Source: an uncultured Phycisphaerales bacterium (GTDB taxonomy: Bacteria > Planctomycetota > Phycisphaerae > Tepidisphaerales > Tepidisphaeraceae). Taken from it: 64,000 bases of DNA. Of the stretch, positions 1 through 64,000 are shown in pieces. Each line of letters begins with the position of its first letter. Within the stretch, counting starts at the first letter, position 1. Under the pieces are notes generated by a model. The model was not told the origin of the DNA and did no database searches. It worked only from the letters and a program-made list of their open reading frames with translations. Made by a program: the position numbers and the translations under genes. The stretch is from the NCBI GenBank assembly GCA_963758525.1, contig CAVWVQ010000003.1, positions 1,280,001 to 1,344,000 of the forward strand. The letters are read 5' to 3'.

Positions 1-516
1 GTGGATCGCGCCAAACGTGTCTTTGTGCTCGCCCTTCTGTCCGCGAATCAGCGGCGAGAGAACCATGATCTTCGTGCCGGCGGGATATTTCATCACCGCA
101 TCGACGATCTGCGACGGCGTCTGCCCGCTGATCGGCCGGCCGCATTCCCAGCAGTGCGGCGTGCCGGCGCGGGCGAAGAGCACGCGCAGATAATCGTAAA
201 TCTCGGTCGTTGTCGCGACCGTCGAGCGCGGATTGCTGCTGGCCGAACGCTGCTCGATCGCGATCGTCGGCGGCAATCCTTCGATCTCGTCGACCTCCGG
301 CTTCTGCAGTTGATCGAGAAACTGCCGGGCATACGTGGAGAGCGACTCCATGTATTTCCGCTGCCCCTCGGCAAAGACCGTATCGAACGCCAGCGTCGAC
401 TTGCCGGAGCCCGACAACCCCGTGATGACGACCAGTTGATCGCGTGGAATCTCCACGTCGATATTCTTGAGATTGTGTTCGCGGGCTCCGCGGATGCGGA
501 TAGACTTCAAACTCAT
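1..516 (-). CDS. uvrA: Excinuclease ABC subunit A, 5' part (runs off the window)
   Basis: Manual minus-strand translation from ATG at 516 gives [67 protein letters not shown], the UvrA N-terminus with Walker A. Absent from the ORF track because it is open at the edge. Confidence 0.97.
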
Positions 517-580
517 GCGTTTCTCAATTGCTTCGCGGAAACAAGGCACACCGCGCCGACGAGCGCAAGCCCTCGATCGT

Positions 581-1897
581 ATGGAAGATGTACGGGCAAG
601 GCAAAGGGGGCTGGGGGAAGGCACGAAGGCACTGAGGCACGAAGGCGCGAAGGGAAACGCGGAGAAGCGGATTGCCAGCGGAGCGCACGGGCGCGAGGGA
701 CGTGTACGAATCAATCGCGGTGGCGGTCGCTGCTTAGCCGCGACGCGAAGCGGAGCGAGTCCAACAGCGTGGGTTGCGGGAAAGTCGTTCGCGAGCCTAC
801 TCGCAGTTCTGTTGATTCTCTTCCTCGCGCCGGAGTCGAAAGCATCCGACGCCAATAAACCGAAAGCGGCCGTATTTCCTCTCGCGGGAACCGCATCGGA
901 TGAGGCTCGCGAGAAGGTGGGATTCGCACTTCGAACAAAACTGAACCGTGACGGAGCGTTCGACGCGATTGATGGTCCGACCATGTTGGAGATCGCCGCC
1001 GGACCGATCGCGCTGGACGCGAAAGTGGAATTGCTCAAACAGAGGGTCGCGGAGGAACGGCCGGCGGTTCTGCTCTGGGGCGAACTCAACGGAGAGGATG
1101 TGTTGACGTTAAAGGTGAAGCTGCTGGACCTCCGCCAAGCCGACGCGCAGGTGCGGGAGATCGATCAAACCATCGCTGAGCCAACGCAGCTTCGGTTCGC
1201 GGTCGAGAGCATTCTGGAAACGATTCCCGGCGTCAAAGCATTCGCCCATCCCAATGAACAGGGTATTACCGATGATCCGGCGGCTGCCGCACTCTGGAGG
1301 AAGAATCCCAATCTTTTGAAAGATGGCAGCTTTGCCGATGGGCGGAGCTGGTCGGCGTTATTCCGCTCGGAAAAGTATGCCCCGGAAGTCGGCGACGCTC
1401 TCCCCGAAGAAGACAAAGTCTGCATCTGTCGCCTGCCTGGTGACAAACCAGGGGACGCACCGCACAACGTGCTGGCCATGCGACTCTCCGAAGCCGCCGC
1501 GGAGAGCAATGGCCTGGCCTGTATTTCGGAGGCGTTCAAGATTGAGCCGAAGACGCGTTATCGCATGAGCTTTCGCTACCGCAGTGATGGGCCGACGCTC
1601 CATGTCTTCGTGAAGGGCTACTACCAGACAACCGGCATCGCCGGAGATCCCGCAGCGATCGAAGACTACCGGCGGCAGACTACCCCAAGCGGACCGACCG
1701 ATGGGAAATGGGTGACCGTCACCGACGATCTGAATCCGCAGAATCCGGATCATCCGGTGGAGACGCTGCGCGTCGATTTGTACGCGTATATGCACAGCGG
1801 CCTGGTCATGTTTGACGACGTCATCGTGAGAGCGGTCGGCGTGCAGACACGTCACGCGGAAGATGATGCACTCCGGCCGGCCAGCACCCAACCTTGA
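581..1897 (+). CDS. Hypothetical exported protein with a probable C-terminal carbohydrate-binding-like beta-sandwich; start uncertain, possibly nearer 770-810
   Basis: Signal-like hydrophobic stretch [14 protein letters not shown], then a globular region; NLLKDGSF...YRMSFRYRS resembles CBM4/9-type domains. Confidence 0.6.
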
Positions 1898-2118
1898 TTG
1901 CCAACGCATTGGGGATTCGCGCCATTGGTAGTTTCGGGGGAACGCGGAAGGAGCGGGCGGGCGGAGACCGCACGTCCCTCAGAGACACGCGCGCCGCCTT
2001 TTTTCCGCCTGGCTAAGAGAGATTGCCACAAAAACACAAAGACACAAAAGAAGCAGGACGCGGTGATCGTCTCCCCGCCTCAGCCGGGGCCGGTCAGGGA
2101 AAACCTCTTACTCCCCCG

Positions 2119-2134
2119 CGGCATCCGGATTGCG
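2119..2134 (+). promoter_or_regulatory. Candidate sigma-54 (-24/-12) promoter
   Basis: CGGCATCCGGATTGCG has GG-N10-GC spacing with TTGC, about 45 nt upstream of the ATG at 2179. Confidence 0.35.
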
Positions 2135-2178
2135 GTTCACTCCGGCGTAACTCAACCCTTTTCACTGAGGAGAACCAT

Positions 2179-2715
2179 ATGCGCGCATCACGACTCGCTT
2201 CGCTTTCGGCTACTGCCGCCTTTGCGGCCCTTTTGCTCGGGTCGAATGGACCTCGGGCTTTGGCGGCGGATGTAAGTGATGCTGATAAGGCTTTCGTTAC
2301 CGCTGCCGCCAGCGGTGGCATGGCGGAGGTCAAACTCGGCCAATATGCCGCGGACAATGCCTCGGAGAAAAAGGTCAAGGGCTTTGGGAAGCACATGGTC
2401 AAGGACCATACCAAGGCCAATAAAGAGCTACAGGAGATAGCCGCCAAGGAGAGCGTAGATTTCCCCCCGACCGAAACAAAGGAGGATTCTGACAAAGGCG
2501 CGCCGCTGATGAAGCTGACCGGAACCGAGTTCGACAAGGCGTATGTGGCGGCGATGGTCGAGGATCACCAGAAAACCATCGAGCTGTTCCAAAACGAGGC
2601 CAATAGCGGGACCGATCCGGCGTTGAAGAAATTTGCGGCCGACACCCTGCCGACTCTCAAGAAACATCTCGAGATGGCTCAGAAACTGCAGGACACGGTA
2701 AACGGCTCAAAATGA
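2179..2715 (+). CDS. DUF4142-domain exported protein
   Basis: GAGGAG RBS, signal peptide, and motifs DKAFV..AA.GGMAEVKLG, FG..MVKDH.KAN.EL, FDKAYV..MVEDH, TLPTL..HL.MA. Confidence 0.88.
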   Translation: MRASRLASLSATAAFAALLLGSNGPRALAADVSDADKAFVTAAASGGMAEVKLGQYAADNASEKKVKGFGKHMVKDHTKANKELQEIAAKESVDFPPTETKEDSDKGAPLMKLTGTEFDKAYVAAMVEDHQKTIELFQNEANSGTDPALKKFAADTLPTLKKHLEMAQKLQDTVNGSK

Positions 2716-2751
2716 AGCCGCGGACAATTAAGGAATATCCGGCGTTTAGTG

Positions 2752-2786
2752 ATGAACGTCCGTCGGAAGGCGGACGTTCATTTTTT
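2752..2786 (+). terminator. Rho-independent terminator
   Basis: ATGAACGTCCG/CGGACGTTCAT stem followed by a T run, just downstream of the DUF4142 gene. Confidence 0.85.
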
Positions 2787-2848
2787 GACACCTGCGCTAA
2801 GTGACCTTACGCGAACACACGCTGTCAATCTGCCAGGTGCCGCGCAAT

Positions 2849-2966
2849 CCACGAAGAGGGAACACGAATCACCACGAATGAAGCACGAATCTCACGAATA
2901 AACGCGGGGAATCTGTTCGTGAAGATTCGTGCGAATTCGTGTGGATTCGTGTTCTGCATTTCTCGG
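2849..2966. repeat. Inverted pair of CACGAAT / ATTCGTG tandem arrays (copy 1)
   Basis: About 4 CACGAAT units followed by about 4 TTCGTG units; related element at 48103-48227. Confidence 0.8.
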
Positions 2967-3100
2967 CACCTGCGGACCGTGCGGGATCGCGCACGGTCAT
3001 TTAGGGCCGATTTTGCAAATTTAGAGTTGCGCCGGGGCAGCGGCGTATGTAACGGCGCACTTGAGCCGTTGCCGAACGGTCTGCGGATTGCCGTGGGGCG

Positions 3101-3475
3101 CTATGTCCGGGCTTTCTCCACCCACACCGGCGGCGGGGTAATCTCGTCGGCGGGACGCTTGCCCGCATCGGCGCGGCCGCTGCCGGCGAGACGGCTGATC
3201 ACTTTCACAGTCATGTCGTGATCGCAGGAGATTTGGCAACTGAGCCGCAGCCCGGGTTGTGACAGCAGCCCGCGTGCGGCGAGAACGGATTTCTCCGCTT
3301 CAGTCATGCTTTGCGGCTCGCCGGCGATGAACTCGACTCTGCACGTGGTGCAACGGGCGTTACCGCCGCACGCGTGCAATTGGTCCGTCTTCGCTTCGTC
3401 GATGAGTGCATTGACGAGGCGTTTGCCGGATGTGACCTCAAAGGTTTCCCCGTCAGCGATGGTAAGTTTTGGCAT
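3101..3475 (-). CDS. 2Fe-2S ferredoxin
   Basis: HACGGNARCTTCRV and LRLSCQI cysteine motifs; GGAG upstream of the ATG at 3475. Confidence 0.92.
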   Translation of the reverse strand: MPKLTIADGETFEVTSGKRLVNALIDEAKTDQLHACGGNARCTTCRVEFIAGEPQSMTEAEKSVLAARGLLSQPGLRLSCQISCDHDMTVKVISRLAGSGRADAGKRPADEITPPPVWVEKART

Positions 3476-3576
3476 GCAGGCTCCTCGCGTCGTGTATAAC
3501 GCCAAGACGACGCGAGGGGAAGGACACAAAGGTTCCTGAACGCAGGATCGGCGGGCACGTCGCCCCGAGCCGGCGT

Positions 3577-3702
3577 CTAATGACCGAGCATCTTGGCAAC
3601 TATAAAGATCAAGACGGCGCCCCCGAGCCCGCCACCGAAGAGCAGATATACGAGGGAATAACCGAGAGCAGCAAGGGCATGCATTTCTGCGACGGGGATC
3701 AT
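3577..3702 (-). CDS. 41-aa small membrane protein (not in the ORF track)
   Basis: GGAGG RBS, then MIPVAEMHALAALGYSLVYLLFGGGLGGAVLIFIVAKMLGH; hydrophobic and glycine-rich; co-oriented upstream of the ferredoxin. Confidence 0.7.
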   Translation of the reverse strand: MIPVAEMHALAALGYSLVYLLFGGGLGGAVLIFIVAKMLGH

Positions 3703-3886
3703 AACGGCCTCCAAAATAGTTGAGAAGTAAACGAACGCGACCGTCGAAAGTGCAAAGGCTGTACCATGTCACGCGGGGCGCGTGCGCGCCTGATCGCCTG
3801 GGGGCACAGATTCCGCGTTGCCGCGCGTGGCGGCTTGGAGTTATAGGCTACTTGTCTGGTCCAGACGTTCGCGACCGCTCGACGTG

Positions 3887-4299
3887 ATGCAGATTGATTG
3901 GCGGCAAATTGTCGGGTTGTTTATTCTTGCCATTCCCATCGCTTCGATTGGCGCACGGTCGTCTTCGAAGAGATTTTCCGCGAGCCGCGGGAGTGGTGCA
4001 GTCATCGCAGCAAAGTCTGCAGTTCCTTCCTGGAGCGAAAATTTTTTTATCTGTTCACCTGTGAGTACTGCTTCAGCCACTACGTTACAGCCGCGTTTCT
4101 TCTGATAACCCGCTTCAAGCTCCTCTACGATGACTGGCGCGGCTACTTGATCGCCTTTTTTTCGCTGGTTTTCGTCGCCAACGCCTACCTGAATCTCTAC
4201 AGCCAGGTGCGCGTCGAAATCGCCAGCGAGAAAAAGACGATTGAGGTCAAGGAAAAGACCATCAAAGCGGCCGACCCTCCTGGTTCGATCCCGCAGTAG
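3887..4299 (+). CDS. Small membrane protein with a CEYC motif; apparent frameshift near 3950
   Basis: MQIDWRQIVGLFILAIPIASI in one frame continues as RTVVFEEIFREPRE...FTCEYCFSHYV in another; length is 1 nt short of a multiple of 3. Confidence 0.65.
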
Positions 4300-4365
4300 C
4301 GGCGGAAATTTGCATACGCCGGTAGAGGGGGCAGGCGCAGATATGGTCGTGCCTCCTCGTGCATC

Positions 4366-4508
4366 GGGTGTAACTTTTATTTGTGGCGATTGCAGATTTT
4401 GCGATCGTAGGGCGGGATTCATCCCGCCGTTTTCTCAGCCGGCCAACAAATCGGCGGGATGAATCCCGCCCTACTCGGAGCCGATCGCCACTTTCGAGCG
4501 CCACACCC
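4366..4508 (+). mobile_element. 143-bp MITE-like element, copy 1, carrying a GTAG REP doublet
   Basis: Identical by eye to 8517-8659; ends GGGTGT...ACACCC; flanked by the direct repeat CGTGCATC. Confidence 0.85.
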
Positions 4509-4598
4509 CGTGCATCCGTTGCTGTTCGCGTGATTTGGGAAGTTCCCCGGCATGGCGTAAGATGAAGTTCACGGACGATTTCTCTTTGCGAGCCAGGG

Positions 4599-6362
4599 AT
4601 GCAGTGCGCCAAACGTTGGAACATCGCACCGCCCGATCCTGCCGCGGCGGATCTTGCCGCCCGGTTGAAGACCTCGCCTCTCATCGCACAAATTCTCCTG
4701 AATCGCGGCGTCAGCGCGCCCGAAGCAGCGAGAGAATTCCTTGCTCCGTCACTCAAGACGCTGCATGAACCGGCCGGAATTCTGAACTTGACGCAAGCCG
4801 CTCAGCGCGTCGCACACGCGATTCGTGAAAAGCAGCGCATCGTCATCTACGGCGATTACGACGTGGACGGCATCACCGCGACGGCGATTCTCTGGCACGC
4901 CATCCGCCGGCTCGGAGGCAGCGCCGAGTTCTATATCCCCCACCGCATCGAAGAGGGGTACGGCCTGAATTCCGACGCCATCACCCAACTCTGCGACGAG
5001 GGAGCGCAACTGATCATCTCGGTCGATTGCGGCGTGAGCGCAATCGGACCGGCACAGATCGCCCGAACGCGCGGTGTCGATCTGATCATCACGGATCATC
5101 ATGAGTGGCGGCATCAGCCGGGTACGGAAATTCCCCTGCTTCCCGATTGTCACAGCGTCGTGCATCCGCGACTGGGCGATTGCGAGCCGGGCTATCCCAA
5201 CCCCCATCTCTGCGGCGCTGGCGTCGCGTTCAAACTCGCCTGGGGCATCGGCATCGCCCTCAACGGTGCGCTGCGCGTGAGCAGCGACTTCCGCGAATTC
5301 CTGGTCGACGCAACCGCCCTGGCGGCACTCGGAACCATTGCCGACGTGGTGCCGCTGCAGGGGGAGAATCGCGTCCTGGCGCACTTCGGACTCAGCGGCC
5401 TGCGCAATACGCGATTGAACGGACTGCGAGCGCTGATCGCGTCAGCCGGTCTGACCGGCCAGAAGCTCGACAGCTTCGACGTGGGTTTCCGGCTCGCTCC
5501 ACGACTTAATGCCTGCGGACGGATGGGGCACGCGCGGCTGGCGGTCGAGATGCTTACCTCCGCGACAGAGGAGAAGGCTCGGGAGATTGCCGAGTATCTC
5601 GATCAGCAAAATCGCGCCCGTCAGGCAATCGAGCGAAAAATTCTCGACGAGGCGATCGATCAGGTGATGCGCAACGGATGGGACAGCGACGCGCAGCGGG
5701 CGCTGGTGCTGGGAGCCGACAACTGGCATCCCGGAGTGATCGGCATCGTCGCCTCGCGCATCGTCGAGTGCTTTCATCGCCCTACCGTGATGCTTGCCAT
5801 CACCAATGGCCATGCGCAGGGCAGCGCACGTTCAGTCGCGGGATTCCACCTGGCACGGGCGCTGGAGGCCTGCACCGAATGTCTGGAAACCCACGGCGGC
5901 CACGAAATGGCCGCCGGGATGAAACTACAGTCAGCTCGCCTCGACGATTTCCGGGCCGCCTTCTGCGCCCATGCCGGCGAATGTCTGACCGATGACATGC
6001 TCGTGCCTGAGATGAAAATCGACGCGACCGCGGAACTCCGCCAGATCACCCTCGGCTTGATGGGCGACCTGACCCGGCTAGGCCCCTTCGGCCACGGCAA
6101 CCGCCGGCCGCTGTTCGTCTGCGAAAATGTCGCGGTCGTTTCCCCCCCAAGGCGCGTCGGAAAGAGCAGCCAGCATCTTCAGATGCAAGTGCGTCAGGCC
6201 GACCAGTGCATGAAATGCATCGCGTTCGGCCAGGGAGATCTGGCCGAGAAACTCGAGCCCGGCCGGGTGATCGACATTGCGGTCGAGCCGTGCCTCAATG
6301 AGTACAACGGACGAACCAGCGTCGAACTGGAAGTGAAAGACCTGCGGTTGAAACCAGAATGA
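4599..6362 (+). CDS. recJ: Single-stranded-DNA-specific exonuclease RecJ
   Basis: YGDYDVDG, PHRIEEGYG, TDHH, GTIADVVPL, GGHEMAAG and PFGHGN motifs. Confidence 0.97.
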   Translation: MQCAKRWNIAPPDPAAADLAARLKTSPLIAQILLNRGVSAPEAAREFLAPSLKTLHEPAGILNLTQAAQRVAHAIREKQRIVIYGDYDVDGITATAILWHAIRRLGGSAEFYIPHRIEEGYGLNSDAITQLCDEGAQLIISVDCGVSAIGPAQIARTRGVDLIITDHHEWRHQPGTEIPLLPDCHSVVHPRLGDCEPGYPNPHLCGAGVAFKLAWGIGIALNGALRVSSDFREFLVDATALAALGTIADVVPLQGENRVLAHFGLSGLRNTRLNGLRALIASAGLTGQKLDSFDVGFRLAPRLNACGRMGHARLAVEMLTSATEEKAREIAEYLDQQNRARQAIERKILDEAIDQVMRNGWDSDAQRALVLGADNWHPGVIGIVASRIVECFHRPTVMLAITNGHAQGSARSVAGFHLARALEACTECLETHGGHEMAAGMKLQSARLDDFRAAFCAHAGECLTDDMLVPEMKIDATAELRQITLGLMGDLTRLGPFGHGNRRPLFVCENVAVVSPPRRVGKSSQHLQMQVRQADQCMKCIAFGQGDLAEKLEPGRVIDIAVEPCLNEYNGRTSVELEVKDLRLKPE

Positions 6363-6592
6363 CGAAACCCGAAACCAGAATCAAAGAATCAAACCCGAAA
6401 CCAGAATGACGAATGATGAAATGCTGGAAAGACGCACGGTTTCGACATCTTTCATCGAGAGTCGCAAGTCGGCGTCATTGTTCGAGGGACTGGCTCCGCG
6501 AACTCCATTTCGTCATTCGTCATTCGGGCTTCGGGTTTGATTCTGGTTTCGGGTTTCGTCATTCGGGTTTTTAATGGTTCTGGTTTCGTCAT
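6352..6592. repeat. Inverted arrays of GAATGAC/GAAACCC/GAAACCA heptamers between convergent recJ and purU
   Basis: The left arm (gaatgacgaaacccgaaaccagaatcaaa...) is largely the reverse complement of the right arm (...tttgattctggtttcgggtttcgtcattc). Confidence 0.85.
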
Positions 6593-7494
6593 CAGAGTTT
6601 TGCGTTACTACGACGTCCGTCCAGAAACCGGCTGATCCCCGGTTTGAAGATCACCTTGCCGTCGACCACCACGAGTTCTTCATCCAGGAAAAGCTGAACG
6701 GCCTTGGCAAGCACGATCGATTCGAGTTGCAGGCCCTTGCTCTTCACGTCGTCGACGCTGTCGGCACCGACGTTGATGTGAAAGACATCCTGTAGAATCA
6801 CCGGCCCCTCGTCGAGCTGTTCGGTCACGAAATGGGCAGTGCAACCATGCACGCGAACGCCGCTTTCGTACGCTCGGCGATAGGGCGCGGCTCCAGGAAA
6901 ATACGGCAGCAGCGAGGGATGAATATTGATGATCCGGCTGGGAAATGCGGAGACAATCTGGGGCGGCAAAATGCGCATGTACCGCGCGAGAACGACCAGA
7001 TCGGGGCCGAACGTTTGAAGCTGCCGCAGCAGCCATGCGAAATGCGCGGCCGGATCAGCGGCGTCATGCCACGCGAACGGGACATTTGCCGCGATTGCGA
7101 TCGGCTCCAGATCGGGATGATTCGCCAGCACACAGGCAATCTCGCCGTGCAGTTTTCCTTCGCTCAGCTCGTCGATCAGCCGTTGCAGACAGTGAGGCTC
7201 CTTGCTGACCAGCACTGCGAGCCTCTTGCGGCGTCTTTCGCCGTGCAAGTGCACGCGAACTTCCATGTCGATCCTTTTGCCCAGCGCGAGCAGGCCGGTG
7301 ATGAGTTCCGAAAGGTCGCAGGTGAGGTCCGCCAGATCGACCAGCATGTCCATGAGGAAGAAACCGCGAACGACGCGTTGCTCGATGTCCTCGATGTTGA
7401 TGCCGCGCTCCGCCATGTAGGTGGCGAACTGCGCAACGACGCCCTTCTGATCTTTTCCCAGCACGCTGACAACCGCCAGAACCGCCCGTGGCAC
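6592..7494 (-). CDS. purU: Formyltetrahydrofolate deformylase
   Basis: N-terminal ACT domain (GKDQKGVVA), VSKEPHCL, LARYMRIL, INIHPSLLP, AHFVTEQLDEGP; GGAGGAG RBS before the GTG. Confidence 0.93.
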   Translation of the reverse strand: MPRAVLAVVSVLGKDQKGVVAQFATYMAERGINIEDIEQRVVRGFFLMDMLVDLADLTCDLSELITGLLALGKRIDMEVRVHLHGERRRKRLAVLVSKEPHCLQRLIDELSEGKLHGEIACVLANHPDLEPIAIAANVPFAWHDAADPAAHFAWLLRQLQTFGPDLVVLARYMRILPPQIVSAFPSRIINIHPSLLPYFPGAAPYRRAYESGVRVHGCTAHFVTEQLDEGPVILQDVFHINVGADSVDDVKSKGLQLESIVLAKAVQLFLDEELVVVDGKVIFKPGISRFLDGRRSNAKL

Positions 7495-7624
7495 GCGTCG
7501 CTCCTCCAAAACAGTGGAGTCTATTGTATGCAATGACCGGTGGCACAGCCGCCTGCCGGCTGTGGAGGTTGATGGCGAAGCCGCCCGCAATTGCGGGGAG
7601 GATGTGTAGCAGCTTTTGGAGCGA

Positions 7625-8023
7625 TCAGGGCCCCGCGACCTCTGCGTGCGCCCATGCCACCGCGGCGGATGCCAGTCGAACCGCGCCGGCCCGGTCGAAG
7701 CGGTCGTGGTCCCCTGTGACGGGCGGCAGTTCGTCATACCTGAACGCGACGGCAAATGGTGTGAGAGTCACACTGGACGACAAGGCATCGGGAAAATCGA
7801 TCGCGTGTTCGGTCGCCAGCTCGATCAACTCCGACAAGTCGTGGGTCCGGCGATACGGGACGCCGCGGTAAGACAGCACACACTTGATCGCCTTCTCCAC
7901 CGCCTGCTGGCAGAAAAATCCGAGATGTTCGTCCGACACCGACGTGTCCGCCGCCAGCTTCGCCGCAAGTCCCGCGTCCTGCCCCGCCTTGCGGAGCATC
8001 ATCTGATAGGGATCAGGCGGCAT
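7625..8023 (-). CDS. HEPN-domain protein (putative toxin)
   Basis: GFFCQQAVEKAIK, THDLSEL and terminal RY motif typical of HEPN; overlaps the upstream MNT gene. Confidence 0.88.
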   Translation of the reverse strand: MPPDPYQMMLRKAGQDAGLAAKLAADTSVSDEHLGFFCQQAVEKAIKCVLSYRGVPYRRTHDLSELIELATEHAIDFPDALSSSVTLTPFAVAFRYDELPPVTGDHDRFDRAGAVRLASAAVAWAHAEVAGP

Positions 8024-8357
8024 AACTGCGCCCTTCCCGCGCCGCCTCATACACGACGTTATTGATCTTGTCCTTCCACGCTTCAAACCCTTCGCGGCTG
8101 ACGACTAACACGTCCACGGGGATGCGCAGCGCACGCAGCACCTGGCGCAGGCGAACCATCTCAGTCCGTGCTCCACTCACGAGCGGCTCGACCACCAGGA
8201 AGTCCAGATCGCTGTCCGCCGTGGCATCCCCTCGCGCGTAAGATCCGAATAAAATCACTTCGGACCCTTCCGGCGCTGCGTCCAGCAGCAAGTGTGCGGC
8301 CCGGTCAATCGTCGCCTGTGGGATCAACCCCTGTTTATCGTTTCGCCATGCGTTCAC
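8013..8357 (-). CDS. Minimal nucleotidyltransferase (MNT, putative antitoxin)
   Basis: VILFGSYARG...DSDLDFLVV signature; GAGGTG RBS before the GTG at 8357. Confidence 0.9.
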   Translation of the reverse strand: MNAWRNDKQGLIPQATIDRAAHLLLDAAPEGSEVILFGSYARGDATADSDLDFLVVEPLVSGARTEMVRLRQVLRALRIPVDVLVVSREGFEAWKDKINNVVYEAAREGRSYAA

Positions 8358-8516
8358 ATCATCACCTCGTGCGTCGATTATATCGTTAGTGCCTGCTCTC
8401 TGCCCGCTCCCCCAAACCATCACGTCCTGAATTTACTCGTTTGACGGCCTGGAAAACGGAGGAAACAGACCTTGCATTTTGAGTAAGGCGAACATTCAGG
8501 CGCTGGCCGAGCATTT

Positions 8517-8659
8517 GGGTGTAACTTTTATTTGTGGCGATTGCAGATTTTGCGATCGTAGGGCGGGATTCATCCCGCCGTTTTCTCAGCCGGCCAACAA
8601 ATCGGCGGGATGAATCCCGCCCTACTCGGAGCCGATCGCCACTTTCGAGCGCCACACCC
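8517..8659 (+). mobile_element. 143-bp MITE-like element, copy 2
   Basis: Same sequence as 4366-4508; flanks GAGCATTT / TAGCATTT (7 of 8 match). Confidence 0.85.
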
Positions 8660-8722
8660 TAGCATTTCAGAATCAGCCCCCCAGCGCTTCTTTGAGAGGA
8701 GTCGTTGCTACAATGGAGGCAA

Positions 8723-9322
8723 ATGGACATCGTCACAGCCATCACCGGCGCCAGCGGAGCACTCTACGCCCAGCGGTTTATTCAGGGGCTTTGCGCGGCG
8801 GGCGTGCAGACGCACCTGGTCGTGTCGCCGCTGGGCAGGCGGCTCCTGCATGATGAACTCGGGATGGAAACGGTGGATCTGACCGCGTTGGCGGGCACGC
8901 CCGAGCATTCGATCACGCTCTACAACTACAACGACGTCGGCTGCAAACTCGCCAGTGGATCATTCCTGCACGACGGGATGGTCATCGTGCCGTGCAGCAG
9001 CAATACGCTGGCGGAAGTCGCCCATGGAATCGGCGACAATCTCATCGCCCGATCGGCCGCGGTCGCGATGAAGGAGCGCCGCCGGCTGATTCTGGCGCAT
9101 CGCGAAATGCCGCTTTCGGCAATCGACGTCAATAATTACAAAGCCCTGACTGACGCCGGCGTCATCATCGCGCCGACGAACCCGGGATTCTATCTGAATC
9201 CGACCACGGTGCTGGACGTCGTCGATTTCGTCGCGGGAAAGCTGCTGGACCTGGTCGGAGTTTCGCACATGTTCGACACGCGGTGGGATCCGGCGCGTGG
9301 GAAATCTCAGGCGTCTCGATAA
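8723..9322 (+). CDS. ubiX: Flavin prenyltransferase UbiX
   Basis: AITGASGA, LASGS, PCSSNTL, DNLIAR.A.V..KERR.L, REMP and PGFY motifs. Confidence 0.95.
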   Translation: MDIVTAITGASGALYAQRFIQGLCAAGVQTHLVVSPLGRRLLHDELGMETVDLTALAGTPEHSITLYNYNDVGCKLASGSFLHDGMVIVPCSSNTLAEVAHGIGDNLIARSAAVAMKERRRLILAHREMPLSAIDVNNYKALTDAGVIIAPTNPGFYLNPTTVLDVVDFVAGKLLDLVGVSHMFDTRWDPARGKSQASR

Positions 9323-9380
9323 ACGCGCGCCCGAGCAACTGTTGGAAAAACGCTTTGAAAGAATTGAGAGACCGGATCTC

Positions 9381-10295
9381 ATGTCGCAGGCTTCTTCGAC
9401 TTTGAATCCGCCCCTGCCTCTTTCCGGCAGGCTCGGCGCTTTCGCGCGCGATATCAAAATCGGGCATACCATTTTCGCGCTTCCCTTCGCCCTGCTGAGC
9501 GCGTTCATCGCAGCGGGCGGTGTGCCACCGTTGGGAAAACTTGGCCTGATCCTGCTTTGCATGCTGACGGCCCGGTCGCTGGCGATGGCGGCAAATCGTC
9601 TGCTCGACGCCCGCCTCGACGCGCTCAACCCGCGCACCGCCGGGCGCGCTATACCCGCGGGCAGGCTCTCGCGCGGGTTCTATCTGACGATATCGCTGCT
9701 CTGCGCCATGGCGTTTGTCGCGTCCACTGCGGGTTTTCTCTGGGTTTATCGGAACCCCTGGCCGCTGCGGCTCTCCGTGCCTGTTCTGGGATTCTTGTGC
9801 GGCTATCCGCTTCTGAAGCGATTCACGCGACTGTGCCACTATTACCTTGGGATCGCGCTGGGGCTGGCGCCAATCTGCGCCTGGATTGCCATTCGCGGAA
9901 GCCTCGCGGCGCCGCCGCTCTGGATGGCGGCAGGAGTTCTCTGCTGGACTGCCGGGTTCGATATTATCTACGCCTGCCAGGATTACGACAGCGACGTGGC
10001 CTGCGGCATTTTTTCCGTGCCGGCACGGATCGGAATCGCACGGGCGTTGTGGGTGGCTCGTGTGACTCATGTGGTTTCCGTTGCCATGCTGGTTGCGCTT
10101 GCTGGCTCCGCTGCTCAGTTAGGTTTCTTTTTTAGAATTGGCATCGGCATTGCGATCGCTCTTTTAGTGATTGAGCATCTGCTGGTTCGGGCCGATGATC
10201 TGTCCAAGGTTGGACTCGCGTTCTTCACCGTGAACGGGATCATCAGTGTTTGCCTTGGGACGCTTGGAATTACCGACGTGCTGATGCATCACTAA
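9381..10295 (+). CDS. ubiA: UbiA-family polyprenyltransferase (MqnP-like)
   Basis: HTIFALPFA, NRLLDARLDALNPRT..R, GFDIIYACQD; multiple TM helices; lies between ubiX and mqnE. Confidence 0.9.
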   Translation: MSQASSTLNPPLPLSGRLGAFARDIKIGHTIFALPFALLSAFIAAGGVPPLGKLGLILLCMLTARSLAMAANRLLDARLDALNPRTAGRAIPAGRLSRGFYLTISLLCAMAFVASTAGFLWVYRNPWPLRLSVPVLGFLCGYPLLKRFTRLCHYYLGIALGLAPICAWIAIRGSLAAPPLWMAAGVLCWTAGFDIIYACQDYDSDVACGIFSVPARIGIARALWVARVTHVVSVAMLVALAGSAAQLGFFFRIGIGIAIALLVIEHLLVRADDLSKVGLAFFTVNGIISVCLGTLGITDVLMHH

Positions 10296-10310
10296 CGGAC
10301 TTTGCATTCG

Positions 10311-10646
10311 ATGAGTTGGAACCGAGTCATCCCGCGATTTCGCAACCCGGAGTTGGACGCGGAAACCGAGCGTCGCCTGAGACAGTCCGCGCGGCCGCCG
10401 GCAGCTCCGTCGCAGAAGGACATCGAGCAGGATGCTGCCATTCGCGCGCTCGAACGGGAGACGCGTGAACTGCGCGTGTACGTCGCGGCATTGATTCGCC
10501 TGCTGGCTCAGAAAGAGGCGATCGACCACACTGAAGTGACAGGATTGGTCGAATTAGCCGACCGCGTGCAACGCCAAATCCCATCCAGCAATTATCGTCA
10601 TCAGCCGGATATCCGGGACCTGATCCAGCCGTCGGAAGCAGCGTAG
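10311..10646 (+). CDS. Hypothetical protein, coiled-coil-like
   Basis: Co-oriented ORF starting 16 nt after ubiA; helical composition. Confidence 0.55.
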   Translation: MSWNRVIPRFRNPELDAETERRLRQSARPPAAPSQKDIEQDAAIRALERETRELRVYVAALIRLLAQKEAIDHTEVTGLVELADRVQRQIPSSNYRHQPDIRDLIQPSEAA

Positions 10647-10806
10647 CATCTTCCTTTGGGATTGTGCGAAGTTCCGAGAGGGAGCAAAGCGTGTCTACAG
10701 GGCTGGAATTGCAGGCTGGAAGACCGCACCACAATTCCGCCCGGAGATCCTCCCTTTCAAAACGCGCGAAAGTCATGGAGCATCCAGCGGCGAGCCTCTA
10801 TACTCG

Positions 10807-11964
10807 ATGGCGATGGCTGTCGCCCTGCAAAGATTTTCTGACGCGAACCTCCGCCCCATTGCCGACAAACTGACCGCCGGCGAAGCCCTTTCCTATTCCG
10901 ACGGTGTTGCTCTGTACGACAGCCATGATCTGCATGGCATCGGCCGGCTTGCGAATGCGGTGCGCGAAAATCTCCACGGGAATCAGGCGTTTTACAATCG
11001 CAACCGCCACATCAATTACACCAACGTCTGTGCCCTCTCCTGCAAGTTCTGCTCTTTCTATCGCAAGCGCGGGGAAGAGGGCGCGTACGAGATGCCGGTG
11101 GAGCAGGTCGTTGCCACCGCGATCAAAGCCGCCGAGGCGGGCGCGACCGAGGTGCATATTGTTGGCGGACTGCACCCGTGGCTGAAGTTCGATTACTACC
11201 TGCAAATGCTCTCCGGCGTCCGCGAGGCTTGCCCGCTATTGCATATCAAAGCATTCACGGCAATTGAGATCGTCCACTTCGCGCGCATCGCCCGCCTGAG
11301 CGTGCGGGAAGTGCTGACTGCATTGCGCGACGCGGGCCTGGGAAGCATGCCGGGCGGCGGAGCGGAGATCTTCGACGACCGGGTTCACGATGAAGTCTTC
11401 AAGGGAAAAGTGCGTGCCGACAAGTGGTTCGAAGTGCATCGCACGGCCCACAGCCTGGGCATCTTCACCAATGCGACCATGCTCTATGGTCACGTGGAGC
11501 ATCCCGAAGAGCGCATCACCCATCTCATCAAGCTGCGGGAGTTGCAGGCCGAATCGCTGGCGGGCGGGCATGCGTTTTTTAACTGCATGATCCCATTGTC
11601 GTTTATTCCCGAGAACAGCGAATTGGGACATCTTCCGGGACCGACGGGGCTGACCGACCTCAAGACTCTCGCGATCAGCCGGCTGATGTTGAGCAACATC
11701 GCTCATATCAAGGCCTTCTGGATCATGCAGGGAATCGGACTGTCGCAGGTCGCGCTCAGTTGGGGAGTGGACGATCTGGATGGAACCGTCGTCTGGTATG
11801 ACATCACCAAGCGCCAGGGGGCGGGATCGACGCACCAGGAATTGCACGTGAACGACATCCGAAGGCTGATTCGCGAAGCCGGGCGGGAGCCGGTCGAACG
11901 CGACACGATCTATCGGCCGATCAGGCGGGCGCGAGCCGAGGCCGCAGTTGTGTCGGGGGTCTGA
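10807..11964 (+). CDS. mqnE: CofH-family radical SAM protein, probably aminofutalosine synthase MqnE
   Basis: NRHINYTNVCALSCKFCSF (CxxxCxxC), EVHIVGGLHP, MPGGGAEIF, NATMLYGHVE, HIKAFWIM. Confidence 0.85.
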   Translation: MAMAVALQRFSDANLRPIADKLTAGEALSYSDGVALYDSHDLHGIGRLANAVRENLHGNQAFYNRNRHINYTNVCALSCKFCSFYRKRGEEGAYEMPVEQVVATAIKAAEAGATEVHIVGGLHPWLKFDYYLQMLSGVREACPLLHIKAFTAIEIVHFARIARLSVREVLTALRDAGLGSMPGGGAEIFDDRVHDEVFKGKVRADKWFEVHRTAHSLGIFTNATMLYGHVEHPEERITHLIKLRELQAESLAGGHAFFNCMIPLSFIPENSELGHLPGPTGLTDLKTLAISRLMLSNIAHIKAFWIMQGIGLSQVALSWGVDDLDGTVVWYDITKRQGAGSTHQELHVNDIRRLIREAGREPVERDTIYRPIRRARAEAAVVSGV

Positions 11965-12000
11965 ACAAGTGGCGTGGCGAGCGCCGCGCCTCCCAGGGTA

Positions 12001-12121
12001 ATCCCACCTCGACGAACGCGGCGGTCTTGCCTCCTCCCCTCGTACCTCGACGGGAGGATTGAGGTTATTCCACCTCGACGAACGCCACGGTCTTGCCTCC
12101 TCCCCTCGTACCGGGGAGGAT
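12001..12121 (+). repeat. Two direct copies (period about 66 bp) ending in a CCTCCCC-GTAC-GGGAGG hairpin
   Basis: ccacctcgacgaacgcNNcggtcttgcctcctcccctcgtacc occurs twice. Confidence 0.8.
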
Positions 12122-12169
12122 CGAGGTGGGGGAAAATCGTAATCGGAGGCAGCCCGCCGAACGGACGAA

Positions 12170-12211
12170 CCCCCACCCCAACCCTCCCCCGGAGTACAAG
12201 GGGAGGGGGAA
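12170..12211. repeat. CCCCACCCCAACCCTCCCCCGGAGTAC..GGGGAGGG palindromic repeat family (representative copy)
   Basis: Related copies near 24932-24968, 29049-29075, 36742-36781, 40699-40726, 46780-46893, 47162-47287 and 55203-55243. Confidence 0.85.
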
Positions 12212-12356
12212 AGAGTGGATATCGTCCTGAATCACTTGACCCGGGACATTCAGGCACGCCCCCGATGTGCGATGGGCGAAAGCGGCAGATGAAGCCGCCT
12301 TGCGACATGGCGAAACGTCGCTATACTGCTCCGTCCCTCTGATCGGAGTAGAAAAC

Positions 12357-12657
12357 ATGGCGTTGGATCTGACCCCCGGCAAGACCGTCCGCGTGACGGT
12401 GAGCAAAAAAATCAATCGCGCATCAGCGCAAGACCATCGAGCGATTGTTCATGAAGGACAAGGCGATCGTCCTGCCGATCAAGATCCGCAGCCGCAATTT
12501 CAAAGAGCTGCCCAAGCGCCGCGGCGGCCAGATCTGGACCAAGCGGCCCAATAAGGTGCACTGCTCGGTCGAGAGAGGCGCCGCCGCCACGATTAAGACC
12601 ACGCCTCAGGCGATTCGCGATTTGAACAGCGTCGCGACGTTCATCTCCATCGCGTAA
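12357..12657 (+). CDS. Small basic hypothetical protein; apparent frameshift near 12428
   Basis: GGAG RBS; MALDLTPGKTVRVTVSKKINRASA continues in another frame as KTIERLFMKDK...LNSVATFISIA. Confidence 0.65.
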
Positions 12658-12925
12658 CACGGGTTTCCAACCCGTGCGAGCAGCGCCGAGTTCAAGAGAT
12701 GATCCGCTCCGAGTGAGGGGACGCGCAGCGGCTGCACGCCGAGGGTCAATTTCGTCTTAAAAGGAATTGGGGGGGCAGCGCAACTGGATGAACCACGGCG
12801 CTCGCACGGGTTGGGAAACCCGTGGTACACAAAAGCAGTTTGGTTTCCCGCCGAGCATCAGGAATGGGGAGCAGCGGGAGTGGATGAACCACGCCACTCG
12901 CACGGGTTGGGAAACCCGTGGTACG
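12654..12925. repeat. Cluster of three GTAC/GTAA-CACGGGTTTCCAACCCGTGCGA REPs
   Basis: Copies at 12654-12679 (+), 12802-12828 and 12898-12925 (inverted); same family as the REPs bounding the RAYT insert in dinG. Confidence 0.9.
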
Positions 12926-12927
12926 AA

Positions 12928-13314
12928 TTAGTTCGGCTTTCCGCCGAGCATGTCGAGCAGGCTGTCGAGATTGAAAGGCTTGGCGAGAAACTGCACGGGC
13001 TGCCCGTGCAGGGCGCTGGCTTCATATTCGCCGCTGATTGCGATCACACGCTTGGGGCGGTGGCGCTCGGGCAGATTCTGGCAATGCTGCAGCAACTCAA
13101 ATCCGTCCATGCGCGGCATGCGCAGGTCGGTGAGCAGCACATCAAAATATTGTGTCAGCAGATATCCAAGCGCCTCATCGCCGTCGCGCGCGGTGGTGAC
13201 GTCGGCGCCGGCCTGCCGGACGAGACGGCTCATGGCCATCCGCGTGGGAGTGTGATCTTCCACGATCAGAATGCGCAGCGACTTGCCGCCTTCGGAAGGC
13301 ACTTGCCCGGGCAT
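12928..13314 (-). CDS. Single-domain response regulator (CheY-like)
   Basis: ILIVED, LLTDLRMPRMDG, ISG and LAKPF receiver motifs. Confidence 0.92.
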   Translation of the reverse strand: MPGQVPSEGGKSLRILIVEDHTPTRMAMSRLVRQAGADVTTARDGDEALGYLLTQYFDVLLTDLRMPRMDGFELLQHCQNLPERHRPKRVIAISGEYEASALHGQPVQFLAKPFNLDSLLDMLGGKPN

Positions 13315-13392
13315 GTGAATGGCCTCTCGCATACGAGCACACTTGCGCATTGCGCCGTTAAACGCAGTCAGAGATACGTCTGCCGCTTCAAT

Positions 13393-14175
13393 TCACCCCA
13401 TGGCGTGCGGTCTCTCCACCGGTTCGGCCCGCCAAATCTGATCCGGCCAAAGAATCTCAAAAGGCCTTAAAGCCGACTTGTATTCCATGGATCGGCAGCC
13501 GTCAATCCAGTATCCGAGATAATAGTAGGCGATCTCTCGCTCCCGGGCATGCTGAATCTCGCAAAGAGCGCCGTAGGTTCCAAGACCCCGGGATGCCTCG
13601 CCGGGGTCGAAGTAATGATACACACTGCTGAGCACATTTGTTGAAACATCACAGATTCCCACCGCCAGGAGCTTCCCAGCCCCGTTGCGATAGGAAAATT
13701 CGACCGAATCGACGGGAGATTCGTAGAGAAACGACACAAACCCGTCGTACTCCCCTTCCAAGGCTCCGCCATGCCATTGGCGGACGTAACGGGCGTATAG
13801 CTCGTACTTCTCGGACGTCGGAACTGGAGCGGCGACGCTGAAGGTCAACTCGCTGTTGCGGCGATAGCAGCGCCGCTGCGACTTGCTGGGGTGGAAGCGC
13901 GCCACTGGCACGCGAATCGGCTGACATGCCCGGCAACCCGAGCAGACCGGCTGGTAGACCACCTTCCCGCTGCGCCGAAACCCCGCATCCATCAACGCGC
14001 GATAAGAGTCGGCCGGCAATTGCTCCGCCCAGAATGCGCGGCTTCGCGCCCGGCGATGCGACACGTAAGAACATGGATGTTCCGGCAATACCGACAGTGG
14101 CGTCCGCATCGGCGCCGGAATCGCGGGCCAATAGGACCGGGTCGCCGGCGGCGGATTGGAAATCACTTCGCCCAT
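13393..14175 (-). CDS. Bacterial ATE1-like arginyl/leucyl-tRNA-protein transferase
   Basis: HPCSY, GFRRSG..Y.P.C..C.AC.PIR, SKSQRR, SSVYHYFDP, YYLGYWI.GC.SM.YK. Confidence 0.92.
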   Translation of the reverse strand: MGEVISNPPPATRSYWPAIPAPMRTPLSVLPEHPCSYVSHRRARSRAFWAEQLPADSYRALMDAGFRRSGKVVYQPVCSGCRACQPIRVPVARFHPSKSQRRCYRRNSELTFSVAAPVPTSEKYELYARYVRQWHGGALEGEYDGFVSFLYESPVDSVEFSYRNGAGKLLAVGICDVSTNVLSSVYHYFDPGEASRGLGTYGALCEIQHAREREIAYYYLGYWIDGCRSMEYKSALRPFEILWPDQIWRAEPVERPHAMG

Positions 14176-14205
14176 CAGCCTGGTGGTCTTCCTCACATCG
14201 CGGCG

Positions 14206-15672
14206 TCATTGCGCTGGCGTCGGATGATATTTTCCCAGAACCCTCGCCAGCAATTTGCGGCCATATGCGACCGCCCGCTCGCGGACGATGTCCGCTTGAA
14301 TCGGCCCGGGAAATCCCAGTTCCGGAAGGGACGTCAGATAGGTCCCCTCATCGGGCTTCAATGCGATCCATGTCAGGACTTTGATCAACTGTTCCTTCGA
14401 CATCGAGCCTTTGATCTGCTCGAACACCACCAGCGGGATCGTCGATTCATTGGGGTCCTGCAGAATGTCGGGGACCGCGCATACCGACAGCAGATTCCGC
14501 ACCCGCAACACCGGGTCATCGACCTGTCCCGGCTTCCAATCGACCAGCTTCCCGGCCAGATCGTCCATCTGATTCTTCACGTCTTCCTGAAGATTATCCA
14601 GCGATTGAGCAACAGGAGTCACCGTCCCGTCGTCAGGCTCCAGATCATCGTACGTGATCTGGTCCGCGTCGGACGCGGTCACGGCCTGCCAGTTGGGAGG
14701 GTTTGGCGGCGCGGGCTGAGTCGCCGGCTGCGTCGAGGCGAGCTGAGTGGTTGGAAGCGTCGAAGCCGCTGCCGGCGCGGTTGTCGGCGCCGTGGTCGTG
14801 GTCGGAGGAGCGATCGCTTCCAGAATGCTGTTGCCCGACGCTCGCGGCGTCGCCGTCAATATTCCGCGCGACTCGGCGACGAGTCCGACCGCGGCCCAGG
14901 CGACGATCGCAACCAGCGTCCAGGCCCGCGCGGCAGCTGGCAGTCGCTGGCCGACATCCCAGCGAAAAAGCTTCGCCCCCGCCAGCAGCGCCGCCAGGCC
15001 GATCAGCAGCAACGCACCCAGATCGAATCGCACGGCGGCCAGTCCCGCACCATTTACGCACGACTCAAGGGCGTCCACCGCGTAGCGTCCCGGCAAAAAT
15101 CCGGCGACGTGTTGCGCCCAGACGGGCAACGCTTTGAGCGGAACGCCCACCCCGCCGATGATGATCATCGGCAGGAAGATCGCCTGCCCCAGCGCCTGGA
15201 CCGCCGGCACGTTGTCGGCAAGCATTGCGATCACCAGCCCCATCCCCAGAAACGCGAACGAAACGAAACCGAAAGCGGCAAAGAGTTGTAAGGGGTGATA
15301 CGGCATCGGCGTGCCGAAGATCAGCTTCGCCAACCCGATCTGCATCAACGCCGCACTCGCAACGAGCACAAAACGCGCGAGCATCGTGCTGAAAATAAAC
15401 CCGAGGGTCCCAGCCGGCAGCAGCCGGTAGCGCCGCCAGACGCCGCGCTCGCGCTCGGCGACCATCGCGGTGGGCATGCCGAAACATGCGCCGCCCAGCG
15501 TGGTGATCGTCAGGAGTTGCCCCAACTCGCGAAACAGCGGCGGATCTGTCTTGAAGATGCTGCCGAATGCGATGAGGAAGAAAAAAGGAACGAGATAGCC
15601 GTACACCATCGCCTGCGGGCTGCGAAAATTCAGCCTCAGCGTCAGACGAAGGTGTTCAACGAATCCGCGCAT
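14206..15672 (-). CDS. ABC-2 type transporter permease with a long C-terminal extracytoplasmic extension
   Basis: AERERGVWRRY and about 6-7 TM helices, then a Thr/Ala/Pro linker and a helical domain. Confidence 0.88.
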   Translation of the reverse strand: MRGFVEHLRLTLRLNFRSPQAMVYGYLVPFFFLIAFGSIFKTDPPLFRELGQLLTITTLGGACFGMPTAMVAERERGVWRRYRLLPAGTLGFIFSTMLARFVLVASAALMQIGLAKLIFGTPMPYHPLQLFAAFGFVSFAFLGMGLVIAMLADNVPAVQALGQAIFLPMIIIGGVGVPLKALPVWAQHVAGFLPGRYAVDALESCVNGAGLAAVRFDLGALLLIGLAALLAGAKLFRWDVGQRLPAAARAWTLVAIVAWAAVGLVAESRGILTATPRASGNSILEAIAPPTTTTAPTTAPAAASTLPTTQLASTQPATQPAPPNPPNWQAVTASDADQITYDDLEPDDGTVTPVAQSLDNLQEDVKNQMDDLAGKLVDWKPGQVDDPVLRVRNLLSVCAVPDILQDPNESTIPLVVFEQIKGSMSKEQLIKVLTWIALKPDEGTYLTSLPELGFPGPIQADIVRERAVAYGRKLLARVLGKYHPTPAQ

Positions 15673-15687
15673 GCGATGTGCCGCCGA

Positions 15688-16713
15688 TCAGTCGCGCAAC
15701 GAGCTGCCGGTCAACTCGATGAAAACGTCCTCCAGCGACGGCTTTTCCACCTGCAGATCGAGCAGCTCGTTGCCGCCCTCGTCCAGCAGTCGCACCAGCT
15801 CCAGAATAGCGCGCGTCGCATGGGTCGTTTGCAGGCGATACGCCGATTCGGCGGCGGCGGGCATCGTCCGCGCATTTCCGGACGACACATTGTGGCGCGG
15901 GCCTCCGGCCTGCACTTGCAACCGCGCAAACGCAGTTGGCTCATTCCCGCTCGTGCCCGGGACCAGCGCAACATCGCGGACGCCTGGCAGTGCTCTCAAC
16001 CGCTCTTCAGCAATCGGCTGCGCAGCCCGAAAATTCACGCGCGTCAGCGATTTTGAGCCGGCCACCAGGGCGGCGGGCGTTCCCGTCGCGATCACCTTGC
16101 CGTGATCCACGATCGCGATTCGGTCGCACAGCGTCTGCGCTTCCTCGATGTAGTGGGTCGTCAGCAGCACGCTGCGCCCCTCGCCGCGCATTTGCACGAT
16201 GAGTTGGTGCAGCTCGCGTCGCGATTGCGGATCCAGCCCGCTGGTCGGTTCATCGAGGAACAGAACGCGCGGCTCGTTGACGAACGCGAGCGCCAGCGCC
16301 AACCGCTGCTTCTGCCCGCCGGAAAGCGTCTCAAAGCGCGCGTCAGCTTTTTCGTTCAGGGCAAAACGCTCGATGAGCAGCCCGATGTCGGAGGCATTGC
16401 GATAAAACGCGGCAAACATGCGAAGCGCTTCACGCGGGGTGATTTTGTCGTGCAATGCCGTCGCCTGGAGCTGGGCGCCGATGCGCTGCTTGACCTCCGT
16501 CGATTGCCGGAGTGCGTCGAGGCCGCACACCTCGACGCTGCCGCCGTCGGGCTGGCGCAGGCCGATGATGCATTCGAGCGTCGACGTTTTTCCGGCTCCG
16601 TTGGGGCCCAGAAGCCCAACGATCTCACCGCCATTGATTTCAAAACTGACGTCCTCAATGGCAGTCACCTTGCCATAGCGTTTGCGAAGATTGCGAACTT
16701 GCACGTCTGGCAT
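15688..16713 (-). CDS. ABC transporter ATP-binding protein (contains a REP-derived in-frame segment)
   Basis: GPNGAGKT, LSGGQ, LFLDEP, TTHY and terminal PSLEDVF..LTG. Confidence 0.95.
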   Translation of the reverse strand: MPDVQVRNLRKRYGKVTAIEDVSFEINGGEIVGLLGPNGAGKTSTLECIIGLRQPDGGSVEVCGLDALRQSTEVKQRIGAQLQATALHDKITPREALRMFAAFYRNASDIGLLIERFALNEKADARFETLSGGQKQRLALALAFVNEPRVLFLDEPTSGLDPQSRRELHQLIVQMRGEGRSVLLTTHYIEEAQTLCDRIAIVDHGKVIATGTPAALVAGSKSLTRVNFRAAQPIAEERLRALPGVRDVALVPGTSGNEPTAFARLQVQAGGPRHNVSSGNARTMPAAAESAYRLQTTHATRAILELVRLLDEGGNELLDLQVEKPSLEDVFIELTGSSLRD

Positions 16714-16828
16714 CGAAGAAGGGAAAGAGCTTTCTGCTCAGGAATTGGAAGCCGGATCGATCGGTAATTTCTTGCACAGCTAACACGGGCGGGACGCCCG
16801 TGCCACGCAAGGTCACTGGGGAAACAAT

Positions 16829-17968
16829 TTAGTTCTCGGCGGCTTTGACGACGGTTACGGCGGATCCGGTATCGGGCTCCATCTGGTCGAGCCAGGTTTG
16901 CACTTTCATGGCAAGCTTTGGGCGGTTGAGTCTTTGGTAGAGCGCCAGCGACTTGGTGAACAGCTCGCGAGCGGCTTTGCCGTGACCTCGCTTGAAGCGG
17001 ACCAGACCGAGGTTGCCATACGCGCTGGCCATCCCGCCCAGTCGTCCCAGGCGGGTGTTGAGATCGAGGGCGCTACTGAGCAGTCGCTCGCTTTCTTCGA
17101 GATTGCCGCGCCGGTCATAGATCAGCAACCCGAGACAGCCGCAGGTGACCGCCAGCCCTTCCAGCCGGCGCAGGCGCTCATTAATCTCCAACGCTTTGCG
17201 ATACGCCTCCTCCGCTTTGAGGGCCTCCCCGCGCACCTGGTAAATCAGCCCGATGTTCACGAAGCAGTCGGCCATCCCGGCTTCGTCCTTCAGCTTCTCA
17301 TAGATCTTCAGGGCCTCGGAATGGTGAAATTCCGCGTCGCCGATCAATTTCAGGAGCTGGTGCAGCGTACCGAGATGGACGTGGGCGGCTGCGCATTCCT
17401 GTTCGTTATTATTATGGGTGGCAATCTTCAGCACCCGCATGTAGATCTCTTTAGCCTGGTCGGTCTTGCCGCGCAAGTAGGTGATGGTTCCGCGGCGAGT
17501 CAGGGCGTCGAGGTCGTTGGGGAAGCTGGCCAAAATCGCGTCAACGGCATTGGACGCCGTCTGGATGTCGCCGTTGAGATATCCGAGCGTGGCGATTTCG
17601 CGATTGCGCGCCACGATGTCCTGCGCACCCTTGCTCTGCTGAACCAGGAATTCGAGCAATCGATTCGCCTCACCGCCCCGTTCGAGCGTGTCGAAGATCG
17701 CCCGGGCATCAGGCACGAGGTTCGCAACCGCCGCCTCGAGGCGGTCACAGGCGCGTTCCACATATTTGCGCATCGGCTCGACTCGCTCGTAAATGCCCTG
17801 CACATGGTGCCGCTCACCCCCGGCGAGAATGCGGTTGATGGTTTTCTGCCGCATCGTGTCGTCCGCCTCGATGCGGGCGCGACGGCGCATCATGGCCTTG
17901 ATGCGCATGACCGTCGCGGTTGCCACGAGCCCCGCCAGCAGAATCCAAAGTAGTGTGTCTAAAAACAT
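16829..17968 (-). CDS. Membrane-anchored tetratricopeptide-repeat protein
   Basis: N-terminal TM helix; repeated G.A..Y.NLG..Y..RG....A......AL units. Confidence 0.85.
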   Translation of the reverse strand: MFLDTLLWILLAGLVATATVMRIKAMMRRRARIEADDTMRQKTINRILAGGERHHVQGIYERVEPMRKYVERACDRLEAAVANLVPDARAIFDTLERGGEANRLLEFLVQQSKGAQDIVARNREIATLGYLNGDIQTASNAVDAILASFPNDLDALTRRGTITYLRGKTDQAKEIYMRVLKIATHNNNEQECAAAHVHLGTLHQLLKLIGDAEFHHSEALKIYEKLKDEAGMADCFVNIGLIYQVRGEALKAEEAYRKALEINERLRRLEGLAVTCGCLGLLIYDRRGNLEESERLLSSALDLNTRLGRLGGMASAYGNLGLVRFKRGHGKAARELFTKSLALYQRLNRPKLAMKVQTWLDQMEPDTGSAVTVVKAAEN

Positions 17969-18010
17969 GTTCAGGTTGGCGCGCCCATCGCGCCAGAACT
18001 CGCCGCGGCA

Positions 18011-18436
18011 TTATTTTGCGAAAAAGTTCAAATAGACCGTCAAAGCGCCCAGGAGGCCGGCGACAATGACCAGGATCACCAGCCGCGATTGCTGCTTCCG
18101 CTCTTCTTCGCCTCCGCGCGCCGCCTGTTCACGTCGTTCCTGTGCTTTTTCCCTCTCCTGAACCCGCACCGTCCGGCATGGATCGCAGACCGCCGTCCCT
18201 TCGAAATCTGCCATCGCCACCTTGGGGAGATATTTCCCGCAATCGGGGCATTGAACCTTGCCCTTGTGCTCCTTGGCGGTGGGATTCAGCTTGGCTTCGC
18301 CAAAACTGGCACACGAAACGCAATAATATCGCCCCTTGTCGTCCTTCTGACGGGGCTTCCCGGTGACATCGGTACCGCAGATGTGACAGTATTTGCTTTC
18401 GACCGCGCTCGAGTTTTCAGCGGTTTCTGACGCCAT
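18011..18436 (-). CDS. Double zinc-finger protein with a C-terminal TM anchor
   Basis: Four CxxC motifs (CHIC, CVSC, CPDC, CDPC) and a hydrophobic C-terminus; GAGG RBS. Confidence 0.75.
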   Translation of the reverse strand: MASETAENSSAVESKYCHICGTDVTGKPRQKDDKGRYYCVSCASFGEAKLNPTAKEHKGKVQCPDCGKYLPKVAMADFEGTAVCDPCRTVRVQEREKAQERREQAARGGEEERKQQSRLVILVIVAGLLGALTVYLNFFAK

Positions 18437-18601
18437 GACGTATCCTCAAAACGCCTTTTCAGAAGTCCTGCGGCGCAGCGGCGCCTGAAGCTGAGCCAAG
18501 TCCGACCGCCGTATCACTTCGGAACAAAGCCAGACATCCATGATAGAAATGACAGCATTAATATACCATCTCGGGCCGACTGGTATCAATGATTCTGGAT
18601 G

Positions 18602-18759
18602 AGGGTTCAGGGTGTCAGGATTCAGGGTTCAGGGTTCAGGGTTCAGGGTTCAGGGGAAAGCAGAGCTGCTCAACCGTGAACCCTGAACCCTGACACCCTG
18701 AACCCTGACACCCTGAACCCTGAACCCTGACACCCTGAACCCTGACACCCTGAACCCTG
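18602..18759. repeat. Inverted GGTTCAG / CTGAACC heptamer arrays
   Basis: About 7 G-strand units, a short spacer, then about 11 C-strand units; same family at 23720-23800, 33927-34203 and 60257-60287. Confidence 0.9.
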
Positions 18760-18782
18760 GCCCCCGGCGAACGGCATTCGGC

Positions 18783-19742
18783 TCAAACCACATCCGCCGA
18801 CGTTTCCACACCGAAAAGGGCATCCACAAAGCGGGCGGGATCAAAAGACTCAATGTCCGCAGGGGTTTCCCCTAGTCCGATAAACTTTACCGGGATACTC
18901 AACTGCTGGCGGATCGAGATGACAACGCCCCCTTTGGCCGTCCCGTCGAGCTTGGCAAGCAGGATGCCGCTCACACCAATGGCGGCGGAGAAATTTTTCG
19001 CCTGCGCCACCGCGTTTTGTCCCGTTGTGGCGTCCAGCACCAGCAGCACTTCGTGCGGAGCGCCGTCGATGCGCTTCGCGACCACGTCGCGAATCTTGGT
19101 CAGCTCCCGCATCAGGTGTTCCTGCGTGTGCAACCGCCCAGCCGTGTCAACGATCAGCAGATCAATCCCCCGCGACTTGGCCGCTTCGCACGCGTCGTAT
19201 GCAACGGCGGCAGGATCCGCGCCCATCTTATGCTTCACGATCTCCACGCCCAGCCGCTCTGCCCAGATCGAGAGCTGGTCGACCGCGGCCGCGCGAAACG
19301 TGTCGCTGGCGCAGACCATCACCTTTTTCTTCAACTCATTTTTCGCCAGCCAGGCGAGCTTGGCGATGCTGGTGGTCTTCCCCGCGCCATTGATTCCCGC
19401 AACAAGCACGACGGTCGGCCCCGACGCGGCAAAGTGCAGTTCGCGATCCTGCGGCGTCGCTCCGCTCACCATCTCCAGAAACTTGCCGCGCACCACCGAC
19501 TCCGCCTCGTCGGCGTTGCGAATGCGCCCCAGCCGCCACCGCTCGCGCACCTCGCCGACGATGGCCTCCACGTTCGACACTCCCACATCCGCCTGCAGCA
19601 GCTTCTGCTCCAGTTCGTCGAGAAATCCCTCATCGATCTGCCGCCCCGGAATGAACAGCGTGCGCACGTCCGTGTTCAAGACGCGAGCGGTGCGCCGCAA
19701 CGCGCCCTTCAGCTTGTCGATCGATTTGGAAAAAAATTGCAT
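18783..19742 (-). CDS. ftsY: Signal recognition particle receptor FtsY
   Basis: GINGAGKTTSIAKLA, DTFRAAA, DTAGRLHT, KLDGTAKGG, IGLGE. Confidence 0.97.
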   Translation of the reverse strand: MQFFSKSIDKLKGALRRTARVLNTDVRTLFIPGRQIDEGFLDELEQKLLQADVGVSNVEAIVGEVRERWRLGRIRNADEAESVVRGKFLEMVSGATPQDRELHFAASGPTVVLVAGINGAGKTTSIAKLAWLAKNELKKKVMVCASDTFRAAAVDQLSIWAERLGVEIVKHKMGADPAAVAYDACEAAKSRGIDLLIVDTAGRLHTQEHLMRELTKIRDVVAKRIDGAPHEVLLVLDATTGQNAVAQAKNFSAAIGVSGILLAKLDGTAKGGVVISIRQQLSIPVKFIGLGETPADIESFDPARFVDALFGVETSADVV

Positions 19743-19867
19743 GGGTCTGGTGATTGGTGATTGGAACGTGACGCGTTTGCGCGAGAAAGCAGAAAGTCGC
19801 AATGAGAGGATGCACGAGCCGCATCAATTTGCATTTTGCAATTTGCAATCCTCAATTTGCAATTCTT

Positions 19868-20410
19868 CTACCCATCCGCCCCCTCCCGGTCCCCGCCGTC
19901 GTGCAACAGCTCGTCCACCACAGCGGGCGCCTCCGTGCCTTCCCCCCGCTCCTCCCCCTTCGTGCCTTCGTGCCTTCGTGCCTCCGTTCCTACCCCCTCC
20001 CCTTTCACCGCCACGATCTCCTTGAGCACCGCATCCAGCACGCCGTTGACAAACGCGGGGCTTTGCTCGGTGGAGAAAGCCTTGGCCAATTCGATTGCTT
20101 CATCAATGACGACTTTCGGCGGCGTGTCAGCGTTGGTCAGCTCCCAGACCGCCAGGCGGAGAATATTCCGATCGACCGCCGGCTGACGCCGCGGCGGCCA
20201 TTGCGGGGCCAGCCTTTCGACTTGAGCTTCGATCATGCCGCGTTGTTCAAAGGTTCCCGTAGCCATCTTCAAAGCAGACTGGCAGACGTCCGGCTCAGCG
20301 CCCGAGTCGCGCAAACACTGATCTGCCAGGACCGTATCGGGCTCGCCGTTGGTATCCCAGAGAAACAACACCTGCATCGCCAGTTCGCGCGTCTTCCGCT
20401 TCTTCAACAT
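19868..20410 (-). CDS. nusB: Transcription antitermination factor NusB with a repeat-derived C-terminal tail
   Basis: RELAMQVLF, VDRNILRLAVWEL, KVVIDEAIELAKAFS, FVNGVLD. Confidence 0.95.
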   Translation of the reverse strand: MLKKRKTRELAMQVLFLWDTNGEPDTVLADQCLRDSGAEPDVCQSALKMATGTFEQRGMIEAQVERLAPQWPPRRQPAVDRNILRLAVWELTNADTPPKVVIDEAIELAKAFSTEQSPAFVNGVLDAVLKEIVAVKGEGVGTEARRHEGTKGEERGEGTEAPAVVDELLHDGGDREGADG

Positions 20411-20612
20411 CGCCGGAAAGTATACGCGCATTCATCCCCGGAGGAATGCCCGCGTGGCATCCATGTCACGGGGAAAGTGACTGTGCGGCGGCAGGATAGC
20501 CCTGGCCGAATCGTTTTGGGGCCGTCAAAGCGTATCGTGCGGGCGTGAGGCTCCAGAGCTGCCGTGTGGCATGGGCGTCCCGCGCGGGCGCCCATGCCAC
20601 GGGAGGGCGTTT

Positions 20613-21947
20613 TTAGTTTCGAGATTTCACGATCGCAACCAGCCCGTATTTTGGCCGGAGGGTGATCGTTGCCAGCAGCGTTGGCGGATCGGGGTCGGGG
20701 ATCTCGACGCGAAAACGCTGGGCAATCGTCGCCAGCGCCAGGATCGCCTCGGTCCACGCGAACGATTCGCCGATGCAGGCCCGCGCTCCCCCGCCAAAGG
20801 GAAAATAGGCCCAGCGCGGACGATTGGGATCGGGTGTCAGCCAACGCTCGGGCGTGAACGATTCTGGGTCGGGCCACCATCGCGGGTCGCGATGCGTCAC
20901 CCACTGACTGACCAGCAGAATCGCGTCAGCCGGCACGGTCTGCCCGGTAATCTGCACCTCACGCATGGCGGTTCGCGCCATTCCCCACGCAGGGGGATAG
21001 AGCCGCATCGCCTCGGCCATGACGGCACGCGTGTAGACCAGCGTTTCCACGTCCGCCGCCGTCGCGGCACGACCCTGCAGCGCCGCGTCAACCTCCGCAT
21101 GCAGCTTCGCCTCCACGCCTGGATTTCTTGCGAGCAGCAGAAATGCGAACGTCAGCGCATTGGCGGTGGTTTCGTGACCTGCCGCGAAGATGGTCAAGCA
21201 TTCATCGCGGAGCTGTGTGTCACTCATCATCCCCTGATCGCCTTCAGAATCGGTCGCCCCCAGGAGCAGTGTCAGCAAATCTTTCTGATCGCCTGTTCCG
21301 GCCGTCCGATCGGCGCGCCGCTCTTCGATGAATCGATCCAGCAGCCGGTTCAGCCGGCGGATCGAACGGCGCAGCAGCAGATTGCTCGGCAGCGGAAGCA
21401 GGTTCATCAACTGATGCAGCGGCGAGAACAGCCGGGTGAACCTCCGCACGATGATGTCCATGTCATGGCCGATTTGCTCGACCTCGTTCTCCACTTCTGC
21501 GCCAAAAAGCGTCTTGCTGACAATTTCCAGCGCAAGCCGGCTCATCTCCGCGTGAATGTCGAGTTTCTGTCCATCGCGCCATCGTTCCAAGGTGCGTTGC
21601 GAGTACTCGACGATAATCGGCGAGTAAGCCTCCATTCGCTGCGGATGAAACACCGGCTGCGCGATTCGCCGCTGTCGGCGATGGAAGTCCCCCTCGCTGG
21701 TCAGCAGCCCCTTGCCGAGCACCGCTTGCGAGCGGCGCATCATCAGGCCTTTGTTGAAAGCGTCATTCTGCGTGACGAGGATTTCACGAACCGCATCCGG
21801 ATGGGAGAACAGAAAAAAGTTCCTCCCGGCCATCACATACGCCACAACGTCCCCATACTGGCGGGCGTTGTCCAGCAAAAAACCGAGCCGGTTGCGCGTA
21901 ATCTGCCAGGCGAGATCGCCGAAAAATCGATTAACGGGGCCGGGCAT
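20613..21947 (-). CDS. Cytochrome P450
   Basis: AGHETT (I helix), EAMR (ExxR), PERW, and FPFGGGARACIGE heme-cysteine motif. Confidence 0.97.
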   Translation of the reverse strand: MPGPVNRFFGDLAWQITRNRLGFLLDNARQYGDVVAYVMAGRNFFLFSHPDAVREILVTQNDAFNKGLMMRRSQAVLGKGLLTSEGDFHRRQRRIAQPVFHPQRMEAYSPIIVEYSQRTLERWRDGQKLDIHAEMSRLALEIVSKTLFGAEVENEVEQIGHDMDIIVRRFTRLFSPLHQLMNLLPLPSNLLLRRSIRRLNRLLDRFIEERRADRTAGTGDQKDLLTLLLGATDSEGDQGMMSDTQLRDECLTIFAAGHETTANALTFAFLLLARNPGVEAKLHAEVDAALQGRAATAADVETLVYTRAVMAEAMRLYPPAWGMARTAMREVQITGQTVPADAILLVSQWVTHRDPRWWPDPESFTPERWLTPDPNRPRWAYFPFGGGARACIGESFAWTEAILALATIAQRFRVEIPDPDPPTLLATITLRPKYGLVAIVKSRN

Positions 21948-22016
21948 GAAATCTTTCTCCGAACAACTGGGCCTGTTCCCGTACGTAGAGCAGTTTTCAG
22001 TTTGGATTGGCGGCCA

Positions 22017-22072
22017 TTGTGGTGCGGGCTTCCAGCCTGCTCCCCAGAGGCAGTCCGGAAGCCTGCATCACA
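22017..22072. repeat. TTGTGGTGCGGGCTTCCAGCCTGC REP doublet
   Basis: Inverted pair; single copies at 10711-10734, 15890-15914 and 46951-46974. Confidence 0.8.
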
Positions 22073-22098
22073 ACGCCACACCAACCCGAAAACTGCAC

Positions 22099-22562
22099 TT
22101 AACTCCGCAGCCGCGTCTGCAGGGCGATCATCTCCGCCGCCGCGTCAGCACTCCGCTCACCGGCGTCGAAACGATCGCGTGCCTGCTGCTCGGTTTCGGT
22201 CGTGAGGACACCAAAGATAATCGGCAGCGACTCGCTCAGCGCCACATCCTGAATTCCCCGGCGCATTCTCCCGCGACAAAATCAAAATGAGGGGTATCTC
22301 CGCGAATGACGCAGCCCAGGCAGATCACCGCGGAAAATTCCCGCGACGCTGCCAGCAGTTTTGCCGCCAACGGCAACTCGAACGCTCCAGGGACGTGATG
22401 CACTTCAATCCGGTCTTCCTCAACACCCAGCGCCCGGAGCTGCTTGATGCAGCGACTCAACAGTTCCCCGACGATCGCCCCGTTAAAACGCGCCGCCACG
22501 ATCGCAACACGCGCATTGCCGGGGATCCGAATCGCCGCAGGCGCGGGAACATTCGAGCTCAT
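22099..22562 (-). CDS. ribH: 6,7-dimethyl-8-ribityllumazine synthase; apparent 1-nt deletion near 22260
   Basis: AIVAARFN, VPGAFELP, CLGCVIRGDTPHFDFVA; continues in the next frame as GIQDVAL...PIIFGVLTT to TAA at 22099. Confidence 0.93.
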
Positions 22563-22737
22563 AGACGCGACACGTTACGAACCTTCGCATCAAATGCAAA
22601 ATCGACAGGCAAGTGCCTCGGAGGTGCGCACGGCAGTGTGCGATGACTGCTGCGATGACAAATCGTTCCTGACGGTCGCGATATCTTATAACCCCATCTC
22701 CGGTACTCCGGGAGATGGGGTTATAATGAGGTAACCA

Positions 22738-23715
22738 ATGCTCTCCGCTCTCTCTCAGCGCCTCCTCCCCGTCCTGCAGCTCACTCGGATGGCACTGGTC
22801 TTCACCGCCATCTCCAATGCCTACTGCACCGCCCTGCTCCTCTGGATGGTCATCCCCGTCGAATCCGCTCTCGACCCGGCCCGAATGCTTTCGATCACGG
22901 GCATCTCCGTCGGCCTGTACGGCTTTGGCATGAGCCTCAACGACATCATCGACCGCCGGCGCGATCGGCAAATCGCATCCCATCGCCCGCTTCCCAGCGG
23001 GCGTGTTGGCGTCCTGACGGCTCATACCATCTGTGCCGTGCTCGGGCTGGGAGCCGTCGCCTGCAGCGTCATCTACGCCCAACTTTCCAACAATTGGATG
23101 AGCGTGGTGCTCGTCGTGTCGGCAGGATTGCTCATCACGTTTTACGACATGGCCGGCAAGTACCTCGTTGCTCCCGGCCTCATCGCCCTGGGACTCATAC
23201 GCTTTCTCCACGCCCTGGCCCCCGCCCCCGGCATTCCCGTGCTCTGGCACCCGCTCCTGCTGCTGACGCATGTCACCGTCCTCTCCACCGTCGCATATGT
23301 GTGGGAGCAAAAGCGCCCTCCGCTGACCAAGATTCACTGGTGGTCCGTGCTGGGCGGGCTGACCGTGATTGATGCCATGGTCATCGCGCTGGTGCTCGAG
23401 CGCAGAGGGCTCGCCGGCCTGCATCTCACGCGCTGGCTGGCGCTCCCGGGCGCCGCCGTCGCCGGATTCGCTGCATTGGCCTGGTGGACCTGGAGCCACA
23501 GCGCCACTCGCCGCGAGGCAGGACAGCGGCTCATGCTCTACGGCCTGCTCTGGCTGATCGTCTACGACGTCAGCTTCGTGCTCGCCTACGTTGGTTGGTT
23601 TCCCGCGATCCTGATGCTGCTGTTCCTGCCGGTGGCATACTTCTCAGTGCAGTTAATGCGCTGGTGGTCCACCGTTCTGGCGATCTCGCAGACGCCGGAA
23701 TTTAAAAGAGCGTAG
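22738..23715 (+). CDS. UbiA-family prenyltransferase-like membrane protein
   Basis: GMSLNDIIDRRRD...RPLPSGR aspartate-rich motif and many TM helices. Confidence 0.85.
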   Translation: MLSALSQRLLPVLQLTRMALVFTAISNAYCTALLLWMVIPVESALDPARMLSITGISVGLYGFGMSLNDIIDRRRDRQIASHRPLPSGRVGVLTAHTICAVLGLGAVACSVIYAQLSNNWMSVVLVVSAGLLITFYDMAGKYLVAPGLIALGLIRFLHALAPAPGIPVLWHPLLLLTHVTVLSTVAYVWEQKRPPLTKIHWWSVLGGLTVIDAMVIALVLERRGLAGLHLTRWLALPGAAVAGFAALAWWTWSHSATRREAGQRLMLYGLLWLIVYDVSFVLAYVGWFPAILMLLFLPVAYFSVQLMRWWSTVLAISQTPEFKRA

Positions 23716-23765
23716 TAGGAGGGTTCAGGGTGTCAGGGTTCAGGGTTCAGGAAAGGCAAACTCTG

Positions 23766-24697
23766 CTACTCCTGACCCCTGAACCCTGAACCCTGAACCC
23801 TACATGCCCGCCTGCGCAACACCTGTCCCGTGTAAATGATCCGCCAGGTATGTCGCGAGAAAAGACTCGCAATTGCACGCGGCGAGGCGAGCAGCGTTCC
23901 CGCGGCACGCGCGGATCGCGCAAGCGCGCTCAACGCCCTCCCGCGCCTGAGGGATTCAACCGCTTCCTGCATGTATGCATTGACGCACTCGAGGCGGACG
24001 TAAGCGGGCGTGCCGGCGCCGTGGCGGCTCAGCACGGCGCGGATTTCATCGAGCCGTTTCCAGCCGCCGCTGGCGGTCTTGCTGTCGCCGAGCCAGCGGT
24101 AATGGGCGAGCACCTGGGGCAAATATTCGATCGTGTGCCGCTCGGCGAGCTTGAGCCACAGATCGTAGTCCATCGTCCAATGCAGCGTCGCATCCAGCCC
24201 CCCCACCGCTTCGAACGCGACGCGCCGGAAGAACGCCGCGGGCTGCACGATAAAATCCGAATAATGAATCAGTCGATGCCGGCTGAACGGCTCGATATGC
24301 GCCAGGGTCCGATGAGGTTTCCATCCGCGTCAATGAAATCAGCGTTCCCATACACCATCGCCACGCCCGGCTGTTCGGAAAGGAATTTCGCCGCGGCCCC
24401 AATCGCTCCTGGCGCGTAGGTGTCATCCGCGTTGAGCCATGCCAGAATCTGGCCGGTCGCGCGGGAAAAGCCCCTATTAATTGCATCCGCCTGACCATGG
24501 TCCGGCTCCGAAATCCAGCGGACACGATCCCCGAACGAACGGAGCAGATCGAGCGTTCCATCGGTCGAGCCGGCGTCCATCACCAGATATTCAACGTGAG
24601 GATAGTCCTGGGAGAGAACGCTCTGGATCGTCGCGGCCAGGTGCTTGCCGGGATTGAAACAGGGTGTCACCACTGAAACCGTAAGCGGATCCGCCAT
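23766..24697 (-). CDS. GT2 glycosyltransferase; apparent frameshift near 24300
   Basis: SVVTPCFN, DAGSTDGT, GQADAINRG, WLNADD, then in another frame QPAAFFRR...MDYDLWLKL. Confidence 0.88.
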
Positions 24698-25107
24698 TCT
24701 TTGTTGAGTCTACTCGCCAGGAGAAGAGCCGCGAAGGGTGTCGCGCGACCGTCATGCCCAAACAGGGAAAGGGGGAACGAAGAGTGAACAATTTCAATTG
24801 AGCTCGCAATTTCAAATCTCAAATTTCGGAGCGGCGCCCGAACGCGGCGATGTTTCGAACTCGCCAGCCACACCGCCGTAGCTTGCCCTTCGCGGCGCTC
24901 CAGCGCATCTCCACACCCTTCCCCCATCGACCCCCACCCTAACCCTCCCCCGGCGTACCAGGGGAGGGCAAAAGAGAGCTCACTCGAAAGTGTCAGGCAC
25001 GCCGGAACCAGAACAGAATCTGATGTCGAGGAGTGTCTTTTGATCCAAGTCCCCAACACGGCTGGGACGCCGACGGAACTCCCATGCCACAGGAAATCAT
25101 GTCACTT

Positions 25108-25845
25108 CTATGCGGCCAGCACCCGGGCGGTGCGCGGCAGAGTGAAGCCGGCGGCTTGGGCGTCGTTGTGGAACATCTGCACGGTTTCAAGTGAATATTG
25201 CGAGAGATCCTTCCCGAGCCCCCCGAGTTTTTTCAGCAGGTCGTGGGTAACGGTGATGACGTGACAGCCAATTTGATCGGCCTGGAGAATATTGAGCACC
25301 TCGCGGGGGCTCGCCCAGATGAGTTGCTGATTGTGAAACGGGCGGAGCATTTCGACGGCGGCCGCCATCATCGGAATCGGATCCCGGCCGGTGTCGGCGA
25401 TGCGTCCCGCGAAGACGGAGACAAACGCGGGCGCTTCGCCGCCGAGCGCTGCGGATACCTCCGCGACCTGTCCCAACGTCATCAGCGCCGTCACGTTTTG
25501 CTTCACGCCCGCCCGAGCCAGCCGGCGGATGAGCTTTGCCGACGACTCGGCCTTGGTGTTGGTCACGGGAATCTTCACGAACACGTTCTCGCCCCACGAC
25601 GCGATCTCGTGCGCCTGCCGTTCCATCTCGCGAAAGTCATCGGAAAAAACTTCAAAGCTGATCGGCTTTTCTTTGATTTCGCTCAAGACCGACAGCGCAA
25701 ACGCGCGGTAATCCGTGATCCCCGCCTTGCGCATGAGAGTCGGATTGGTCGTCAGCCCCGCGATGTGCGGCTGAGCAGCAAGCTCCAGCATCGCGTCGCG
25801 ATCGGCCCCGTCGGCGAACACCTGAATGTGAAGTTCGTTGAGCAT
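25108..25845 (-). CDS. tal: Small transaldolase (sugar-cluster type)
   Basis: FADGAD, GLTTNPTLM, ISFEV, VKIP, SVFAGRIADTG, WASPRE. Confidence 0.9.
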   Translation of the reverse strand: MLNELHIQVFADGADRDAMLELAAQPHIAGLTTNPTLMRKAGITDYRAFALSVLSEIKEKPISFEVFSDDFREMERQAHEIASWGENVFVKIPVTNTKAESSAKLIRRLARAGVKQNVTALMTLGQVAEVSAALGGEAPAFVSVFAGRIADTGRDPIPMMAAAVEMLRPFHNQQLIWASPREVLNILQADQIGCHVITVTHDLLKKLGGLGKDLSQYSLETVQMFHNDAQAAGFTLPRTARVLAA

Positions 25846-25960
25846 AATGAGCGGACGCGAACGTCAGAAGACTAAATGAGCCGCGCGACTTCCAACACGT
25901 TTAGCGGCCGCCCGAAGGGCCGCGTTCATTCAAACGAGCACGGACGAGCGCCCGTTCCCT

Positions 25961-26524
25961 CTATCCCGCGCACCGCGCTGCAAATTTCCCGCTCCACTCG
26001 CCACGCAGAATCCGTTCGCTTCCATCCAATAGATCGGCCACAAACGCCCCCGGCATGCATCGCTCCGCCTGGCTGTACGGACGGTTGATCAACAACGTCC
26101 TGCAACCGGCCCTTTCCCCGGCAACCACATCGCTCCAGCGATCCCCAATCATGAAGCTCGACGGCAAATCGATCTGATGCTCCTCGGCCGCCCAAAGCAA
26201 CAGTCCCGGCGCGGGCTTTCGGCAGGCGCATCGATCGGCGGTGTCGTGATAACAAACGTAGATCGCTTCAATCGGCAAAGCGCTCTGCAATGCCGCGTTG
26301 ATCCGCTCAACCTCGGCCCGCTGCTGCGTGCCCCGCGCCACGTCAGGCTGATTGGTAACCACGATCAGGCGAAATTTCGCCGCCGCGAGCTGCGCGAGCG
26401 CTTCAGGCACGCCTGCGAGTATTTCCATCTCCTCGGCACCGGCCGGCGGATGCGGAACGGCGTCGCGCACGTTGGCACGAATCAGCACTCCATCCCGATC
26501 GAGAAAAATCGCCGATGCACGCAT
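25961..26524 (-). CDS. gmhB: D-glycero-D-manno-heptose 1,7-bisphosphate phosphatase (HAD IIIA)
   Basis: FLDRDGV, VVTNQPD, CYH...CACRKPAPG, MIGDRWSD. Confidence 0.88.
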   Translation of the reverse strand: MRASAIFLDRDGVLIRANVRDAVPHPPAGAEEMEILAGVPEALAQLAAAKFRLIVVTNQPDVARGTQQRAEVERINAALQSALPIEAIYVCYHDTADRCACRKPAPGLLLWAAEEHQIDLPSSFMIGDRWSDVVAGERAGCRTLLINRPYSQAERCMPGAFVADLLDGSERILRGEWSGKFAARCAG

Positions 26525-26533
26525 ACGAAACCC

Positions 26534-27136
26534 CTACGCCGCGACGGCGCCTTCCCACTTGGTGGCAGCGGCCTTGAGCGACGGATGCGACACCAGAAGG
26601 TGCCACAGCAGCGATTGAAAAGTCTCCGAATGCGGCGTGATTGTTTGCGAGTCGACCGTCGGAACGATGACGCATGCGTCCGCCATCGAGGCGGTGAATC
26701 CCCCGTCGCGCCCGACAATTCCGACGATGGATGCCTTCATCTCCCGCGCGTACTGGACGGCGCGGACAAGATTCGGGCTGATATTCCGAACGAGGTCACC
26801 GCCTCCGACCGAGAGTACGAAGATCGCGTCGCGGCTGTTCAGCCGGCTGGTTCGCAGCCAGCTCGCGAAGACCGTGTCCCATCCTTCGTCATTGGTGCGA
26901 GCGGTGAGTTCCGCGACATTGTCCGTGGGTGCGTAAGCCTCGAAATTGCAGAGCTTGCGGAAATCGTTCACCGCATGCGCCGCGTTTGCCGCGCTTCCCC
27001 CGACACCGAGGAAAAAGATCCGCCCGCCCGCGCGGCGCGTCATGACCAGACGATCCACCAGCCGATCGACCGCGCCCACGTCGAGCCGATCCAAGATCAT
27101 TCGGGTCTGCGCCAGATAGTCGGTGGTGAATGACAT
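26534..27136 (-). CDS. gmhA: SIS-domain phosphoheptose isomerase
   Basis: GVGGSAANAAHAVNDFRK, TARTNDEGW, SPNLVRA; heptose-cluster context. Confidence 0.85.
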   Translation of the reverse strand: MSFTTDYLAQTRMILDRLDVGAVDRLVDRLVMTRRAGGRIFFLGVGGSAANAAHAVNDFRKLCNFEAYAPTDNVAELTARTNDEGWDTVFASWLRTSRLNSRDAIFVLSVGGGDLVRNISPNLVRAVQYAREMKASIVGIVGRDGGFTASMADACVIVPTVDSQTITPHSETFQSLLWHLLVSHPSLKAAATKWEGAVAA

Positions 27137-27143
27137 GGTTCCT

Positions 27144-27891
27144 TCAGCCTGGCGAGGGATGACTTGTGTGCGCTTCGAGAAACTGCCGGGTTTCCTCAAG
27201 GGCGGCCGGAGTTCCAATTTCGTAGAACCGATTGGCGACTTCGTATCCCATCATCGCCCGTTCGGCGACGAGTCCTGAATAAAGATCGGCCAGGTCGTAT
27301 TGCCGCGCCGGAGGAATCCGCTCCAGCGCCGCCCGCCGGAACAGCGCGACGCCGTAGTCCACATGATGCATTGCGGGTGTGCGGTTGCGCTTGTCGTAGC
27401 GCACGAGCCGACCCCTGCGAAATTCGACGTTGCTGCGATCCCACCGATCGTCATTCTTCAGAACCGTCATCAGCGCCAGCTTGTCGCTGGCAAGAAACGC
27501 GTCGAGCACCGCCGCGAAATCCACGTCGACGTACGAGTCCCCATAAACGACCCAGAACAGATCGCCGAGCATCGGAAGCGCTCGTCGCATCGCCCCGCCG
27601 GTGCCGAGCAAGCCCGGCGTGTCATGCGAATAACTGACGTTCAGGCCGAATGCACGACCATCGCCGACGTGCGCTTCGATCTGATGGCCCAGATGTCCCA
27701 GACAAAGCACGACGCGCCGGATGCCGTGCCGGTAAAACAGCTCGAGCTGGTGATCGATGAAGGGCCGTCCCGCCACTTCCACCAACGACTTGGGAAGCGC
27801 GTCCTCCGTCACCGCGCAAGCGCGTGGCCAACCCCCCCGCCAGCAGCGTGAGCGTTGTGGAAGCGATGGTATTTGCAGTCTTTCGCTTCAC
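27144..27891 (-). CDS. Sugar-phosphate nucleotidyltransferase (HddC-like); frameshift(s) near 27812, start uncertain
   Basis: LLAGGLATRLR in one frame, then PKSLVEVAGRPF, LGTGGA, YGDSY and FYEIGTP in another. Confidence 0.85.
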
Positions 27892-27943
27892 GTTTCCCCG
27901 TGCACGGGCGTCTCGCCCGTGCTGATTGCGTGGAAGTAAAGGG

Positions 27944-28924
27944 CTACTGGACGATGACCTTCGTTCCCTCAAAATCAAATCGAAACCGCACCTCGCGCAA
28001 TCCCTCGCGCGTCAGCACGCGGCGCAACCGCGTCTTATCCGCCGCATAAAACATCAAAAAGCCACCGCCGCCGGCGCCGATCAGTTTCCCGCCCAGCGCA
28101 CCGTTCTCCACCGCCAGCCGATACCATCGGTCGATGTCCGGGTTTGTCATCTGTCCGCTGCGCTGCTTTTTTCGCTCCCAGTGCGTGTTCATAATCTGCC
28201 CGAACCGCGGCAGATCACCGGCTTCCAACGCATCTTTGGTCTGATAGCCAAGCTCTTTGACGAAGTGGAGATTGTCGGTCATCTCCTGATCGCTCTGGCG
28301 GCTGCGATCATCCTGCTCCTTGAGAATTTTCGACGCCGACCGGCTGTAACCGGTAAAGAATAAGAGGAGATTATCTTCCAGGTTATATTGCGTTTCCGGA
28401 TCGATCTTGAGCGGGCTCGCTTCAACCGTTCCGTTTTGCAGAAACTGGAAGCAGGTCAATCCGCCGTACGCCGCAATATATTGATCCTGCTTGCCGATCG
28501 GCTCCCCAAGCCGGTCGATCTCAATGGTGCAGGCCTGCTCCGCAAGCTGCTGCGGGCTGACGAGATTTCGCTTCAGCGCGTGGAGGGCTTTGAGCAATGC
28601 CGTGGTAAACGACCCCGATGATCCCAGCCCGGTGCCCGCCGGAATATCCGCCATGCTGGTGATTTCCAGATGCGGGTCGCAGATGCCAGCCAATCGCAGC
28701 GCCTCCCGAGCGATCGGATGCTGCACTTCGTCCACCGACGCCACGTGCTCCATCTTCGAATACTTGAGAATCAGCCCGCTTTGAAACGTCTGGTGAAGCG
28801 TAATGTAGACATAACGATCGATCGCACCTGCCACGAGAAACCCGCCGTGTTTTTTAAAATACGACGGAAGATCGGTCCCCCCGCCGCCAAGGCTGATGCG
28901 CAGGGGACTGCGTGTGATGATCAT
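27944..28924 (-). CDS. hddA: GHMP kinase, D-glycero-D-manno-heptose 7-phosphate kinase (HddA-like)
   Basis: PLRISLGGGGTDLP, PAGTGLGSSG, GKQDQY, GKLIGAGGGGF. Confidence 0.88.
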   Translation of the reverse strand: MIITRSPLRISLGGGGTDLPSYFKKHGGFLVAGAIDRYVYITLHQTFQSGLILKYSKMEHVASVDEVQHPIAREALRLAGICDPHLEITSMADIPAGTGLGSSGSFTTALLKALHALKRNLVSPQQLAEQACTIEIDRLGEPIGKQDQYIAAYGGLTCFQFLQNGTVEASPLKIDPETQYNLEDNLLLFFTGYSRSASKILKEQDDRSRQSDQEMTDNLHFVKELGYQTKDALEAGDLPRFGQIMNTHWERKKQRSGQMTNPDIDRWYRLAVENGALGGKLIGAGGGGFLMFYAADKTRLRRVLTREGLREVRFRFDFEGTKVIVQ

Positions 28925-29142
28925 GGCGCGGTCATCCGGGCGTGAGACACATCGAGACTATCGGGAAATTGCCGGGGTGAAGTTGAACTACCTAATTGGC
29001 CACCATTAATTATGTTTTCGCGCGGCAATACCCGGGCCTGTTTCTGGTCCCTTCTCCCGGTACTCCGGGAGAAGGTTGGAATCGGTGCTAAACACGTGAC
29101 GGCGCGATCGCAAGTTCTGGAAAGGGCTCAAATGGCGAACCG

Positions 29143-29640
29143 TCACTCCCCTCGCTGCATCGCCTTGCGATATGCGGACTTGGTCATCTGGCCGGTCAGG
29201 AACTTGTACGAAGCGGCGTAGCGGATGACGCGATGCGAATCCTTTCGGGATTTCGAACCGCGAAAGGTCACACGCCGCAGGTCGGCGTTGTCCATCAGGT
29301 CGGCGATCTTGACCGCGCGGGCCAGCGGGTCGGGCTTGAGCCGGATCACATAGTCCGCGTAAGTCGTTCCGTCTCGATGAGTTAACAGTCGCACGGCCCG
29401 CACGATGCGGGCCGGGATGCCGGCGGAGCGCAGGTCTTTCTCGGTCAACGTCCCGCGCTCCAGCACGTCGTGGAGAATGGCGGTGACGCGGAGATCAGGC
29501 TCCTGATCCGCGTCGTCGGCCTGCGAGACCCGCAACAGCACGCGCATGGGATGAACGATGTAGGGCTCTCCCGGCGGATCTTCTGAATCGCGATGGGCTT
29601 TCACCGCCAGTTCGATCGCCTTCTGCAGCAACGATGCCAT
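29143..29640 (-). CDS. Small HD-domain phosphohydrolase (Mesh1 / alarmone-hydrolase-like)
   Basis: A..AH, PYIVHP, AILHDVLE, V..LT, VKIADLMDN. Confidence 0.82.
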   Translation of the reverse strand: MASLLQKAIELAVKAHRDSEDPPGEPYIVHPMRVLLRVSQADDADQEPDLRVTAILHDVLERGTLTEKDLRSAGIPARIVRAVRLLTHRDGTTYADYVIRLKPDPLARAVKIADLMDNADLRRVTFRGSKSRKDSHRVIRYAASYKFLTGQMTKSAYRKAMQRGE

Positions 29641-29641
29641 C

Positions 29642-30637
29642 TCAACTCCTGGATTCCGGTTGGCCGGCCGATATTTTGTAAAGCATGCCAGTCACTTCCA
29701 GTGCCGCCTTGGCATCGGCCAAGCCGCTGAGCGGCTCGATCCCCTGATCGATGCACTGGCGGAAATGCTCGAACTCGCGGCTCCACGAAACGTCCTCGGC
29801 GGGAAAACTGAACTCCGTCACCTCCGGCGGGCCCATCTGCGGCAGCATTCGGTAGTACGTGAGACGCTCGGGGCCATAGGAGCCGCCGAGGCCGTCGATC
29901 TGGAGCTTTCCGGTTTTTCCGTAGATTTCGAGGCTGAACAGGTTCTTCCATTCGGTGCAGCTTGCGTGGAGCCACGCGACCTGGCCCGCGGCGGTTTTGA
30001 GCAGGGCGAAGCCGTTGTCTTCCACGCTCCAATTCCAGAAGTAATTGGCAACCTCACCGGTGACGGAAACGAACTCGCCGAGAAACCACCGGGCGAGGTC
30101 GATCAGATGAACGCCCTGATCCAGCATTTCTCCCCCGCCGGAGAGGGCGGGATTGCCGCGCCATTCTGTTTCCATTCCGAGACGGCCGCCATGGCCGTAT
30201 CGGGCGCGGAGGAACATGAGGGGACCGACGGCGCCGTCGTCGACCAGCATTCTTGCGCGCTCGATCGCGGGATGGAATCGGAGGTTGAATCCCACCTTCA
30301 CGATCCGGCCGGTCTTCTGTTGCGCCGCGATCACCGGCGTCAGTTCGTCCGCGCTCTGCGCGGCGGGCTTCTCGACGAGCACATGCTTGCCCGCCTCCAG
30401 CGCCGCGAGCGTGATCGGAGCGAGCATGTCATTGGTCGTGGAAACGATGACGGCATCGACATCATCGCGCAGCGCCTGCCGCCAGTCGCCGGTCGCGGCG
30501 CAACCCGAATAGCTGCCCGCGAGCTTTTGTGCGCGCTCGTGCAGCACGTCCGCAACAACGATCAACTGATCGTCCGCCGAGAGCGATTTGGCTCGCCTGG
30601 CTCCGATCACTCCGCAACCAATGATGGCTATTCGCAT
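29642..30637 (-). CDS. Gfo/Idh/MocA oxidoreductase
   Basis: IIGCGVIG, HVLVEKP, GFNLRFHP, LDQGVHLID. Confidence 0.93.
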   Translation of the reverse strand: MRIAIIGCGVIGARRAKSLSADDQLIVVADVLHERAQKLAGSYSGCAATGDWRQALRDDVDAVIVSTTNDMLAPITLAALEAGKHVLVEKPAAQSADELTPVIAAQQKTGRIVKVGFNLRFHPAIERARMLVDDGAVGPLMFLRARYGHGGRLGMETEWRGNPALSGGGEMLDQGVHLIDLARWFLGEFVSVTGEVANYFWNWSVEDNGFALLKTAAGQVAWLHASCTEWKNLFSLEIYGKTGKLQIDGLGGSYGPERLTYYRMLPQMGPPEVTEFSFPAEDVSWSREFEHFRQCIDQGIEPLSGLADAKAALEVTGMLYKISAGQPESRS

Positions 30638-30752
30638 GAGAAGATTTAAATGAGAAGGGCGCGGGTGGTGGGGTGCGCCACCAAATGCGCCGGCAGTCTG
30701 AGGATTCGCCGCCAGATCACGCCCGGTAGGAAATACGGCCGAGGGATAAGAG

Positions 30753-31190
30753 AATGGCCACAAAAAGCACAAGAAACACAAAGGAAAGGTGGAATGTTCC
30801 CGTGGTGCTGGGGCGAACCGATGGACGCGATCCCCGGTGCGGCTTTTTCTTTTTTGTGTCTTTTGTGCCTTTTCGCGGCCATCTCTCTTCTCCCCGGATC
30901 AGAAGAACGCATGGCCGGTACGCGAACCGACGCATCGATATCAACAGAAGGACGCCGGTTGCGTGGCGCACCCCGGCTGGTGCCGAGAGCGAGTCTTGAT
31001 TGTCGTCTTCTGCGAATCGGGAATTGCGTCCCCTGTGGCATGGGCGTCCCGCGCGTCCCGCCCCTGCTGGCTGCATCGGAGGTAAAACCAATCAAGATCG
31101 CCATATGCAATCCACGCTTTTCTTTCTGCCGCGCAACTAACACGGGCGAGACGCCCGTGCCACAGGGAGGTGGGACGCCCATGCCACGGG
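30753..31190. repeat. Intergenic cluster of two repeat families (CACAAAA/TTTTGTG inverted arrays; GTGGCATGGGCGTCCC / GGGACGCCCATGCCAC REPs)
   Basis: Arrays at 30753-30785 and 30850-30882; REP arms near 31035-31065 and 31141-31188. The REP family also occurs near 16783, 20565-20600, 25063-25090 and 27903. Confidence 0.8.
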
Positions 31191-31198
31191 GAAATGTT

Positions 31199-33907
31199 TC
31201 ATCTTGCGGAGCCTTCCTTGCATGCAGGGAGGGCGTCGAGGAATAGTTTTCCGTATCGTTTGGTGCGGACCCGGCTATCGAGGATCACGACGATTCCCTT
31301 GTCCGTCCGGCTGCGGATCAATCTCCCGAAACCCTGCTTCAGCTTGATGATTGCTTCGGGGACTGAATATTCCATGAAGGGGTTGCCGCCGTTCTTCTTG
31401 ATTGATTCGAGCCGTGCTTCGACCACGGGTTCATCCGGAACGGCAAAGGGGAGTTTGACGATAATCACATTGCGGAGGCGGTCCCCCTGCACGTCGATCC
31501 CCTGCCAGAAACTGCTGGTGCCGAAGAGAACGCCGTTTTCGCTGTCGCGAAACCGATCGAGGAGCGTGCCGCGCGGCGTGCCGTCTCCCTGGACCAGCAG
31601 ACGATAGCCGCGTGACTCGATACGCTGACGCAGCCGCTCGGCCGCTTCGCGGAGCATGGAGTAGCTCGTGAAGAGGACAAATGCCCCGCCGCTGGTGAGA
31701 TTCACGTACTGCATGATCTTCTCGCAAGCCGCGGGCAAAAAGCGCAGCGTATCGCTGGGTTCGGGAAGATCTGTTTCGAGATAGAGCGTCGCCTGCGAGG
31801 CATAGTCGAAAGGCGATCCCAGTTGCAGCGTCTGCGTTGATTCGATGCCAAGGCGAGCTTGGATGTAGGCGAACGCCGGGTCCGTACCACGGGTTTCCAA
31901 CCCGTGCGAGTGGCTCGGTTCCCCCGTACCACGGGTTTCCAACCCGTGCGAGCCGCGTGGCACTGCCGAATCCCCCATTATCAAATCCAACGCTTTCTGA
32001 TTCACCCCCCTCCAAATCCAGTCATTCAACCCGCTCTTTTCCGGATTCCCGATCGCGTATTCCACCGCATGTATAAGGTCCTTCTCGTCGCGAACAAGAT
32101 GGTCGTAGTACTCGGTCAGCCAGTATTCTCCACTTCGGTTGAGCAGCTTGTTTGCTGCTCGCGCCGTCCAGAGTTTCCAGGAATGAAGAACCGCGTGCAG
32201 TTCGACGCCCCGCAGCGGCTGCAGCACCACATGGACGTGATTCGGCATGATGCACCATGCCAACAGCCTATACCGCTCGCCATCGAAGTGCTTCAGCGCA
32301 TTCTCCACCATCTCCGCAATTTCAGGCTCGCCAAGTGTGCATGAGCCATGGCCGGCGTCGAGATACGACTCGACCCGATCGGAGTACAGGTATTCCAATC
32401 GCTTTAGCTCGTCGGCAGATAGCGGCCGTCTTTGATCACGCGCCGTCTCGATAATGGCTTGGCGCTCAGTACGCCAGCTCTTGAGAACTTCGGCTGGCAG
32501 GGAATCCGCAAGGCGAAAACATACTGCATAAATCGACCCGTTCTTTGTCCAGTGCGGGAGACGGGCGCCCTGGCGGACCTGAAGATTACTTTTACTCGGC
32601 GCCGTTCGCACGGGTTGGAAACCCGTGGTACGCGAGGTGCAGAGGGTTGCGCTGGTGAGCACCACGCTCTTCACCTTCTCGAACAGATGCGTCTTGAGGC
32701 CCGAGGCGATGCTCACGGGGGCGGCGTGAAGCGCGAGCTTGCGCGACGGACCTTTGGACAGGTCCATCCAATACACCGTGTCATCCACGGCCTGGCTCAT
32801 GATGGCTTCAAGCATGGCGGCGGTATTGGCGATTTTGTCGGCCGTGCTGCTCAGCTCGGAAATCTCGGCGTCTTCCGTCAGCGATGGCAGCATCGCCTTG
32901 AGATGGAGCGAAAGATTGCGCAGTTTCGGGGAGAGGTCGTTTTCGACCACGTGCGGCTGATCGATCCGGCCGTTGCCGCGGCCCTGCTCGCGCTGCCAAT
33001 CGGCGCAGCGGTCGAAAAAGGCGTCGGTCAGAATGTGCAGTTCTTCCACGTCGCGGATCGCGTCGTTGGCGGCCGAAGCGTGCGTGCTGAGCATCCCCTT
33101 GCCGCGTTTGGGATCGTGAAGCATGCGGAGCTGATATCGCATGCCGTTCTCGGTGATGTTCATTCCAAAGTGACTGGCGGCGACGTCTTCGATGGTGTGG
33201 CCTTCATCGAAAATCACGGCGTCGTACTTTGGCAGATAGTTGATGCCCGCCATGCGCAGCGCCAGATCGGAGAAGAACAGCGCGTGATTGACGATGAGAA
33301 TCGTTCCGTTTTGCATGCGGCGTTTGGCTGCCTGCCAGAAGCATTCGTTGTAGTAATTGCACTTCTTGCCGAGGCAGTTTCCATGTTCCGCGCAGACGCG
33401 GTCCCACACGCCCGGCTCGGGCTCGACGGGCAAATCAGATCGTGACCCGTCGCGGGTTTCGGTGGCCCATTTCTCGATATCCCACAGCGACTCGAGCTGC
33501 CGTTGCTGTTCGAACAGCGACCCCTGCCGCGCGCGTGTCTGTTCCAGTCGCCGCTGGCAGAGATAGTTGCCGCGCCCCTTCACCAGCACGGCGGTAAATT
33601 CGTCGGGATAGACCGCCTGCAGGAGCGGGATGTCTTTCTGGATTAACTGTTCCTGCAAAGCGATGGTGTGGGTCGAGATGACGATGCGCTTTTGTTTGCG
33701 CACGGCGAAGTCGATCGCCGGCAGGAGATATGCGAAGGACTTGCCGACGCCGGTGCCCGCCTCGACGAGCAGATGATGTTCGTCGGTCAGCGCGCGCTCG
33801 ACAGCCTCGGCCATCTCCAATTGCTGCGGGCGAAACTCGTAACGCTCGCCAAGCCGGCGCGCGACGGCGCCATCGGGGGCGAGAATTGATTCCAGCGCGG
33901 AGGACAT
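31199..33907 (-). CDS. dinG: DinG/YoaA-family Fe-S helicase interrupted in frame by a RAYT transposase domain
   Basis: RPQQ, EAGTGVGKS, KGRGNYLC plus Cys cluster, NHALF, DEGH, LTSATL, LFTSY, FWQGIDV, KLPF, KQGFGRLIR. Confidence 0.95.
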   Translation of the reverse strand: MSSALESILAPDGAVARRLGERYEFRPQQLEMAEAVERALTDEHHLLVEAGTGVGKSFAYLLPAIDFAVRKQKRIVISTHTIALQEQLIQKDIPLLQAVYPDEFTAVLVKGRGNYLCQRRLEQTRARQGSLFEQQRQLESLWDIEKWATETRDGSRSDLPVEPEPGVWDRVCAEHGNCLGKKCNYYNECFWQAAKRRMQNGTILIVNHALFFSDLALRMAGINYLPKYDAVIFDEGHTIEDVAASHFGMNITENGMRYQLRMLHDPKRGKGMLSTHASAANDAIRDVEELHILTDAFFDRCADWQREQGRGNGRIDQPHVVENDLSPKLRNLSLHLKAMLPSLTEDAEISELSSTADKIANTAAMLEAIMSQAVDDTVYWMDLSKGPSRKLALHAAPVSIASGLKTHLFEKVKSVVLTSATLCTSRTTGFQPVRTAPSKSNLQVRQGARLPHWTKNGSIYAVCFRLADSLPAEVLKSWRTERQAIIETARDQRRPLSADELKRLEYLYSDRVESYLDAGHGSCTLGEPEIAEMVENALKHFDGERYRLLAWCIMPNHVHVVLQPLRGVELHAVLHSWKLWTARAANKLLNRSGEYWLTEYYDHLVRDEKDLIHAVEYAIGNPEKSGLNDWIWRGVNQKALDLIMGDSAVPRGSHGLETRGTGEPSHSHGLETRGTDPAFAYIQARLGIESTQTLQLGSPFDYASQATLYLETDLPEPSDTLRFLPAACEKIMQYVNLTSGGAFVLFTSYSMLREAAERLRQRIESRGYRLLVQGDGTPRGTLLDRFRDSENGVLFGTSSFWQGIDVQGDRLRNVIIVKLPFAVPDEPVVEARLESIKKNGGNPFMEYSVPEAIIKLKQGFGRLIRSRTDKGIVVILDSRVRTKRYGKLFLDALPACKEGSAR
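31883..32632 (-). mobile_element. REP-bounded RAYT (Y1 HUH transposase) cassette inside dinG
   Basis: RLPHW...Y.V.FRLADSLP, MPNHVH (HUH), HSWK..TAR, W..EYYDH.VR, EY..GNP; 27-bp perfect inverted REPs at both ends plus a third REP at 31925-31951. Confidence 0.92.
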
Positions 33908-33926
33908 TGAGGCATCTTAGCGAGCG

Positions 33927-34203
33927 AGGGTTCAGGGTGTCAGGGGTCAGGGTGTCAGGGTTCAGGGTTCAGGGTGTCAGGGGTCAGGGGGTCAGGGGGT
34001 CAGGGGGTCAGGGGGTCAGGGGGTCAGGGGGTCAGGGGGTCAGGGGGTCAGGGGGTCAGGGATTCGAGTTCCGAACAACTATTGCGACCCGCAATGCGGG
34101 GCTGTCGTTCGCGCAGCGTACTTCAACACCCGGTCCCGCGACTCTTCCTGAACCCTGAACCCTGAACCCTGAACCCTGAACCCTGAACCCCGAACCCTGA
34201 CCC
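33927..34203. repeat. GGTTCAG heptamer and GGGGGTCA octamer array with an inverted CTGAACC array
   Basis: G-rich tandem array at 33927-34060 and C-rich array at 34148-34203. Confidence 0.9.
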
Positions 34204-34205
34204 CT

Positions 34206-34867
34206 CTAACGTCCAATCTCTTCCTTCCACAAATGCGGATGGGCGGCAATGAAATCCTTCATGATGCGAATGCATTGCGAATCGTGGAGGTCGACGACTT
34301 GCACTCCGTGGGATTTGAGGAATTCGGGATCGCCGGCGAAATTTTCCGATTCTCCGACGACGATCCTGGGCACGCCAAACTGAACTGCGGCGCCGCTGCA
34401 AAGGTGACAGGGCATCAGCGTGGAGTAGAGCACGGTGTCCTTATAGGTCTTCTGCCGGCCGGCGCGCGTCAAACAGTCGATCTCGGCGTGAGCCATCGGA
34501 TCATTGTTCTGCACGCGACGATTATGGCCGCGGGCGATGACCTGCCCGTCCCGCACCAGCACCGATCCAATCGGCACGCCGCCCTCGGACAAACTGAGGT
34601 TGGCCTCTTCCAGGGCGGCGAGCATAAACGGGTCCGGCGCGGCGCCGGGTTTGAGGGCGGCGAGGTCGCCGACATCTTTGGGCGCCAATTCGGCCGCCGA
34701 TTTGGTCTCCTTTTGAATCTGCTGATAGACCTCCTTGCGATGGACGGGCACCTTGCGGGCGCGCTGATGCCGAGGCGCACTTTTTCGCCGCGCACATCGA
34801 CTACGGTGACTTCAATTTCGTCACCGATCATAATGGTCTGGTCGCGCGTGCGGGCGAGCACAAGCAT
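34206..34867 (-). CDS. csrA: CsrA-domain / cytosine-deaminase-domain fusion protein; apparent 1-nt deletion near 34755
   Basis: MLVLARTRDQTIMIGDEIEVTVVDVRGEKVRLGISAP, then after the shift KVPVHRKEVYQQIQKE, running without a stop into GGVPIG, GHNRRVQ, HAE and PCHLC. Confidence 0.8.
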
Positions 34868-34923
34868 GGAGTTGCCTCGATTCAATGAAACTACTGAAAT
34901 GATAGGCGCTTGGATGGGTTCGG

Positions 34924-35627
34924 TCAGGCGAGGGGACGCCCTTTCTGCTGCGACGGCGGGCGGGGGTACTTGTCGGAAGTGTCCCGGCGTTTGGGGATCT
35001 CGACGATCACATGCTGCTCCGCGCCGCTCAGCATCACCGGATGAATCTTCACGTCGCCGCCGCCCAGCAGGCGGATGATGCGCTGTGCGCCGGGGAGTTC
35101 GTCGGCCACCTTTGGGCCTTTCATTGCCAGCATCTTGCCTCCGGTTTTGACCAGGGGCAGGCAATACTCCGCGAGAAAATCGAGTGTGGCGACGGCACGG
35201 GCGACAACCACGTCAAACGCGCCGCGGTGCTTCGTGCGGGCGACGTCTTCGGCGCGTTGATCGCTGATGCTGACGTTGGTCAATACCAGCTCCGCGACCG
35301 CGCGCTGCAGAAACGCGGCTTTTTTGCGGGTGGATTCGATCAGGAACACGTGCGCATCCGGCCGGGCGATCGCCAACGGAATGCCGGGAACGCCTCCGCC
35401 GGTCCCCACGTCCGCCAGGCGAAAATCGCCTTGCGGCAGCAGCGGAAGCAGCGTGAGCGAATCAGCAACATGCTGCAGTTCGGCAGCGGCGCGGTCGGTG
35501 ATCCGCGTGAGATTCATCGTCTCGTTGGCGGCAAGAAGGAGGTCGAGATAGCGCCCAGACGCTCGTGCTGCGAGGCATCCAAGGTGCGGCCGGCATTGGC
35601 GGCCAGGGCCGTCCATTGGTCGTTCAT
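34924..35627 (-). CDS. rsmG: 16S rRNA m7G527 methyltransferase; apparent 1-nt deletion near 35553
   Basis: [45 protein letters not shown] overlaps the thiG stop (ATGA). Confidence 0.93.
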
Positions 35628-36442
35628 TCGCCGGGAATATAGCTGATGACGCCGGCGAAGGGCGAGCTTGCGGTCGCGTATCGCTTGCGGGGAATGCGAC
35701 CGGCTTCGTATGCCAGCCGGCCGGACTCGAGCGCATGGCGCATCGCATGGGCCATCTTGACGGGATCTTTCGCATGGGCGATGCCGGTGTTCAACAAGAC
35801 GCCATCAGCGCCCAATTCCATTGCGATGGTCACGTCGCTGGCGGTGCCAACGCCCGCATCAACGATCACCGGATACGTGGGATCGTTTTCCTTGAGCGTC
35901 TCCAGGCACAGCGAAATGTTGAGGGGATTGAGCACGCCCTGCCCCGAGCCGATGGGGCTTCCGGCCGGCATTACGCATGCCGCGCCGGCTTCCTTCAGCC
36001 GCCGGGCGGCAATCGGATCGTCGCTGGTGTAACAGAGAACGGTAAAGCCTTCCTTCACCAGCTCGCGCGTGGCTTCCAGCGTGCCGAGCGGATCGGGGAG
36101 AAGTGTTTTTTTGTCGCCGAGCACTTCCAGCTTCACCCATCCCGCGCCCGGATTCTTTTGCTTTTCCAGCAGGTCGCGGCCCAGGAGCGAGACGCGCACC
36201 GCATCCTCCGCGTTGAAGCAGCCGGCGGTGTTGGGGAGAATGACGTAGCGGTCGAGATCGAGAAACTCCAGCAGACTGCGCCCTTCCTTGTCCACCAGCC
36301 GCTCGCGGCGCACCGCCACCGTCACGACCTGCGCACCGCTGGCGTCCAGCGCCTGCCGCATGACTTCATAGTCGGCGTACTTCCCCGTTCCGACGACGAG
36401 CCGGCTTTTGACCTCGAATTTTCCAATCTTCAACACGTTCAT
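35624..36442 (-). CDS. thiG: Thiazole synthase
   Basis: [48 protein letters not shown]. Confidence 0.97.
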
Positions 36443-36451
36443 GACGATGGC

Positions 36452-36649
36452 TCATCCTCCGCCCACGAAGGTCACAATCTCCACCTGATCGCCATTGTGC
36501 AACGGCGTGTCATATTTCTCCGAGCGGAGCAGCCGACGATTCAGCTCGATGGCGACCTTGTCGACGGTGAGATTGTAGCGTGCCACCAGCGCGCGGACAG
36601 TCTCGCCGTCGGGGATGTCGCGGGTATCGCCATTGACGGTGATTTGCAT
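36452..36649 (-). CDS. thiS: Sulfur carrier protein ThiS
   Basis: MQITVNG...VAIELN...EIVTFVGGG with the C-terminal GG; adjacent to thiG. Confidence 0.96.
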   Translation of the reverse strand: MQITVNGDTRDIPDGETVRALVARYNLTVDKVAIELNRRLLRSEKYDTPLHNGDQVEIVTFVGGG

Positions 36650-36815
36650 GGTCGCGGGTATTTTAGTCGCGCGAAGCGGATTCTTCACCCCGAAGAAGCG
36701 GGGAGCGTGGAGTGCTGCGAGGAACGTGCGCCCGATTCTTTCCCCCTCCCCTGGTATTCCGGGGGAGGATTGGGGTGGGGGCTCGCTCGGGCACGCCCGC
36801 TGCGTGCGATCGGCG

Positions 36816-36950
36816 AATGCCCCGGCGACAAGTCGCTCGGCTCCGCGCTGGCGCGAATCGATGAGCCCGCGCGATGAAATGCGCCTATTTGTCCAAGGGG
36901 GTGTGGGATTTCGCGCCAGCGCGGAGCCGAGCGACTTGTCGCCGGGCATT
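36816..36950. repeat. Inverted repeat with arms of about 42 bp upstream of thiS
   Basis: aatgccccggcgacaagtcgctcggctccgcgctggcgcgaa and its near-perfect reverse complement at 36910-36950. Confidence 0.85.
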
Positions 36951-36984
36951 TTGGATTGCGGAAGCGGACGGGATATATCCCGCT

Positions 36985-37704
36985 CTACTTTGCGGACGTC
37001 TTCTGCGGAAGCAGCTCGCTGTAGATTCCGCGAACCTTTTCTGAAGTGATATTCAGTCCGCCGCTGGTTTCGAGGGTGATGGTGTAGAGGTATCCGGGCT
37101 GGAAAGGCCGCCAGACTCCTTCCCCCTGGGCCACGCGAACGCCCATCGACCCGCGGTAGGCAGGGTCGTCGGCCAGCCGCCAGAAGTCGCTCCAGAGCTG
37201 GGTTTCAAAATTGCTCACGCGAGCCTCGGCGCCGCGATAAGCGGGGGGAATCTGGCCGGGCTGGTCGATTTGGTTGGCGCTGTCGGGTGTTTGATGGTCG
37301 CCGTAAATGCGGGTGAAGAGCGCGACGCTGCGGCCGCGAAGAGCATCGTTCTGCTGCACGAATTTACCGTCGAATTTGACGACCATCGCGTCGATGTGCA
37401 CGACCTGCCCTTCGATATCGAATCGCCGTGCGGGCAACGGGTCGCCGCGGCGGTCGTACTCCACGAACAAAAGGGCGGTGCGGAGGACGCCCTGGGCATC
37501 GGCGGCTTGATCCGTCACCAGGACGTCGGCAACGCGACGTTCGCTGGTGAGCCGCGCCACGATCGACTGCAACTCGGCGGTTTTGTCCTTCTCCGCCTGC
37601 AACTGCGCTTCGACGCTGTGATGGGCCCGGTACAGCTGAAATGCAAACAGCAGCCCGACGAGCACGACGGGAAGAAAGACCAGTTTGCCAACGAAACGCC
37701 TCAC
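36985..37704 (-). CDS. Hypothetical membrane-anchored protein
   Basis: N-terminal TM helix, coiled coil and globular domain; start uncertain. Confidence 0.7.
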   Translation of the reverse strand: MRRFVGKLVFLPVVLVGLLFAFQLYRAHHSVEAQLQAEKDKTAELQSIVARLTSERRVADVLVTDQAADAQGVLRTALLFVEYDRRGDPLPARRFDIEGQVVHIDAMVVKFDGKFVQQNDALRGRSVALFTRIYGDHQTPDSANQIDQPGQIPPAYRGAEARVSNFETQLWSDFWRLADDPAYRGSMGVRVAQGEGVWRPFQPGYLYTITLETSGGLNITSEKVRGIYSELLPQKTSAK

Positions 37705-37766
37705 AACATGATCATCGGCACACGCGTCGGCGGCAGTCCAGCAAAGTGGCTGGCCAACGGCTTCAA

Positions 37767-37916
37767 TCAACTGACTTTATGGTGATGTTTATGATGGTGC
37801 TTGTGTTTGTGGTGGTGCTTCCCGGAAGTGGTCCCGCTCTTGTGGGCCGAAGCGGTGACGGGAAGCGCGCTGACGCCGATGACTGCCAGCAGAAGGATGC
37901 AGAAGAACCGAGGCAT
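37767..37916 (-). CDS. 49-aa signal-peptide-bearing His/Lys-rich peptide
   Basis: GGAG RBS; MPRFFCILLLAVIGVSALPVTASA followed by HKSGTTSGKHHHKHKHHHKHHHKVS. Confidence 0.65.
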   Translation of the reverse strand: MPRFFCILLLAVIGVSALPVTASAHKSGTTSGKHHHKHKHHHKHHHKVS

Positions 37917-38057
37917 GAAGTCTCCGTGAGAATTACGCTGCTTGCTAAATTTCGCCCAGAACAACTGAGCTGATGACGTGAACACCGGTAAATACGAGCG
38001 AGTTGCCGTTTTATTGCTCTGATTGCTGTCCGCGTTGAAAAAGGGGCATTTAACCTG

Positions 38058-38146
38058 GGTTAGCCGCGACGCGCAGCGGAGCGCGTATTCGAATGAGCAT
38101 CAGCGCCCGTGTCGAATACGCGCTCCGCTGCGCGTCGCGGCTAACC
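38058..38146. repeat. TTAGCCGCGACGCGCAGCGGAGCGCGTATTCG inverted doublet
   Basis: Perfect arms of about 34 bp; second doublet at 42685-42792 and a single arm at 734-757. Confidence 0.9.
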
Positions 38147-38180
38147 TCCGCTAACTCCATTTACATTGGGTCCTGCGCGG

Positions 38181-39896
38181 TTAGTTTGGCCCCGGCGCGG
38201 GAGGCCCCTGTGCGGGCGGCTGCTCCGCTACGCGGTGGGCGTTGCCGGCGTGCGTCCAGATCTTCTGGATGGCGGGCAACTCGCTGGCCAGCACGAGCGT
38301 TTGCGTCTGCTTGTTTTCACTGCCCAGGTACTTGCGACGGCCGTCCGGACCGGGATCGGCGGCGAGGTAATGCAGAGTTGGCGGGCCGTCGAAACCGATG
38401 CGATCGGTGATAATTACCACCTTGTAAACGGTGCCGTCCAAATCCACTTCCTCTGGCGGCCCGACGTCAATGTAGCGCATCACCACTTCGCGCCGGTCAC
38501 CCACGAATGATGCGAAGGCATACTTCTTCCGCTCCCTGACATCGAACAATCGCGGCAAAAGATGGCCGATGGCGGCGGGAAGGTAGAACGGGGGAACTTC
38601 CTGGCTGATGGTCGGCAGATTGACCGAATCGGCATTTTGCGTGACGGTGAGCGTCGCACCGGCTTTGAGGCCGACGAGGTGTTGATCGCTGGTGCCAAGC
38701 TCTTCGCTGAAGGCATCTTTTTGTCGCGTGTCTTCGTGCTGCACGATCAGCCGCGACCAGTCTTCGTGTTTGCGGTCGGCGGTTACGAACATCCAGCTTT
38801 CGCTGTCAGTTTGAATCGGGCCGGTGGTTTTGTTCGACCGCAGTCCGCTCATCTGCAGCCGCGATTTGACGCCGACGAGAATGTCCTCCCCCGGCGTCAT
38901 CTTGGGCAACAGCAGCGGACGGCTCTTCTCATCGTCGCTGAGCCTCCCCTCGCGTGCTCGTTTGATCAGGTCTGCGTCCGGTTCGGGAAGCCCGCCGGCA
39001 AGCTGCTCCATGACATATGTGTAGCCGACGTCCTTCCCGTTCACCAAAATGCGAAACCATTGTTCGGGGATGATCGCCTTTCGAAGTTTTGAGGGGGTGA
39101 GGTTGGTCAGGAAGGCCCGCGTGGCATACAGCCGCTGCTCCTGCTCCTCTCGCACCTTGCTCGTGTCGATCAGATGCACGTTATCGAGCACCTTCTGGAA
39201 CATGTTGACGGCGCCGCGCTCCCGTGGATCCTCCGGGGCGTTGTCATCGGCGGATTTGCTGCCGGGTGTGGTGAATTCGATCAGGTAGTAGAGACGATCA
39301 TCTCCACGCACGATCGCCTGCTGGAGCAGTTGAGGAGTGCCGGCCACGGAGTATCGAGCGATGATCAAGCCGACGTTCGGCTTGGGCTTGCCGTCGTCCG
39401 GCGCGTCGGGGTCTGCCTGCCCGGGCAAATCAGCGCCGGCGATGTTGGTGACGTCATCGCGGAGAATCTTCGCCCCCGGAATGTTTTGCTGAAGGCTGTC
39501 GAGCGTCATCTCCAGCAAACCCTTGACCAGCCGGCCCAGATGCCGTTCGGTGGTGAGCGGGGTGGGATCCTGCAGGACGATCCGCCGCAGACTCAGCAGC
39601 CAGCTTCGCTGTTCGTCTCTCCATTGGGCGAGGTGCGCCTGATCCAGACGAACCAGAAGCTGCATTCCCGCCGGGGGACGGATGGAGATTCCGCCGACGG
39701 TACTCGTGAACGCCGGGGCGAGTTGCTCGCTGGGCGCGGTGGCGGGGCCATGGTCGGGTTGCACGCTGGAGAGCGGGTCGAGCAGCCCGGACGGCGGCGC
39801 AGCCTCATCGGCGCCGCGCGCGGAAACGATCATCGCAACGCTGAGGCCAATTTCAGCCAACAGGGCGCATTGCCCAAACCACGAAAACTTGCTCAT
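38181..39896 (-). CDS. Hypothetical exported protein
   Basis: Long ORF with a signal-like N-terminus and GAGG RBS; no family recognised. Confidence 0.75.
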   Translation of the reverse strand: MSKFSWFGQCALLAEIGLSVAMIVSARGADEAAPPSGLLDPLSSVQPDHGPATAPSEQLAPAFTSTVGGISIRPPAGMQLLVRLDQAHLAQWRDEQRSWLLSLRRIVLQDPTPLTTERHLGRLVKGLLEMTLDSLQQNIPGAKILRDDVTNIAGADLPGQADPDAPDDGKPKPNVGLIIARYSVAGTPQLLQQAIVRGDDRLYYLIEFTTPGSKSADDNAPEDPRERGAVNMFQKVLDNVHLIDTSKVREEQEQRLYATRAFLTNLTPSKLRKAIIPEQWFRILVNGKDVGYTYVMEQLAGGLPEPDADLIKRAREGRLSDDEKSRPLLLPKMTPGEDILVGVKSRLQMSGLRSNKTTGPIQTDSESWMFVTADRKHEDWSRLIVQHEDTRQKDAFSEELGTSDQHLVGLKAGATLTVTQNADSVNLPTISQEVPPFYLPAAIGHLLPRLFDVRERKKYAFASFVGDRREVVMRYIDVGPPEEVDLDGTVYKVVIITDRIGFDGPPTLHYLAADPGPDGRRKYLGSENKQTQTLVLASELPAIQKIWTHAGNAHRVAEQPPAQGPPAPGPN

Positions 39897-39984
39897 TGAT
39901 GTTCCTCACTGCTTGCTCCGACCGCCCGCATCATATCGGATTGACCGAAAAATCGCGGGATTTTTGTCGGAAAAACGACGAATT

Positions 39985-40611
39985 TCAGGCAGAGGATGCG
40001 ATCCTGCGTCTACCTGCCCGCCAGGGTGATTGCCTGGGCAATCTGGCGAAGAATGTCGTGATCGAGGGCGCAGGCGGGCCAGGTTCTGTCGCCGATACCA
40101 CTACCGCAAGCCTTTCCCCGCCAGGCAGCGGGGTAATCACGGCGGCGTAAAGGCCCGGAGCCGTTGTCGGTTGTGACGGATCTTCCTGGTCCTGCGGCTG
40201 TATCTCCGCGCTGACGCCGTCGCTGTTCAAGCCTGCAAAGCGGAACGGAGCCGGATGCAGCTCGACGTCGAGCAGATTATTGGACAGATAGTCTGCCGCA
40301 TTTACCGCAGGATCAACCAGCCGCTGCTGCGTCACTTGAATCACCCGCGCCGCACGCTCGCTGATGCCGTTTGGCTCCTGCCCCCGCACCACCAGCACAT
40401 CGCCCGACCGGAATACGGTGTACTGCCATCCGCGTGGAAGCCGAACCATCAGATCGCCAACGGGAATCGGCTGGCTGAGAGGAATATTGGAGTTCAGGCG
40501 CTTTTGATGAGCGACGAATCCCGCCAGCGTGAGCATCAGGCAGAGAATCGCCCACATCGCGACCTGCATCGCAACGCGCCGCTGCGGTGAGTATTCCCAG
40601 GAACGAGCCAT
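39985..40611 (-). CDS. Hypothetical membrane-anchored protein
   Basis: TM segment VAMWAILCLMLTLAGFVA, then a VRLPRGW-type globular region; co-oriented with the downstream gene. Confidence 0.65.
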   Translation of the reverse strand: MARSWEYSPQRRVAMQVAMWAILCLMLTLAGFVAHQKRLNSNIPLSQPIPVGDLMVRLPRGWQYTVFRSGDVLVVRGQEPNGISERAARVIQVTQQRLVDPAVNAADYLSNNLLDVELHPAPFRFAGLNSDGVSAEIQPQDQEDPSQPTTAPGLYAAVITPLPGGERLAVVVSATEPGPPAPSITTFFARLPRQSPWRAGRRRIASSA

Positions 40612-41026
40612 ACGGATGCTGGGGAATCTTATGCTCGGGTGATGAAGAATGCCCGTCGGGTACGGGGTGTGGACGCACGATCGCCTCTGCGCGCTACTCC
40701 CTCTCCCGGTAGCGCGGGAGAGGGGGTGGCGCGCAAACGCGATCACGCAACCGCGCCGGCCTGGGTCATTAAAGGTATCCGAGCTGAAGGGATTCTTCTT
40801 TCTCCGCGAAGGGCAAGCCACGGCGGCGCCAACCGGCGGGTTGGCACTGCAAGACTCCCAGAGCGTTAAAAGACTCCCCTTCCTTCCCTTCGTGCCTTCC
40901 CCGGTGCCTCCGTGCCTTCCCTTCGTGCGTTCGTGCCTCCGTGCCTTCGTCTGTTTCGACCCCTCCTTGCCTCGCATTCGCCGGGCGCTTACGATTCCCC
41001 CCTTTTGGCGGAAAGGAAACGCAACC

Positions 41027-42649
41027 ATGGCGCAGCAAATTCTCGTCGGCGACACGCTGGCGGCCGAAGGTCTGGAATATCTCAAGAGCACGGGGTTTGC
41101 CTTCGACAATAAGGTCGGCCTCAAGGAAGCCGAACTGGCTGCGATCGTGGGATCGTACGATGCGCTGATCGTGCGCAGCGGCGCGAAGGTCACCGCGAAG
41201 GTTCTGGAAAACCCCGGCAAGCTCAAGGCGATCGCCCGCGCGGGCGTCGGGGTCGATAATATCGATCTGGAAGCCGCCACCGCCAAGGGGATCCTGGTTC
41301 TGAACACCGCCGAGGCGTCAACGCTTTCCACCGCGGAGCACGCATTGGCGTTGATGATGAGCCTTGCCCGCAAGATTCCCCAGGCTCACGCCCATGTGCG
41401 GTCCGGGCAGTGGAAGCGCAATCAATATCAAGGCACGCAGTTGGCCGGAAAAACGCTGGGCGTGGTGGGGCTCGGTCGCATCGGTCGAACCGTCGCGGTG
41501 CGCGCGTTGGCAATGGAGATGAACGTCGTCGGGTTCGATCCGTTCTTCAGCGGCGAGAGTGCTCTGGACGGCAAAGTGAAGCTCGTCCGCGATTTCGATC
41601 AGTTCCTGGCGATGATCGATGTGATTACGTTCCACGTCCCCGGCGGCGAGCAGACCAGGCATCTGCTCAACCGCGACCGCCTGATGGGCGGAAAGTGCCG
41701 GGCGAATCTGCTGGTGGTCAACGACGCGCGCGGCGAAGTGGTCGATGAATTCGCCCTGGCCGAGGCGCTGAAGGAAAAGAAAATCGCCGGCGCCGCGATC
41801 GACGTCTATCAGACCGAGCCGCCGCAGAAGGATCATCCGCTCTTCGCGCTGGAAAACGTGGTGCTTACGCCGCACCTGGGCGCCAGCACGGAGGAGGCGC
41901 AGACTGCCGTCAGTGTCGAGGCTTGTCGGTCCATTGTCGCATATCTCAAGAGCGGTGAGATTCGCGGCGCGGTGAACGCGGGCGGCGTCAAGCTCGATCT
42001 GCCGCCGGACGAAGCGCCGTTTGCGAAGCTGGCGAGCCGGATCGGATCGCTGCTCGCGGGGCTGTGCGACGGCGGTTACAAGACCATTACGATTCGCGCC
42101 AGCGGAACCCGCGCACCCAAGCTGATGAACACGCTGTTGCGGCTCGCGACGGTGGAACTGCTCAAGCCGCACCTGGCAACTCCCGTCAACGTCATCAACG
42201 TCGAGCACGTTGCCCGCAGCCGGGGCATCGAACTGGTGCAGATCAACGAGCCTGCGCCGCCCGCCGGACTGGTGGGAGACATCGTGGGCATTCGCGTCGA
42301 CGGAGGCAACGGCGAGAGCCACCGCGTGCTCGGCACGGTCTACGCTGACGGCTTGCCGCGCGTTCTGCGGGTCGACGGTTACGCGATGGACATGATCCCC
42401 GAAGGGCACATGGTGCTGCTCATCAATAAGGATGAGCCGGGCGTCATCGGCGTGGTCGGCAGCAGCTTCGGCGATGCAAAGGTCAACATTGCCGACATGG
42501 TCATCAGCCGGCACTTCGCGGGCGATACCGCCACGGCCCTGATGATGATCAAAGTCGACAGCCAGCCTCCCGAGGCGCTGCTGACGAAGCTTCGCGAACG
42601 TCCGAATATCGTGCGCGTAAAATCAGTCGTGCTGCCGGGCCGCGCATAA
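41027..42649 (+). CDS. serA: D-3-phosphoglycerate dehydrogenase (long form with a C-terminal ACT domain)
   Basis: RAGVGVDNID, AEHALAL, GLGRIG, NDARG, TPHLGASTEEAQ, NKDEPGVIG; AAAGGA RBS. Confidence 0.96.
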   Translation: MAQQILVGDTLAAEGLEYLKSTGFAFDNKVGLKEAELAAIVGSYDALIVRSGAKVTAKVLENPGKLKAIARAGVGVDNIDLEAATAKGILVLNTAEASTLSTAEHALALMMSLARKIPQAHAHVRSGQWKRNQYQGTQLAGKTLGVVGLGRIGRTVAVRALAMEMNVVGFDPFFSGESALDGKVKLVRDFDQFLAMIDVITFHVPGGEQTRHLLNRDRLMGGKCRANLLVVNDARGEVVDEFALAEALKEKKIAGAAIDVYQTEPPQKDHPLFALENVVLTPHLGASTEEAQTAVSVEACRSIVAYLKSGEIRGAVNAGGVKLDLPPDEAPFAKLASRIGSLLAGLCDGGYKTITIRASGTRAPKLMNTLLRLATVELLKPHLATPVNVINVEHVARSRGIELVQINEPAPPAGLVGDIVGIRVDGGNGESHRVLGTVYADGLPRVLRVDGYAMDMIPEGHMVLLINKDEPGVIGVVGSSFGDAKVNIADMVISRHFAGDTATALMMIKVDSQPPEALLTKLRERPNIVRVKSVVLPGRA

Positions 42650-42684
42650 AGGCGCCCCGCCCGCATTTACTCCAGGCCTCCCCC

Positions 42685-42792
42685 GGTTAGCCGCGACGCG
42701 CAGCGGAGCGCGTATTCGTGCGGGATCGCGCGAGGGGTAAAATTGGGGCGTTTCTCGTTCAAATACGCGCTCCGCTGCGCGTCGCGGCTAAC
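42685..42792. repeat. TTAGCCGCGACGCGCAGCGGAGCG inverted doublet downstream of serA
   Basis: Same arms as 38058-38146 with a different spacer. Confidence 0.9.
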
Positions 42793-42878
42793 TACGGTTC
42801 TCGACCCCAATCCGAATCAGATCGCGTCTTGCTTCAAAAAAAAGCAGATCGGATCTGATTCGGATTTGCATTCGGGTC

Positions 42879-43079
42879 CTAATGTTTGTGATACTCGGTC
42901 AGCACCGGGACGGCATAGATCGCGACGGAGAAAAAGAACGCGAGCCAGCCGCTCCAGCGCGTGTGGCGATAGAGCATGAAGAGCACGAGCAGCAGAAAAA
43001 GGATCGCGCCAACGGTGGCTCCTCCGCCGGGTAGCGAGGGGTAGTGATACAGAAAATAACGGTGAAGAGATTCCGACAT
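42879..43079 (-). CDS. Small two-TM membrane protein
   Basis: AAGGAG RBS 6 nt before the ATG; two hydrophobic segments. Confidence 0.55.
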   Translation of the reverse strand: MSESLHRYFLYHYPSLPGGGATVGAILFLLLVLFMLYRHTRWSGWLAFFFSVAIYAVPVLTEYHKH

Positions 43080-43318
43080 ATTCGACTCCTTGTTTGGTGC
43101 TGAAATCTATCACCACTCCGCGGCGCGGCCGGGAGCGGGCGGAATCCTGATCCATTTTCGGCGCTCGGCGGCGCGCTTCTATGACGCCTGTTCCAGCCGC
43201 GCGGCTGCACCGCTGCCGGCAATCTGCCTCCGCGTCCGGGTCATGACGTTGCGTTGATGATTGGGTAATCTGGGTAAATCGACTTGCCCGTTTCCACACG
43301 ATCTCAGGAGCCGAGCCA

Positions 43319-43561
43319 ATGCCCAGCACCGACGAAGAATTGAAAAAAGCGCTTCGTATGTTCAAGAAGCGGATGAAACTCACTCAACTCGATGACGACT
43401 CCAAGATCGGCCACGGGCCGATGAGTTCGGGTTCCCGGGAGAAGGTCGTTTCGATCCAGCCGCCCGCGGGATTCGGACGCGAAATCTGGGAAGAGCTTGC
43501 GGAAAAGGGATACCTCAAACGCGACGGCATCGGTTTCTACGAATTCGTCAAAGACTTTTGA
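43319..43561 (+). CDS. Small hypothetical protein
   Basis: AGGAG RBS; ELKKALRMFKKRMKLTQLDDDSKIGHGPMS reads as a natural folded protein. Confidence 0.75.
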   Translation: MPSTDEELKKALRMFKKRMKLTQLDDDSKIGHGPMSSGSREKVVSIQPPAGFGREIWEELAEKGYLKRDGIGFYEFVKDF

Positions 43562-43598
43562 TGTTGTGATGTGCGAATTGCTCGTGCGGAGAAGATTC

Positions 43599-45578
43599 AT
43601 GCGTCATCGCGGCAGCGGCCTGGTCCGAATGTGTTGTCTGACATTATTGACCATTGCCTCATCGTCGCCGGCCGCTGACGAGGCGCCCAAGCCGCTGCTT
43701 CATCCGCTCTTCACCAGCGATATGGTTTTGCAGCGCGGCATCGAAGATCCCGTCTGGGGTTGGGCCGACGCCGGCGCCAGCGTGACCGTCTCCCTCAACG
43801 GCAAGACCGCCTCGGCCACCGCTGGCGCGGACGGAAAGTGGATCGCAAGGATCGGCCCATTCGACGCGGGCGGTCCGTACGAGATGACGGTTTCGGCAGG
43901 AGCGAGGGAGGAAAAGCTGTCCAACGTCCTCATCGGCGACGTCTGGCTCTGCTCCGGACAATCTAATATGGAGATGGGCATCGGCATCGCCAAAGAAGCG
44001 GAGCAGGAAATCGCCCGGGCGAATCATCCTCAATTGCGAATCTTCACTGTGCGGAAGACCATCGGGAGCAAACCGCTCGATTCGCTTCAGGGCGCCCTGC
44101 CGTGGCAGCCGTGTACGCCCAAGGCGATCGCGCAGGGCGGGTGGGGCGGCTTCTCCGCCGCCGCTTACTACTTCGGACGCGATCTGCAGAAGGAGCTGAA
44201 TGTGCCCATCGGGCTGATTCACAGCTCCTGGGGCGGGACCGTCTGTCAGGCCTGGACCAGCGCCGAAGCGCTCGACAAAAACATGCCCGATTTTCGCGGC
44301 GATGTTCTAGCCCAACGCGCACGCGCCTCGGTCGTTCTCAAGGGAACCCACGATGAACAGATGGCCGCGTGGTACGCGAAGTCCGATCCCGGCACCATCG
44401 CCGGCTGGGAGAAGCCCGACGCGAACGACTCGGACTGGAAGACGATGCAGCTGCCGACCTACTGGGAGCAGGCGAAGATCGGAATGGAGAACTTTGACGG
44501 CATCGTCTGGTTCCGCCGCGAGGTGACGATTCCGCAGGCCTGGGCCGGCAAGGAGCTGCGCCTGCATCTTGGACCGATCGACGACATCGACACCACGTGG
44601 GTCAACGGGACGCGCGTCGGCGGCATGAGCGAGTATACGCAAATGCGCGATTACGTCGTGCCCGCGCAGGCAACCCAAGGGGGGAAGCTTCTGATTGCCG
44701 TGCGCGTGCTCGACACCGGCGGCAACGGTGGACTCTGGGGAAAACCTCAGGACCTGCGCCTCGAAGGCGACGGCCAGCCGCCGATCGATCTGTCCGGCGA
44801 CTGGAAATACAACGCGAGCATGCCGCTCAACACCGCCGGCCCCGTTCCGGGGTTCCAGGAAAACAATCCGAATGTCGTCACCGTTCTGTTCAATGGGATG
44901 ATCAATCCACTGATTCCCTTTGGCATCAAGGGAGCGATCTGGTACCAGGGGGAATCAAACTCGGGCGCGGCGATGCAATACCGCCGGCTCCTGCCGACGA
45001 TGATCCGCGACTGGCGCTCTCGCTTCGGCGTCGGGGATTTCCCGTTCTTCATCGTGCAACTCGCCAACTTCAGGGACGCTGCCGACCAGCCCGCCGAATC
45101 CCAATGGGCCGAGCTGCGGGAAGCGCAGTCGCTGACAGCCGGGACCGTGGGCCACAGCGCCATCGCCAGCGCCATCGACATCGGTGACGCTCATGACATT
45201 CATCCCAAAAACAAGCAGGAAGTGGGCCGTCGCCTCGCCCTCGATGCGCTGGCAACGGTTTACGGCAGGGACATCGAATATTCCGGCCCGCAGTTCAAGA
45301 GCATGGAGAAAAAAGGCAACGCCATTGTCCTGCAATTCAGTCACGCCGCCGGCCTGGCCGCAAGAGACGGAGCGCTGAAGGGATTTGCGATCAGCGGCGA
45401 AGATCATCATTTCGTTTGGGCCGACGCGAAGATCGACGGGCAGAGCGTGATGGTGAGTTCCCCTCAGATCCAGGACCCGGCAGCGGTGCGATACGATTGG
45501 GCCGACAACCCCGACGGAAATTTGTATAACTCCGCCGGGCTTCCCGCGACGCCGTTCCGCACCGACTCTCCGCAATAG
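43599..45578 (+). CDS. Sialate O-acetylesterase family (SGNH) protein with an internal jelly-roll domain
   Basis: F.SDMVLQR, GDVWLCSGQSNME, SWGGT, WYQGESN, VQLANF, DIHPKNKQEVG. Confidence 0.93.
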   Translation: MRHRGSGLVRMCCLTLLTIASSSPAADEAPKPLLHPLFTSDMVLQRGIEDPVWGWADAGASVTVSLNGKTASATAGADGKWIARIGPFDAGGPYEMTVSAGAREEKLSNVLIGDVWLCSGQSNMEMGIGIAKEAEQEIARANHPQLRIFTVRKTIGSKPLDSLQGALPWQPCTPKAIAQGGWGGFSAAAYYFGRDLQKELNVPIGLIHSSWGGTVCQAWTSAEALDKNMPDFRGDVLAQRARASVVLKGTHDEQMAAWYAKSDPGTIAGWEKPDANDSDWKTMQLPTYWEQAKIGMENFDGIVWFRREVTIPQAWAGKELRLHLGPIDDIDTTWVNGTRVGGMSEYTQMRDYVVPAQATQGGKLLIAVRVLDTGGNGGLWGKPQDLRLEGDGQPPIDLSGDWKYNASMPLNTAGPVPGFQENNPNVVTVLFNGMINPLIPFGIKGAIWYQGESNSGAAMQYRRLLPTMIRDWRSRFGVGDFPFFIVQLANFRDAADQPAESQWAELREAQSLTAGTVGHSAIASAIDIGDAHDIHPKNKQEVGRRLALDALATVYGRDIEYSGPQFKSMEKKGNAIVLQFSHAAGLAARDGALKGFAISGEDHHFVWADAKIDGQSVMVSSPQIQDPAAVRYDWADNPDGNLYNSAGLPATPFRTDSPQ

Positions 45579-45579
45579 C

Positions 45580-46554
45580 ATGACTGCACCATCGCGCTAT
45601 CTCGTCACCGGCGGCGCGGGATTTATCGGCAGCCATCTTGTCGATCGGCTGCTCGCCGATGGGCACCAGGTGACGGTGTTCGACAATCTCTCGACCGGTC
45701 GGCGAAAGTTTCTTTCCAACGCAGCCGATCAATCGCGATTCAAGTTGATCGAGGGAGACCTGCTCGATGTCGGCGCGCTCACGACGGCCGTTGCCGGTCA
45801 GGATGCCGTCTTTCATCTCGCGGCCAACGCCGACGTGCGCTTCGGCGCTGATCATCCCCGCCGCGATCTGGAGCAGAACACCATCGCCACGCACAACGTC
45901 CTCGAAGCGATGCGCCAGACCGGAGTCAGGCAGATCGCCTTCGCTTCAACCGGCTCGGTCTACGGCGAGCACGATGTTTTCCCAACGCCGGAAAATGCCC
46001 CCTTCCCCGTACAAACTTCTCTTTATGCCGCGTCAAAACTGGCCGGCGAAGCGCTGATCGAAGCGTACTGCGCCGCCTTCGCAATGCGCGGGTTCATCTT
46101 CCGCTTCGTCTCCATTCTCGGCGAGCGGTATTCCCACGGCCACGTGTTCGACTTCATTCAACAGCTTTCAGCCGACCCGACGCGCATCACCATCCTGGGC
46201 GACGGCCGGCAGCGCAAAAGCTATCTCTACGTGCAGGATTGCATCAGCGCAATGCTCACGGCAGTGCAACGCGCGCCGGGGACGATCAATATTTTCAATC
46301 TCGGCACCGAGCAATACTGCACCGTCAACGACTCCCTCGGCTGGATCTGCCACCACCTCGGCGTGAACCCCGCCGTCACCTACACCGGCGGCACCCGCGG
46401 ATGGATCGGGGACAGTCCGTTCATCTTTCTCGACACGGCCCGGATCCGCGCACTTCAGTGGAAACCGACCCTGACGATTGAGCAGGCGATCCTCAAGACC
46501 GTCGACTATCTCCGCGACAACCAGTGGCTGTTCGCATCGCGCGGCAACGGATAA
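45580..46554 (+). CDS. NAD-dependent epimerase/dehydratase
   Basis: [30 protein letters not shown]. Confidence 0.95.
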
Positions 46555-46587
46555 AGCAAGGCCTGGCGCAGAGCAAGAAAACCCAGC

Positions 46588-46781
46588 TTCGCGTGCCCTC
46601 TCGCAGTACTCTGCACCGAGTTTCCCGCCCTGCCCCCAGTACTCTCGGAAAGAAGCCGCCTTCGCGCCCTCTCGCGCAGTGCTCTGCACCGAGTCTCCCG
46701 CCCTGCCCCCAGTACTCTCGGAAAGAAGCCGCCTTCGCGCCCTCTCGCGCAGTGCTCTGCACCGAGTCTCCCGCCCTGCCC
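46588..46781 (+). repeat. 73-bp tandem repeat (about 2.7 copies)
   Basis: ctgcaccgag recurs at 46611, 46684 and 46757. Confidence 0.9.
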
Positions 46782-46992
46782 CCTCTCCCAGTACTCTGGG
46801 AGAGGGTTGGGGTGAGGGTGATTTCGAGCACCAACGGCGTTCCACATTCCAAATTACCCTCACCCCGGCCCTCTCCCGGCGTACCGGGAGAGGCAAGGCG
46901 GTTTGTCGTCGCAGCTAAGCGTTACATCCTCAGAGCGAGCGTGAACGCCAGTAAGCTGGAAGCCTGCACCGCAATTTGATAAGCAGAGCCGC

Positions 46993-48056
46993 ATGTCCGA
47001 TCCGCTGCAGAACAAAACCGCGCTGGTGACGGGAGCCTCCCGCGGCCTGGGGTTGGAAATCGCCCGCTCCCTGATAGCAGCCGGCGCAAACGTCGCGCTG
47101 TGCGCCGCGCATGCGTTCGCCGCGCCTCAACGGCAGCGCTCCGCAAGCGCCAACCTTCTTTCCCCTCCCCTGGTACTCCGGGGGAGGGTCAGGGTGGGGG
47201 CTCAGCTGGAAAGATGCATACGGGCACGAACCTCCGCGACAGCCCCCCCCCACCCCAACCCTCCCCCGGAGTACCAGGGGAGGGGGAAAGCGCCGGCCCG
47301 CAATCCTCGCCCAACGTCTCGGGCGGACCGCCGCCCGGTGCGACCCCGATCACCCCTCGTGTCGCCGACGCCTCTGATCCTGGCGCCACAAAAATCACCA
47401 CGCACGTCGCCGATCTTTCTGATCCGCGCACTCCGCGGCGATTGATCGATGAGGTGATCGCTGCTCACGGCCGCCTCGACATCCTGATCAACAATGCGGC
47501 GGTGCAGGGTCCGATCGGTCCGTTCGAATCGATCGATCTCGAGCAATGGAGCGATGTCTTTGCGGTGAATTTCTTCGCCGCCGCGCGTCTCATTCAAATG
47601 GCGGTTCCCTTCATGCGAGCGGGCGGCGGAAAGATCATCAACCTCTCCGGCGGCGGCGCCGCCTCGCCGCGCCCGCACGTCTTGGCATACGGAGCCTCCA
47701 AATGCGCGCTGGTGCGGCTCACGGAAACGCTCGCGATTGAGCTGAAGCACTGTCGCATTGACGTCAACGCCGTCGCCCCCGGCCCGATGAACACGCGCAT
47801 GCTCGACGAAGTGCTCGCCGCCGGCCCCGGCGGCGCGCCGCTGGAGTTTGAATCCGCGCGCCAACGCAAACAGACCGGCGGCGCGTCTCCCGAGAAAGCC
47901 GCCGATCTGGTGCTGTTTCTCTCCTCGCCCGCCAGCGACGGCATCACCGGCCGCCTGATCAGCGCCGTCTGGGACGACTGGAAATCGCTGCGAGCCCAGG
48001 ATCTGGAAGGAACCGACCTCCTGACTCTCCGCCGCGTGACCGGCATCACCAAATGA
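46993..48056 (+). CDS. SDR-family oxidoreductase with an internal REP-doublet insertion; frameshift near 47110
   Basis: ALVTGASRGLG at the N-terminus; LINNAA, INLSGGG, YGASK, NAVAPG and ITGRLISA in the second frame. Confidence 0.85.
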
Positions 48057-48102
48057 CCTTGCGCAAACGCGCGTCGTTCATCTCCAACGTCCGCGCGAAT
48101 CC

Positions 48103-48227
48103 GTGAAGAGGAATACGAATCTGCACGAATGGGCACGAATCCTCACGAATCGGCCCGAAGTAATTTCGAATTTACTTCGTGAAGATTCGTGCAAAATTCG
48201 TGTCCATTCGTGTTCTGCATCTCTCGG
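48103..48227. repeat. Inverted CACGAAT / ATTCGTG arrays (copy 2)
   Basis: Shares its layout and the GAAGAGG(G)AA...TTCGTGAAGATTCGTGC...ATTCGTGTTCTGCAT.TCTCGG landmarks with 2849-2966. Confidence 0.8.
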
Positions 48228-48499
48228 TCACTCCGGACCGGGAGATCGCACAAGAGCCGTTCGCAGTTCAAGTTTTTGTGTCTTTCCCCGCGGTGTAGCC
48301 GCCGAGCTTGCTCGCGCGCATTTGTTCGCCCCTCGGGAAAACCGCGAGCGAGCTCGGGGCTTCACGGGATCAGCACGGGAAGAACCCAACCCCATCGTGC
48401 CAAAAGCCCGGGCACACCGCACGGTGGCGCCCGCCCTGCACCGCCACTTTCTCATTTCGCCCCCTTCCCGTATCCTGAAGTTTTAACACCGGAGCCATT

Positions 48500-49478
48500 A
48501 TGTGGGGCAACCAACGCGGCTGGATTTTCGCGGCCATCATCGCGGTCGGCATGGGCGCTTTGCTCACTTTTGCGGTCATTCCGCCGGGGATGACCGCGCC
48601 CACCAGAACCCTCACGCTCGCGATGAAGCCGGCCGATTTCTCCATCGATCCAAATGCCATTGTTCCGCCGCCGACCGGCGACAGCGATGCCGGTCCGATC
48701 TATCGTCAGGCCGGCGACGAGTGGAGCAACCACAGCGACATCTACGAGGAGATGCAGAAAAACATCACCACGGCGAGCAACAATCTTCCCGCGCCGGTGA
48801 CCGACATTCTTTCCGCCAGCGACTATGGAAAGATGGATCTCTTCGCCACTCATCTTGATGACGTGATCGGCTACCGCGATCGGCCCACTTTGCTGGGGCT
48901 GTATACCGCCGGGCAATTGCTCAATTCGCTGGCGCTGCTCCATACCAAGGGCAAATACACCAACCTCAAGAAGGCGTCACAATACGCCACCGCCGAGTTC
49001 AACCTGGGCCGGCACCTGTATCAGGAACGGATCGTCTTCGATGAATGGATCGACGGATTGAGCCTGATGTCGAATGCCGCCATGGTGCTCGCGCTTGCGG
49101 AGAAGAATCCGTCCAGGGTTCAAACTGACAAGGAGTTCGGTTTTGCCGTCGATGATTTCGTGAAGAACCAGGCGACCAAGCTCTGGAGCGTGATCGGCGG
49201 GATGTCTGAAGAGGACAAAGTCAAATACGCCGGCGATATGTTCCTGATCGCGCGGGAAAGCCCCGAGAGGATGTGGCGTGTGGAAGCGACGTTGAAGCTC
49301 GGCAAATTCAAGTTCAACGCACCGACCAAGGGCGATCAGATCGGCGCCGAGCGCAGTGCTGCGCCAGATGGCGTCGGCAACGTCGCTTTCGCCCGACCCG
49401 CTGACCCAATCGACGGTTCACGCGGCGGCGCTCTCGGCGGCAAATCTGACGATCGAGGACTATCGGCTCATCAAGTAA
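48500..49478 (+). CDS. Hypothetical membrane-anchored helical protein; apparent frameshift near 49355
   Basis: N-terminal TM helix; the natural C-terminus VLRQMASA...LTIEDYRLIK ends at TAA 49478 in another frame. Confidence 0.65.
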
Positions 49479-49483
49479 AACGC

Positions 49484-51450
49484 GTGTCGTCTCCAACCGA
49501 AGCTGTTATCGACCAAAAGGGGGCTGCGCCGGGCGTGTTGCCCGACGTGGCCTCCATCTCCAATGCCTCGCTGCTCGCGTGGATGTTCCGCTTCCTGCGG
49601 CCGGTGCGCACGCAGGTGTTCTTCGCCTGCGCGTATCTCACGTTCGCCGTCGGCGCCGAAGTGCTGGCCGTGAAGCAGACCGGCCGCGCCGCCGACGCGA
49701 TCCAGCGTCTCTCTCCGGTGCCGGGCGGAGTGGGAAGCTTCCTCCACTGGTTTCTCGGCCCCAGCGGCCGCCTCCCTTCGCTGGTGGACGTGCTGCATAA
49801 CTTCGCCGCCGACACCCGCGATCTGCCGGCGCTGCTCCTGGGCCTGGTGCTGGTCACAGCGGCGTTTCTCTTCCTGCGCTATCGCCGGTTCGTCGCTGAA
49901 GCCCGGCTGAGCATGATGGTCGTCTTCTACATCCGCGAAGCCGTCTACGACAAGCTCCAGCGCGTCGGCTTCGGGTTCCACGACGCCCTCTCGTCCGGCC
50001 AGCTCATCAACCGCGCGCTCACCGATCTGCAGAACGTGCGCGCGTTCATTCAAACTGCCGTCCTGACTACTCTCGAAATCACGCTCATCGTCGGCGGGTA
50101 CATGATCCTGGTCCTGACGCTGTCGCCCTGGGTGGCGGCGCTCTCGCTGCTGCCGCTCCCGGTCTGGACGTGGTACATCCTCCGCTTCAGCCGGCGCGTG
50201 CAGCCCGCCGCCAAGGCGGTCATGGAAGCCGACGACCGCAACGTCTCGATCATCGCGGAAAATATTGCCGGCGTTCACGTCGTCAAAGCCTTCGCGATCG
50301 AGGACCAGGAAATCAAACGCTATGACGCCCACTGCAAAACATTCTTCCAGCGCATGCGCGACCGCATCAGCATCCTGGCGGATTTCACGCCCGTCATCCG
50401 CGGAATCGCTTCGGCGTCGTATCTGATCCTTTTTCTCGCCGCCGGTCTGCTGATGATTCACGGCAAGCTGCGCGCCGGCGATTTTCTGATTCTCGGCTCC
50501 GCGATGGGCCAGATTCTCAGCCGTCTGCAAGCGGTCAGCGTCATCAACGAGCAATATCAAAATGCCATCGTCTCTGCGCGACGCCTGTACGAGGTGCTCC
50601 ACGCTCCCGCGACCGTTCCGCAATGGCCCGGCGCGATCGCTCTCCCGCCGGGACCCGGCGCGGTGCGATTCGAGGCTGTGCAGTTTGGCTACGACCCCAG
50701 CAAACCGGTGTTGCGCGACATCAGTTTTGACGTGAAGGGCGGCAGCCGCGTTGCGATCGTCGGACCAACCGGCTCGGGCAAAACGACGCTCGTCAATCTG
50801 CTGGCCCGTTTCTACGATCCCGGCGAGGGACGAATCCTCATCGACGGAAAAGACATTCGCGACCTCACGCTCGCGAGCCTGCGCACGCAGGTCGCGTTTG
50901 TCTTTCAGGAAACGTATCTCTTCAGCGACACCGTGGCCGCGAATATCGCCTACGGCCGGCCCAACATCAGCTTCGGTGATATCGAAGCCGCCTCGCGGCT
51001 CGCGCAGCGCACGAGTTCATCGAGCATCTTTCCAGCGGATACGAAACGATGCTCGGCGAGCGCGGTTCATCCCTCTCCGGCGGCCAGAAACAGCGCCTCG
51101 CGATCGCCCGCGCTATTCTTACCAATCCGCGCATCCTCGTCCTCGACGACGCCACCGCCAGCGTCGATCCGGAGACCGAGGATCTGATCCGTCGCGGCAT
51201 GCGCTTCGTCATGGAGGGCCGCACCACTTTCGTCATCGCCCACCGCATCAGCACCGTCAAGCAGGCGGATCTGGTCATCGTGCTCGAGCAGGGGCGGGTG
51301 ACACAGCTCGGCACCCACGAGCAGCTCATGCGCGAGGACGGACACTACCGCGAGATCGCCCGCGTTCAGCTCTTCGGCGACAGCGACGAAGCGATCGTGC
51401 TTCCCGCCGGCGCGGACATGGCCGCGCAGCAGAGGGGAGATCGCCGATGA
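49484..51450 (+). CDS. ABC exporter subunit 1 (TMD+NBD); apparent 1-nt deletion near 51006
   Basis: TM domain, GPTGSGKT, VFQE; then LSGGQKQR, LVLDDAT and IAHR in the next frame. Confidence 0.92.
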
Positions 51451-53327
51451 CCGCGCTGGCCCGATTCTCCCGCAAAAAGGCGGCGCGTCCCGCCATCGCG
51501 CCGCCTCGCTATGACGAGGACGAAGACGAAATCCGTCTCCGCGCCATCGATCGCAAGCTGCTGGGCCGAATGATTTCCCTGCTCGCGCCCTACAAAAAGC
51601 TGTACGCGCTGGGACTTTCGCTCGGCACCGCGCAGACAGTGCTGGACATGTTCAGCCCCAAGTTCACGCAATGGATCATCGACTTCGGCGATCATTACCT
51701 GCGCTCGGTTCACGCCAGCGCGGCAACGATCTCGCGGTCCGCCGCGTCGTGGCACATCGTCCTGCTCGTCGGCCTGTGGGGGCTGGTGCTCGCGGGCGCG
51801 ATCATTCTCCAGCGATTCACGATCGTGATCATGATCGGTGCCGGCGAGAGCGTCCAGTTCGACATCCGCCGTCGGCTCTTCGACCACCTGCAGCGCCTCT
51901 CGATGAGCTATTACGACAAGACCAAGCTCGGCAGAATCATCAGCCGGTGCACCAGCGACGTGAACGCGATGCGCGAAACCAACGTGTGGGGAATGCACAC
52001 CATCGCGGTGAATCTCATCTCCATGCTGATTGCCGCCATCATGCTCGTCAGCACCGACTGGCGGCTGTTCCTTTCCGTCGCCTGGCTCGGGCCGGTTCTC
52101 TTTTACGCCAACCGCATCTATCTGCGTCATGCCGCAACCCAATGGCAGACCGTCCGCGACGGCTGGACGCGCGTCAGCACCAACATGGCGGAAAACATCA
52201 CCGGCATGCGCGTGGTCATGGCGTTCAACCGCCAGGAACCGAACCTGGGCGTCTTCAACACCCTGCAGGAAGCGAACACCAACAACAACGTCGACATGGC
52301 CCGCCTCAACGGCGTTTACCTCCCGCTGCTGCAGCTCATCGCCTTCATCGGCAAAGTGATCATCCTCGGCTTCGGCGGATATCTCATCGTCACCAGCCGA
52401 ATGACCAAAGGCGTCGGCGCGGTCGTCGCCGCGTTTCTCTATTGGGATTCATTCATGAACCCCATCCAGAACTTCGGCAACTTCTACAACATGCTCATGC
52501 AGGCAATGGCCAGCGCCGAGCGAGTCTTCTCGCTGCTCGATCTCAAGCCAGAAGTGCACGACGCGCCCGACGCCAAACCCCTGCCACGCATCGTCGGCCA
52601 TGTTCGCTTCGACCATGTGACGTTCGGCTACGACCCCGCCCGCCCGGTTTTGCACGACGTTTCATTCGAGGCCCAGCCCGGCCAAACCATCGCCCTGGTC
52701 GGCGCCACCGGCAGCGGCAAGAGCAGCACGATCTCCCTGATCGCCCGCTTCTATCAGCCGCAGCAGGGCCGCGTGCTGGTCGACGATCACGACATCCGCT
52801 TCGCCACCGGCGACTCCCTGCACAAACAAATGGGCCTCGTGCTCCAGGTGAACTATCTCTTCACCGGCACCGTGATGGAAAACATCCGCTACGCCAAACC
52901 CGGCTCCACTGACGAGCAGGTGATGGACGCCGCCCGTGCCATCGGCGCCCACGACGCGATCCTGATGCTGCGAGACGGCTACGCCACAGAGGTCGGCGAG
53001 CGCGGCGCCAACATGTCCCTCGGCCAGCGCCAACTCATCTGCTTCGCCCGCGCCTTCCTGGCGGATCCCCGCATCTTCATGCTTGACGAAGCCACGAGTG
53101 CCGTCGACACCGCCACGGAATTGCTTGTGCAGCAATCGCTAGAAAAACTCCGCGCAGGCAGGACGACGTTCGTGGTCGCCCACCGTTTGAGCACGATCCT
53201 GCGCGCGGATTGCATCCTGGTAATCGATCAGGGTCGGATCATCGAACGGGGAACGCATCGCGAGTTGCTTGCGGTTGGGGGGAAGTATGCGCATCTCTAT
53301 CATGAGTTTGTGCGAAGCGCGGAGTGA
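51447..53327 (+). CDS. ABC exporter subunit 2 (TMD+NBD), heterodimer partner
   Basis: ATGA overlap with subunit 1; GATGSGKS, MSLGQRQ, MLDEAT, VAHRLST. Confidence 0.95.
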   Translation: MTALARFSRKKAARPAIAPPRYDEDEDEIRLRAIDRKLLGRMISLLAPYKKLYALGLSLGTAQTVLDMFSPKFTQWIIDFGDHYLRSVHASAATISRSAASWHIVLLVGLWGLVLAGAIILQRFTIVIMIGAGESVQFDIRRRLFDHLQRLSMSYYDKTKLGRIISRCTSDVNAMRETNVWGMHTIAVNLISMLIAAIMLVSTDWRLFLSVAWLGPVLFYANRIYLRHAATQWQTVRDGWTRVSTNMAENITGMRVVMAFNRQEPNLGVFNTLQEANTNNNVDMARLNGVYLPLLQLIAFIGKVIILGFGGYLIVTSRMTKGVGAVVAAFLYWDSFMNPIQNFGNFYNMLMQAMASAERVFSLLDLKPEVHDAPDAKPLPRIVGHVRFDHVTFGYDPARPVLHDVSFEAQPGQTIALVGATGSGKSSTISLIARFYQPQQGRVLVDDHDIRFATGDSLHKQMGLVLQVNYLFTGTVMENIRYAKPGSTDEQVMDAARAIGAHDAILMLRDGYATEVGERGANMSLGQRQLICFARAFLADPRIFMLDEATSAVDTATELLVQQSLEKLRAGRTTFVVAHRLSTILRADCILVIDQGRIIERGTHRELLAVGGKYAHLYHEFVRSAE

Positions 53328-53457
53328 ATATACGTTTCGCTTTGTCAAACCGCCTTCCTCGCTGGCGCAAAGACTAACTTTCTTGCCACCTTCGAACCTC
53401 CGCGATTAATCTGATCAAAGATCGTACGCTCCGACCCAATACTTTGAGGGGTGGTTC

Positions 53458-55164
53458 ATGCCAGATCCAACTTCCATAGCACAAATAGATCTTTCACCGA
53501 TTCCTGGCAAGACGTATTTCACTTTGGTCCGCGAGTGGCGGGAAGAGTTCATCTACTTCCTGCTGGTGGATCGATTTCAGGATGATACTCCGCGCGCGCC
53601 TGTACTTTCGCCGAACCGCACGCTTGGCATCGCCACCCCGGACAACTTCTACGGCGGCAAAATCAGGGGTATTCTCAACAATCTGGACTATATCGCGGGT
53701 CTGGGCTGCACTTGCGTGTGGCTCTCGCCCGTATTCGAAAATAACGCCGGCGCATATCACGGCTACAACATCAATAACTATTTGAGCATCGACCCCAACT
53801 TCGGAACCAAGCAGGATTTGGTGGATCTGGTCGCCGCCGCGCACAGCTACCAGAAAAATGGACAGCCCTATCCCATTCGAGTCGTGCTCGACGTGGTGAC
53901 CAATCATTCGGGAGACAACTGGCAATATCCGTTCAACGCGACTTACAACTATTTTCAGGATCAGCAGTTCCCATTCGATGCGTGGAGGCGCGCCGATCGC
54001 CCGATCCCCTCCGATTTGATGAACCCAGACTACTATCATCGCCGCGGGAATATCTCCAGCGCCAACGGCTACGATACCTATCCCGAAATGCAGCATGGCG
54101 ATCTGTCCGGGCTGAAGGACTTCGCCAACGACGACGATCAAATCGGATCGCAAGTCATTAACATCCTTATTGCGGCACATTGCTATTGGATTCGAGAAAC
54201 CGACGTCGATGGCTTTCGGATGGATGCGATCAAACACATGGGCGAGCTTGCCTGCTCGCGATTCTGCTCGAATATTCGCGAGTATGCCTATTCGCTCGGT
54301 AAGCGAGGCTTTTTTCTGTTTGGCGAACTCGCGTCGGCGGACGACGAGATCATCGACCGCTACATCGGACAGAATACCTCAGTGGTGAGCGGCGACCAGA
54401 CCGTTTTCTTCGGGATCGACTCGGTTTTGGATTTTCGGCTGGCCGAGGGAAACCCCGCCAACCCTCCGCTCCGTGACGTCATCAAACAATTCGCCGATCC
54501 CGGCACGCTCTTTCGGCGCCTGGAGGCACAGCAGAACCGCGCGCTGAATCGTGGTGAAATCGGCCGATATCTGGTGACGTTCGTTGACAACCACGACTCG
54601 TTCTGGCAACCCGGGCGCTTCGGAGCCGGAGCGCCCAACGAGCAGATCATTGCTGCAATCGGATACCTCATTTGCTCGTTAGGCACCGCGTGCATCTACT
54701 ACGGCACAGAACAGGGTTTCCAGGGCAGCGGCGGCGACAACCAGATGCGGGAGGCCATGTTCGATCTTGCCACGCCTGGCCGCAATCTGCTCAACACCGA
54801 CTGCGCGATTTATCAGGAAATTGCCAAAATTGCCCAGGCCGCGCAGGAGTTGGAGCCGCTCAAGTACGGAAGAATGTATTTCCGCCAGATTGGCGACGGC
54901 GTCAGCTTTGGATTGCCTTTCGGGACAGACTACACCCTCGCGTTTTCGCGTATTCTCTATCCCCGGGAAGTACTGGTGGCGTACAACGTTTCAGCTTTGC
55001 CGCGAAACGATTGCGTCATCATTGACGCGGCGATCCATCATCCGGGCGATAATCTCACATTTGTATACGGCGGCGTCGGTGCCGTCGCGGTGCAGCAAGC
55101 CCCCGATGGGTCGCTGTTCGTCCGACTGCCGCTGAGCGGTCGGCAATTCGTCATCCTTGAGTAG
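53458..55164 (+). CDS. GH13 alpha-amylase-family glycoside hydrolase
   Basis: YFLLVDRF, YHGY, DVVTNH, DGFRMDAIKH, FGE, FVDNHD, YYGTEQG. Confidence 0.95.
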   Translation: MPDPTSIAQIDLSPIPGKTYFTLVREWREEFIYFLLVDRFQDDTPRAPVLSPNRTLGIATPDNFYGGKIRGILNNLDYIAGLGCTCVWLSPVFENNAGAYHGYNINNYLSIDPNFGTKQDLVDLVAAAHSYQKNGQPYPIRVVLDVVTNHSGDNWQYPFNATYNYFQDQQFPFDAWRRADRPIPSDLMNPDYYHRRGNISSANGYDTYPEMQHGDLSGLKDFANDDDQIGSQVINILIAAHCYWIRETDVDGFRMDAIKHMGELACSRFCSNIREYAYSLGKRGFFLFGELASADDEIIDRYIGQNTSVVSGDQTVFFGIDSVLDFRLAEGNPANPPLRDVIKQFADPGTLFRRLEAQQNRALNRGEIGRYLVTFVDNHDSFWQPGRFGAGAPNEQIIAAIGYLICSLGTACIYYGTEQGFQGSGGDNQMREAMFDLATPGRNLLNTDCAIYQEIAKIAQAAQELEPLKYGRMYFRQIGDGVSFGLPFGTDYTLAFSRILYPREVLVAYNVSALPRNDCVIIDAAIHHPGDNLTFVYGGVGAVAVQQAPDGSLFVRLPLSGRQFVILE

Positions 55165-55534
55165 CCGGCGGGGTGCGTGACACTTTCCGCGGAACGCGCT
55201 ATCCCCCTCACCTGGTACTCCGGGGGAGGGTTGGGGTGGGGGCAGTGTTGTGTGCGAGTGTGCCTGTCGCGTCTCGACGCATTTTCACGATTTGGATCCC
55301 AGCCTCCCGGCCCCCAATGGGATCGGTAAGTTTGAACTCGAACGGATAGTCGCGCATCGGCGTTGAAGATTTGATTGACCTCCGCGAAGGGCAAGCCACG
55401 GCGGTGCGGCTGCGCAATCCTCCCTGATCGACTCCCGGCGTTTCTCTTCACCCACGACTCCCTCCCCCTTTCTCCCCACCACCACCCTTGCTACTACCGC
55501 AGTTTACCCGCCGCAGCAGGTCCTTCGTCCTCCA

Positions 55535-55745
55535 TCCCTCCGTCCCTCCGTCCCTCCGTCCCTCCGTCCCTCCGTCCCTCCGTCCCTCCGTCCCTCTGTC
55601 CCTCCGTCCCTCCGTCCCTCCGTCCCTCTGTCCCTCCGTCCCTCCGTCCCTCCGTCCCTTTGTCCCTCTGTCCCTCCGTCCCTCCGTCCCTCCGTCCCTT
55701 TGTCCCTTAGTCCCTTAGTCCCTCCGTATCCCTCCCTCCCTCCCT
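55535..55745. repeat. GTCCCTCC octamer tandem array (about 24 units)
   Basis: Directly visible tandem repeat with variants GTCCCTCT, GTCCCTTT and GTCCCTTA. Confidence 0.95.
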
Positions 55746-55821
55746 CGTTCCAATCACCAATCACCCGGTGATATGATACGATCAACGGTTGCCCGAGGGG
55801 CGACGGCTATATCGATCCTCC

Positions 55822-58662
55822 ATGCAGCTCAAAGCACCCTGTCCCAAATGCGGCAAGCGCGCCCGGTATGCCGAAGCCGAGGCGGGGCTTCCCGCCGTCT
55901 GTCACGCCTGCGGGACGCGCTTCACGCTCCCAACGATCGTGGCTCCTTCCTCCGCCGAGGATATTCCTTTTGCCGAACCGATTCGGGATCCGCGCGCGAC
56001 CATGCAGACCTGGGTCTGGGCGGCGCTGGCCGGGGGAGTCGCGATCGGCGCAATGGTCGGGGTCATTGCCGCGGTCATCGTTACGCGGGCGCACGAAACG
56101 CCGCCAGTGGCCACGACTGCGAATTCGACTGAAAACAGACCGGCCATTCCCGCGCCGCCCAACCAAACGAATATCACGCCTCCTCCCGCCGCTCCGGCAT
56201 CTGAGGATGACCACGCCGAGCCAAGTCCCGCGCAACCGCCATCGAGTCCAAATCCAGCGCCGCGGACTTCATTCGCATCGGCACGGGATGCTTCAGTCGC
56301 GCCGCCAGCGCCTCCGGCATTGTCTGCCCCGCGCGGGCCCGCAAAGCCGCACGGTGTCCTTGCTCCGTCGGCGGATGGAACCTCCGCCGGCTCGTCGCCC
56401 CGGCCTCCGATTCGGCCGATCGTCGAACCGACCGACACGCTCACCGACGCACGCATCGGCAAGGCGATCACCGATGGCGTCAACTATCTCGTGACACAGC
56501 TCGACGACAAGACGCACGAGCTGCGGCAGAACCGCGCGGACTTTCAAAATTTCGGCGGCGGACGCCCCGATGCCGGCGCCTACTTCGGCGGGCTGGACGC
56601 GCTGTGTGTCTACGCCCTGCTGCAAAGCGGCCAGGCGATTCCCGACAACCGGCTGAGCATCAAAAGCCCATACATGATCGGTCTGCTGGAGCAGATGAAG
56701 AAACTGCCGAATCAGTCCGGCAAAGTCGTCTACGCCAGAGCGATCCGCGCCACGGCGCTCACGCTGTATAACCGACCGGAAGACCGCACCGCCATCAAGG
56801 GCGACCTGGAATGGCTCCTCAAGGCGAGTCAGAACGGCGCGTACACTTACGACAAAGTCGATCCATCCACGGCAGCACGCTTACGCTATTTGCCGGCGGG
56901 GATGAATCCCTGGGACAACTCCTGTTCGCAATACGGACTGCTCGGCGTCTGGTCGGCCGCGGAAGCGGGGTTTGAAGTACCAACCTTGTACTGGAAGCAA
57001 GTGGAAGATCATTGGACGAAGAACCAGATGCCGAATGGCGAATGGGGATATCAGACGCCCCAGACCGGCGCCGGCCGGCTCTCGATGACCGCGGCGGGGG
57101 TCGCGTCGCTCTTCGTCACACACGACTGGCTCGCGGCGCCGAAGTTTGGCAATGAAGTCGGACGCGATCCGTTCTCTCCCGCCTTGCTCAAAGGCCTCGA
57201 CTGGTTCGAAAACGGCAGCCATTCCGTCGACACCTCCACTTCCGATTGGTTGGGCTACACGCTGTATGGCATCGAGCGCGTCGGGCTTGCGTCCGGCTTT
57301 AAATATTTTGGCTCGCACGACTGGTATCGCGAAATCGCCCGCCAGGTGATCGATGCGCAAAATCCCAATGGCTCGTGGAACCCCCAGGAAGCCAGCGACA
57401 CGCCGTATGTCCTGCTGTTTCTGGCCCGCGGACGCCATCCGATTCTCATGAACAAGCTCCGCTTCGACGGCTTCTGGTCCAATCGCCCGCGCGATTTGTC
57501 CAATCTCTCGCGCTACGCCTCAGGGGAAATGGAGCAGCCGGTCAACTGGCAGGTGGTTCCCATCACCCACGACTGGACGGATTGGACCGACTGCCCAATC
57601 CTCTACATGGCCAGCCACAAGGCGCCGACGCTGACCGATGAAGAGTACGACAAGATCCGCAATTTCATTCAGTCCGGCGGTCTTCTCTTCACTCAGGCCG
57701 ATGGCGACAATCCGGAGTTCAACAGTTTTGTGGAGGAGATGTCAAAGAAGCTCTTCCCCGACTACCCGCTCAAGGACCTTTCGCCCGACAGCCCGCTGTT
57801 CTCAGTGCTGTTTCACATGCAGCTCAAGCCGAAGCTCAAGGCGGTCAGCAACGGCGCGCGACTCCTGATCGTGCATTCCCCGACCGACCTTTCCCGCGCC
57901 TGGCAGCTGCGCCAGCAGAAGGTCGCGAAGATGCCATTCGAATTTGCGCTCAATCTCTTCCAATACGCGTCGGGCCGCCATGAGCTGCGCAACCGGCTCG
58001 AAACCAATGTCATCGCCGCTCCCAAAGCGGTCCCTTCCTATACCATTGCCGTCGCCCGGCTGCGATACGGGGGGAACTGGGATCCCGAACCCTATGCGTG
58101 GACGCGCTTCTCCCGCTGGTTCCAATTGCAGACCGGATATGGCATCGACGTGAGACCCGTCGACATGAGCGAGCTGACGCCGCAGGCCGCCCCAATAGCG
58201 ATTCTCACCGGCACCGACGCCTACGGTCCCAAGCCTGCCGAGGTCGACGCCGTGCGGAAGTATGTGCAAGCCGGCGGCGTCCTCTTCGTCGACTTGGCCG
58301 GTGGCGGCGGCGCGTTTGAGGAGAGCGCGCGCACCAAGCTCTTTGCCCGCGCTTTTCCCAACGGCTTTTTGCGCGTGCTGCCTCCCGATCATCCCCTCCT
58401 CAACACCGGCGCGCCCGGCATGGCGGACCTCAGCCACCCGCGGTTGCGGCCCTTCGCGCTGGAAAAGCTGGGAAGTCCCACCAATGAATTCCCCAGCTCT
58501 TTTGCCGCCGGCCGCGGCCATGTCGTCTTCACGCCTCTGGACATGACCTGCGGCCTGCTCGGCACCAACACCTGGGGAATTCTCGGATACGCCCCGGACT
58601 ACAGCCAGGAGTTTATCAAAAACCTGCTGCTTTGGATGGTGGACGGGCAGAATGATCAGTAA
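55822..58662 (+). CDS. Zinc-ribbon, TM and Pro-rich linker followed by prenyltransferase/squalene-cyclase-like repeats and two DUF4159-like domains
   Basis: CPKC/CHAC; WDNS.SQY..LG, Q..NG.WGY, YTLYGIERVG, W..Q..NGSW; two modules with GG.LF.[QD]. Confidence 0.8.
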   Translation: MQLKAPCPKCGKRARYAEAEAGLPAVCHACGTRFTLPTIVAPSSAEDIPFAEPIRDPRATMQTWVWAALAGGVAIGAMVGVIAAVIVTRAHETPPVATTANSTENRPAIPAPPNQTNITPPPAAPASEDDHAEPSPAQPPSSPNPAPRTSFASARDASVAPPAPPALSAPRGPAKPHGVLAPSADGTSAGSSPRPPIRPIVEPTDTLTDARIGKAITDGVNYLVTQLDDKTHELRQNRADFQNFGGGRPDAGAYFGGLDALCVYALLQSGQAIPDNRLSIKSPYMIGLLEQMKKLPNQSGKVVYARAIRATALTLYNRPEDRTAIKGDLEWLLKASQNGAYTYDKVDPSTAARLRYLPAGMNPWDNSCSQYGLLGVWSAAEAGFEVPTLYWKQVEDHWTKNQMPNGEWGYQTPQTGAGRLSMTAAGVASLFVTHDWLAAPKFGNEVGRDPFSPALLKGLDWFENGSHSVDTSTSDWLGYTLYGIERVGLASGFKYFGSHDWYREIARQVIDAQNPNGSWNPQEASDTPYVLLFLARGRHPILMNKLRFDGFWSNRPRDLSNLSRYASGEMEQPVNWQVVPITHDWTDWTDCPILYMASHKAPTLTDEEYDKIRNFIQSGGLLFTQADGDNPEFNSFVEEMSKKLFPDYPLKDLSPDSPLFSVLFHMQLKPKLKAVSNGARLLIVHSPTDLSRAWQLRQQKVAKMPFEFALNLFQYASGRHELRNRLETNVIAAPKAVPSYTIAVARLRYGGNWDPEPYAWTRFSRWFQLQTGYGIDVRPVDMSELTPQAAPIAILTGTDAYGPKPAEVDAVRKYVQAGGVLFVDLAGGGGAFEESARTKLFARAFPNGFLRVLPPDHPLLNTGAPGMADLSHPRLRPFALEKLGSPTNEFPSSFAAGRGHVVFTPLDMTCGLLGTNTWGILGYAPDYSQEFIKNLLLWMVDGQNDQ

Positions 58663-58773
58663 CACGGGTTTCCAACCCGTGCGAATTGCTCTCGATTGGA
58701 GAAGGTCGCTGTTTGCTAATCCTACAGCGCTACTGAATTAGCGCCGCTCGCACGGGTTGGAAACCCGTGGTAC
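58659..58773. repeat. Inverted doublet of the CACGGGTTTCCAACCCGTG REP between convergent genes
   Basis: Arms at 58659-58684 and 58748-58773. Confidence 0.92.
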
Positions 58774-59477
58774 TTCAGCCGCCGGATTCGCAGCAACTCC
58801 CGCGCGTTGCGGATGGTCCCGGCTACCGGGTCGTACCGCGTGTCCCCATCGTCGCGCCAGCACACGGGAACTTCGATGATCTTGCAGCCGAGCATCTGTG
58901 CGATACGAAGGATTTCCACGTCGAACATGTAACCGTCCACCTGCTGCATCGCGAAGATGCGGTGGGCGATGTCGCCGCGGAAGAATTTAAACCCGCACTG
59001 GGTATCGCGGATGCCGCGCAGGCCGACGAGATTGCGCATCACCGCGTGAAACGCGCCGGAGCCGAGGCGGCGGTACAGAGGCTGCGGCACGTCGATGCGC
59101 GAGTTGACTAGCTTTCGCGAGCCAATGACAACGTCCGCGCCAGCCGTGAACGACGGCAGCATCGCGTCCAGCTCCTCGATCGGAGTTTTGTAGTCCGCGT
59201 CGACGAAGCCGATGATTCGGCCGGTGGAGCGGAGCACCCCCTCGCGCACGCCATGCCCTTTGCCCAGCCGCGCTGAACTCCCGAGCACCACGATCCGCGG
59301 ATCGCGCTGTGCCAGTTCGCTGGCCCGCTCGCGCGTGCCATCGTCTCCGTCGGCGCACAAAATGATTTCGCCGGTGAGGCGGCGCTTCTGCAGATATCCG
59401 CCGATCGCTTCGAGCGTCGAGACGATTCGTTCCGCTTCGTTGTAAGCGGGAACGACAATGCTCAACTCCAGCGGCAT
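58722..59477 (-). CDS. GT2 polyprenol-phosphate glycosyltransferase (dolichyl-phosphate glucosyltransferase-like)
   Basis: SIVVPAYNE, GKGHGVR.G, FVDAD, GSR, DTQCGFKFF, FDVEIL. Confidence 0.92.
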   Translation of the reverse strand: MPLELSIVVPAYNEAERIVSTLEAIGGYLQKRRLTGEIILCADGDDGTRERASELAQRDPRIVVLGSSARLGKGHGVREGVLRSTGRIIGFVDADYKTPIEELDAMLPSFTAGADVVIGSRKLVNSRIDVPQPLYRRLGSGAFHAVMRNLVGLRGIRDTQCGFKFFRGDIAHRIFAMQQVDGYMFDVEILRIAQMLGCKIIEVPVCWRDDGDTRYDPVAGTIRNARELLRIRRLKYHGFPTRASGANSVAL

Positions 59478-59746
59478 TGCGTACCTATCGGCAGATTCGG
59501 CGCAGGCGGCGCAGTTTCCCCAGAGGGATCAAACGTCCCGCCGCGGGATTTTTTTTGCCCGGATTCCCAAAAAGCGGTTCAGGCTCACGAAAAAGCGGCC
59601 GACGAAAAATACGCGTGGGGAGCGATGCTCCCGGGCCCGCACATTCGTCTGCTGCGTGGTCCGAACCGGCGAGGTCGTAGTTCGGCCGCCGTTCCTCCGA
59701 CGATGGCACTTCCAGGCCATCGGATTCTCAACGCCAAACGAGGTGA

Positions 59747-60054
59747 ATGATGTTGATTTCCGCTCAAACTCTCACTCAAGCCCGCGAAGCCCTGATCCAG
59801 ACCGGCCAGGAGCGCCTCTCCCTGATGGGTCAGGTGAAGGAGCAGGGCGCAAGATTTATGATCTGGAGCGTGAGGTGCAGAAGCAGGCGAACGCTCGTTC
59901 GGCTGCCGAGCAACTGCTTTCTGAAGCGCGCCGGGAAATCGAAGCACTCCGTTCGCAGTTGCCCACTGATGAAACCGTTCGCGCTCACGACGAGTTGAGG
60001 AACTATCTCGCCGCGCCCAGCGAGATCCATCCGGCGCTGCGGTCCGCGGCGTAA
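59747..60054 (+). CDS. Small coiled-coil hypothetical protein; apparent frameshift near 59850
   Basis: GAGGTG RBS; MMLISAQTL...VKEQGA continues as KIYDLEREVQKQ...ALRSAA; followed by a terminator. Confidence 0.6.
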
Positions 60055-60082
60055 CGCGAATCGTTCGACGATTTTTCCACCC

Positions 60083-60113
60083 AGGGGCGCTCTGAAAGGA
60101 GCGCCCCCTTTTT
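60083..60113 (+). terminator. Rho-independent terminator
   Basis: GGGGCGCTC-loop-GAGCGCCCC followed by TTTTT. Confidence 0.75.
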
Positions 60114-60350
60114 GCGCGGAACATGACAAACCTGAACGCCAGTGATTTCCCGCATTTCTAGCTTGATCTGTCGGAAGGGCCGTTTTGTGAGGGCAAAATG
60201 ATGTGACCGCGACGGAGACTTCAGCAACGGAAAAAAGGCGGTGCTGTCGGTATTTCCTGAACCCTGACACCCTGAACCCTGACACCCTCGGTCGCGGTTC
60301 GGGTGGAAGCCGGTTGCAACAACGACTCGCCTCGCCGATATTCTCCGGTT

Positions 60351-62267
60351 ATGGCCACCGAAACTTTTCCCATCGATCTGACGAAGCTCAAACCCCTGGC
60401 GCTGGACGTGAAGCAATCCAGTCTCACCGACGAACAGAAGCAGACGCTGAAGTTCAACATCCAGCTTTGCCGGGATGCGATTATCTTCTTCACGGCATAC
60501 GCCGGGGCAAAGGGATTGAGCGGCCATTCCGGCGGCGCGTACGACACCGTTCCGGAGGTGATGATCATCCGGGGATTCATTGCCGGCGGCGCGCCGATCG
60601 TTCCGATCTTCTTCGATGAAGCGGGCCATCGCGTGGCGACGCAATATCTTCTGAGCGTGCTCAACGGCGCGATGCCCGCCGAGAAGCTGTTGCACTATCG
60701 CGAATTCAATCAGGGCCTGCCGGGCCATCCGGAAAAATTCCTCACTCCCGGCGTTGACTTCAGCTCCGGCCGATTGGGCCACATGTGGGCGTTCGCCAAT
60801 GGCGTGGCGATGGCGAATCCCGGTAAGGCGGTGGTGCTGCTGGGCTCCGACGGCAGCCAGATGGAAGGCGACAATGCCGAGGCCGCCCGGCTGGCGGTTG
60901 GCAAGAACATCAACATCAAGGTGCTGGTGGATGACAACAACGTCACCATCGCCGGGCATCCGCAGGAATACATGCCGGACTATGATCTGACACGCACGCT
61001 CAGCGGCCACGGCCTGAACACCGAAACGACCATGGGCGAGGATCTTGATGCCCTCTACACCGACCTGACCCGCGCCTTCGCCGCCAACGGTCCGCGAGCG
61101 ATTGTCATCAAGCGCCCGATGGCGCCGGGCATCGAAGGAGCCGAAGGGTCGCCGCACGCGCACGAGGTGCTCAAGCCCGAAACCGCCATCAAATACCTGG
61201 AAAAGCGCGGCGGATATGAAAAAGCCATCGAACTGCTCAAATCCGCAAAGGGAGACAAGAGCCCGATCGTTTACAAAGGCTCAAGCGGAGTCGGCAAGAA
61301 TCGCGACGACTTCGGGAAGATCATCAACAAGATTCTCGACAAGATCCCCGAAGAGAAACGCATCGCCACGGTGCGCGTCTTCGACAACGATCTGGAAGGC
61401 TCGTGCGGGCTGCAACACATTCGCAAAGCGCATCCCGAGGTGTTCGTTCGCGGCGGGATTATGGAGCGCGGAAATTTCTCCGCCGCGTCCGGCTTCGGCT
61501 CGGAAAAGGGCAAGCAGGGGATCTTCGCCACGTTCAGCGCGTTTCTGGAAATGTGCATCAGTGAAATAACGATGGCCCGGCTGAACTTCTCCAACGTGCT
61601 GGCCCACTTCAGCCATAGCGGCGTCGACGACATGGCCGACAACACCTGCCACTTCGGAATCAACAGCATGTACGCCGACGGCGGCGTAAAACCGGGCCAT
61701 GGCGACGATACGACCCGGCTCTATTTCCCCGCCGACCAGCATCAATTCGCCGCCTGCATCGAGACGATTTTTGATCAGCCTGGCCTGCGGTTCCTCTTCA
61801 GCAACCGCGCGGCGGTGCCCGATCTGCTCGACGATTCCGGCAAGCCGATCTACCAGGGCAAGCCGTTCGAGCCCGGCAAGGACTACATCGTCCGCGAAGC
61901 CGGCGCCGGGCAGGGATATATCGTCGCGTTTGGCGAAACGGTCTATCGCGCTCTCGACGCAGTGCTCACCCTCAAGGCCCAGGGCAAACAGATCGGCCTC
62001 GTGAACAAACCGACGTTGAATGTTGTGGACACTGAAATGATGAAGAAGCTCGCCGCCGCCCCCTGGGTGCTGGTGGCCGAAGGGTTCAACGTCAAAACGG
62101 GCTTGGGCAGTCGCTTCGGAAGCTATCTGCTCCAGGCCGGCTTCAAAGGAAAATACAACCATATCGGCACCCACAAAGAAGGTTGCGGCGGGCTCTGGCA
62201 ACAGATGGGTTATCAGGGCCTCGACCCCGAAGGAATCTTGAAAGCTGTCAAGCCGCTGATGGGATGA
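60351..62267 (+). CDS. Transketolase-family ThDP enzyme (divergent type)
   Basis: GHSGG, PGHPE, SSGRLGH, GSDGSQMEG...DDN ThDP motif, GIMER, ATFSAF, SHSGVD. Confidence 0.88.
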   Translation: MATETFPIDLTKLKPLALDVKQSSLTDEQKQTLKFNIQLCRDAIIFFTAYAGAKGLSGHSGGAYDTVPEVMIIRGFIAGGAPIVPIFFDEAGHRVATQYLLSVLNGAMPAEKLLHYREFNQGLPGHPEKFLTPGVDFSSGRLGHMWAFANGVAMANPGKAVVLLGSDGSQMEGDNAEAARLAVGKNINIKVLVDDNNVTIAGHPQEYMPDYDLTRTLSGHGLNTETTMGEDLDALYTDLTRAFAANGPRAIVIKRPMAPGIEGAEGSPHAHEVLKPETAIKYLEKRGGYEKAIELLKSAKGDKSPIVYKGSSGVGKNRDDFGKIINKILDKIPEEKRIATVRVFDNDLEGSCGLQHIRKAHPEVFVRGGIMERGNFSAASGFGSEKGKQGIFATFSAFLEMCISEITMARLNFSNVLAHFSHSGVDDMADNTCHFGINSMYADGGVKPGHGDDTTRLYFPADQHQFAACIETIFDQPGLRFLFSNRAAVPDLLDDSGKPIYQGKPFEPGKDYIVREAGAGQGYIVAFGETVYRALDAVLTLKAQGKQIGLVNKPTLNVVDTEMMKKLAAAPWVLVAEGFNVKTGLGSRFGSYLLQAGFKGKYNHIGTHKEGCGGLWQQMGYQGLDPEGILKAVKPLMG

Positions 62268-62361
62268 TGCAGCGCCGAAAATGCTGGCGCGGCACTTCTG
62301 GACGTTGTGTTGCTTCGTTGTGCGCCGCCCGTGCTGCGAGGGTTTCTTCACGAACCGGAAA

Positions 62362-63139
62362 CGCGGCCCTCCGGGCTGCCGCTAAACCGGGAGGGACGTG
62401 AGCGCCTCAGCGAGTGTTCTCGGATTGTTTAGCGACCGCCCGGAGGGACGTGCTCTCTTTTCCGCGATCTCGACAGTCGCGACCTCATCCGATCTTGTAC
62501 TGTCGAACAAACTCCCAATTCTGCTCTGGCAACCCCGCGCGGGTCAGATTATCGCGAGCATATTGGATGCGCCCGATCACATCCGAAGGCGTATTGAGGA
62601 AGATCTTCCGCAGCCCTACTGCCCAAGGCGAAGGAGTTCCCCCGCGAGCATTCTGCGCGCCCGCCATCGGATGAATTCCCCGCTCGCCCAGAACCCGGCT
62701 TGCCGAGCCCTTCAGTCGATTCACGACTTGCTCGATCGGGTAAGAGTGTCGCGCGACCACGAGATGCGTGTGATCCGGCAGAATCGCGCACGCGTAAACG
62801 ACGAAGCCCGAACGGCGCACGCCATCCGCAAACCCATCTGCAATTGCCTGAATCTGCTCCGTGGTAAACCGCACCGGCGGATACGTGAGCGCGTTCTTCG
62901 CCGCGGCTCGCGTCGCACGTTGTTCGCGCGTGAGCGGCGCGCCAGCCACCGAATGCCGCACCTGTACCTGTGTCGCTCGTCCAAATTGCAACAACTCCGG
63001 GCGGCGGACGTAGTCCGAGCCCGAACCACGTGGATCATTGGACAACCAGAATCCGTACGCGGTAATGATCGCATGGTACGCAATAACCATGGGTTCTCTG
63101 AATAGCGTCAACCCGTTCAGCGGCGCGCCCGGAGGGCCG
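62362..63139. mobile_element. REP-flanked stand-alone RAYT-like locus
   Basis: GTTTAGCGGC.GCCCGGAGGGCCG-type arms at 62362-62387, 62427-62450 and 63115-63139 around the transposase gene. Confidence 0.78.
62485..63090 (-). CDS. Divergent Y1 HUH transposase (RAYT-like)
   Basis: YH...TAYGFWL.NDPRG, ACAILPDHTHLVV (HUH), LKG.ASR, W, and IQYARDN candidate catalytic Tyr. Confidence 0.8.
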   Translation of the reverse strand: MVIAYHAIITAYGFWLSNDPRGSGSDYVRRPELLQFGRATQVQVRHSVAGAPLTREQRATRAAAKNALTYPPVRFTTEQIQAIADGFADGVRRSGFVVYACAILPDHTHLVVARHSYPIEQVVNRLKGSASRVLGERGIHPMAGAQNARGGTPSPWAVGLRKIFLNTPSDVIGRIQYARDNLTRAGLPEQNWEFVRQYKIG

Positions 63140-63400
63140 TGCGCTCAGCACGCAATATGCGGAAGTCTCGCAAAGATTTCAAAACAATCCGCGAATCGCG
63201 ACAGAGCTACCGCGAAAATGAACCCGCACCTTTCAATTCCACCTCCAGAACTCCGCCTGATCCCATAGCGGGTGTTCGTCGAGCGACTCGGCGAGCTCCG
63301 CGTCCAAAGTCCGCGCCTGTGAAACGGATCTTGCCTTACATCGAATCACAACGGCCAGCACGACCACGGCGATTGCCGATTCCTTCGTTGAACGGACTGG

Positions 63401-63970
63401 TCACAGGATCGCCGCAAATTCCTTGAGCCGGATGACGGTCTGCGCAAGCTGCTGTTGGGCAAGGCTCTCCAGGAATTCACCCACTGTCTTCTGGGGATTT
63501 TTCAAGCTTTGACGATGACGGCGCGCGGCTGCGCACACGGCGAGACTGTCTAGTTCGACCAGACGGCTGACGAAAAGGTCGGGGTGCAGTGCCTCGATTC
63601 CGAGCGGATCGAGCACATGCTTCGGAAAATCGTCGAGGTTGAATGTCACAATAACGTCGGCACCGCAGTGGACGGCAGCAGCCAATACGTGCCGGTCGTT
63701 CGCATCGGGTAACGTCAAATCGCTTATGAGATTTTCGTATCCGGTGACGAGACTGTCCAGAACGTGAGCATTCATCAGCTTTCGCGTACGGGCAAGTTGC
63801 TCGGCCCTCAGGTCGGGCCGGTTTGCCAAGACGCTGCGAATCCATTCATCATGAATCTGATCCGTCCAACGCGCGCGAAAAAGGTCAGTCATCGCCAGGT
63901 GCATCAGCAAGTCGCGCAGCGGAGCGGGATAGAGTACGCAAGCATCATAAAGGGCCGTAAAAGCGGCCAT
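63401..63970 (-). CDS. PIN-domain protein (putative toxin)
   Basis: ALYDACVLYP, W...I.DEW, LPD.NDRHVLAAA, IVTFNL.DFP. Confidence 0.92.
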   Translation of the reverse strand: MAAFTALYDACVLYPAPLRDLLMHLAMTDLFRARWTDQIHDEWIRSVLANRPDLRAEQLARTRKLMNAHVLDSLVTGYENLISDLTLPDANDRHVLAAAVHCGADVIVTFNLDDFPKHVLDPLGIEALHPDLFVSRLVELDSLAVCAAARRHRQSLKNPQKTVGEFLESLAQQQLAQTVIRLKEFAAIL

Positions 63971-63985
63971 TGAAGCGGTCCCCCT

Positions 63986-64000
63986 CTAATAGCCCATCTT
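63986..64000 (-). CDS. 3' end of an upstream gene, possibly the HTH antitoxin partner
   Basis: Reads KMGY-stop immediately upstream of the PIN RBS; only 5 codons are visible. Confidence 0.35.
   Translation of the reverse strand, partial: KMGY

Follow-up and report, generated by a model that had tools for sequence, protein, structure and literature searches.

A REP-bounded RAYT cassette carried in frame within the dinG-like helicase gene of Tepidisphaeraceae bacteria

The dinG-like helicase gene of an uncultured Phycisphaerales bacterium (family Tepidisphaeraceae; hereafter G000) carries an in-frame REPtron in a variable loop after helicase motif III. In the reading that we consider probable, this cassette is likely a translated, unspliced passenger of the helicase, likely multiplies its own REPs, and has likely been lost and replaced over time. 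The cassette lies in a window of 64,000 nucleotides (contig CAVWVQ010000003.1, positions 1,280,001 to 1,344,000), and all coordinates below refer to positions within this window. The original prediction, made from these letters alone, had offered three explanations, namely a selfish element residing unspliced in a tolerant loop and relying on host expression, an insert removed through its terminal repeats, and a helicase-nuclease chimera.

The helicase gene and its insert

The helicase gene is located on the minus strand, and no stop codon interrupts its 902 codons (33907-31199), in agreement with the original prediction. It was the only DinG-family gene found in G000, the assembly of which is 91% complete. 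The gene, the cassette and further copies of the cassette REP in the window are as follows.

31199..33907, minus strand: dinG/YoaA-like helicase gene of 902 codons, host of the cassette
32633..33907, minus strand: helicase N-part, codons 1-425
32606..32632, minus strand: upstream REP with a GTAC foot and an 8-bp stem, translated, foot outward, with an in-frame GTG inside
31988..32587, minus strand: RAYT (TnpA-REP) domain, approximately residues 441-640, with H557, H559, W596, Y617 and N621
31925..31951, plus strand: inner downstream REP, translated, inverted relative to the upstream copy
31883..31909, plus strand: outer downstream REP, identical to the inner copy, 42 bp apart
31199..31882, minus strand: helicase C-part, codons 676-902, with Helicase_C_2 and motif VI
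12653..12679, plus strand: dispersed copy of the cassette REP with a GTAA foot
58658..58774, both strands: REPIN, a feet-outward pair of the cassette REP (58658 plus, 58748 minus)

The insert is a REP-RAYT-REP unit of 750 bp (31883-32632) that forms codons 426-675 of dinG in frame. Its 27-mer REP occurs exactly at 31883 and 31925 on the plus strand and at 32606-32632 on the minus strand, the outer ends being inverted. The length, codon alignment, inverted ends and third copy had all been foreseen exactly, and the sequence also agrees with the REP-encoded peptides and the flanking DinG junction described at the time. The N-part carries Walker A, the FeS cysteines, the DEGH box and motif III (LTSATL). 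Together, the N- and C-parts make up one DinG/YoaA-like helicase, which scores below both the YoaA and DinG equivalog cut-offs, while profiles and structural modelling recover SF2 motifs, the FeS and Arch domains and the four-domain fold. In the AlphaFold2 model of the fusion (mean pLDDT 79.5, pTM 0.63), the DinG core matches E. coli DinG (6FWR), and the RAYT folds as a separate domain connected by low-confidence tethers at residues 426-441 and 646-674.

Codons 426-675, read as a RAYT in the original prediction, score just above the cut-off with the Pfam Y1_Tnp profile (24.9 bits, cut-off 23) and below it with NCBIfam REP_Tyr_transpos (NF047646; E 1.8e-17, 63.6 bits, cut-off 80). Among PDB sequences, E. 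coli TnpA-REP (4ER8) matches best (E 0.0023), and H557-V-H559, W596 and Y617...N621-P align with its catalytic positions. Close homologues bear names from the Tepidisphaeraceae. The original prediction also saw no obvious separate start or stop for the RAYT. This holds for the stop, and no in-frame ATG, GTG or TTG lies between the REP and the LPHW motif, yet the Val codon within the upstream REP stem is itself a GTG.

As G000 holds 82 REP copies (at no more than four mismatches, 21 of them in a single tandem array), an assembly artefact at the repeats was considered; its probability is next to nil. The gene lies on a 5-Mb contig, and the junction of helicase, REP and RAYT is bridged at 32551-32763 by a 213-nt contig from run X2; this contig shows three differences, has low depth and may not be independent of the source sample. 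Among sequencing runs, none of RNA was listed for this DNA, and three DNA runs had shares below 0.1. At the family level the artefact is refuted, as the same architecture occurs in 57 genomes and many database proteins, with a closed, in-frame insert present in 50 genomes. A single joint in run X2, 'skipping 682 nt', was inspected as a candidate excised allele, but 48 unrelated letters lie within it and its loose end matches the REPIN at 58658, so that it represents a dispersed REPIN.

Occupancy and turnover of the dinG loop

Of 141 family genomes, 130 yielded a dinG gene, and 128 loci were examined (G112 and G148 were left out). At the loop after motif III, 57 loci are filled, 14 hold REP relics, 54 are clean (one being the unpublished G004, on which no claim rests alone) and three are cut off, including G118, in which the RAYT is joined to the C-part on another contig. 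Among the 121 closed loci, 50 carry in-frame cassettes, 68 are empty and three carry cassettes broken by an assembly gap, a linker stop and frameshifts, respectively. Comparing relatives for empty alleles, as had been suggested, shows that the segment is no universal native domain. In the class-level outgroup, the loop is empty in each of the 21 dinG genes for which both halves were matched. The site is tolerant, as the empty loops range from 7 to 149 residues. On a host tree of 116 rows (12 loci omitted as open or short), filled alleles are scattered with at least 26 state changes and reach the base of the family. The cassette is an old, family-wide resident of the dinG loop and not a fresh insertion. 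Of the explanations first offered, the host-expressed, unspliced selfish element in a tolerant loop remains the best supported, amended by this long residence and by the fact that such a fusion is already in print (PMC11981726, section 3.10).

Both enzymes of the fusion look alive, judged by intact motifs and low RAYT dN/dS. In the filled alleles, H557, H559 and W596 are conserved in 49 of 49 and Y617 and N621 in 48 of 49, while Walker A (48/48), DE[AG]H (49/49) and motif VI (48/49) of the helicase are as intact as in empty alleles. For two clearly vertical pairs, the RAYT dN/dS is ~0.06 and ~0.14.

Alternatively, the long REP duplex could serve to excise the insert from DNA or RNA, leaving a normal DinG of ~650 residues. 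When the RNA is folded, the outer REPs do pair over ~30 bp (z -3.2), REP-to-REP excision would preserve the frame, and 27 of 48 cassettes carry REP pairs without a mismatch over 23 nt. Yet any coding insert must keep the frame, which is therefore no sign of excision, and neither an intein Hint domain (Pfam and NCBIfam at E<=0.001 on the fusion) nor a group I/II intron or IStron RNA was matched, an Rfam scan of 31000-34000 at E<=1 returning only one weak unrelated match outside the insert. Were the insert removed, a stop behind the RAYT should do no harm, but one is present at this position, where free RAYTs end, in only 1 of 53 closed cassettes, and 50 of the 53 have stop-free, in-frame linkers. 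Natural empty alleles with relics have ragged ends; for example, G001, of the same genus as G000, retains one REP and apparently the first RAYT residues. Ragged losses and stop-free linkers argue against programmed removal, which we regard as very improbable, and the lack of a splicing module together with the near absence of stops after the RAYT suggests that the full-length fusion is likely the working DinG. In six relic loops (G014, G092, G136, G153, G154 and G156), a REP in reverse orientation precedes one in forward orientation, as a deletion joining two direct copies would leave behind.

Besides being lost, the cassette has likely been swapped for other versions at this one dinG site, as suggested by distances between close relatives. 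Among 13 nearest-neighbour pairs with DinGs at least 80% identical, the RAYTs share 46-56% identity in ten and 63-83% in three, against a mean background RAYT identity of 51%; in one example, DinG is 96% and RAYT 52% identical. In the pair G106 and G107, host dS is 0.36-0.57 and dN 0.01-0.02, while RAYT dN is 0.45 with saturated dS. Both genomes of this pair hold both REP families (122 and 132 copies; 72 and 149 copies) and a single cassette each, and the linkers outside the REPs are unalignable, whereas empty loops at a similar distance align. The exchange boundaries vary, lying outside the REPs in G106/G107 and between the REPs in G007/G116. RAYT GC3 is below host GC3 in 50 of 50 cases (0.67 versus 0.83), and only 4 of 21 strong host splits are recovered in the RAYT tree. 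Regain is suggested by a single case with an unsampled donor: G143 is filled, while an empty loop of 57 nt is common to G146 (host dS 0.11-0.14), G144 and G145. The flanks of G143 resemble those of its sister G146 up to -3 nt and from +16 nt of the loop, which limits any incoming flank to ~30-35 nt, and the G143 lineage has likely regained the cassette with this short flank. No donor was found in the sampled genomes, and third-position mismatches beside the loop showed no rise, and hence no co-conversion tract, in 9 swap versus 9 control pairs.

A single ancient insertion with vertical descent and many losses would require the discordance to reflect fast, uneven RAYT evolution combined with REP 'orthoswitches', as described for free RAYTs (PMC3686654). 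The filled alleles at the base of the tree, the real losses recorded by relics and a persisting vertical signal (Mantel r 0.49; related RAYTs kept in 3 of 13 close pairs) fit this history. Likewise, in AU tests, RAYT clades that follow the host could not be rejected for G106+G107, G088-G090 or G080+G081 (p 0.73, 0.23 and 0.27), albeit with an unstable quick search and a star-like tree, and the exchange claim accordingly rests on distances and not on topology. However, under vertical descent RAYT dN would have to be five times higher, with dS saturated, in pairs with hosts closer than G088/G089 (RAYT dN 0.09), and the cassette would have to be lost three times in parallel around G143, each time leaving the same loop of 57 nt. 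The unalignable G106/G107 linkers beside alignable empty loops also speak against this history, which we consider improbable. More speculatively, the cassette may be a splice-less analogue of homing inteins, in which an active HUH cassette, fixed as a permanent domain, itself drives re-entry and exchange at one codon site using a few dozen flanking bases, each tenant reprogramming the REPs of the genome. We put this forward as a tentative possibility.

The REP family and other RAYT hosts

The cassette REP forms a homogeneous family in G000, with 41 of 47 dispersed exact-pattern copies identical. Its core occurs at six sites in the window versus 0.01 expected, although the five additional copies first reported there came down to three (12653, 58658 and 58748). 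The RAYT itself is single-copy, with one match at E<=1e-25 in G000 and the same in 57 of 66 genomes with a match, and of 38 RAYT-family matches in G000, only that in dinG is flanked by the cassette REP. Counted across the family with a general REP pattern, filled genomes reach at least 10 copies in 51 of 57 cases (median 86), relic genomes in 13 of 14 and clean genomes in 5 of 54 (median 0). On independent pairs, this association gave ~11.5 in the same direction and 0 opposite (p ~0.0005). The exceptions are the five clean-loop genomes with at least 10 REPs and six filled genomes with fewer than 10, three of which have stems outside the search pattern. As cassette-bearing genomes hold its REP family, the embedded RAYT is likely active and likely propagates that family, a conclusion drawn from correlation. 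Given that the G000 assembly is 91% complete, another cognate RAYT may be missing from it, and such an unassembled enzyme could instead serve the family.

The feet of the REPs vary among cassettes. In G000, they are GTAC (41) or GTAA (23), and the canonical GT[AG]G foot, present in 38 of 54 classified family cassettes, is absent from the G000 cassette; GTAG, GTGG, GTGA, GTAC, GTAT, GTGT and GTCG all occur across cassettes. The paired REPs of one cassette share the same foot in 47 of 48 cases (shuffles: mean 13.8, maximum 25) and the same loop in 34 of 48 (shuffle mean 5.3). For cassettes with a non-G foot, at least 10 such REPs are present in 15 of 16 genomes versus 6 of 38; on independent pairs, this foot-type match was not significant (3 same, 0 opposite, 5 tied).

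A separate observation concerns the Q95-equivalent residue, which is lost in 8 of 16 RAYTs with a non-canonical foot versus 4 of 37 others (Fisher p 0.0035); kinship makes these counts non-independent, and they serve as a lead only.

The same RAYT clade is not confined to dinG. Among the best 120 of 1309 long homologues, it occurs in frame in AlaRS, IspG, MetH, ValRS, TatD, HsdR and several methylases, and JGI automatic names for the DinG fusions read helicase/RayT. At the class level, 16 of 18 RAYT loci were parsed (seven were scanned with Pfam), with hosts including ValRS (8), methylases and ETF-beta, together with one free gene. The proposed search for other genes with in-frame RAYT inserts thus returned several hosts, ValRS, AlaRS, IspG and MetH among them. 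An 'obligately in frame' RAYT was ruled out by short members with their own Met. In the RAYT tree, the backbone of which is poorly resolved, grouping is largely by host gene.

These hosts bear on the third of the early explanations, a domesticated helicase-HUH chimera in which DinG would unwind DNA and pass single strands to the RAYT, the fusion being kept for this coupling. Both activities act on single-stranded DNA (PMC3479197, PMC11981726), residence within one family has been long, and DinG-resident RAYTs mostly have a C-terminal helix in common and cluster away from the majority of those in other hosts. However, the in-frame presence of the clade in ValRS, AlaRS, IspG, MetH, TatD, ETF-beta, HsdR and methylases, its short members with their own Met, the 68 of 121 closed dinG alleles without a RAYT, the predicted disorder of the tethers and the unrelated RAYTs of near-identical DinGs all speak against coupling as the reason for the fusion. 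We consider the chimera unlikely, although the helicase may give the RAYT local help.

Returning to the favoured reading of an in-frame REPtron, the dinG promoter and start codon would express the RAYT, and the REP-encoded peptides would act as flexible tethers. TnpA-REP acts as a monomer that binds single-stranded REPs, is able to transfer strands, and cuts at a dinucleotide which is chosen by the foot and lies at a variable distance (PMC3479197, PMC8266576). A monomeric HUH domain could presumably function while tethered, and would bind single-stranded REP hairpins and nick and rejoin DNA as E. coli TnpA-REP does, thereby seeding REPINs. In one enzyme, cutting shifted to GA and GT when the foot was GTAC (PMC8266576), and cleavage at GT or GA in place of CT is predicted for the G000 cassette. 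Cassettes would be lost through ragged deletions or through deletions that join direct REP copies. Gain and exchange would draw on horizontally acquired dinG alleles through short homology, with crossovers at shared REP stems or in the conserved codons on either side of the loop, and a RAYT nick may set them off.

Relation to known elements

The closest known system is the REPtron, exemplified by E. coli TnpA-REP (4ER8; class 2 of Quentin et al. 2018, PMC6006769), with which the cassette has the HUH, W and Y...NP motifs in common, its motifs being closest to those of subclass 2.7. Further likenesses are the feet-outward inverted REPs around the gene, its single copy, the cognate genomic REP/REPIN family and the persistence of earlier REP classes as fossils, the 'orthoswitch' of PMC3686654, where REP switches are described at syntenic free RAYTs. 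Thus, enzyme and repeat are those of a REPtron, whereas the extragenic stand-alone gene and, in G000, the canonical foot are not: the dinG cassette is embedded in a host ORF and lacks its own stop, its REPs are translated, and their foot is GTAC/GTAA instead of GT[AG]G. RAYTs are also described as extragenic, vertical and host-congruent (bioRxiv 10.1101/2021.07.10.451892) and are treated as vertical in PMC5581495 as well, whereas the dinG RAYT has apparently been exchanged between lineages. Over-long RAYT members were discarded by Quentin et al. as fusions or annotation errors (PMC6006769).

The same architecture has been described in Humisphaera borealis, whose DinG-like protein carries a transposase-like domain that was called incidentally acquired (PMC11981726, section 3.10, Fig. 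11C), a 4ER8-like domain in motor domain 1 of a Tepidisphaerales DinG. As far as the accessible text of that account goes, it is silent on REPs, empty alleles, exchange, genome-wide repeats and other host genes. Intragenic REPs and Rickettsia RPEs (PMC3733652) likewise place palindromic repeats in frame in housekeeping and repair genes, with REP peptides in loops, but these are inserts of 20-30 residues without a transposase, whereas dinG holds a whole autonomous unit.

With its fixed site and its apparent regain and exchange, the cassette may be likened to homing elements, in which an element-encoded nuclease converts empty alleles at one site. IStrons, too, carry IS200/IS605-type transposases. 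Inteins with homing endonucleases and IStrons (PMC4227781) are similarly mobile units in a host gene near a conserved motif, with filled and empty alleles. In contrast to both, no protein- or RNA-splicing module was found in the dinG cassette, its nuclease is a single-strand HUH enzyme, and its neutrality appears to be due to loop tolerance.

A search of open-licence PMC and bioRxiv returned no description of REP-bounded in-frame RAYT cassettes. The DinG-RAYT fusion architecture is known (PMC11981726), and its reading as an active, exchangeable intragenic REPtron is absent from the literature searched, as far as the accessible texts go. On the genomic evidence, the dinG cassette is real and family-wide, and is best described as an intragenic REPtron variant, probably unspliced and exchangeable.

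RAYTs have been described as single-copy, extragenic and non-mobile genes kept by an unknown host benefit, which raises the question of how they persist. The dinG RAYT would persist by borrowing the expression of a housekeeping gene, and its apparent turnover at a fixed site would need no benefit, making it a mobile element after all. The occurrence of filled, relic and empty alleles in close relatives, together with the cultured carrier Humisphaera borealis, makes cost, activity and homing directly testable, and the natural variation of the feet offers a ready panel for cut-site rules. Finally, such cassettes would account for the many proteins in databases in which a Y1_Tnp domain seems out of place.

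REP copies around dinG and elsewhere in the source genome

Immediately 3' of dinG, at window positions 31031-31191, lie REPs with a GTGG foot (the tetranucleotide beside the REP stem), which are related to the REP of the dinG cassette. This GTGG-foot family counts 98 copies in the source genome and is more heterogeneous, comprising 23 different 23-mers, and it adjoins none of the genome's 38 RAYT matches; it is possibly a fossil of former cassettes. On the other side, immediately 5' of the dinG start (window 33912-33997), there is a low-complexity tandem repeat with units of 7-8 nt.

Outside the window, on the same contig (C3:4444749-4445547), 21 GTAA-foot copies of the dinG-cassette REP form a tandem array with a period of 38-39 bp. 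In addition, REPs or a REPIN lie in frame within four other long open frames of the genome, which are putative genes:
C3:2156568-2160239, putative open frame with in-frame REPs/REPIN
C3:1277559-1281164, putative open frame with in-frame REPs/REPIN, extending into window 1-1164
C3:1190789-1193416, putative open frame with in-frame REPs/REPIN
C3:2212060-2214834, putative open frame with in-frame REPs/REPIN

The genome also carries, on several contigs, about 12 free RAYT-like genes that are nearly identical to one another and have in common a flanking 16-mer present in 28 copies. These genes are a separate IS-like family.

Residue 597 and individual dinG cassettes in relatives

Among the family cassettes, kin included, RAYT residue 597 (the Q95 equivalent) is other than Gln in 8 of 16 with a non-G foot versus 4 of 37 with the canonical foot; the source genome has Leu at this position. 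Among the relatives, a 21-bp hairpin interrupts the downstream REP of the L070 cassette (genome G143), and a stop codon separates the RAYT from the helicase C-part in L060 (G108). In L004 (G032), the catalytic Tyr is replaced by Cys, yet the genome holds 47 REPs of the matching foot class. Finally, L065 (G107) has a REP family of 149 copies with a GTCG foot, which the GT[AG]N pattern does not cover.

RAYTs in other host genes

Two separate RAYT domains per protein are found in AlaRS, IspG, MetH, and DUF1156 methylases (database proteins P0002, P0003, P0006, P0007, P0008, P0014, and P0030). In other families of the class, valS is the gene that houses the RAYT; locus L161 contrasts with L162, L163, L165, L167, L168, L173, and L174, with seven of these class-level insertions at one common site and one at a second site.

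Follow-up and report, generated by a model that had tools for sequence, protein, structure and literature searches.

The locus studied here raises the question of whether a planctomycete makes an RNA-binding regulator and a deaminase as one protein and, if so, what such a chain would do. It lies in the window, by which we mean the whole analysed stretch of 64,000 nucleotides from an uncultured Phycisphaerales bacterium (assembly GCA_963758525.1, here G000; contig CAVWVQ010000003.1, positions 1,280,001 to 1,344,000). CsrA has been described as a small stand-alone dimer under the control of sRNAs or FliW. An earlier note on this DNA described a CsrA sequence that is split by a single missing base near 34755 and runs on through a linker into a zinc-dependent deaminase, and it put forward an RNA-targeted deaminase as one reading of the fusion.

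Layout and distribution of the fused gene

The gene is located on the minus strand, where an ATG at 34867 starts 37 CsrA codons that match positions 1-37 of the Pfam CsrA profile with 60 bits, against a curated cut-off of 27. The remainder of CsrA is encoded in the -1 frame from 34751 (VPVHRKEVYQQIQKE), which is free of stop codons through a linker of about 18-25 residues and into the deaminase. The latter contains HAE at 34490-34482, PCHLC at 34412-34398 and a WKEEIG tail, and the stop codon is at 34208-34206. The features of the locus are:

35624..36442, minus strand: thiG, member of the conserved thiS-thiG-rsmG-deaminase block
34924..35613, minus strand: rsmG (gidB), with an approximate start; found upstream of the deaminase as a conserved neighbour in both its fused and its standalone form
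34899..34927, minus strand: CTGACC-17-TATCAT, a sigma-70-like promoter site that overlaps the stop of rsmG (3 sites against 0.2 in shuffled sequences)
34757..34867, minus strand: CsrA domain residues 1-37 (ATG 34867), with L2, L4, R6, R26 and R31
34752..34759, minus strand: one-base frame break, most likely a C lost from a CCC run (assembly indel)
34689..34751, minus strand: CsrA residues 40-60, covering the last strand, to which H43-R44-K45-E46 belong, and the C-terminal helix
34635..34688, minus strand: linker, variable in sequence (mean identity of 24% in 134 fusions) and modelled with low confidence
34206..34634, minus strand: Fcy1/yeast-type zinc cytosine deaminase domain, with GHN at 34529-34521 and lid W..E at 34229-34218
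31199..33907, minus strand: DinG-like helicase, downstream; also 3' of the deaminase in several fused and standalone relatives

The promoter-like site would yield a leader of about 25 nucleotides, and GGA is absent from the leader of the window copy. A search of Rfam around the fused gene returned nothing credible, with one hit at chance level.

Relatives of the gene were identified with an intact copy of 227 amino acids from the same genus (P0002) as the query. All of the best 120 of 7,985 protein hits contain both PF02599 and PF00383, in two-domain chains of 215-257 residues. The fusion is present in 53 of the 141 genomes of the window's family, being intact in 47 and frame-broken in six (G000, G069, G123, G140, G149 and G163, with G149 judged from a partial match). 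Of the intact copies, 43 match end to end in a single frame and four more were found to be intact on inspection. One unpublished genome, G004, is among the 53 and supplies one row in the csrA comparisons; the conclusions are independent of it. Chance read-through of neighbouring genes is ruled out by the two-domain structure of the best 120 homologues and by the 47 single-frame copies. Two separate genes are likewise rejected, since the relatives have a single open frame, and no separate csrA was found in the DNA examined around the standalone-deaminase loci L130-L168. The fusion proposed in the earlier note has thus been borne out, and its architecture is found in at least 120 protein clusters.

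The best 80 loci in a species-level genome collection included 41 fused ones, all of them from Tepidisphaerales, Phycisphaerae or Planctomycetota genomes. Outside the family, 32 of 337 genomes of the class match the deaminase, and none of these matches aligns from residue 1. As an alignment may be split by a long linker, 10 of the 32 genomes were inspected, and in each of these csrA is absent within about 3 kb of the deaminase. As far as searched, the fusion is restricted to one lineage. A profile search of all 50%-identity representatives yielded four full-length fusion clusters among the best 150, and the ESM Atlas contains an automatically named cluster of 80 members with the CsrA-deaminase architecture. 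The fusion was found in no phage record (none of 116 matching records reaches 80% coverage). Annotation pipelines name the fused proteins after one half only.

The frame break

The intact relatives, with their one open frame, confirm that a single base is missing from the window gene, but the position near 34755 was not upheld. Of 134 fused proteins, 98 have R and 32 have K directly after “AP”, whereas A was not observed there. Because this residue is R or K and never A, the lost base was assigned to the CCC run at 34759-34757.

The base was most probably lost through an error of assembly. As a control for frame switches, 289 proteins from genome G001 were used as queries, of which 154 passed the orthology filter. 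The G000 orthologues of these intact proteins contained frame switches in 25 of 154 cases, or 1.4 per 10 kb, which gives a prior of 9% for a gene of the fusion's size. Consistently, all six broken fusions come from assemblies of 1-10 contigs, which also hold seven intact copies, while none of the 40 fusions in fragmented assemblies is broken (Fisher p 7e-5, with kin not independent). The break positions also differ among the broken fusions. As a separate point, about 16% of the tested G000 genes are frame-shifted, which calls for caution with other split-gene findings from this assembly.

A break that is real in this genome only, whether as a pseudogene, a programmed -1 frameshift or an internal start giving a free deaminase, is improbable. 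It would fit with two features of the window copy, a glutamic acid at the lid position where an aspartic acid is invariant in the best 120 of 7,985 homologues, and a threonine at the FliW-contact residue Asn55. It would also fit with the GTG at 34751 and the ATG at 34625, which are possible starts. The in-frame ATG at 34625 has a GGA seven nucleotides upstream and may be a weak internal start, so the earlier statement that the deaminase has no evident ribosome-binding site is not absolute. However, the window copy departs from the consensus at just two of 92 highly conserved columns, one of them that of the lid residue, a number that is matched or exceeded by 25 of the 134 intact proteins. The frame switches in the control genes of the same assembly, and the occurrence of all broken copies in assemblies of few contigs at varying sites, also speak against a real break. 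A programmed frameshift was rejected, as the slippery heptamer is absent at the break site.

The deaminase domain

The deaminase half is predicted to be a yeast-type free-base cytosine deaminase, and by homology its substrate would be cytosine. Among proteins of solved structure, yeast cytosine deaminases are the nearest relatives (E 3e-35), and the best TadA was matched with an E-value of 3e-19. A structure model of P0002 based on 134 sequences (mean pLDDT 88) contains two domains, a low-confidence linker at residues 61-80 and a C-terminal helix at residues 216-223. The top 25 fold matches to this model in the PDB are the yeast enzyme, with 42-44% identity, followed by TadA with 27-35%. In the yeast enzyme, H62, E64, C91, C94, N51, F114, W152 and D155 are described as zinc ligands, ligand contacts and lid residues (PMC11000218). 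The equivalents of all of these are invariant in the best 120 of 7,985 homologues, and the window copy keeps three of the pocket and lid residues N51, F114, W152 and D155, the exception being the glutamic acid mentioned above. The resemblance to free-base deaminases of the Fcy1 type, which had been raised as a caveat to the RNA-targeting idea, therefore stands. Since the lid residues and the fold are retained, the modelled active site is probably not open to a base that is attached to a backbone.

Membership in the TadA family was rejected. The TadA model (NCBIfam PRK10860) gives 77.9 bits against a cut-off of 150, the fusion has the motif MPCxLC and lacks the TadA motif EPCxMC (PMC3239186), and its lid is of the yeast type. 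A separate TadA-like gene with EPCPMC is present in G000 (L004). The anti-phage dCTP deaminases (NF041025) were also rejected, with 30.6-34.6 bits against 400. Labels given to the fused proteins at JGI vary between cytosine deaminase and creatinine deaminase. G000 also encodes upp and an NCS1 nucleobase permease, and one member of the deaminase family is fused to UPRTase (P0424). A second, more distant deaminase of the same type in G000 (L008, C5:332383-332658) is frame-shifted right after PCxxC.

These results bear on the suggestion that CsrA guides the deaminase to GGA hairpins, where nearby C would be converted to U, or A to I, in mRNA. An RNA-binding domain joined by a flexible linker to a deaminase with HxE and PCxxC is the architecture that such an editor would have, the loop DPxAHAE is TadA-like, and one fusion (L039) is without the lid. 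RNA editing is nevertheless very unlikely and the suggestion found poor support, as the lid tryptophan and aspartic acid and the pocket asparagine and phenylalanine are retained in all of the best 120 homologues, the TadA score stays below its cut-off, and the fold is nearer to the yeast enzyme than to TadA. Furthermore, unfused orthologues that are 65-75% identical to the fused deaminase are found at the same locus, CsrA also takes partners that are not deaminases (PurN, MoaE and GNAT), and catalytically dead fusions exist.

The CsrA domain and its flagellar paralogue

Judged from its conservation, the CsrA half is a live paralogue of the copy in the flagellar fliW-csrA-flagellin cluster. A CsrA match is present in 138 of the 141 family genomes, and a csrA gene is placed between fliW and flagellin in G000 and in nearly all relatives. 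The fused copies are located after rsmG or elsewhere rather than beside fliW and flagellin, a place that is occupied by the other csrA in G000. The question in the earlier note of whether the genome has further csrA copies is answered by this flagellar copy and a third CsrA-like gene. The two types evolve at different rates; in the 11 genomes that contain both, the mean identity over residues 1-58 is 96% for the flagellar and 68% for the fused copies.

The intact relative P0002 scores above the CsrA cut-offs (87.4 against 73 and 78.5 against 70.1), and the 43 fused copies compared all have L2, L4, R6, R26, R31, R44 and E46. Residues L4 and R44, which are critical for RNA binding by CsrA (PMC7652899), are present in all of the best 120 of 7,985 homologues and in the two pieces of the window copy. 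The CsrA half is thus predicted to bind GGA motifs in RNA. In 10 close pairs, dN/dS was 0-0.19 for CsrA and 0.02-0.16 for the deaminase, showing purifying selection on both halves. The two cores each have a mean identity of 77%, as compared to 24% in the linker and 46% in the FliW helix, which is the least conserved part of the fused CsrA. Asn55, a residue of this helix that FliW binding requires in B. subtilis (bioRxiv 2020.07.02.184341), is present in 105 of the best 120 of 7,985 homologues and in 38 of 43 genomic fusions.

In many fused genes the flagellar csrA leader CCAGGAAGGAGCC is retained, wholly or in part. A -10-like hexamer lies within 90 nt upstream in 31 of 43 fused genes, as compared to 7 of 27 standalone deaminases and 1 of 30 flagellar csrA genes, and the fused csrA usually has a promoter-like site of its own. 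GGA is present in 30 of 43 leaders of fused genes, a count that is confounded by the ribosome-binding site. Universal self-repression via the leader was rejected, as the leader in the window is without GGA. The flagellin leader of G000 has GGA motifs.

Some observations were also made on other csrA genes. The flagellar csrA leader CCAGGAAGGAGCC (L059-L088 and L001) is nearly invariant and has at least two GGA in 28 of 30 cases, and is a candidate self-repression site. Divergent split or tandem CsrA-like proteins, including the third in G000, are encoded at L003:1369-1872 (G000 C3), L247 and L248, and by P0122-P0172 in part. Standalone extra csrA genes were found in surroundings that look prophage-like by eye from the neighbouring translations (L169, L174, L234, L235, L236, L240, L241, L242 and L246). 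Another 25 relatives of csrA, all shorter than 90 residues, are on viral contigs (L353-L377), and both these and the copies in prophage-like surroundings are a possible source of duplicates.

The locus and a proposed order of events

The gene block thiS-thiG-rsmG-deaminase is common to the fused and the standalone forms, which points to an arrival of csrA at a resident deaminase gene. Of the 41 fused loci, 31 have an rsmG gene, as have 12 of the 28 standalone ones. At L135, L144 and L027 the deaminase follows directly after rsmG and csrA is absent, while csrA alone follows rsmG at L171. The linkers of L120, L123 and L124 end in AGGAG, followed by the deaminase's own methionine, which looks like a read-through into an old ribosome-binding site.

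Phylogenies were inferred from the deaminases (88 rows, 148 columns, quick search) and from csrA DNA (109 rows, 186 nt), and both were poorly resolved. In a weakly supported tree, the fused deaminases are interspersed among the standalone ones, and counts of label changes for the deaminase gave 9 and 11. A single origin of the deaminase fusion with several losses was not rejected by the AU test (p 0.39; 95 rows, with 4 long-branch rows left out). The F114 loop contains a 7-residue insert in 35 of 37 standalone domains, as compared to about 9 of 49 fused domains, suggesting that the two forms are not fully interchangeable, although ancestry may explain the difference.

Other partners of CsrA and inactive deaminases

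Another 40 csrA loci, representing part of the copies in the family, were inspected for other fusions. CsrA-PurN is placed after ileS in six genomes:

L172:3041-3889, L173:2996-3838, L229:2763-3632, L230:1895-2764, L231:2705-3574, L232:1929-2783: CsrA-PurN fusions after ileS

In G000, purN is located directly after ileS and is unfused. A fusion of CsrA to MoaE is placed after carA in one genome (G024, L176:3085-3789), and in G034 a CsrA-deaminase fusion occupies the same carA position, with a related csrA part. The deaminase of the six PurN-fusion genomes and of G024 stands alone wherever one was found. CsrA-PurN is the sole PurN above the cut-off in five of five genomes tested and CsrA-MoaE is the only MoaE in G024, and the fused enzymes therefore seem to keep their ordinary jobs.

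CsrA is present in 25 of the best 120 PurN protein hits. Of 811 long CsrA proteins, the best 120 include 26 deaminase fusions and eight GNAT fusions, along with one unconfirmed fusion each to TIR, glyoxalase and AraC-GyrI. The GNAT fusions comprise P0161 and seven related clusters (locus L274:590-1306); none was found in the 141 family genomes, 75 of which have a standalone GNAT. A coupling to pyrimidine salvage, the other reading offered in the earlier note, may exist, and the variety of these predicted partners shows that the phenomenon is not pyrimidine-specific.

Several fused deaminases have lost residues that are essential for catalysis. In L226 (1112-1825), an intact CsrA is followed by a deaminase without the histidine and both cysteines, and P0363, P0366 and P0367 combine an intact CsrA with a deaminase that lacks the HxE histidine and CxxC. 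The fused deaminase in L225 (3008-3721) is without the first cysteine and that in L039 (5523-6236) without the lid. Such dead domains are kept near full length in at least three clusters at 50% identity. Either half can thus go, leaving csrA alone (L171), the deaminase alone (L135, L144 and L027) or a dead deaminase (L226, P0363, P0366 and P0367). An intact enzyme behind a CsrA without R44 was not seen among the fusions, in searches that favour conserved CsrA domains. Second csrA copies that stand alone without a partner are found at L170, L171, L184 and L243, and a second deaminase match is present in G034 and G139.

One explanation of these patterns is a coupling to metabolites, in which a ligand or turnover in the enzyme dimer would affect how the tethered CsrA dimer is arranged or how available it is. 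The status of nucleobases, or of purines and cofactors in the PurN and MoaE versions, would then tune the translation of CsrA targets such as flagellin mRNA. We regard this explanation as doubtful. It would account for the long retention of both halves under purifying selection and for the recurrence of fusions chiefly to enzymes of nucleotide metabolism (at least 120 deaminase clusters and at least 25 PurN clusters). Both domains are also homodimeric in solved relatives (PMC11000218; PMC13443453), and the flagellin leader in G000 offers GGA motifs as a target. However, the linker would be a poor allosteric relay, as it is only 24% conserved, has low confidence in the model and varies by about 40 residues, with a distance between HRKE and GGLPIG of 48-90. 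The partners (deaminase, formyltransferase, MoaE and GNAT) are chemically unrelated, fusions without zinc ligands persist, and the lack of GGA in the window leader means that self-regulation is not universal.

The dead domains are easier to understand if the appended domain matters as a folded and usually dimeric body rather than as an enzyme. It might stabilise a spare CsrA, favour homodimers at the expense of mixed dimers with the flagellar CsrA, hinder FliW, or cross-link dimers into multivalent RNA-binding assemblies. The near-full-length domains behind an intact CsrA in L226, P0363, P0366 and P0367, and the losses in L225 and L039, would fit with such a role, as would the low conservation of the FliW helix (46%). 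The partners also interchange, since MoaE and deaminase fusions with related csrA parts are both placed directly after carA. Yet the great majority of the fusions have all the catalytic residues, 105 of the best 120 of 7,985 homologues retain N55, and the partnerless second copies at L170, L171, L184 and L243 do without any such body. The dead forms may represent transient decay after a second deaminase took over, as the second matches in G034 and G139 would allow. A scaffold role is likewise doubtful.

The reading that we favour, with about even confidence, is that of a second CsrA riding on small housekeeping enzymes, with the halves working largely independently. One chain would join a paralogous CsrA, binding RNA at GGA, to a deaminase that converts free cytosine to uracil. 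A duplicate of the flagellar csrA, often with its leader CCAGGAAGG, would have landed between rsmG and the resident deaminase, run in frame into the latter and gained a promoter of the housekeeping type. The ileS-purN locus, moaE and a GNAT gene may have received a csrA in the same way. The deaminase would go on with base salvage, in a genome that has upp and the NCS1 permease. The cell would gain a second CsrA that is expressed outside the flagellar operon and may act as a dimeric translational regulator at GGA sites, either homodimerising through both domains or pairing with the flagellar CsrA. In most members, FliW would still be able to reach the fused CsrA. By fusing in frame, a csrA duplicate could become established at the 5' end of a gene that the cell needs and leave that gene functional, and such a join would be hard to reverse.

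Some of the results count against independent halves. The fusion has lasted through many genera with a mean identity of 77% in both halves, and CsrA fusions have arisen repeatedly, so the join itself may be selected. The dead deaminase domains were kept near full length rather than deleted, the loops of fused and standalone deaminases differ, and the two commonest partners, the deaminase and PurN, both belong to nucleotide metabolism. A tentative further reading is that CsrA may have become a reusable N-terminal module in this one planctomycete family, grafted several times onto small enzymes that serve nucleotide or cofactor metabolism (the deaminase, PurN, MoaE and a GNAT), and that in the resulting class of enzyme-regulators the enzyme half controls or scaffolds RNA binding, wiring metabolite status to CsrA-dependent translation, including that of flagellin.

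Relation to known systems

Trigger enzymes are enzymes that double as regulators, such as the RNA-binding aconitase. The fusion resembles them in having a metabolic active site and an RNA-binding function, here predicted, on one polypeptide. It differs in that a dedicated CsrA domain, appended to the enzyme, would bind the RNA, and a coupling between the two is a proposal. TadA and other nucleic-acid deaminases belong to the same superfamily, with HxE and PCxxC, but the fusion falls below the TadA cut-off, is without EPCxMC and has a yeast-type lid. The likeness to Fcy1 (PDB 1UAQ and 1P6O) is closer, with 42-44% identity, an rmsd of mostly 1.5-1.9 A over about 144 columns, and conserved equivalents in the fusions of the zinc ligands, the catalytic glutamic acid, N51, F114, W152 and D155. 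Unlike Fcy1, the fusion is bacterial, carries an N-terminal CsrA, and has an alanine for Gly63 and the loop DPMAHAE, and the window copy has a glutamic acid at D155.

FliW-antagonised CsrA, of the CsrA/RsmA family PF02599, is known from Bacillus subtilis and from Geobacillus, and the structure of the latter (PDB 5DMB; E 2e-16) matches the N-terminal 80 residues better than any other solved structure, with an ungapped core. L4 and R44 are kept, the helix N55 is present in 105 of the best 120 of 7,985 homologues, and the genome has a canonical fliW-csrA-flagellin cluster. The fused copy differs in being a second, faster-evolving copy outside the flagellar cluster, in an enzyme-bearing chain of 215-257 residues. 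The CsrA proteins described in a 2026 survey are 61-100 residues long (PMC13443453). The cross-bacterial functional CsrA library of that study was capped at 100 residues and thus leaves the fusions untouched, and the word deaminase is absent from the survey (PMC13443453). CsrA is likewise unmentioned in a classification of the deaminases (PMC3239186). The CsrA-deaminase fusion is undescribed in the literature searched; the supplements of PMC13443453, which may list long CsrA homologues, are outside that search.

Each half comes from a known family, and it is the recurrent fusion of CsrA to enzymes that is worth pursuing, with RNA editing unlikely. A second CsrA that was repeatedly fused to essential housekeeping enzymes, and that has outlived the enzyme half, provides a natural series on how enzyme-regulators arise. 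The same series bears on whether tethering alters the specificity of CsrA or its control by FliW, and the natural CsrA-deaminase scaffold offers a ready test for a free-base deaminase acting on RNA. Two independent functions on one chain would be an ordinary outcome of moderate interest.

Surrounding DNA

Between the deaminase stop and the helicase gene there are tandem arrays at 33928-34061 and 34147-34205, made up of GGGGTCAG in 17 copies and CCTGAAC in 8.4 copies. The DinG-like helicase itself (902 aa, 31199-33907, minus strand) contains an in-frame insert of about 210-250 residues, at approximately 31880-32632, that is missing from the relative L135. The insert has a weak match to IS200/RAYT-like transposases (PF01797, E 1e-4). 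Inverted repeats of 33 nt (31925-31957 and 32600-32632) mark its edges, and the repeat occurs once more at 31882-31910. It thus has the appearance of a repeat-flanked transposase module that is translated within the helicase.
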